30,059 nt of DNA. Origin: an uncultured virus (IMG/VR IMGVR_UViG_3300022555_000029). Its lineage: Duplodnaviria; Heunggongvirae; Uroviricota; Caudoviricetes. A model generated the notes under the pieces. That model was not told the DNA's origin, ran no database searches, and saw only the letters and a program-made list of their open reading frames with translations. Numbering within the stretch: position 1 is the first letter of the stretch; every line of letters begins with the position of its first letter. This document shows, in pieces, positions 1-30,059 of this stretch. Location of the stretch: the IMG/VR virus record IMGVR_UViG_3300022555_000029. One strand, given 5' to 3'. The position numbers and the translations under genes are program-made.

Positions 1-1770
1 TTCAATCCTTACTTTGGTGAGGATGTTGATTTATGTATTAGAGCTAAGGTAGCAGGTTGGAAGATAGCAAATGTAGCTAATATGCCACTCTATCATAAAT
101 CGCATACTGAAGGAAATCCCACACCAAAGAATGCTCAAGTTATCTCACAGAAGAGTAACATACTCAGGGAGAGATATAATGAAAGTTCTTTTGGAAATTG
201 TCAATCTATTTGGGACGTATCCAAAGCTATCAATCATTATAATAGTGATGAGTTGGCTGATGCTCTTTTGGGTTATATTCCGAAAGAGGATTTAGTCATT
301 GACTTAGGATGCGGTAATGGCTATTACTGTAATTTCTTGGAAAAGAAGGGCTATACAGTAATAGCTGTAGAAGGCACTAAAGATATGAATAAGGTGTCTA
401 TTTACCACCCAATATTCAGGTGGAACCTTTCAAAAGATTTAGTGCTACCTAATCTGCCAGAGAATACTACTGTTATGTCCTTAGAGGTAGCGGAACATAT
501 TGACCCAGCATTTGAAAATGTGTTTATGAATAATATTACAAAACATGCGACAAGAGTGATAATGTCTTGGGCAGTTCCAGGTCAAGGTGGTGATGGGCAT
601 ATCAATGAAAGACCCAATCACTATGTAATAAATAGGATGAAGGAACGAGGGTTTTTACTTGATAAAAAAGCTACTGACGATTTCAGAACAGCTGTTGTAA
701 ATAGTAAACTCTGGTGGTTTAAGAATACTTTAATGGTTTTTGAAAAGGTGAGTGTAACGGTAGTAATCCCCACAAGAAATAGATACTTCACCACACTACC
801 ACAATGCATATTATCAGTTGCTAATCAAACTTTCAAACCAGAAAAAATTCTGATTTATGATGATGGTGAACAAAAAGACTTGAGGCAAGAGCCGATGTAT
901 AAGAACATCTTTTCTCTACTCGCTGCTAAAGAAATTCAATGGGCAGTAAATTTTGGAGTAAGAAAAGGTCAAGCTTACAGCCATCAGAAATCGATTGAAG
1001 ATGCAAAGACAACTTGGATATGGAGAATTGATGATGATAATATTGCTGAAGCACATGCTTTAGAGAGAATGGTAAGCAATATTGATTCTGATGTAGGTGC
1101 TATAGGTGGATTAGTTATAGACCCTAAATCAAATGGGTGGAGACCTACTTTAGCTTCTAATAAAATAGAAGACATTTATCTTGGGCAGAATATTCAATGG
1201 TATCGTCAAGATAAGCATGTTGAGGAAGTAGACCATTTGTATAGTACATTTATATTTAGGAAGGCAGCTGCAAAAGAAGGCTATGATTTACGAGCCCCTA
1301 TCCACAGAGAAGAAACAATCTTCACTTATCGTATTAAGAGGCAGGGTTGGCGTGTATTAGTAGACACTTCTGCTTTGACTTGGCACTTTAATGAGCAGAC
1401 TGGTGGTATTAGAGATGATAAGAGAGAAAAGATAATGGAATGTGAAAGAGTCTTCTCTGAGAATATGAAAGAGTGGGGAGTTACTGCCAGCCAGTATAAG
1501 TTCATAGTTCTGGATAATGGTTTAGGTGACCACCTAGTCTTCAAAAAGATACTACCAGAGATTAAAGCTAGGAATAAAGGTAAGAAGATAATTATAGCTG
1601 CTTGCTATAATGAAGTCTTTGAAGATGATAGAGATGTAAAGCTTATAAGTATAGGAGAAGCAAAAGGATTGTTCGGAAAGAACTACGATACCTTCAATAC
1701 GTATAAGTGGATGTGGGACCACAATTGGAATAAACCATTAGAAGAAGCTTTTGCTGAACAATATAGATAA
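1..1770 (+). CDS. Multidomain glycan-modifying enzyme, 5'-truncated by the window: GT2 C-terminal part + class I SAM methyltransferase + GT2 + N-terminal half of a GT9-like glycosyltransferase
   Basis: Frame +1 is open from base 1 (FNPYFGEDVDLCIRAKVAGW, the GT2 ED motif), so the ORF starts upstream of 82. It contains VIDLGCGNG and SLEVAEHI (methyltransferase); VTVVIPTRNR, WRIDDDN and HREET (GT2); and a C-terminal KFIVLDNGLGDHLVF (GT9 N-domain). Confidence 0.85.
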   Translation, partial: FNPYFGEDVDLCIRAKVAGWKIANVANMPLYHKSHTEGNPTPKNAQVISQKSNILRERYNESSFGNCQSIWDVSKAINHYNSDELADALLGYIPKEDLVIDLGCGNGYYCNFLEKKGYTVIAVEGTKDMNKVSIYHPIFRWNLSKDLVLPNLPENTTVMSLEVAEHIDPAFENVFMNNITKHATRVIMSWAVPGQGGDGHINERPNHYVINRMKERGFLLDKKATDDFRTAVVNSKLWWFKNTLMVFEKVSVTVVIPTRNRYFTTLPQCILSVANQTFKPEKILIYDDGEQKDLRQEPMYKNIFSLLAAKEIQWAVNFGVRKGQAYSHQKSIEDAKTTWIWRIDDDNIAEAHALERMVSNIDSDVGAIGGLVIDPKSNGWRPTLASNKIEDIYLGQNIQWYRQDKHVEEVDHLYSTFIFRKAAAKEGYDLRAPIHREETIFTYRIKRQGWRVLVDTSALTWHFNEQTGGIRDDKREKIMECERVFSENMKEWGVTASQYKFIVLDNGLGDHLVFKKILPEIKARNKGKKIIIAACYNEVFEDDRDVKLISIGEAKGLFGKNYDTFNTYKWMWDHNWNKPLEEAFAEQYR

Positions 1771-1785
1771 AGAGGAGAGATAAAG

Positions 1786-2244
1786 ATGAAGACAATTATA
1801 GTTAGCCCGTTCTCAAGAAAAATGCGTAGTGGTGTAACAAATAATCCTAAAGATTATCCAAAGTGGGTAGAGGTAATCAAAGGATTAAAGGAAGAAGGAT
1901 ATAAGGTAATTCAAGTAGGTGTAGTTGGGGAAGAATTACTAGGAGCAGATGAAGTAAGGTTTAATCTGCCACTAAAAGATTTATCCCAATTGATTAAAGA
2001 AAGTCACACTTGGATATCAATTGATAACTTCTTTCAGCATTTAGCTTATTTAATAGGTAAGAAGGGTGTAGTAATATTTGGGCAATCAGACCCAAACATA
2101 TTTGGGCATAAACAAAATATAAATCTGCTCAAGGATAGAAAGTATTTAAGAGAAAGACAGTTTCAAAACTGGGAAGCAGCAACATATAGGGCAGATGTAT
2201 TTGTAGAACCAGTTGATATTATCAACATAGTTAAAAGAATTTAA
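1786..2244 (+). CDS. GT9 (heptosyltransferase-like) C-terminal Rossmann domain as a stand-alone gene
   Basis: PKDYPKW...LPLKDLSQLIKESHTWISIDNFFQHLAYLIGKKGVVIFGQSDP fits the GT9 nucleotide-sugar-binding domain pattern. RBS GAGGAG upstream. Confidence 0.8.
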   Translation: MKTIIVSPFSRKMRSGVTNNPKDYPKWVEVIKGLKEEGYKVIQVGVVGEELLGADEVRFNLPLKDLSQLIKESHTWISIDNFFQHLAYLIGKKGVVIFGQSDPNIFGHKQNINLLKDRKYLRERQFQNWEAATYRADVFVEPVDIINIVKRI

Positions 2245-2258
2245 TAAGGAGGTAAGAG

Positions 2259-3587
2259 ATGGCAATTCAAAGGTATGCTGGTGATAGGATAACGTGTTTA
2301 TCCACGCCAGATGTAAAACCGTTGAATGTAGCCGATGGTGCATTCCTTGTAGAAACCGATACTGGAAAACTATTCCAAAAAGTAGGCGGTGCGTGGGAGC
2401 AGATTGAGGGCTACAGCGGAGCATCAGGTTATTCTGGTTTCTCTGGTATTAGCGGTTACTCAGGCGCTAGTGGAATAAGTGGATATTCAGGCGCTAGTGG
2501 CATAAGCGGATATTCAGGAGAAAGTGGAGAATCAGGTTATTCGGGAGAGAGTGGATATAGTGGTGCTTCAGCAGCTAGCGGATACTCAGGTGCTAGTGGC
2601 GAATCTGGATATTCAGGAGAATCAGGCGAAAGTGGGTATAGTGGAGTAAGTGGTGAGTCTGGATATTCAGGAGAAGCTGGTCCTGTAGGTCCTACTGGTG
2701 GTATCTCAATGCCGTATAATTATAATGATACGACATCAGCTCCACCTGCAACTGGTACTGTTCGTCTGAACCATGCTACACTTGCTTCTGCAACTGTGTT
2801 ATGGGCTAACGATACTGATTCTGGTTCTGTCAATGTCCAAATATTGTTAGACGACATATTACCTGGAGACCACGTTAGAATTCAGAAAGTAGGTGCACTA
2901 ACTAATTATGCTTACTATCACGTAGATTCAAATGTTGATAGTGGGGCATATCATACTATTGGTGTTACCTATGTAAGCGGTAGCGGTTCATTAACTACTG
3001 GTGATGCAATAGAGATGGTAGCTTCGCAAAGAGGTCCCGAAGGTGTAAGTGGATATTCAGGCGAATCTGGAATTTCTGGGTATAGTGGTGCATCAGGTGC
3101 TAGTGGAATAAGTGGCTATAGCGGAGCTTCAGGTATAAGCGGTTTCTCTGGTGCATCAGGTACTTCAGGGTTTAGTGGTGCCAGTGGGGAATCAGGTTAT
3201 AGTGGCGAATCGGGAGCATCTGGTTATTCAGGAGAAAGTGGTACCTCTGGTTACAGCGGTGCTAGTGGCGAGTCTGGGTATAGCGGTGCGTCTGGTACTT
3301 CTGGATACTCTGGTATGTCTGGTGCTGGTGTTCAGTACTGGGACAGAGGGGATGCTGTAGGATACAGTGGGGCAGCTAAAAGAATGACTCCTACAAACAC
3401 AGGAGATTTAGTTGACCTAGACGTTTCACCTTTACAGCAGGCGGTTCAGACAGCTCCAGGAACACCCGCAGCAGACGCAATGAGAATGTATGTAGTCGCT
3501 ACTGGAACAACTCCGAATAGGATTGTTAAGTGGTGTATTAAAGATGAAACTGGTAATGAAATAGTGGTAACAAGCGTTGTAGTATAA
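2259..3587 (+). CDS. Collagen-like (Gly-X-Ser)n fibre protein, probably on the virion surface
   Basis: Two runs of 32 triplets are separated by a globular domain of about 110 aa. The N-terminal ~48 aa resemble those of 3682..5235. RBS AAGGAGG. Confidence 0.8.
   Translation: MAIQRYAGDRITCLSTPDVKPLNVADGAFLVETDTGKLFQKVGGAWEQIEGYSGASGYSGFSGISGYSGASGISGYSGASGISGYSGESGESGYSGESGYSGASAASGYSGASGESGYSGESGESGYSGVSGESGYSGEAGPVGPTGGISMPYNYNDTTSAPPATGTVRLNHATLASATVLWANDTDSGSVNVQILLDDILPGDHVRIQKVGALTNYAYYHVDSNVDSGAYHTIGVTYVSGSGSLTTGDAIEMVASQRGPEGVSGYSGESGISGYSGASGASGISGYSGASGISGFSGASGTSGFSGASGESGYSGESGASGYSGESGTSGYSGASGESGYSGASGTSGYSGMSGAGVQYWDRGDAVGYSGAAKRMTPTNTGDLVDLDVSPLQQAVQTAPGTPAADAMRMYVVATGTTPNRIVKWCIKDETGNEIVVTSVVV
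2409..2696 (+). repeat. Gly-X-Ser triplet repeat, block 1 (32 triplets, one Gly->Ala interruption, ends GEA-GPV-GPT)
   Basis: Counted from the translation. It has a 9-nt period with mixed Ser codons (TCA/TCT/AGT/AGC). Confidence 0.95.
3033..3320 (+). repeat. Gly-X-Ser triplet repeat, block 2 (32 triplets, begins GPE)
   Basis: Counted from the translation. Confidence 0.95.
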
Positions 3588-3593
3588 CAAAAT

Positions 3594-3640
3594 GCTGGGG
3601 GTAGGTAGTTTCCCTCTATCTACCCTTAGCCGTCTTTATA
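3594..3640 (+). terminator. Stem-loop after the collagen-like gene (weak terminator or stabilising hairpin)
   Basis: GCTGGGGGTAGGTAG pairs with CTATCTACCCTTAGC (15 bp including G-U). Only a short TCTTT follows. Confidence 0.6.
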
Positions 3641-3681
3641 ATTTAAGCAACTTTAATGTAGTAAACTAAGGGGATTAAAAA

Positions 3682-5235
3682 ATGTCAATCCAATACTTTG
3701 TAGGAAACAAATTAGTAGGTCTTTCAAGTGATAGTAAGCCGACGACTCTTATAGATGGTGCTACTTTCTATGAAATAGATACAGGAAACAGTTATGTCCT
3801 GTCTAGTAGTATCTGGATTCCGATTGGTATGGCTAGGGATGGTTCAGTTAATCCTGTTAATATTACATTTAATGGTAGCTTTGAAGATTGGTCTAATGGT
3901 CCTACTGACCCTCCTGATTATTGGTTTTTCTATACTAATAAGGCTTCTGGTGCTGTAGCCAGAGACGGAGGAGTATTTAGGTTCGGTTCATACTCAACCA
4001 AATTAACCCTAGGAGAAGATGGGGATTGCCTAATTGCTATTAACTATGAAACTGATATAGCTTATTGGCAAGGTAGGAAGATGACATTTGGTTGTTGGGT
4101 CTGGTGTGATGTGGCAGACTCTGCTGTATTAGGTATTTACGACCAAGTATCAGGGTCTGAATCTTCAAGACATACTGGCAGTGGAACCTGGGAATGGCTA
4201 TCATTTACTTATACTGTAAATGTAGCAGCTACTAGATTAGATTTCTACTGCAACATTTATAAGACTGGCTCTGCTTATTTTGATGGAGCTATGATAGTTG
4301 AAGGAGGAAGTCAATTTGCTTTCTCTGAAAGACCTATGTATCAAGCAGATATTGATACAGCTGTTGGCAATAAGGTTCTAGGCGATGGTTCAGTTAATCC
4401 TACTAATTTAGTGCTTAATGGTGACTTTGAAAATTGGTCTGCTGGAACATCAGTTGCACCTGATTCTTGGAGTTTGTTTGCTAATGACCCTCCAGGCAGT
4501 GTTGCTAAAAATATTTCTGTAGTTAAGATAGGGACTTCTTCAGTAGCTGTAACTTCTGCTGGAGTTCATACTGCTTTGGGACAGGGGATTTCTGCTGAAA
4601 AAGGCACCGCTTACTGGCAAGGAAGAACACTAACTTTTAGTTGTTGGGTATGGTGTAATGCTCCTGGTGTAGCTGGATTGATGCTTAATGATGATACCAC
4701 AGATTTCTGGTCAACTAAACACACAGGGGATTCTACTTGGCAATTATTAACAGTAACTGGTGCTATGGGACCTGCTGCTACAGGAGTACAAGTACAATTA
4801 GCGGTAGGGGAAGGTGCAATTGCTTATTTTGATGGTGCAATGCTAGTGGAAGGTGCATCTACTTTTGCATTTGCAGATAAGCCAGCATCCGAAGCAACCG
4901 TAGTTGATTACTTTGCAACTTCTACTATAGTTGGATGGGCAGCAAGCCCGACTGGAAATATCTACATTAAGAAAATAGGGGATATTGTTTTTGTTAATTA
5001 TTACATAACTGGTACAAGTAATGCAGCCACAACTTCATTTACTGTTCCATATACGATAAGTGGAAATGCTTATAATGGTTCATTAAATACAACTGCAGGA
5101 GGGGGTATCGGTATTTGTATTGCTGGTAATGGAACAAGTATCATCAGTTTTCCTGGACCAGCTTGGGGAGATACTACTTGGGCAGATACAGGAACTAAAA
5201 TAGTACAAGGACAGATTTTCTTTAAAGTTGTATAA
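3682..5235 (+). CDS. Virion surface protein with two tandem carbohydrate-binding-like (CBM4/9-type) domains
   Basis: Internal 182-aa duplication: NGxFExWS, AYWQGRxxTFxCWVWC, HTGxxTW, AYFDGAMxVEG. An identical 18-mer GATGGTTCAGTTAATCCT lies at 3838 and 4384. Confidence 0.7.
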   Translation: MSIQYFVGNKLVGLSSDSKPTTLIDGATFYEIDTGNSYVLSSSIWIPIGMARDGSVNPVNITFNGSFEDWSNGPTDPPDYWFFYTNKASGAVARDGGVFRFGSYSTKLTLGEDGDCLIAINYETDIAYWQGRKMTFGCWVWCDVADSAVLGIYDQVSGSESSRHTGSGTWEWLSFTYTVNVAATRLDFYCNIYKTGSAYFDGAMIVEGGSQFAFSERPMYQADIDTAVGNKVLGDGSVNPTNLVLNGDFENWSAGTSVAPDSWSLFANDPPGSVAKNISVVKIGTSSVAVTSAGVHTALGQGISAEKGTAYWQGRTLTFSCWVWCNAPGVAGLMLNDDTTDFWSTKHTGDSTWQLLTVTGAMGPAATGVQVQLAVGEGAIAYFDGAMLVEGASTFAFADKPASEATVVDYFATSTIVGWAASPTGNIYIKKIGDIVFVNYYITGTSNAATTSFTVPYTISGNAYNGSLNTTAGGGIGICIAGNGTSIISFPGPAWGDTTWADTGTKIVQGQIFFKVV

Positions 5236-5247
5236 GGAGATTAAGTT

Positions 5248-5685
5248 ATGTTAGAATTAATTAATGCCGTTAGTAAGAGGTTAGATTCAGTCCAGGAGCT
5301 ATTGTCTCTTGGCGAAATTACTAGGTTGTCTAACACAACTTTGAAATCAAAAGATGCTATTCTAACTACTATCTTTGATAAAGATGACTGTCTTGCTGGT
5401 CACGCTATCTATGAAAAGATAGGTGATTCTACTCCATTCCATAGGCACGAAGGTGTTACGCAATATCTCTTGCAGTACAAGGGCAAGATTGCAGTTGATT
5501 TTGAGAATGGTTCTTATCGGGTCGTTGATGTTGGTGGCTGTGTAAAGTTAGAACCAGGTGAGTTACATAGAGTTACTGGATTAACTGAAGGTGCCGAGCA
5601 ATTATTCATCTGTATACCCGCAGAGAAAGGGTACAAAATTGATAAAAACCAGCTATTGAATGAACAAACGGAAATAAAACTATGA
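5248..5685 (+). CDS. Cupin-domain protein
   Basis: TPFHRHEGVTQYLLQYKG...GGCVKLEPGELHRV matches cupin motifs 1 and 2. RBS AAGGAG. Confidence 0.8.
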   Translation: MLELINAVSKRLDSVQELLSLGEITRLSNTTLKSKDAILTTIFDKDDCLAGHAIYEKIGDSTPFHRHEGVTQYLLQYKGKIAVDFENGSYRVVDVGGCVKLEPGELHRVTGLTEGAEQLFICIPAEKGYKIDKNQLLNEQTEIKL

Positions 5686-6056
5686 GTGAGATTACTAAGG
5701 AAGAGTTATTAGCAATGATTGATGTACAGGCTAAAGCTGCTACGGCTATGGAGAGTATTGCAAATTCCAATAGGCAGATTAGTGAGCAGAATAAAGAGAC
5801 TGTTAAGAATCAAGCCGAATTAATTAAAACATTATCTGATGAGAGAGAAAAATGTACTGCTAACATTTGTATTGTACTTGAAAAGGGATTAAAAGCAGCT
5901 CTTACCGCAGCAAGTCCTAATACTACGGTTATTGATACGATTGCTAAGGATACGTCCTGGATTAAGGTTATATTTGGTTCAATTGCTTTTATAGTAGCTA
6001 TAGTTGGTGGCATAATGGCTTTTACACACCACTTAGCTACCTTGGGGGTTAAATAA
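5682..6056 (+). CDS. Coiled-coil protein with a C-terminal transmembrane helix
   Basis: ATGA overlap with the previous gene. Hydrophobic segment WIKVIFGSIAFIVAIVGGIMAF. Confidence 0.7.
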   Translation: MSEITKEELLAMIDVQAKAATAMESIANSNRQISEQNKETVKNQAELIKTLSDEREKCTANICIVLEKGLKAALTAASPNTTVIDTIAKDTSWIKVIFGSIAFIVAIVGGIMAFTHHLATLGVK

Positions 6057-6433
6057 TGCACATCATAGGAGGAACTGTGGCTGGACTAAGTACGGTTCAA
6101 GACTTGACACCTGTATATCTAAAGACTACAGGGGTGTTAACTGGAGTAGAAACTGTTATAAACAACTACACAGTACCAGCTTCCAAGACTTTTCACTTAC
6201 AAAGCGTTATTGCTTCTGGTTCTTCTGATGGTGAATTTAAGTTGTATATTAATGGAGTTCAGAAGTTATATGGTAGAACTTCTTCTTCTGAAAGAGAAAG
6301 CCAGAGAGTATTTGGCGGTGCGGTAGGTATTAAGTGTGTAGCTGGCGATGCTATAGTATTAAAAGTAACTCATTACGAAACTACAGCTCAAGAGTTTGAG
6401 TCTACCTTGGCTGGGTTTCTTAACGTAGTATAA
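6056..6433 (+). CDS. Hypothetical small beta-rich protein, probably structural
   Basis: TAATG coupling, beta-strand-like composition and position in the late operon. Confidence 0.65.
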   Translation: MHIIGGTVAGLSTVQDLTPVYLKTTGVLTGVETVINNYTVPASKTFHLQSVIASGSSDGEFKLYINGVQKLYGRTSSSERESQRVFGGAVGIKCVAGDAIVLKVTHYETTAQEFESTLAGFLNVV

Positions 6434-6443
6434 GGAGAAATAA

Positions 6444-6767
6444 ATGTCTGATTACAAATCTCCATTACCAGTAAAGACTAATCCAGGTGATACAGTAGCT
6501 GCTGAAGTTACAGGTGTATCTACTGGTGACTTTTCTCCGCAAGGAGATAGTGACTTAGCTCTAGGCGAGAAAGCACCTTTAAAGCTTGATGGGGCTGGAA
6601 ACTTAATTACTCGTAGTACTGTGCTTACTGATGAAGGAGCAAACTTTAATGGTTGTGTTTGTCCATATACCGCAGAAGAACCATTGCTTGTGATAGTTGA
6701 TGATGGTATTACATCAGAGCAAGATGCTTTGATAGATACATTAGTGGCAAATGAGCCGTCAATATAA
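6444..6767 (+). CDS. Hypothetical acidic protein
   Basis: RBS AAGGAG and tight packing with neighbours. Confidence 0.6.
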   Translation: MSDYKSPLPVKTNPGDTVAAEVTGVSTGDFSPQGDSDLALGEKAPLKLDGAGNLITRSTVLTDEGANFNGCVCPYTAEEPLLVIVDDGITSEQDALIDTLVANEPSI

Positions 6768-6777
6768 GGAGTAATCT

Positions 6778-7905
6778 ATGCAACAGTTTACCGTTGGTTC
6801 AACAGCAACTTTTTATTGTACATTTGCGAGATTAGATGGAAGTGCTGTAGACCCAGTAACGCCTACAGTTGAAGTATGGCTGAGTGATTCTTTGATAGTA
6901 TCGGCTGTGCCAATGGTAAAGATATCTGTAGGTTACTACTACGCTACATGGACTGTGCCAGGTGCCCAGCCTACTGGAACTTATTCTGCTCTTTATAAAG
7001 GTACAATTGATGGAATAGTTTGTCAAGCCTCAGAAGATTTTGAATTAACTGTTGCTGGTGGTGGGGTAATGCCCATCTCAGGTTACTATTGTACATGGGA
7101 TGATGTGAAGGCTTGTCTATTAGGTTTAGATATAGGTGACATACCAGATACTTTACAGACTAGGATGACTTCATTTTACATACCTACTTTGAAAAGGGAG
7201 ATTGACCAATATTGTAGACAGAACTTTGACAAAACGACTATAACAGAATTTTATAATGGTTCAACTACAGAAGTAATTGCTGGCTTAAGAAGGCCTATTA
7301 AAAATCTTTTCTATTGTGTACTCAGAGTTATACCTTCAATTTCTTGGTATACTTTTAGAAGATGGCGTAATATTAATGTAATTGAATCTACAGGAGTAAC
7401 TGTAGCCTATCAAGGTGGACCTGAACCTGATGATGAAACGATACAACCACCGTATCCAGATTTAGATGGATATTCAGGAACAAGTGGATTTAGTGGTGTT
7501 GGTTATACGTGGGAAAGTGATATTACTAAAGCAGATTTATTTGTAGATTGTTCAAATGGAATTTTAACTATACCTCCAAGAATACTTTATTTGGAGATGC
7601 AAGCAATTCCTTTTTGGAACTATACATTCTTAAGAGGCAACAACAATGTAGAAATTCAATATGAGTATGGTTATGAAGATAATAACTTTCCTAATGACCT
7701 ACGCTTAGCTGCTGCAAAATTAGTAGCGTGCCAAGTACTTTTAATCAAGAGCATCATTCAATCAGGTGGCGGTACTAATTCAATAGCAATAGATGGAGTA
7801 TCGAGAAGCTTTGGTGGAGGAACTCCTTATTCTGCTTTGATTACTGATTTTAGAACACAGGCTTATGCAACTTTAGATAGGTATAGAAGGATAAAGGTAA
7901 GCTAA
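6778..7905 (+). CDS. Head-tail adaptor/connector with an N-terminal Ig-like domain
   Basis: YCTWDDVK...REIDQYCRQNF...EFYNGS and VEIQYEYGY...PNDLRLAAAKLVA are typical of gp6/gp15-like adaptors. It is the first gene of the neck module. Confidence 0.7.
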   Translation: MQQFTVGSTATFYCTFARLDGSAVDPVTPTVEVWLSDSLIVSAVPMVKISVGYYYATWTVPGAQPTGTYSALYKGTIDGIVCQASEDFELTVAGGGVMPISGYYCTWDDVKACLLGLDIGDIPDTLQTRMTSFYIPTLKREIDQYCRQNFDKTTITEFYNGSTTEVIAGLRRPIKNLFYCVLRVIPSISWYTFRRWRNINVIESTGVTVAYQGGPEPDDETIQPPYPDLDGYSGTSGFSGVGYTWESDITKADLFVDCSNGILTIPPRILYLEMQAIPFWNYTFLRGNNNVEIQYEYGYEDNNFPNDLRLAAAKLVACQVLLIKSIIQSGGGTNSIAIDGVSRSFGGGTPYSALITDFRTQAYATLDRYRRIKVS

Positions 7906-8159
7906 TGACATTAGTTGATAAAATAGATTTTCAGGGCGATGATTTACTTATACATTATCATATCAAGGGTGATAGTGATAAGCAAATAAGAAGTCGTGTA
8001 ATGATTATCAATTGGCGTGAAAATACTGACCTACAGGACCTTCTTAAAAAGATGTTTAAGATGGTAGTTAATAAGTATATGAATGAAGATGAAATCAAGA
8101 TAGACTGGGAAAGATTCTTTGCAGATTTTAAGGCATACGAAGAAAGGTATAAAAAATGA
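7905..8159 (+). CDS. Hypothetical protein
   Basis: Translationally coupled at both ends (TAATG, ATGA). Confidence 0.65.
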   Translation: MTLVDKIDFQGDDLLIHYHIKGDSDKQIRSRVMIINWRENTDLQDLLKKMFKMVVNKYMNEDEIKIDWERFFADFKAYEERYKK

Positions 8160-8761
8160 CCATTGCTGACCTTTTAGTTATATTAAAGGAAAGACTTAGC
8201 AAGTTTACTTGCTCTGTTGTAGATGAGGACTTAACTCCACATACTGTAGCTTATACACGTTATGATTCTACAAGTAAAAATTGGGTTGCCTATCCGCCTG
8301 AAAGAATAAGAGTAATTGGTACTGGAGGAACAGAAACATATATCTATCCTACAGATTATACAGTTGATAGAACAGAAGGCTATATTGTTTTTACTGTAGC
8401 AAGAGGGGCTACTGATATTGTCAGGGCTGATTACAGTAAGGCACCTTTCACGGATGCTGACCTTACTTCTATTCTTAATTCAGCATTGAAGCAAGTGAGG
8501 GTGCTCTGTTTTCATACTATTGATGCTAGTAGTTTTAGTGAAAACTATTCAGAAGCAATAATCAAAAAAGCCTTTACTATTGCTTTAAGGGAGTTGCAGT
8601 TCCCTACAACAAAATACTTTGCTTTGAGTATGGGTGGGAGGTCGATTGATAAGAGTAGTCAAGTCACACAGATTGAAGCATTGATTACTAGTAATGAAGC
8701 TGATTTGCTTAAGGACATTAATGCAATTAGGTACTTTGATAGGACAAACATTATAACCTAA
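8156..8761 (+). CDS. Neck protein, possibly a second adaptor-like protein
   Basis: DYTVDRTEGYIVF beta module followed by helical FTDADLTSIL, plus synteny. Confidence 0.5.
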   Translation: MTIADLLVILKERLSKFTCSVVDEDLTPHTVAYTRYDSTSKNWVAYPPERIRVIGTGGTETYIYPTDYTVDRTEGYIVFTVARGATDIVRADYSKAPFTDADLTSILNSALKQVRVLCFHTIDASSFSENYSEAIIKKAFTIALRELQFPTTKYFALSMGGRSIDKSSQVTQIEALITSNEADLLKDINAIRYFDRTNIIT

Positions 8762-9168
8762 TGGACGATTGTAATATTTTCGATAACTGTGATTCAGGAG
8801 TAGTAAAAGAATACCTTAAGGCTGGTAAAGGTGTTATGGAAGAGCCAATTACTCTTAAACTTTATCAATCTACTTCTGCTGGTGACCCGACTAAAGGTAT
8901 AGCTAAAACTTTTGTATATATTCAAGAAATTACTACAGCAGTTATTAGCGGAATAGAGCAAACAGATATAGTATATTCAGGTGGTATTTATCAGATTGGG
9001 GATATCAAAGTTCAGCTTAGGCGATTGCTTAAAGAGATAGATGATAAAACACAATGCCCAGGTGATAGGCTCATATGGCGTAATGATGAATATAGACCAG
9101 TAGGCAAAATATCTACTAACTACTTAGCTAATTACGTGCTTTACGATTATGTATTCAGGAGGATTTAG
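8761..9168 (+). CDS. Head closure/stopper protein (putative)
   Basis: Size, the GGIYQIGDIKV and GDRLIWRNDEYR pattern, and position before the gp10-like gene. Confidence 0.6.
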   Translation: MDDCNIFDNCDSGVVKEYLKAGKGVMEEPITLKLYQSTSAGDPTKGIAKTFVYIQEITTAVISGIEQTDIVYSGGIYQIGDIKVQLRRLLKEIDDKTQCPGDRLIWRNDEYRPVGKISTNYLANYVLYDYVFRRI

Positions 9169-9728
9169 TGGCGAAGACAACTTTTACTAATCCAGAGATT
9201 ACAGGAACACATTTATTTTCTATTGACTTCAAATTTTCTCCTCTTGAAGCTTGGAATACATGGTTTAATTCAGGTGAACTTTTCACTGATTATTACAAAA
9301 TAATGTTTAAGCAATGCGTGTTTCAAATTCATAAATATCTGATTAGACTTACACCAATGCAGACTGGAAGATTACGGGGTGGCTGGACAGGTATATTAAA
9401 TAAGTATGGTATAGACTATTCTGCAGCGATGGCTGATACATCATTGCTAGACCATTTTATCGATAAAGTTGATTCTGTTGCAATTGCTGAAGGTATGGCA
9501 TTAAGTGATTTTAAAGATGACGATTTGTATGCTTCAATTATTAATAATGTTTTCTATGGTGAATTTGTAGAATTTGGTACAAGTAAAATGGAAGGTCAAG
9601 CTTTTACAGATAAAGCACGATATAAAGGTGAGTATATATTTACAAAAGCTATGAATGATTGGTTTGCTGAAATGACAGCTAAACAAGAAGTAGTTAAACC
9701 ACCTGTATTAGAGGAGGTAGCTGCTTAA
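9168..9728 (+). CDS. HK97 gp10-like neck/tail-completion protein (GTG start)
   Basis: TPMQTGRLRGGW and NNVFYGEFVEFGTSKM signatures. RBS AGGAGG. Confidence 0.8.
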   Translation: MAKTTFTNPEITGTHLFSIDFKFSPLEAWNTWFNSGELFTDYYKIMFKQCVFQIHKYLIRLTPMQTGRLRGGWTGILNKYGIDYSAAMADTSLLDHFIDKVDSVAIAEGMALSDFKDDDLYASIINNVFYGEFVEFGTSKMEGQAFTDKARYKGEYIFTKAMNDWFAEMTAKQEVVKPPVLEEVAA

Positions 9729-10288
9729 TGCCTTTACCTACTGATTTCAAATGGGTTGCAGGAAAATCTGCAATGATGGGTAGTTTATATGAATACCTAA
9801 CTACCAATATACTAGATGAAACATTTGATTTCGATAATCCTATTATACCTGTTAAACTCCCTGCTTATGGTGTATCAGAGAAAGGATTGTACAATCGAGG
9901 CCCAATAGCACTAGACGATTTTTTAGGTTATAAGAATAGTAAAGGCCTTTATGGAAGATTAAATCAAACATTAGTAGAAGTATCTGCTTGGGATGATGAG
10001 ACAATACATCCAGAGGCAGTAGGTAAAGTTAGGCAGATGCGGGATAAGATAGTTTATCTTTTATACAATGCAGGAAGAAAGGGTGATGACAATGTATTTG
10101 TTTTACCACCGATTAAGTTGTACAATTACTATTCTCTGCCGACAAAGACAGAAATCGGTGCGATATATTTAGACCCTTCTGATAACGCTATAAATGAAAA
10201 GTTCATTATAGACCCAGTTAATCAGAATGTGAAAATATACAAGTTGTTAGTAAGATTGTTCTGGATAGAGTATTTTAACCAAGCATAA
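9728..10288 (+). CDS. Tail terminator protein (putative)
   Basis: Position between the gp10-like gene and the tail tube. TAATG coupling. Confidence 0.55.
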   Translation: MPLPTDFKWVAGKSAMMGSLYEYLTTNILDETFDFDNPIIPVKLPAYGVSEKGLYNRGPIALDDFLGYKNSKGLYGRLNQTLVEVSAWDDETIHPEAVGKVRQMRDKIVYLLYNAGRKGDDNVFVLPPIKLYNYYSLPTKTEIGAIYLDPSDNAINEKFIIDPVNQNVKIYKLLVRLFWIEYFNQA

Positions 10289-10308
10289 ACCAATAAGGAG
10301 GTGTAAGG

Positions 10309-11058
10309 ATGGAACTGATTCAAGGAGTAAGGACAAAGGTAGTGCTAACTAGTTTGAATCATGGAGCTGTCAGGGTACCTTTAGCGCAGTCGTTTAACTA
10401 TACGCCAAAGTTAACTGAGAGAAACATTAACGAGTTTGATAATTTGGAAGTAGCTCAGGTTATCACTTCTTTTGATGGTGTAGATGTTTCTTTTGACTAT
10501 TTAGACAGCGACAGCAAACTAGTTGATGCTATGTTTGCAGATGTTTCTCCAGCAGCATCTGTAGTGCTGGATGACCCTTCTAACTACAAATTGGTAAACG
10601 TATTTGCCAATATGAAGGGTATTGACACAGGATTGATTATTAGTTCTGTGCTTTGTAAAGCTTGTAGAGCTAAAGGTTCTCCGTATACTGAACCAGTAAA
10701 AGAAGAAGCGAAAGTTACTAGAGATTTATCCGCCACAAACGTAATTAAGGTTAAGGGTGCTGCGATTATGTATGCCAGGATTCACTTGGCAACAGGGTAT
10801 TCTGGATACAGTCAAGCTGTTCCTCCGAATGCCTATACAGATTTAGGTATCTCTGGATTATCTGGTGCTTACAGAGCATTCAGTGGTTATACCTTAATAC
10901 CTTACGATGGGGCAAGTGGATATGATTTCTGGGTATTAAAGAATGGCGAAGAAGTAACAACTGGCTACACAATGTCAGCTTCAGGTTTCATTACAACTGA
11001 CCCGTGTGGTGCTAATGATACGTGGGAAGTATTTGGATTGTATGTAGATACAGTTTAA
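10309..11058 (+). CDS. Major tail tube protein with a Ser-Gly-containing C-terminal extension
   Basis: Strong RBS AAGGAGGTG. It lies directly before a hairpin, the frameshifted chaperone and the tape measure. Confidence 0.75.
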   Translation: MELIQGVRTKVVLTSLNHGAVRVPLAQSFNYTPKLTERNINEFDNLEVAQVITSFDGVDVSFDYLDSDSKLVDAMFADVSPAASVVLDDPSNYKLVNVFANMKGIDTGLIISSVLCKACRAKGSPYTEPVKEEAKVTRDLSATNVIKVKGAAIMYARIHLATGYSGYSQAVPPNAYTDLGISGLSGAYRAFSGYTLIPYDGASGYDFWVLKNGEEVTTGYTMSASGFITTDPCGANDTWEVFGLYVDTV

Positions 11059-11069
11059 GAGAAATAAAA

Positions 11070-11112
11070 GAGGAGTGGGGTAAGCAACTAAACCCTGTTT
11101 GCTCCACTCCTC
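11070..11112 (+). promoter_or_regulatory. Stem-loop downstream of the tail tube gene, with no U-tract
   Basis: GAGGAGTGGGGTAAGCA pairs with TGTTTGCTCCACTCCTC (17 bp with G-U) around a 9-nt loop. Confidence 0.75.
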
Positions 11113-11135
11113 TCCAATGAAGAAGGAGTATAAAG

Positions 11136-11678
11136 ATGTCAGATAAAGAGAAAAAAGTTTTAGCAGAAGAGCAGGTTATAAAAGCAATGGAAAAAGTGAG
11201 AAAGGAAAAGGTTGAGGTAAATCTTAATCCTAAAAAATTTCTCCTAGAACATTCAAAAACAGAGTTGGAAAAGTTAGAGAAAATTCCACCCGAGGGAATG
11301 AATGAACATGAGCTTAAACTGCTAGAAGAAATGAAGGCAACTTATAAAGCAAATGTAGCTAAGTATGAAGTTGCTAAGTTGGAAGCACTTTTAGTTCCAC
11401 TTAAGTATAGAGATTTGCAAGCGATTAAAGATAGTATTTTAGAAGCAGTGAAGTATTCAATGCAGTACAATTGGGATGATGATATCAAAATGCGGGCTAT
11501 GATTCGTGAGGAACATACGATGACCGTATATCTTGCTTTACGCAAGAAAGATAATCCTAATGAACGTTACTATATTTCGCTTGAAGAAGTAGCAAAAGAA
11601 ACAGAAAATGTCATAGAAGAATTATACTCTATGTATGTAAATAGTTTTGTTCTTACCGACGACGAAAGAAAAAACTAA
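11136..11678 (+). CDS. Tail assembly chaperone (lambda gpG-like)
   Basis: Lies between the tube and tape-measure genes and ends in a slippery heptamer. Confidence 0.8.
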   Translation: MSDKEKKVLAEEQVIKAMEKVRKEKVEVNLNPKKFLLEHSKTELEKLEKIPPEGMNEHELKLLEEMKATYKANVAKYEVAKLEALLVPLKYRDLQAIKDSILEAVKYSMQYNWDDDIKMRAMIREEHTMTVYLALRKKDNPNERYYISLEEVAKETENVIEELYSMYVNSFVLTDDERKN

Positions 11679-11902
11679 TAAGAAGTAATCTGTTCTTAAG
11701 TCATCATCAGATTGCTTCTACCTATGGCTACAAGATGTTTAAAGCCGATGCAGTAGATGACTTGACTTTAGAGCAGTATAACGTTTTAATAGAGCTCTGG
11801 AATATGCAAGCTGAAGAAAAAATAAATGCTGGTGTAGATAAACGCACTACAAGAATAGTTACTGTGCCTGGCAAACCAGGGGTTCATTATGGAGATGATT
11901 AA
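11669..11902 (+). CDS. -1 programmed frameshift extension of the tail chaperone (gpGT-like; fusion 11136..11902, about 255 aa)
   Basis: A AAA AAC at 11669-11675 sits just before the TAA. The -1 frame is open for 75 codons (LIRSNLFLSHHQIAS...HYGDD) and its stop overlaps the tape-measure ATG. Confidence 0.85.
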   Translation, partial: KKLIRSNLFLSHHQIASTYGYKMFKADAVDDLTLEQYNVLIELWNMQAEEKINAGVDKRTTRIVTVPGKPGVHYGDD

Positions 11903-14271
11903 TGGCAAGTAGTCTAACACTAGATATTATTGCTAAACTTGACCCAAAAGGGTTTAATGATTTGGCAAAGTATATGGAAGATGTCAAAAATCAAACCCAA
12001 GCTGCTTCTGGGTCTGCCATTAAATTAGCTGACTCTTTCAGTGCTCTTAAAAATGCTGTTGTAGGTGGCGTTCTTACCTTACCTCTTATTAATTTTACAA
12101 GAGAGGCAATCAGAAGCGAAGATGTTACTGCAAGATTTAGACTTCAATTAGAATCGCTTAATCAATCAATATCTCAATCTCAGATAGACGAGCTTGCTCA
12201 AAAAACAAGACGATTTGGTATAGCTGAAACGGAAATGGTTCAAGGCCTAGCACAAGGTCTTACTTATCTCAAAACTACTACAAATGAGATGAGGCTTCTT
12301 GATACTGCTATAGGTATGACTGTGCTTAAAGGCATTAGCCTTGGCCAAGCTTTCCAACAAATAGGAATGATACAGCTTGGGAACACTAGAATTCTTCGCC
12401 AATATGGTATTACTTTAGATACTAGCATCAAAGACCCAACTGATAGGACTGCAAAAGCCATTGAAGAATTGCGTAAGAAGATGGAACCAATGGCAAAGGA
12501 ATCTGGTACACTAGCCTCTGAAATGAAAAAAGCAGGTGCTACTATAGGTGACATCGGTGAGAAAATTGCGTCATCACTTCTTCCACCTATAACTGCAGTT
12601 CTCAAAGCATTCAACAGCTTATCCGATTCAACAAAACAAACAATACTTACTATTGGATTAGTTGGGACTACGATATTAGGTGTTTCAAAAATCTTACTTG
12701 CGCTTCAAGCAATAACTGCTAGATTTGCTGTAACTTCTGGTGTTGCTGCTGTTAGTACAGGTTCATTGACAACTGCTATAGGTATAATGGGTCCTGTTAC
12801 TCAAGCAACTTCACTTGAAATTGATAGATTAGCGATGTCAATAGGTGTAGCGATAGCTGCGGAACAAAAAGCTATTACTTCAACTGTAATATTTGGAAAA
12901 ACAATAGCAAATGCTAACATAATATTTTTAGCTGCTTCTGTTATTATAGGTGCTTTATGGTCAATTTATTCTCAATGGAAAGATAAACAGGATAAAGCTA
13001 CAAAAGCAAGAGAAGACCAAACAATTGCTGATGCTGCTGGAGTTAAACAATTACAAGCCAACATTGAAATACTTAAAGAAGAAATAACAACTGATGATGA
13101 TAAGATTGCAAAACTTAAAGAACTTAAAGAAGCTTCACAAGGATTTCTTGATGCAAGGACAACTGCAATTCAAAAAGGCAGTAAATTAGAAGCTGAGTCA
13201 GCAGAAAATTTTAGACAACAAGCTGAAGTAAAAATTAAAACACTTGAAAGATTACAAGAAGCTGAAAAAGCTTCTGGAAAGATTACTACAGAAGAAGCAC
13301 AGAAAATGGCTAATGTAAGAAATTTTGGTGGAGAGACTGAAGCTGAAATTATGGCATTAACACAACTACGTAATGGTTATAGGGATGTTTTTGGGGAAAA
13401 GTCTCTTGCTGCTTTAGCTGCAGATGACAAGATTAAAGATTCAGAGAGGAAATTACGTCAAGAACGAACTACTACACAAAAAGAACTACTTTCAATACAA
13501 GGTGACCTTGCTAAAAAGGCAATTTCAGAAGAAACTAATGCTAGAAGACTTGGGCGTGAAAGTTTTGCTATTATTGACAAAGAACAAACAGCTAAAATGC
13601 TTGCCGTTGAATTACAATTAAAGAAAGCTGAATTAAATCAAGAAGCAGCTGCTTTAAGTAAAGAATGGGCTAAAAATGCAGAATTGAAAAAAGCTTTTGT
13701 GCAGAAGGAAGAGGCTGCACTTAGAGATATAAGAATAGCTTATGCAAGAGCAGCATTAGATAAAGAATTAGAACTTGCTCTTATGACAGCAGAAGAAAGA
13801 GCAAAATATGATGAAGAGCAAGCAAGGGCAAGACAAATTCTTGGTCGTGTTTCTAGTGTAGACCAAATTGGGAAGTTATCAGACGAAGAAAAGACTTTAC
13901 TTAAGACAATGCAGGACCAAAGTATTTTAGAAGCTAAGATGGCTGAGTTAGCAAAAGAAAGACAAAAAGCGACAGAGGAAGAGTGGAAGACTCGCATCAA
14001 TTTTACAAAAACAGGTATGGCAAGTAGGGTTCCGTTGACTGAATCAGAATTAGCACAAAAAGATGTTGAGGCACTAGGCGTTAACAATAAAGCTCTGGGT
14101 GTAAAGCTTACGACTGATACAAATGTTACACTTACAGTATCAAATCCTGGGGAATTAGCTGATAAAGTATCAACTGCCGTGGTAGGTGCTATTAAACCAT
14201 ATTTTGAAGAGGCTGCAAAAGAAGCAGCAAGACAAACAGCATTAATGGGTAATAATCTTAAACAGGGATAA
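11902..14271 (+). CDS. Tail tape measure protein
   Basis: 789 aa, Ala/Lys/Glu-rich and helical with central hydrophobic segments, in the canonical position. Confidence 0.9.
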   Translation: MASSLTLDIIAKLDPKGFNDLAKYMEDVKNQTQAASGSAIKLADSFSALKNAVVGGVLTLPLINFTREAIRSEDVTARFRLQLESLNQSISQSQIDELAQKTRRFGIAETEMVQGLAQGLTYLKTTTNEMRLLDTAIGMTVLKGISLGQAFQQIGMIQLGNTRILRQYGITLDTSIKDPTDRTAKAIEELRKKMEPMAKESGTLASEMKKAGATIGDIGEKIASSLLPPITAVLKAFNSLSDSTKQTILTIGLVGTTILGVSKILLALQAITARFAVTSGVAAVSTGSLTTAIGIMGPVTQATSLEIDRLAMSIGVAIAAEQKAITSTVIFGKTIANANIIFLAASVIIGALWSIYSQWKDKQDKATKAREDQTIADAAGVKQLQANIEILKEEITTDDDKIAKLKELKEASQGFLDARTTAIQKGSKLEAESAENFRQQAEVKIKTLERLQEAEKASGKITTEEAQKMANVRNFGGETEAEIMALTQLRNGYRDVFGEKSLAALAADDKIKDSERKLRQERTTTQKELLSIQGDLAKKAISEETNARRLGRESFAIIDKEQTAKMLAVELQLKKAELNQEAAALSKEWAKNAELKKAFVQKEEAALRDIRIAYARAALDKELELALMTAEERAKYDEEQARARQILGRVSSVDQIGKLSDEEKTLLKTMQDQSILEAKMAELAKERQKATEEEWKTRINFTKTGMASRVPLTESELAQKDVEALGVNNKALGVKLTTDTNVTLTVSNPGELADKVSTAVVGAIKPYFEEAAKEAARQTALMGNNLKQG

Positions 14272-14273
14272 CG

Positions 14274-14750
14274 ATGAGAACTTTAGTTCAGTGGATGAGG
14301 GGTGAAAATGGAACAGGTGGGACCTATACCTTTAGTCCCAAGCCTATGATTACTCGTGTTTCACCTGGACAGAAAACTTCTGTACTAGAAATACCTAAAA
14401 TGAATGGTAGTATAGTTCAAACTCTTGGATTAAATGCTAGAAAAATAGAACTACAGGGCGTGATTTATGTAGTCAATCCAAGTTTCGATAATCTTGTTGA
14501 AAAGAAAAGATTATTGGAAGAAGGTCTTGGTACAGGCTTAGGACAACTTCATATCATATCTGAGTTTGGTAATGCTAACTCAAAACACGTTTATTATAAA
14601 GGAATATTAGATGGTGATTTACAATGGGCAGAGCAAAAGAATATGTCCTTTTTAGATTACAGATTTTCTATACTTTGCCCTGACCCGACAGAGTATTATT
14701 ATGGTGCAGAGAACCTTAGAACTATTGCTTCAGATGCACGAATAGTATAG
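14274..14750 (+). CDS. Distal tail (Dit-like) protein
   Basis: First gene after the tape measure. LEIPKMNGSIVQTLGLNARKIELQG and FSILCPDP patterns. Confidence 0.65.
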   Translation: MRTLVQWMRGENGTGGTYTFSPKPMITRVSPGQKTSVLEIPKMNGSIVQTLGLNARKIELQGVIYVVNPSFDNLVEKKRLLEEGLGTGLGQLHIISEFGNANSKHVYYKGILDGDLQWAEQKNMSFLDYRFSILCPDPTEYYYGAENLRTIASDARIV

Positions 14751-14758
14751 GAGAAATT

Positions 14759-15724
14759 ATGAATGCAGATTTAAAGTTATATGTAGGTGCAACTGAGATT
14801 GGAACAACGGGTAATCCCTTGTCTTTTCCAGGTGTAGTAGCGGGAGTTAATACCCCTTATGTTTCTAATCCTGTATATCTATGGAATGATAAAGGTGGTT
14901 CTATTGGCAGTGTTCCTGCCAAAAACATAATCATTTCTGTATTAGAGATGTGGATAGAAGATGAGATATTAGGTACAAGTGATGGCAATGCTGACCAGAC
15001 ATTTAATACAGATTTCTTTCCTATATTAGATACTGGTGTAGTAGATGATATTGAAGTCAAAGTTGGTATTATTGTTTATGATAGAGTTAGTTCTTTAGCT
15101 GGGCAAAGTCCTACAGCTGAAGTTTATACAATAGATGTTATTACGGGATTGATTACTTTTGGCAATGGGGTTACAGGAAAAATCCCGCCCATAAGTGAGC
15201 AGATTACCATAACTTATATGCCTGATTTGTTAGTGTATGGAAAAGAGGTGTATGATAGTTTATGGTTAGAAGTAAAATCTTTTGGTGTAACTTCTAATAC
15301 TGTTACTGTAGTGGATGAAAGATTGACTTCAACAGATGTAGACCATATCACCACTATAAATACAACAGTAAATGGTGTTACAGGAGTTTGGCTACAATCA
15401 GACCCAAGCCATGTTGGAACTAATTATTATACTGGTGGTTCTTATGATGCTAATACTGGTATAGTAACTTTAGGAGTTTCTTTACCTTCAGCTACAGAGC
15501 AAGTTTTAACTAATTATACTTATGTTCCAATAGATGATTTAGAGTCAGTTTACACACCAATAGGGCTTGACCCAGCATTAGGGATAGATACAACACATAC
15601 CTTTGTAAACCAGATACCTAGCAATAATGCTAAGTTATTATATTTTCAATTGAATGTTCCAGCAACAGCAACACCAAGTGGTAGTAATGTGAATTTTAGG
15701 ATACTTTTAACTTACACGCAATAA
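14759..15724 (+). CDS. Tail tip/baseplate-associated protein
   Basis: LGTSDGNADQTF...YTIDVITGLITFGNGVTGKIPP resembles modules in baseplate wedge proteins. Confidence 0.55.
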   Translation: MNADLKLYVGATEIGTTGNPLSFPGVVAGVNTPYVSNPVYLWNDKGGSIGSVPAKNIIISVLEMWIEDEILGTSDGNADQTFNTDFFPILDTGVVDDIEVKVGIIVYDRVSSLAGQSPTAEVYTIDVITGLITFGNGVTGKIPPISEQITITYMPDLLVYGKEVYDSLWLEVKSFGVTSNTVTVVDERLTSTDVDHITTINTTVNGVTGVWLQSDPSHVGTNYYTGGSYDANTGIVTLGVSLPSATEQVLTNYTYVPIDDLESVYTPIGLDPALGIDTTHTFVNQIPSNNAKLLYFQLNVPATATPSGSNVNFRILLTYTQ

Positions 15725-15737
15725 TAAGGAGGTAGAC

Positions 15738-16211
15738 ATGGCAGCAATGTTTGAGTATTCAGAATCAAATACTGTCAGTGAAACACCTACTGACGGTATA
15801 GCAAACTTAAACTTTGGAAGTAACGACTCTCCAGATTTAAGTCCCTCGACGTATCCAATTGTGGTTACAGAATCATCGTTTGAAAAGTATATTAGGGCTA
15901 AGTTTAGTAGTACCTTTACTGAAATCTCTAATATGAAATTCTGGATGTCAGCTGGAGTATTGGTTGCTGGTGAAACAATTAAGGCAGCTGAAAATGTTGC
16001 TTTTGTTACACCTTCAGCTACAACTAATGCTGATTCAGCGGTCCCTATTACCGAAGGTGCAGCATTAGTAATTCAAGCAGCTGGCGGTGGTAGTACTATT
16101 GTAGCCCCAGGGTATACCAAATATATCAGGTTACAGTTAGATACCACAGGTTCTACTCCCTCTGGAGCAGTAAATCAGAAGACCTTCACGTTTCAATACG
16201 ACGAGGTATAA
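15738..16211 (+). CDS. Minor tail structural protein (beta-sandwich-like)
   Basis: RBS AAGGAGG, Ser/Thr/Ala-rich composition and position in the tail module. Confidence 0.6.
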   Translation: MAAMFEYSESNTVSETPTDGIANLNFGSNDSPDLSPSTYPIVVTESSFEKYIRAKFSSTFTEISNMKFWMSAGVLVAGETIKAAENVAFVTPSATTNADSAVPITEGAALVIQAAGGGSTIVAPGYTKYIRLQLDTTGSTPSGAVNQKTFTFQYDEV

Positions 16212-16220
16212 GGAGGACAT

Positions 16221-16679
16221 ATGTCTAATACAATAGACTTCGCTTTGGGGGCTGACAATAAAATGAAAGCCCTTTCGTTCTACTGGACCGCCATATTCAA
16301 GGATGGTTCGTTCATTACTCAGTTTGACCCCCATACCAATAAGGAAAATCTATTTCAGTTAGTAAAAGATAGGTTCAGTGACCTAGATTGCTTTATTCTC
16401 AAGCATTTTGAAAATAATCTGCAATTCAAAGTTGACCTATCTAAAGGGACAACCTCTTGTGGAAGCCAGGAAATAGAGCCTAATAGAAGTCTTGAAAAAG
16501 AAAATATCAGGTTAATCTATTTTAGGAGGATTAAAAACCAGATAGGTTCCCTTGACTGGTTAGTTAAATCAGTAGATATCAAACATCATTTAGGGTTCCA
16601 GTTCAATAATGCTGGTACCAATAGACAGATAGTTTTAATCATAGATAGTGAAGGTAACTGGACAACAGAATATAAATAA
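16221..16679 (+). CDS. Hypothetical protein in the tail module
   Basis: RBS AAGGAGG and TAATG coupling to the next gene. Confidence 0.65.
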   Translation: MSNTIDFALGADNKMKALSFYWTAIFKDGSFITQFDPHTNKENLFQLVKDRFSDLDCFILKHFENNLQFKVDLSKGTTSCGSQEIEPNRSLEKENIRLIYFRRIKNQIGSLDWLVKSVDIKHHLGFQFNNAGTNRQIVLIIDSEGNWTTEYK

Positions 16680-19600
16680 TGGCTAAAAAGACTTTAAAAT
16701 TTCTATGTCACTGTGATGGAGTTAATAATGGCTCTGTCTTCATTGATGAACTTGGGCATCCTGCTTATGTAGTAGGCAGTCCTGTTACTAAAACTGCTAT
16801 TAAGAAGTTTGGTACTGCTTCTATACACTTTCCTGGTGGTAGTTATATAAACTTTGGTAATTATGATAGTTTTAATTTAGGAGCAAATAGTTTTAAATTA
16901 ACATTCTGGTTATATATTGTTGGAAGTTCTTCTGGGCAATCTATAATTTCTCGTAGACCTTCTGGAGTAGCTCGTGGGTGGTGTGTATATGTAGGTGATG
17001 CCAATAAACTTTGGCTTGCTGGTAACTTTGGTGGTGGATGGTATAACCCATTTTTGGCAAGTGCCAATGCTTTTACTCCAGATACTTTACACTATGTTGA
17101 AATAGGTAGACAGGGTGATAATTGGGTAATGTCCATAGATGGTCATATAGAAGCTACTGCTACTCTTGCTGGTGTAGCTGATGATGACCCTTCTGGGTTT
17201 ACTTTAGGTTCTTCTTCTCAAAGTGGAGAAGGTACTTTAAATGATGGATACTTAGATGAAGTATCTTTAGAGGTTGGTGATTTCCCTCACTTTGAAGATT
17301 TTACTCCCCCAGATAGACCGTTTGTCTTAGATGCTTATGCTTCTCAGTATCCCCTTATGCAAACTGGAGATTATGTTAAAGCTACCACTACTTATGCTCA
17401 TCCTGCTTTTGAACCGTATTTTATTACAGACCCTCTCAAATCTTTAGTTGGTTCAGCAGATGCTTCTGTAACTTGGTATGCTGCTGGTGGTACAGTAACT
17501 AACCAGAGGTTCCATATAGATTTAGGTACAGCTAAGATAATTAAGCGTATACATTATGAGAACTTCCACCACTTTGGTGGTAACTTAGATTCAGGTATAC
17601 AGAACTTTACCCTATGGGGTTCTAATGATGCAAGTGCTTTTTCTGATTTAACCTATGGTGATGATACCAACTGGACACAAATCCCTACCAATAGACCTGC
17701 TTTTGAACAACACGTAGCTTTTGATATACCAGACCCTAAGTATATTACTGCTCAAAATAATGTAGCTTATCGTTACTACGCTTTCAAGTTTGCGGATACT
17801 TGGGGAAATGCTACCCTAATGGGATTCAGGAGATTAGTGTTGCAGTCCTTAGCTCCTGATTATGAACCTCTATATCCTCCAGTTATAGATGCGTCTTCTG
17901 TAATTGCTGCTTCAACTTATAGTGCTTATTACCCATACACAGCAGTAGACCCAGCTACTTCTCTTATCGGAGGTTGGGCTGGATGGATTTCTGATTTAGC
18001 TACTAATACTAATCAGCGTTTCCATATTGATTTAGGTAGTGCTCAGATAGCAAAGAGAATCTATTATGAAAATGCTCACCAGTATGCAATTGATTCAAAT
18101 GTTGGTGTAAAGAACTTTACAGTTTGGGGTTCTAATAATGCTGGAGCTTTTGCTGAACTTACCTATGGTATAGATACAAACTGGACTCAGATTCCTACTG
18201 ATGTATCTGAATTTGCTGAACACGTAGCAGCAGACGTTCCTGACCCTCACTATGTTCTCCTTACAAATGCAGTTGCTTACCGTTATTATGCTATAAAGAT
18301 TGCCGATAACTGGGGTGCAGCCTATATGGGTATTAGACATATAGAGATACAGACTATAGAAAATCCTAGTCTCTCCCAATATCCTCCAGCTCAGACTGGA
18401 ACTTATGTTAAAGCTACCAATTCTGCTTATGCCTATGGTGGTAATCCTGAATATGCCACTGACCCTACTAAGCCTCTGACTGGTAGTCAGGTAGGTAATG
18501 GATGGTCAGCTTATCCTGATTCAGTCAATATGAGGTTCCATATAGACCTAGGCGAAGCTAAAATAATAGATAGGTTCTACTATGAGAATATGCACATTTC
18601 AGGAACTACCCTTGAAGGTGCTAAGAACTTTACTCTATGGGGTACTAACAATCCTAACAGATTTAATGATTTAGTTTATGATAATGATAGACCAAATGTT
18701 TTTGTAGGTGGTACTCCCTATGATGATGACACTCACTATGACCCTACTTTCCAACCGCCCAAAGCAGTAGACGGTAATACTGGAACAAGATGGTCAAATG
18801 GTGGTAGCGGTCCTAGACCTCACTGGTGGGCATATGACTTAGGTGTTGGTAATGAAAAAACAGTTACTGAAGTAAGGATTTGGGGTAATCCAGGAGATAT
18901 AGCTACTTGGCAAATCCAAGGTTCAAATGATAATTTTTCTACGTTTGATATCCTCTATGATAGTACTGAGTATATTCCTGCTGGTATGTGGACTAATTAT
19001 AAGTTCCCCAATACAACTGCTTACAGGTATTATAGATTTTATGTAAACGAACCTCCTGTTTCCAATTATTGTTCTATCTATGAGATTCAAGCATTTGAAG
19101 ATGGATGGGTTCAGTTAACTACCAATGAGACTGCTTTTAATCAGCACGTTCCTTATGATGTAGAAGACCCTAATTTTATCCTGGTAGAGGTTCCTGAGCC
19201 TTTTAGGTATTATGCTTTAAAAATAGCTGACTGCTATCCTAACTATATATCTTTCAGAAGGATAGAATTGCAGAGTTCTAGCTCTATCCCATTCGTTACT
19301 ATACAAGAGGACATATTATCAGATGCTAAAATAAAGTACTTTAATGTTCAGCAGGACATACTGTCAGATACAACTATAGTTAATGATAGAGTCCAAGAAG
19401 ACATCCTGTCTGATGCTAAGATAAAAAAACTTAATGTACAGCAGGATATTAATTCTGATACCAAGATTAAGGTATTAGGTGTTCAGCAGCCCATACTTTC
19501 AGATGCTACTGTAGTTATTCAGCATCAGGTAGATATATTTTCTGATGCTAAGATTAAGAAGCTTGGTGTACAGCAACTTATATTCTCTAATACCAAGATT

Positions 19601-22318
19601 AAGGTTACTGGTAGGCAAGGTAATATATTCTCAGATGCTAGAGCTGTTAAGTATTACCCTCAATATCCTCCTGTTCAAAATCTTACTTATGTTCAGGCTA
19701 CTACGTATTTCCCTGGATATTCTCCTTATGACACTACTAATCCTGCTAATTCGCTTGTAGGACCTGAGAATGGTAATCAATGGTATAGCGATTCCCCTAA
19801 TAATACTGACCAGAGATTTCATATAGACCTTGGTTCAGCTAAGGTTATTCTTAGGTTATACTATGAGAATGCCCATAACTCAGGTGGAGATACCACTTAC
19901 GGAGTTAGAAATTTTACTATCTGGGGTTCTAATGACCCTAATGCTTTTGCTGATTTAGTTTATAACCACGATACTGGATGGACTCAACTTACAACAGATA
20001 AGACAGAGTTAGATGAGCACGTAGCTTCGGATGTTCCTGACCCCAAGTATATAAAGATATTCAATGATAATGCTTATAGGTACTATGCCTTTAAGTTCGC
20101 TGATAACTGGGGTGCTAGTCTTACTATGGCTGTTAGGAGGTTAGTATTAGAGACTGATTCCCAAATTCAGAATATCTTTTCAGATGCTAAAATTAAAGTT
20201 TTAAATAGACAACAACCTATAGATTCAAATGCTAAGGTAGTAACTAGACATCAAGGTGATATATTTTCTGATACCAGGATAAAGGTACCAGCTACTCGTA
20301 AGTATATACTGTCAGATACCAGGATTAAGCTGTTTAGTAAAGTATTTTATGGATGTGCCAGTCTAATCAAAAATTCTGTTCAGACCTTTTATGGTAGGAC
20401 TACTGTTGTTCAAGTAACGTCTACTGTTCCAACGGGGCTAAAAGCCAGGGATTTAGTCAAGGGTGACTCAATTTTACTTGCTTGGAATGCTGATGCTAAC
20501 TATGGCTACAATGTTTATCAAACTAATCCAGGACCTAGAACAAAAGTAAATACTTATCCGATTATAGGTGTTAATGAATATCAAGTAGGTAATCTAACTA
20601 CTGGGACTGCTTATTCCTTTATTGTAGTAGGTGTAAATGGTATTGGAGATGAAAGTGCTGATAGTAATACTGCAACTGCCACTCCTACATTTCCTAACTA
20701 TTCAGGGTTAGCTAGTAGGTTCCAAAACTATACCTATTCAGTTAAAATAAATAATGTAGTAAGAAAAGACGCTTTTCTTAGCACAGTTGAGCTTGGTTAT
20801 GGAACTTCGCCAGCAGTAGCTAGGTTTATGATTTCAGCTGACCCTGCAACACCAGGATTGCCTGTAAATAACAATGCGGTAGAAGTGATAGTGAATAACC
20901 GTAGTATATTCAAAGGCACAATTAAAAACATAGAAAAGAGTATTAGTTCTAGCGGTATGGCGGTAACATATATTGCTTACAGCAGAGCTTTAAGTTATAT
21001 GCAGGAGAGCGTGTCTTGGGATTATGTATTGCAGTATAGAAAGCTTTATAATCTTGATGTAGCTGACCAGACTTACCTGCAAGCACAAGAAACAATAGCT
21101 AACTTTCTTGGTAATTATCGTATCTATTACAATATGAATACTGATGTAATAGAACAGTATAAACTTGGAACTGGATTTTGGAATAGAACAGTTACCATAG
21201 GTAAGAATGTGATTGATTGGAATATTACCTATGATACTACTAGTCAAGTCAATAAAATTACAGTTAGAGGTGACAGGCAAAAATATACTACTGCCTGGAA
21301 AGATGTAGTTTGGAAGTATAGATATGCCTGGACTTCCTATGACCACGGGCGTTTAGTAGCTTGGCAAGGGTTTTGGTATTTTGAGATAGATGCTTTTAAC
21401 ATAGGTGATGTTCAAGTTGAGGCTTTACAAAGTTTAGGTCCACCTACTTTTGAGTTTGACCCTGAATTATCAGCTGTTCCAGCAGATTTAGGAAAAACAC
21501 ACTGGGATGATGATACTATAGATTCAAAGCAAAAGGTTATTAGTTACCGTAATCCTGTAGAAGAATGGCAAAGTTTAGGAGTCAAAATTGATTATGTTTA
21601 TCAACGTATAGGTAATGAAGATGTTCCAGTTAAAGCAATAGTAACAAAAACTTCATTCCCAAAAGTATTAAGAGCACATATTCAATCGGTTGGGACTGCA
21701 GTAAGACCTGGGAGAATTCCTGCTGAAGATGTACGTTGGTATATGGGTATGATTCAGTTACAAGATTATGAATATGATGCTTCTAATAGAGTCTCATATT
21801 CTTATAGTATAGAAACACCTGCAACTACTCCTGTTGGTATGGGTACACCATCAAGGACTGTAACTGATACTCAGTATAAGCCTTTTAATGATAAACTAAA
21901 TAATGAAGATGATACTGCTTATGTCTATTCCAAAATGGCTGAAAGAGCTCTTGGTGAATTGGAAAAAGTAAATAGACCAGTAGTTAGTGGTAGGATACAG
22001 ATACTTGGAGATGAGACTTTTGACCTTAAAACATTAGTAGATGTAGAGGGACAAAAATTAGATGTAATTAGAGTAGTGCATAATTTTGGTAGTGGGTTTA
22101 CCACAGATATAGAGTTGACTAATGAAAGGTTTAGGGTGAATATACCACCCTACCAAGAGATGCGTAGGTCTATTGCCTACCAAAGACAGATAACTGGTAC
22201 TCAGGTATTGCTTGATGCCTATGCAAGAAAACAACAACAAATGATTGATACAAGATATACAGAGCAACAAAAATCGGGTTATATTCCGCCTAACCCGTAT
22301 TCTGTTTATGGAGACTAA
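16679..22318 (+). CDS. Large tail-tip protein: LamG/ConA-like + discoidin (F5/8C-like) repeats + SDAKI repeats + FN3 + C-terminal tail hub (Tal-like) domain
   Basis: N-terminal KKFGTASIHF...GYLDEV (LamG-like). Four RFHIDLG/NFTxWGxN/RYYAxKxAD repeats. FN3-like PTGLKA...YSFIVVGVNGIGDES. C-terminal VNKITVRG...VIRVVHNFGSGFTTDIEL is hub-like. Confidence 0.75.
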   Translation: MAKKTLKFLCHCDGVNNGSVFIDELGHPAYVVGSPVTKTAIKKFGTASIHFPGGSYINFGNYDSFNLGANSFKLTFWLYIVGSSSGQSIISRRPSGVARGWCVYVGDANKLWLAGNFGGGWYNPFLASANAFTPDTLHYVEIGRQGDNWVMSIDGHIEATATLAGVADDDPSGFTLGSSSQSGEGTLNDGYLDEVSLEVGDFPHFEDFTPPDRPFVLDAYASQYPLMQTGDYVKATTTYAHPAFEPYFITDPLKSLVGSADASVTWYAAGGTVTNQRFHIDLGTAKIIKRIHYENFHHFGGNLDSGIQNFTLWGSNDASAFSDLTYGDDTNWTQIPTNRPAFEQHVAFDIPDPKYITAQNNVAYRYYAFKFADTWGNATLMGFRRLVLQSLAPDYEPLYPPVIDASSVIAASTYSAYYPYTAVDPATSLIGGWAGWISDLATNTNQRFHIDLGSAQIAKRIYYENAHQYAIDSNVGVKNFTVWGSNNAGAFAELTYGIDTNWTQIPTDVSEFAEHVAADVPDPHYVLLTNAVAYRYYAIKIADNWGAAYMGIRHIEIQTIENPSLSQYPPAQTGTYVKATNSAYAYGGNPEYATDPTKPLTGSQVGNGWSAYPDSVNMRFHIDLGEAKIIDRFYYENMHISGTTLEGAKNFTLWGTNNPNRFNDLVYDNDRPNVFVGGTPYDDDTHYDPTFQPPKAVDGNTGTRWSNGGSGPRPHWWAYDLGVGNEKTVTEVRIWGNPGDIATWQIQGSNDNFSTFDILYDSTEYIPAGMWTNYKFPNTTAYRYYRFYVNEPPVSNYCSIYEIQAFEDGWVQLTTNETAFNQHVPYDVEDPNFILVEVPEPFRYYALKIADCYPNYISFRRIELQSSSSIPFVTIQEDILSDAKIKYFNVQQDILSDTTIVNDRVQEDILSDAKIKKLNVQQDINSDTKIKVLGVQQPILSDATVVIQHQVDIFSDAKIKKLGVQQLIFSNTKIKVTGRQGNIFSDARAVKYYPQYPPVQNLTYVQATTYFPGYSPYDTTNPANSLVGPENGNQWYSDSPNNTDQRFHIDLGSAKVILRLYYENAHNSGGDTTYGVRNFTIWGSNDPNAFADLVYNHDTGWTQLTTDKTELDEHVASDVPDPKYIKIFNDNAYRYYAFKFADNWGASLTMAVRRLVLETDSQIQNIFSDAKIKVLNRQQPIDSNAKVVTRHQGDIFSDTRIKVPATRKYILSDTRIKLFSKVFYGCASLIKNSVQTFYGRTTVVQVTSTVPTGLKARDLVKGDSILLAWNADANYGYNVYQTNPGPRTKVNTYPIIGVNEYQVGNLTTGTAYSFIVVGVNGIGDESADSNTATATPTFPNYSGLASRFQNYTYSVKINNVVRKDAFLSTVELGYGTSPAVARFMISADPATPGLPVNNNAVEVIVNNRSIFKGTIKNIEKSISSSGMAVTYIAYSRALSYMQESVSWDYVLQYRKLYNLDVADQTYLQAQETIANFLGNYRIYYNMNTDVIEQYKLGTGFWNRTVTIGKNVIDWNITYDTTSQVNKITVRGDRQKYTTAWKDVVWKYRYAWTSYDHGRLVAWQGFWYFEIDAFNIGDVQVEALQSLGPPTFEFDPELSAVPADLGKTHWDDDTIDSKQKVISYRNPVEEWQSLGVKIDYVYQRIGNEDVPVKAIVTKTSFPKVLRAHIQSVGTAVRPGRIPAEDVRWYMGMIQLQDYEYDASNRVSYSYSIETPATTPVGMGTPSRTVTDTQYKPFNDKLNNEDDTAYVYSKMAERALGELEKVNRPVVSGRIQILGDETFDLKTLVDVEGQKLDVIRVVHNFGSGFTTDIELTNERFRVNIPPYQEMRRSIAYQRQITGTQVLLDAYARKQQQMIDTRYTEQQKSGYIPPNPYSVYGD
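17342..20152 (+). repeat. Four discoidin-like repeats of about 165 aa (about 17342-17845, 17873-18352, 18374-19273 with an insert, 19658-20152)
   Basis: The motifs YP, RFHIDLG, YEN-x-H, WTQ/WVQ, HVxxDxxDP and RYYA recur in each copy. Confidence 0.9.
19301..20338 (+). repeat. Twelve 14-15-aa repeats of type QxDIxSDAKIK: 8 at 19301-19651 and 4 at 20162-20338
   Basis: Counted in the translation. Confidence 0.9.
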
Positions 22319-24127
22319 ATGGCAAAATGTCCCGTATGTTATACAGTCCTTAACGCAGGTACATCAGGGTGGACAGATGACCCTATCAAAACTCCACGTC
22401 ATAGAATTAGTAATCTTCGGGGAACAACTTCTATAAGAGCAAAACATATTTTAGAACTACAGCAAAAGGTTAATGGATATGAGGCTGAGTTTTCTACTTA
22501 TCCTGGATTCAAAGGGATAACCAATTGGACTCAAATACAAGCTAGAAAATATTCTATAAGACCACAATATATCAATCAATTAAGGCAGGCAATTGAAGGG
22601 TTTTTAGGGTATGTAGGTTATAGTTTATCTGATTACCTGAGTCAGGATTTGAATGGTGAACCTACAAGGGGTATATCTGGATGGACTGATGGAAATAGGT
22701 TATCAAGCAAAATAAACTCAAGAGCCATACACATTGAAGAAGTAAGACTGCCTTTCAATATCCCTGATTTGATTGTTACAGATATTACTATAACTAATCA
22801 AGGAGTTGTAGGTGGTCGTGGTGTTTATGATATTGCTTATACAGTAAAAAATGATGGATATAGGAAAGCACCTATTAATATGGGTAGGTTAGAGCTTGTT
22901 GGAAGTAGCTTTTTTGATTCTGAAATTAGAGCACTAGGACCTGTTGGCAATACTTTAGTTCCTTCATTACCTTCAGAAGTAGTTATTCATACTACTTGGC
23001 ATTATGACCCACTTGGAACACCAGTAGCTTTTCAAATGAAGGCTACTGCTGATATCAACAGTATAGTCAAGGAAATAAAAGAGTCTAACAATAGTTTGAC
23101 TAAAGATTTCTTTGATAGATTACCAATAGGTACTCCAGATTTAATTGTAACTGATATTGTTGTTAATGATTTGGGTATTATTGAAGGTAACGGAACTTAT
23201 GATATTACTTATACAGTAAAAAATATTGGTGGACCTTCCATAGCTTGTAATGGTTTACTTAGAATGGCTATTCAACCAGCCTATATCATCGTGCACGCTC
23301 AAAATCCAGAAGGGAAGGAAATTGAGGCGTGTAGTGGCGGTAGTAATAAAACAGCTGCTTATGAAAATGGTATCTATAAAGGAGTAGCTGATGGTACCAC
23401 TATCTATACCATAGAAGCAGGCACTCGTTCTATTAGAGTTACTTTTAATGGTATGGAGCAGACTAAAGAAATTACTATTGGTGCAGAAGAAACTCAAGCA
23501 GTTATTTTCACTTTTGCACGAGAATCAATTTACAAGGAGGAATTATTTAATTTCTCAGATTCATTTAGTTGGTCAGCTGGTGGGCTTCTGGGTAGACGCA
23601 ATGTTCCTGCTGATAATCCTTATTGGCTTATAGAAGGTTTTGTTGATGGTGGTGACCATTTCCCATATAGCGTTAGCTTTAATCAAAATAGAACTTTTAC
23701 TGTTTCTTCTTATAGTGGAAGTGGGTCGTGTACATATACTTCTTCTGACCCAGCATTTCCTGGTTCGTATGTATGGTTTGGTCGTCAAAGTTCTTTTAGA
23801 GCAAAATCAATTCCAGCTAAAACAACCTTTACTGAATGGTATTGTCAACACGTTGGTAATGGAACTGGGAAAATGGGTTGTAGACTTTGTGGTTCTACTT
23901 ATATGACTACTGGTGATAGTCAGGATATACTTGAACCACTCACAAATACTGATTGGGGAGTTAACTTTGCTGCTAACAAGGCATGGATAGGTTTGGTAAT
24001 TTTTATGCCTTCAGGTGGGATAATGTTTTTTGGTCCAGGTTCTACTATTACTGGAAGTTGGAGTGGTGTAATAGATGCAACTAGATTCAGAATGAGTAAT
24101 GTTCCTTACGCAACAGAGGATGTATAG
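22319..24127 (+). CDS. Tail fibre/receptor-binding protein A: CxxC, three WT...HIxEL-type repeats, CARDB, half-CARDB, PEGA-like domain, tip domain
   Basis: PDLIVTDI...YTVKN occurs twice, but ADxxxxxxExxESNN only once. HAQNPEGKEI...FNG module. Confidence 0.7.
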   Translation: MAKCPVCYTVLNAGTSGWTDDPIKTPRHRISNLRGTTSIRAKHILELQQKVNGYEAEFSTYPGFKGITNWTQIQARKYSIRPQYINQLRQAIEGFLGYVGYSLSDYLSQDLNGEPTRGISGWTDGNRLSSKINSRAIHIEEVRLPFNIPDLIVTDITITNQGVVGGRGVYDIAYTVKNDGYRKAPINMGRLELVGSSFFDSEIRALGPVGNTLVPSLPSEVVIHTTWHYDPLGTPVAFQMKATADINSIVKEIKESNNSLTKDFFDRLPIGTPDLIVTDIVVNDLGIIEGNGTYDITYTVKNIGGPSIACNGLLRMAIQPAYIIVHAQNPEGKEIEACSGGSNKTAAYENGIYKGVADGTTIYTIEAGTRSIRVTFNGMEQTKEITIGAEETQAVIFTFARESIYKEELFNFSDSFSWSAGGLLGRRNVPADNPYWLIEGFVDGGDHFPYSVSFNQNRTFTVSSYSGSGSCTYTSSDPAFPGSYVWFGRQSSFRAKSIPAKTTFTEWYCQHVGNGTGKMGCRLCGSTYMTTGDSQDILEPLTNTDWGVNFAANKAWIGLVIFMPSGGIMFFGPGSTITGSWSGVIDATRFRMSNVPYATEDV

Positions 24128-24144
24128 TATTAAAGGAGTATTAA

Positions 24145-25275
24145 ATGGAAGAAAAAATTTCTTCAATACCGCCTCTTAATTATAATGAAGAAGTAGTTAT
24201 TCATACAACTTGGTATTATGACCCCAGTAGCAAACCTGTAGTTTTTGATTTAGAGGCTATAGCAGATTATGGGAATATGATATTAGAATTAAATGAAAGC
24301 AATAATAATCTGATTAAAAGGTTTACTCTTAAAGAACCAAGGTTAACTCCTTATACTTCACATATTATTATTCACGCCCATAACCCTGAAGGAAAAGAGA
24401 TTGGTGGTATTGCTGGATTTGAAAACTTAGTTTTGGTATATGCTAATAGTATTTTAGTAGGACACGCTGATGGAACTTCAGCTATTATCGTAACTCCTGG
24501 GCATTATTTAATTGAAGCTAAGTTTAATGGTATGACTAAATCTCAGGAAGTAGATTTGGTTGGAACTGATACTGAAATAGTTTTAACATTCACGTTTCCA
24601 AGAGTAGAAGTAAAATTCGATGATGTAATTAACAGCATAGGAAATCAATCTAGTTCAGGTTCGTGTTCTGTAAGTGATTCTGCTCCGCCAACACCTTATA
24701 TTGATAAGTGGGCATATGCCTATTTGGGGTTAGGAACATCTCTTGCTCTCCATATATGGGGTGGTGCACCACCAATAGAAGTCCCCCCACGCCCACCACA
24801 TACTGTAAGTGCTTCAGCTTCAGGAATTGTAGAAATGACTATTTCTAGTTCAGGAATAACATCAAAAGTTACTGGTTCTGGAACTTGTGCTGATTCTAAT
24901 TCACCACCTAATCCAGACCCAGCTTATACTATCGGTATAAATGGGGATGTAGACCATTGGAATGGTAGTTATCCTGTTTATAATGGTACTACTGCAGCAT
25001 TCTATAATCCAGACATTCTAACTTGGTATGTTCAAAAACCAGCAGGAGCACCGACTCCTCCAGTACGAAGAAGTGTTCTTAAAATAGATGGTTCTGAAGT
25101 ACCTGGAAATCCCAACCCGTCACTTGCTACATTGCCAATACAAGCATATTCTGACGCTCCTTGTTATTGGATTACTTGGTATGGAAGAATTATTTATAAA
25201 GATTCCGTAGGAACTCTTTTTTATTATACTGGATATAAATGCTCTTCTGTTCCCTATGCACCAGAGGATATGTAA
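24145..25275 (+). CDS. Receptor-binding-like protein B: C-terminal half of CARDB, PEGA-like domain, a different tip domain
   Basis: Own RBS AAGGAG. Shares EVVIHTTWxYDP, ESNN, HAxNPEGKEI, FNGM, FTF and a terminal VPYAxED with 22319..24127. Confidence 0.7.
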   Translation: MEEKISSIPPLNYNEEVVIHTTWYYDPSSKPVVFDLEAIADYGNMILELNESNNNLIKRFTLKEPRLTPYTSHIIIHAHNPEGKEIGGIAGFENLVLVYANSILVGHADGTSAIIVTPGHYLIEAKFNGMTKSQEVDLVGTDTEIVLTFTFPRVEVKFDDVINSIGNQSSSGSCSVSDSAPPTPYIDKWAYAYLGLGTSLALHIWGGAPPIEVPPRPPHTVSASASGIVEMTISSSGITSKVTGSGTCADSNSPPNPDPAYTIGINGDVDHWNGSYPVYNGTTAAFYNPDILTWYVQKPAGAPTPPVRRSVLKIDGSEVPGNPNPSLATLPIQAYSDAPCYWITWYGRIIYKDSVGTLFYYTGYKCSSVPYAPEDM

Positions 25276-25460
25276 TGAAAGAATATACTAACATAGCACA
25301 CGACAATCCAAAATCAGGTGAAAGATGTGATAGGAACCTTGATAAAGAACCTTGGGGCGATGGCTTTATGAGTATGACCTGTCTTAAATGCGGATTTGCT
25401 CAGATAATAACTATAAAAACTTTTGAAGAATGGCAGTATTGTGATATGGTAATAAAATAA
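25275..25460 (+). CDS. Small Cys-containing protein, possible Zn ribbon (61 aa; start revised from 25239)
   Basis: TAATG coupling at 25273-25277 with an upstream GAGGA. Contains CLKC plus H and C residues. Confidence 0.6.
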   Translation: MKEYTNIAHDNPKSGERCDRNLDKEPWGDGFMSMTCLKCGFAQIITIKTFEEWQYCDMVIK

Positions 25461-25463
25461 ATT

Positions 25464-25484
25464 TGTTTGGCAGACAAACAATGC
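25464..25484. repeat. Left arm of a 21-nt inverted repeat flanking the secreted-protein gene
   Basis: TGTTTGGCAGACAAACAATGC is complementary to 26160-26180. Confidence 0.85.
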
Positions 25485-25507
25485 TACAAAATAAGGAGAC
25501 ACTTAAG

Positions 25508-26152
25508 ATGAAGAATAAAGTTTTAGTGTTGGCGTTAGTAATGGTATTAGTTTTAAGTGGGAGTGCTTTTGCATTATTGGATACTATCAATAACCGCAAT
25601 AACAGTCCTGAGGCTACTGCTAATGCATCAGCGTTACAAGGGCAGAATCAAAATCAGGGTCAAGCTCAAGGACAATTACAGGGACAATTGCAAGGTCAAG
25701 GGCAGTTGCAAACAGCAACAGCAATACAGGGACAGTTAGGGATAGTTGGGCAAGCGAACAAGCAGAGTGTTAATGTTGGTGGTGATAAAATCTATTCTGC
25801 TTCTTATCCAGCAGTAGGTGCAACAGAGGGAGTTTCTTCTGGAACGGCATCGTCTCTTTTTGGAAGTTTAGGTTTAGCTAATACTGAACAGTACAAAAAG
25901 TTAATGCCTCAGATTCAAGTTATCTCTACCTTAACTAAAGAGGGATTTCTTACCCAAGAGGAAGGACAAGAGAAGATTGATAATCTGGTCAGAAGGATGA
26001 TTAGGTCAAACAAGACACAGAGATTCTTAGGTATCTTTTGGGAGACTGATACTAAAAGCATAATGAACTTGCTTGGACTTCTGTCTTGGGATTCAATTTG
26101 GGATGAGGGACAAAATCCATTCCAAAGTAAAGGCGATATGATAGCAAAATAA
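25508..26152 (+). CDS. Secreted protein with a signal peptide and Gln-Gly repeats (start revised from 25463)
   Basis: RBS AAGGAG before the ATG at 25508. MKNKVLVLALVMVLVLSGSAFA is an SPI-type signal. Contains QGQNQNQGQAQGQLQGQLQGQGQLQ. Confidence 0.8.
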   Translation: MKNKVLVLALVMVLVLSGSAFALLDTINNRNNSPEATANASALQGQNQNQGQAQGQLQGQLQGQGQLQTATAIQGQLGIVGQANKQSVNVGGDKIYSASYPAVGATEGVSSGTASSLFGSLGLANTEQYKKLMPQIQVISTLTKEGFLTQEEGQEKIDNLVRRMIRSNKTQRFLGIFWETDTKSIMNLLGLLSWDSIWDEGQNPFQSKGDMIAK

Positions 26153-26159
26153 CAACTTT

Positions 26160-26180
26160 GCATTGTTTGTCTGCTAAATG
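26160..26180. repeat. Right arm of the 21-nt inverted repeat
   Basis: GCATTGTTTGTCTGCTAAATG. Confidence 0.85.
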
Positions 26181-26192
26181 TGAGGTATAATT

Positions 26193-26534
26193 ATGAACGA
26201 ATACTTTTGTTCTAAATGTTTTTTATCAATTTACTCTGCTGTTGATAGAAAAACTCTTTGTATAGTCTGTGGCGGAAATACTATTAAAAACCCAGAAAAG
26301 GGGGTGAAGCAACATCTAATGCAATTTCGTGAAGTAACAAATGTTAACCAACCAAAGGAGGCAGTAATGAACATTAAGTTAATAATCAAAATAGTAGTGC
26401 TTATCATAGCAGCTATAGTAGTATACCTTAACAAAGGTATTATTGCATCAGCTGTTCTTGGTGGAGCACTAGCTGTTGTTTATTTTAGCTTGACGGGAAG
26501 TACATTGAACTGGAAAATCCCGAAAAAGAAATAA
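26193..26534 (+). CDS. Zn-ribbon + two-TM membrane protein; an internal in-frame start at 26367 gives a 55-aa holin-like protein
   Basis: CSKC...CIVC N-terminus. AAGGAGG precedes ATG 26367. Two hydrophobic helices and a basic KIPKKK tail. Confidence 0.55.
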   Translation: MNEYFCSKCFLSIYSAVDRKTLCIVCGGNTIKNPEKGVKQHLMQFREVTNVNQPKEAVMNIKLIIKIVVLIIAAIVVYLNKGIIASAVLGGALAVVYFSLTGSTLNWKIPKKK

Positions 26535-26545
26535 GGAGAGTGCAG

Positions 26546-27163
26546 ATGAAGAATAAAGGTGTTGTAGAAGTAATAGTAATCCTGTACATTGTAGCAGCTT
26601 TTATTGGTGGTGTTCTACTTTGGAAGCCAGCTACTACCCTTTTAGGTATCAGTAATACTCCTAGAAAGATAGATAAAACTGTCACCACGAAGGAGACAAA
26701 GAGACCAGTGCTCTATTTTACTGATGAAAAGGGTAACCAATATACTGCTTATGCTACTACTAAAGAGCAAACTATTATGAACATCAGTGAAGAACCAAAA
26801 TTGACTCTTTGGCAGAAGATTAAGAACCTAGGTCTATGGGGAATAATCTTAGTAGTATTAGGTTGTTTGTTTCCACCAGTAGGGGCAGTGCTAATGTTCA
26901 TCTGGAATAGAGTTACTGGAGCTTTACATACGCAGGTAGACATAGTTACACAAAAGCAAGCAGAACTATCAGTAGAATCAAAAAAGATAGTTCTAAGTGT
27001 AGATGAAGGCTTGGCTGTACTTGATGCTGCGATTGAAGCTGCAAAAAACAATCCAGAAACATATAAGTTGATGGTAAATCTAAAAAGTGATTTTCTATCA
27101 GCTTTATCCAGAAGACAGGATGCTACAACAAAGTTACTAGTTGCACAACTTAAAAACGATTAA
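26546..27163 (+). CDS. Membrane protein with two hydrophobic segments and a helical C-terminus (possible lysis accessory)
   Basis: AAGGAG spacing favours ATG 26546 over GTG 26540. It is the last gene before the terminator. Confidence 0.65.
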   Translation: MKNKGVVEVIVILYIVAAFIGGVLLWKPATTLLGISNTPRKIDKTVTTKETKRPVLYFTDEKGNQYTAYATTKEQTIMNISEEPKLTLWQKIKNLGLWGIILVVLGCLFPPVGAVLMFIWNRVTGALHTQVDIVTQKQAELSVESKKIVLSVDEGLAVLDAAIEAAKNNPETYKLMVNLKSDFLSALSRRQDATTKLLVAQLKND

Positions 27164-27165
27164 GT

Positions 27166-27218
27166 AAAAACAGGGCGCCTAGGACAAGTAAATAATTCCT
27201 AGGCGTTTCTGTGTTTTC
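27166..27218 (+). terminator. Intrinsic terminator ending the late operon, possibly bidirectional
   Basis: ACAGGGCGCCTAGGA / TCCTAGGCGTTTCTGT stem, with an A-tract before and GTTTT after. Confidence 0.8.
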
Positions 27219-27242
27219 TAGTATCAAGCCATAAATTCGATG

Positions 27243-27304
27243 AATTCTTCTATGTAGGACTGCGTAGGACCGATTATCTTTATCTGCCTGATGTAAATGT
27301 ACTA
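27243..27304 (-). repeat. Copy 1 of a ~62-bp non-coding element, inverted relative to 29440-29502
   Basis: The reverse complement aligns to 29440-29502 at 48/63 columns by hand. Confidence 0.8.
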
Positions 27305-27335
27305 TTGACTTTTGTAATTAATCTATTTAAGAATA

Positions 27336-27360
27336 AAATTATAAAAAGTTTTTATAATTT
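27336..27360. repeat. 12-1-12 palindrome AAATTATAAAAA-G-TTTTTATAATTT with perfect arms
   Basis: Read directly from the sequence. Confidence 0.8.
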
Positions 27361-27456
27361 AAAAATAAAAAATGAACTATTTTTACTTTTTCTTTTTTTG
27401 TAACATGGTCGGAGAAATAAAGTTAAAAAAATTATTTTTTTCCTATAAAAATAGTT

Positions 27457-27489
27457 CTTGATTTTTACTTAAAAAGATTATATACTTAT
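27457..27489 (+). promoter_or_regulatory. Sigma70-type promoter (TTGATT-17-TATACT)
   Basis: -35 at 27458-27463 and -10 at 27481-27486, with an AT-rich upstream region. A near-identical copy lies at 29983. Confidence 0.8.
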
Positions 27490-27562
27490 TACATGACTTC
27501 CCATTATAAAATCTTTAACAAAATCAAAAAATTTACTAACATACTAACTGAAAGGGGGTATA

Positions 27563-27832
27563 ATGGTTGAAACAATAAAAGTAAAAGTTGGAACTGAGGC
27601 AGGAGAGTTCGAAATCTGGAAGTTTGAAGCTCGAACTAGAGAACAATGGAATGCAGCCAAGAGTATTTCAGAGCGTAAAGATTTTCTATGCTTCAGTATG
27701 TCACATCCTTTTAGTAAAGATGTTAAAGGATACGTTGGTCCAATGGCTTTGTTATGGTGGGATACTAATGACAAAGCTCATCTAACAAGAATTGGTAAAA
27801 AGGGTAGAATTCTTCGAGAGATAGTACGTTAA
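27563..27832 (+). CDS. Hypothetical early protein
   Basis: First gene after the promoter. RBS AAAGGGGG. Confidence 0.75.
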   Translation: MVETIKVKVGTEAGEFEIWKFEARTREQWNAAKSISERKDFLCFSMSHPFSKDVKGYVGPMALLWWDTNDKAHLTRIGKKGRILREIVR

Positions 27833-27847
27833 CTGAAAGGGGGTTAA

Positions 27848-28090
27848 ATGGCTAAAACAATAAGAGTAAAAATTGGTACACATAGAAAGCCAGGAAGTAA
27901 TGTATGTCCTAATTGTCACGAAACATTTCCTGCACATAAGAATAACACGAAGCATTATGAGCAACTTACAAGTAGAGAACAAGAGGGGTCGATTAGAGCT
28001 TCAACTTGGAATTTAAAACGTGACCTGCACAGAGACGAAGCTGAGTTCGAAAGACGTTTTCGGTGGATTGTAAAAACACTAGCTCAATAA
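27848..28090 (+). CDS. Hypothetical early protein with a CxxC/His zinc-finger-like motif
   Basis: Same RBS and N-terminus as the previous gene. CPNCHETFPAHKNNTKH. Confidence 0.7.
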   Translation: MAKTIRVKIGTHRKPGSNVCPNCHETFPAHKNNTKHYEQLTSREQEGSIRASTWNLKRDLHRDEAEFERRFRWIVKTLAQ

Positions 28091-28100
28091 AGGAGACAAA

Positions 28101-28337
28101 ATGCTAAAGACAAAAGAAAGAACATGTTTGAAGTTTACTGGGTATATTTTCTTACCTAGAAAACGGGAGCATCTTAAGTATGCTGCAACTCATATGGGTA
28201 GTGGTCGCTTGTGGATTTTTGATAAATACAACAATGCCCCTAAAAAAGGTATTGCTTGCAATATCGGTAGTATGGTTCATTTGGTTACGAATGCTTACCA
28301 GAAAAGAAGTATGGAAAATCTAAAAGGTATTAAGTAA
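28101..28337 (+). CDS. Hypothetical basic protein
   Basis: RBS AAGGAG. Confidence 0.7.
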   Translation: MLKTKERTCLKFTGYIFLPRKREHLKYAATHMGSGRLWIFDKYNNAPKKGIACNIGSMVHLVTNAYQKRSMENLKGIK

Positions 28338-28348
28338 GGAGGAGTCTT

Positions 28349-28633
28349 ATGCAGTTACAATTATCATTCATTCATCCGCGTAGTGGTCAGTGTAAAATGC
28401 AAATATCTGAACATGAGCGGATTCAGATTTCAAGAGGCAGAGTTATTCGAGTTCCAGCAGATAAAAAATCACTCCTCAATTCAATTCCAGTCAAATATCT
28501 TACCTCAATTAAAATCCTCGATGCAAAGTTAAGTCAATGTACAGCTTGTAAAAAATCAACTGATTCTTTGCTCTGTTCGGAGTGTATTATGAAAATTGCA
28601 AAGAATGAAGTGAGTAAAGGAGGTAACAAATGA
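28349..28633 (+). CDS. Hypothetical protein with a C4 zinc finger
   Basis: CTACKKSTDSLLCSEC. RBS AAGGAGG. Confidence 0.7.
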   Translation: MQLQLSFIHPRSGQCKMQISEHERIQISRGRVIRVPADKKSLLNSIPVKYLTSIKILDAKLSQCTACKKSTDSLLCSECIMKIAKNEVSKGGNK

Positions 28634-29025
28634 CCACAAGAACAGAAGGATTAGCAGATACGCTAAAAAATGAAGTAGAAAAAATCTTAGCGCAGAAGGG
28701 CGTCAAAGAATGTTTTGATGGCAACAGAATCGTACTAGTTGTAAAAGTAGATGGTGTGAGTGTTAAAATAGCTGCTCCTGCACTTAAAAAGCCGAGTAGT
28801 AGACCAAGGCTTACTAAGTTAGAATCAGCTAAGATAAAAGAAGTTAAGACAACTCTGAAGGAGCATCTAGATATTGCTTACTTGATTGTTTTACTTATGC
28901 GAGTAAAGCAAGAATTGAAAAAAGTAGTTCTTTCTGGTTTAGATGCTAACAAGAAACAGATGATTAAGGATATTGTGCTTGATGTAAATAAAGACTTATC
29001 AACTAAACTCTTGGAGGTAAAGTAA
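28630..29025 (+). CDS. Hypothetical basic protein
   Basis: RBS AAGGAGGT and ATGA overlap. Confidence 0.7.
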   Translation: MTTRTEGLADTLKNEVEKILAQKGVKECFDGNRIVLVVKVDGVSVKIAAPALKKPSSRPRLTKLESAKIKEVKTTLKEHLDIAYLIVLLMRVKQELKKVVLSGLDANKKQMIKDIVLDVNKDLSTKLLEVK

Positions 29026-29439
29026 ATGGTAAAGAAAGCCAAAGTAGTAAAGCATTCAGATATTGAAACAGATATTTTTGACATTCTGGAAGATGAGGGT
29101 GGAATTCATTCCGTTCACGATATTGCGGACAGGCTTAATAGAAATCCTGGGCAAATTCGTAGAGCAGTTAGGAGACTACGCCGCAGATTCAATGAGCTAG
29201 ATGAAAAAGTAACACAATGGATATTCACTACAAAGGGTGGATATACCATGGACGAAAAACCTGAGCATGCATTGTATGAATCTAGGCTACGCTTGAGTAT
29301 GGGCACAGGGGTTATTCTGAACGGTATGTATGCCATCAAGACTTCGAAGAGGTTAGCACTGAGCGAATTCAACAAAATGATGGTTCAGTATCGCCCGAAG
29401 ATGCTGCAGTTGGGCAAAGTCGGAGCCTTCACAAAGTAG
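29026..29439 (+). CDS. Winged helix-turn-helix DNA-binding protein
   Basis: IFDILEDEGGIHSVHDIADRLNRNPGQIRRAVRRLR...TTKGGY follows the wHTH pattern. RBS GGAGGT. Confidence 0.75.
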   Translation: MVKKAKVVKHSDIETDIFDILEDEGGIHSVHDIADRLNRNPGQIRRAVRRLRRRFNELDEKVTQWIFTTKGGYTMDEKPEHALYESRLRLSMGTGVILNGMYAIKTSKRLALSEFNKMMVQYRPKMLQLGKVGAFTK

Positions 29440-29502
29440 TAGTACATCTATAGTCAGTCAAGTGAAGATAATCGATTCTACTTAGTCCTACAAAGAGAAG
29501 TT
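29440..29502 (+). repeat. Copy 2 of the ~62-bp non-coding element
   Basis: Shares the blocks TAGTACAT, AAGATAATCG and AGTCCTACA with the reverse complement of 27243-27304. Confidence 0.8.
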
Positions 29503-29548
29503 GTAAGGGAAAATGAAAAAATCACGGAACATGTAAAAAGGAGCTTAA

Positions 29549-29968
29549 ATGGGGAACGGCGGTTGGAAAGGTATGGTAAGCGAAAAAGAAAAAGAGTGGA
29601 CGTACGCTACTATCAAGAAACTAGAAGGTGAAGGGCAGGTAATAACTGCAAAGTTGGTTAAGGAGTTAGACTTGATTAAACAATACCATAAAAAGTTCGG
29701 CAAGAAGATGTCTGTAGCTGGATTGTTTAATCGTATGTGGAGATATGCTCATCCTGGTTCTGTAATAGGGTCTAAAAAGAAGAACAAGCCAGAGTATGTT
29801 TTTGAGAATAGTAAGTTCATTGTCTACATCAAAGGTGCTGGTATCTTTGGGTATGAAACAGCGGATGAAGCTAAAGCTTCTTTAGAGCAAGGTAAGGTTT
29901 CAGGATTTATTACTATATTCAAAAAAGTAGATAGCAATGTTGAATACAAAGTGACGATAGGTTCATAA
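29549..29968 (+). CDS. Hypothetical basic protein
   Basis: RBS AAGGAG, 139 aa. Confidence 0.7.
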   Translation: MGNGGWKGMVSEKEKEWTYATIKKLEGEGQVITAKLVKELDLIKQYHKKFGKKMSVAGLFNRMWRYAHPGSVIGSKKKNKPEYVFENSKFIVYIKGAGIFGYETADEAKASLEQGKVSGFITIFKKVDSNVEYKVTIGS

Positions 29969-29982
29969 AATAATAATTTACC

Positions 29983-30015
29983 CTTGATTTTTAATAAGAA
30001 ATCATATATACTTAT
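29983..30015 (+). promoter_or_regulatory. Sigma70-type promoter (TTGATT-17-TATACT) for a gene starting at the window end
   Basis: -35 at 29984-29989 and -10 at 30007-30012. RBS AAGGAGG followed by 'AT' at the last bases of the window. Confidence 0.8.
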
Positions 30016-30059
30016 AGTAGAGCTTAACAGTAGGTATATATTAAAAAGGAGGGTCAAAT

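Follow-up and report, generated by a model that had tools for sequence, protein, structure and literature searches.

A CARDB domain divided between two adjacent phage genes as a putative docking joint of a branched receptor-binding fibre

We analysed a 30,059-nucleotide stretch of DNA from an uncultured Caudoviricetes virus (IMG/VR record IMGVR_UViG_3300022555_000029), hereafter the window, in which two adjacent genes, A and B, each carry one part of a single CARDB domain. The first half of this domain (CARDB2), which we call the socket, lies in A downstream of a complete copy (CARDB1), while the second half, the plug, forms the extreme N-terminus of B (Table 1). The sequences suggest that A and B probably form a branched receptor-binding fibre, each contributing one arm and the two being linked by complementation of the CARDB fold. 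Since related proteins keep the same cut and conserve the two halves better than any other segment, B most likely clips onto A by rebuilding this domain.

Table 1. Features of genes A and B in the window
Feature	Coordinates	Strand	Residues	Remarks
Gene A	22319-24127	+		Order: anchor, complete CARDB, half CARDB (socket), PEGA, tip
N-terminal anchor domain of A	22319-22750	+	1-144	Starts MAKCPVCY
CARDB1, complete	22763-23113	+	149-265	Pfam PF07705 and own subfamily HMM
Socket, first half of CARDB2	23135-23269	+	273-317	Own HMM positions 1-39 only
PEGA/transthyretin-like domain of A	23279-23524	+	321-402	Own PEGA HMM, i-E 2.4e-24
Tip A, variable	23525-24127	+	403-602	Ends SNVPYATEDV; includes TAG stop
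17-nt A-B spacer	24128-24144	+		AAGGAG at 24133-24138; in-frame TAA abutting B ATG
Gene B	24145-25275	+		Plug, own PEGA, own tip; frame differs from A
Plug, second half of CARDB2, extreme N-terminus of B	24145-24330	+	1-62	Own HMM positions 46-103
PEGA/transthyretin-like domain of B	24355-24609	+	71-155	Own HMM, i-E 1.1e-31
Tip B, variable	24610-25275	+	156-376	Ends SSVPYAPEDM; includes stop

The first-pass annotation of the window had described CARDB1 as complete and CARDB2 as a domain that begins in the same way and then stops, its missing half opening the next gene, and profile searches bore out this description. CARDB1 matched Pfam PF07705 over its whole length (profile positions 2-101 of 101, A residues 149-262) at 35.9 bits, above the gathering cut-off of 22.7, and our own subfamily HMM over positions 1-103 of 104. 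The subfamily profile also retrieved the solved CARDB chains 2l0d_A (2.9e-9), 2kl6_A and 3idu_A (both 2.3e-8). The socket matched only the beginning of this 104-position HMM (i-E 2.8e-6), and B residues 4-61 matched its remainder (i-E 1.9e-16). The same correspondence was visible in the DNA, where 22763-22857 in CARDB1 is 71% identical to 23135-23229 in the socket, and 22975-23053 is 77% identical to 24189-24267 in the plug. Against the Pfam CARDB profile (cut-off 22.7 bits) the plug aligned with positions 53-99, scoring 22.2 bits as protein and 24.4 bits in a six-frame search; in the Pfam scan of A, the socket was not reported as a match of its own. The two halves are thus complementary and free of overlap, as had been claimed, and jointly make up one CARDB domain. 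An intact relative, P0016, spans the cut without loss, and only the loop between the halves is involved. With our own HMM, the whole window contained exactly one socket and one plug, which together with the recurrence of the same cut in relatives argues that the split is more than chance.

Gene A starts directly 3' of the stop of an 1879-aa tail protein, and an A-type gene at another locus, L005, likewise sits after a large tail protein. The anchor domain of A had no match in Pfam or PHROG scans; it recurs in 8 protein clusters, some of which have a socket and some of which lack one. The socket directly abuts the PEGA domain of A, which gave weak Pfam matches to PEGA and CarbopepD_reg_2 and was modelled with a pLDDT of 81-87. 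The PEGA domain of B (pLDDT 72-86) was structurally similar (VIA-align) to 1qmu_A (Z 8.1, rmsd 2.0, 74 aligned) and 5aq0_B (Z 7.8, rmsd 2.1, 76 aligned). For tip B, AF2 produced no confident model and an Atlas structure search no usable lead. Inspection of the A-B junction agreed with the earlier reading of B as a separate gene with its own ribosome-binding site in a different frame: the TAG stop of A (24125-24127) is followed by AAGGAG and by a TAA (24142-24144) in frame with, and immediately before, the ATG of B at 24145. As a separate observation, virus record G001 carries a 2-nt deletion within tip A that truncates A at 499 aa.

The first-pass annotation had proposed that conservation of the split be checked in relatives, with dN/dS of the halves. 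Our classification of relatives covered the best 150 of 250 profile matches, and CARDB2 was cut in the same loop in a small and wholly metagenomic sample of 4 socket-protein and 6 plug-protein clusters. The 3' limit of the socket fell at HMM position 37-40 in A of the window, P0010 and P0083, and in P0011 the match extended to position 56, into sequence beyond the socket. The plug started at residue 3-5 of the protein, corresponding to HMM position 45-47, in B of the window, P0002, P0003, P0004, P0005 and P0014. Among the plug proteins (n=6, 15 pairs), mean pairwise identity was 73% for the plug, 47% for PEGA and 19% for the tip; among the socket proteins (n=4, 6 pairs), it was 70% for the socket, 46% for the anchor, 43% for PEGA and 21% for the tip. 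When unsplit relatives were included in the alignment of the socket chain, the socket came out misaligned, and these alignments were set aside. Socket and plug diverge in parallel, which may simply reflect shared ancestry. NG86 estimates for B of the window against B of locus L004 gave a dN of 0.29 and a dS of 1.18 for the plug (dN/dS ~0.25), and a dN of 0.40 and a dS of 1.13 for PEGA. The plug is thus conserved as a protein although its synonymous sites are nearly saturated, and selection therefore acts on the protein and not on the DNA. Decay of the halves in relatives, the outcome that the first-pass annotation had named as speaking against docking, was not seen; the halves were instead the most conserved segments, and in both the residue pattern typical of an intact CARDB domain persists and is still recognised by the intact-domain HMM.

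Searches elsewhere returned few further loci. A tblastn search with A and B found no match in 50,697 GenBank phage records, no relative emerged from pattern scans of IMG/VR that used A, the plug alignment or P0013 as query, and a scan of genome contigs with the plug alignment found none. Scanning metagenomes with the plug alignment yielded only two loci, L003, which is the same phage, and L004. In both loci read directly, the window and L004, socket and plug genes adjoin. At L004, where the socket itself falls beyond the contig end, the upstream gene fragment is identical to socket protein P0155 at 104 of 106 positions, the plug gene follows 18 nt on, and the junction carries the same AAGGAGTATTAAATG as the spacer of the window. 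Two further pairs are taken to share a contig from equal nucleotide counts only: P0010 and P0002, each on a contig of 14,002 nt, and P0155 and P0014, each on one of 14,064 nt. At L005, the single locus examined for an A-type protein without a socket, no CARDB or PEGA match was detected in 16.5 kb.

The relatives also bear on how the split arose. Among the best 150 of 250 profile matches we found 16 unsplit proteins with a coil anchor followed by CARDB, PEGA and tip. In trees built separately for each half, sockets and plugs each shared a clade with CARDB1 and P0016 (SH-aLRT 100 and 96). On the evidence of these congruent half-trees, both halves derive from one ancestral split of CARDB2. The alternative offered by the first-pass annotation, that a tip cassette was inserted into CARDB2 and left relics, is therefore probably right as an account of origin, but its second part, that the halves are relics, found no support. 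Of their first 60 residues, P0014 and P0004 share 59, after which they diverge, and the tip of P0010, which is on the socket arm, matches that of P0004, on the plug arm, with 57% identity over 415 aligned columns including gaps (E 1e-156). The tips are mosaic, and the PEGA-tip cassettes behind the constant plug and socket have most likely been swapped by recombination.

We propose the following arrangement. A would be anchored to the tail tip through its N-terminal domain and, after CARDB1, would expose the incomplete CARDB domain, comprising roughly strands A-B-C, followed by its PEGA domain and tip. B would be made separately, and its first 61 residues, roughly strands C'-E-F-G, would supply the missing part, such that the two chains jointly rebuild one Ig-like sandwich. 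We infer that the halves bind each other, and likewise their stoichiometry. Judging from strand parity in a generic Ig-like topology, the two PEGA-tip arms would emerge from the rebuilt domain at its pole opposite the anchor, and both tips presumably bind host receptors. Plug and socket would then act as a constant adaptor behind which PEGA-tip cassettes are exchanged. For the broadest form of this proposal the chances seem to us about even: that the split CARDB domain is a portable and evolutionarily stable plug and socket, in which some three plus four strands make one Ig-like domain whose distal pole is the branching point of two receptor-binding arms, with tip cassettes passing freely from one arm to the other.

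Both halves might also be functional and conserved without rebuilding one domain, the plug docking elsewhere (on CARDB1, on the PEGA domain of A or on the baseplate) and the socket serving as a shortened spacer that neighbouring segments or oligomerisation would stabilise. High conservation would fit any other essential interface equally well, and neither half was usably folded in AF2 monomers of B and of A residues 145-410 (pLDDT 27-44), although the intact CARDB1 that served as control scored just as low and the models are therefore uninformative. We nevertheless regard this explanation as unlikely, in view of the exact complementarity of HMM positions 1-39 and 46-103 retained in every member, the intact-CARDB pattern kept by the halves and the co-occurrence of socket and plug genes. 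Moreover, P0011, P0083 and P0155 have a socket without CARDB1, which rules out CARDB1 as the plug's general receptor, and a bare three-strand fragment has in these proteins been kept between anchor and PEGA.

Far less probable is that the halves are non-functional scars left when a tip cassette entered CARDB2, with B reaching the virion in some other way or never. Insertion is the simplest origin given the congruent half-trees and the intact relatives, but scars would not be expected to be the most conserved segments of proteins whose tips are only about 20% identical, and the invariant position of the cut, the plug dN/dS at saturated dS, and the plug left unchanged while the cassette behind it was swapped (P0014 and P0004) all speak against it. 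Conservation thus already largely refutes this reading on the sequences at hand. We think it just as improbable that the main role of the conserved half-domain sequences is to provide homology arms for recombination of tip cassettes, and not to form a protein joint. Mosaic breakpoints immediately after the plug, the conserved stop-RBS-start junction between the window and L004, and the presence of the same tip on either arm are consistent with such a role. However, constraint on the plug is on the protein, and with dS near saturation these lineages share too little DNA identity for the sequence to act as a homology arm between them. A homology-arm role can also coexist with docking.

If the two halves do rebuild one CARDB domain, they would constitute a compact joint of ~45 plus 61 residues that is recognisable from sequence, and the phage would carry two receptor-binding tips per anchor, either of which could be swapped. 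This would provide an annotation rule for second fibre proteins in uncultured phages, namely an N-terminal half-domain whose counterpart is a truncated domain encoded by the upstream gene, and would add to the known branching solutions one that does not rely on T4gp10-like domains. As a natural split-domain pair, plug and socket could be tested as a two-piece docking module or tag in laboratory phages or proteins.

The first-pass annotation had likened the joint to donor-strand complementation in pili. In chaperone-usher pili one donated strand completes an Ig-like fold, a periplasmic chaperone and an usher are needed, and the subunits polymerise. Here, too, an incomplete Ig-like fold is predicted to be completed by a second polypeptide. 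In contrast to pili, some three strands would meet some four one-to-one, with several strands on each side, and none of the window proteins covered by our Pfam scans belonged to a chaperone or usher family. The analogy is therefore a loose one.

The overall organisation resembles that of the Klebsiella and Escherichia podophages KP32, K11, KP34, K1-5 and G7C, in which RBP1 provides the anchor and a T4gp10-like branching domain and RBP2 a conserved N-terminal docking peptide (PMC13352976). Both there (PMC13352976) and, as proposed, in the window, a first RBP carries anchor and docking site, the second RBP is encoded next to it and starts with a docking element that is short and conserved, and the distal parts are variable and exchangeable. 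B has the characteristics of a secondary RBP of this type: a plug at 73% identity against a tip at 19%, a gene adjoining A in the window and at L004, and, in P0014 and P0004, a shared plug without a shared cassette. Unlike in these podophages, the proposed docking site is half a CARDB domain and not a T4gp10-like XD2/XD3 domain, and the docking element is the other half. No T4gp10-like (XD2/XD3) domain was present in A, whose residues 149-402 are filled by CARDB1, socket and PEGA; Pfam and PHROG gave no other family.

Our literature search, which covered sources outside subscription journals, turned up no published account of a CARDB joint split in this way, and listed no paper on donor-strand or fold complementation in phage fibres. 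The closest solved structures come from phages Tuc2009 and DT57C. In the baseplate tripod of Tuc2009, the C-terminal beta-hairpin of BppU completes a beta-sheet of BppA domain 2 to give a titin-like composite domain (PMC4742702), and an accessory adhesion protein is thereby fixed to a baseplate protein through a two-chain composite Ig-like sandwich, as is predicted here from sequence. There, however, the addition is a hairpin of 25 residues, and the small domain that receives it is otherwise nearly complete (PMC4742702), whereas here a recognisable CARDB domain with intact paralogues is cut at about 40/60 and each piece bears a PEGA-tip arm. In DT57C, strands of LtfA augment beta-sheets of LtfC in the attachment of the lateral tail fibre (PMC10713586), an inter-chain beta-sheet attachment of the kind predicted for A and B. 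In that case one or two strands join the edge of a complete domain, and no domain is described as split across two genes (PMC10713586). The proposed joint therefore has solved partial precedents in Tuc2009 BppU-BppA and in DT57C.

The window corresponds to that arm of an uncultured tailed phage genome which carries the structural genes. A 92-kb metagenome contig holds an identical copy, and a 46.6-kb virus record (G001) also matches it. Genes A and B encode neighbouring putative fibre proteins, each ending in a variable C-terminal tip. The long tail protein that precedes them has a mid-protein run of short repeats, variants of QQDILSDAKIK, and shares its C-terminal third with a 1199-aa protein of a 97.9-kb related phage (L005).

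Features of the window relevant to the split CARDB domain, with neighbouring genes
Feature	Window position	Residues	Remarks
Methyltransferase-glycosyltransferase fusion	82-1770		upstream of putative head genes
Collagen-repeat fibre protein	2259-3587		upstream of putative head genes
Protein with CBM_4_9 domain	3682-5235		upstream of putative head genes
Tail protein	16679-22318	1879 aa	five F5/8 type C domain matches, one fn3 domain
Gene A	22319-24127	602 aa	begins right after end of tail protein
Anchor of A	22319-22750	1-144	N-terminal part
CARDB1 of A		149-265	Pfam 35.9 bits, profile 2-101 of 101; short linker follows
Socket of A		273-317	first part of second CARDB
PEGA/transthyretin-like domain of A		321-402	directly after socket; tip follows
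Gene B	24145-25275	376 aa	
Plug of B		4-61	second part of CARDB; Pfam profile 53-99
PEGA domain of B		71-155	tip follows
Tip-end motif, A	24100-24127		
Tip-end motif, B	25248-25275		

The first-pass annotation had described CARDB1 as complete, and a second CARDB domain as breaking off in A and resuming, without overlap, at the start of a separate gene with its own ribosome-binding site. This description proved correct throughout. A subfamily HMM of 104 positions, built from 16 intact relatives and two CARDB1 copies, matched the fragment in A (the socket) at positions 1-39 and that in B (the plug) at 46-103, and found exactly one of each in the window. In the relative P0016 the intact domain continues across the cut, and only a loop is missing between the halves, where the two chains end and begin. 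BLASTP aligned A 220-411 with B 16-163 (E 2e-28) with one 46-residue gap in B, corresponding to the inter-domain linker plus the half-domain of A. AAGGAG lies 6 nt ahead of the ATG of B and an in-frame TAA immediately before it, indicating that the half-domain is the true N-terminus of B.

The split recurs among metagenome relatives. A word-based search with B returned four more full-length proteins (P0002-P0005) with the same start point in the domain, a shared opening (M-[AES]-[EQ]-[IK]-I-S-[PS]-I-P-P) and divergent tips. Searching with A identified P0010, with the same architecture; P0011, in which anchor, socket and PEGA follow one another without CARDB1; P0013, in which the anchor leads directly to PEGA; and P0012, with an unrelated C-terminus behind the anchor. 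When 1.84 billion representatives were searched by profile, 250 matches resulted; the best 150 of them, along with the proteins already mentioned, were classified with the HMM. Plugs were present at residues 3-5 to 61 in at least six clusters (B itself, P0002, P0003, P0004, P0005 and P0014) and sockets in at least four (A/P0009, P0010, P0011 and P0083), as well as in P0155, a member of the P0011 cluster. In at least 16 proteins a single intact CARDB precedes PEGA and tip, and the N-terminus is of another, coiled-coil-like kind. Plug and socket were not found together in any of the proteins classified, which cover the best 150 of 250 matches.

Genes for socket and plug proteins also occur together. 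On L004 the gene upstream of the one for plug protein P0004 is truncated where the contig ends; its last 106 residues match the socket protein P0155 at 104 of 106 positions. The plug gene begins 18 nt farther on, and the junction is the same AAGGAGTATTAAATG as in the window. P0010 and P0002 are each listed on a contig of 14,002 nt, and P0155 and P0014 each on one of 14,064 nt, pairings drawn from the contig-length figures alone. The syntenic relative L005, a single case, has an A-type protein without a socket, and no CARDB or PEGA match was found in 16.5 kb of its sequence. Two tail-module proteins of L005 carry very long Ser-rich runs interrupted by Cys, Arg or Lys (L005 2422-3408 and 4401-8000).

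Two explanations had been offered for the split: docking of B on A by strand complementation, or a tip cassette inserted into the second CARDB that left relics. Mean pairwise identity among six plug proteins was 73% for the plug, 47% for PEGA and 19% for the tip; among four socket proteins it was 70% for the socket, 46% for the anchor, 43% for PEGA and 21% for the tip. Constraint is thus strongest in the halves, the opposite of decay, and the proposal that they are relics is not supported. Between B of the window and B of L004, NG86 estimates were dN 0.29 and dS 1.18 for the plug and dN 0.40 and dS 1.13 for PEGA, with dS near saturation, so that the ratios are rough. They do show that it is the protein, rather than the DNA, that is under selection.

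The cassette itself fares better as a history. Two separate trees were built, one on the 39 columns of the first half (23 rows) and one on the 58 columns of the second half (24 rows). Both are short trees with many open forks. In each, sockets or plugs group with CARDB1 and P0016 (SH-aLRT 100 and 96, respectively) in a clade that excludes the 15 remaining intact domains; the plugs all group together (support 92). Both halves tell the same story of a single cut in one ancestral CARDB, for which the simplest route would be insertion of a PEGA-tip-stop-RBS cassette into a loop. Insertion therefore probably accounts for how the split arose, and not for its present state.

For the present state we favour docking: it is likely, on good comparative evidence, that B docks on A by fold completion. 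The plug would complete the CARDB fold begun by the socket, giving a forked fibre with one tip on each protein. Profile alignment to a solved CARDB chain (2l0d_A) suggests about three strands in the socket and about four in the plug, which would place both PEGA arms at the same pole of the rebuilt domain. AF2 monomers gave low confidence for plug and socket, and equally low confidence for intact CARDB1, so that no weight is placed on these models. Good models were obtained for the PEGA domains, which resemble domain II of carboxypeptidase D (1qmu_A; Z 8.1, rmsd 2.0, 74 aligned), a common sandwich fold. The anchor had no family match; C4, C7, H43 and H138, which could form a Cys2-His2 metal site, are invariant in eight anchor proteins, together with W18, D20, D21 and P22.

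Tips are exchanged behind this putative joint. Over their first 60 residues P0014 and P0004 are identical at 59 positions; beyond these they diverge sharply, and their A-type neighbours are nearly identical. The plug is therefore a constant adaptor before an exchanged cassette. P0010, a socket arm, and P0004, a plug arm, have a common tip (57% identity over 415 aligned columns including gaps, E 1e-156), so that the two arms are equivalent as tip carriers. G001 is identical to the window over both genes except for a 2-nt deletion in the tip of A (AGAG to AG, 23798-23801). The resulting frameshift shortens A to 499 aa but spares anchor, CARDB1, socket and PEGA; the deletion may be a population variant silencing the tip, or an assembly error. 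Most tip modules seen end in S-S-[VI]-P-Y and an acidic tail, such as A-x-E-D-[MVL], an ending that could serve as a signal for folding or assembly. Its two window copies share 81% DNA identity, and it also occurs on tips of cellular-type proteins. On MAG contigs L006-L018, mostly from Candidatus Omnitrophota and Planctomycetota, the PEGA-plus-tip module is also present and starts with the same IIVHxHNPEG. PEGA was matched in 12 of these 13 loci, within large open frames (424-1144 aa); CARDB, socket or plug was matched in none of the 13. Similar proteins in the profile-search matches start with signal-peptide-like N-termini. These modules may offer a clue to the host group, or to adhesin-module exchange between phage and cell.

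No description of a split CARDB joint was found in the literature searched. Branched dual-RBP systems are well described, and in the available text of one account comprise an anchor-bearing RBP1 and an RBP2 with a conserved N-terminal docking peptide, the branching domain being T4gp10-like (PMC13352976); A differs in having no space left for one. For DT57C, fibre attachment through sheets formed between chains is reported, with a solved structure (PMC10713586). The closest likeness to the putative A-B joint, as far as the available text describes it, is in Tuc2009, where a 25-residue BppU hairpin completes a sheet of BppA domain 2 to form a titin-like composite domain (PMC4742702).
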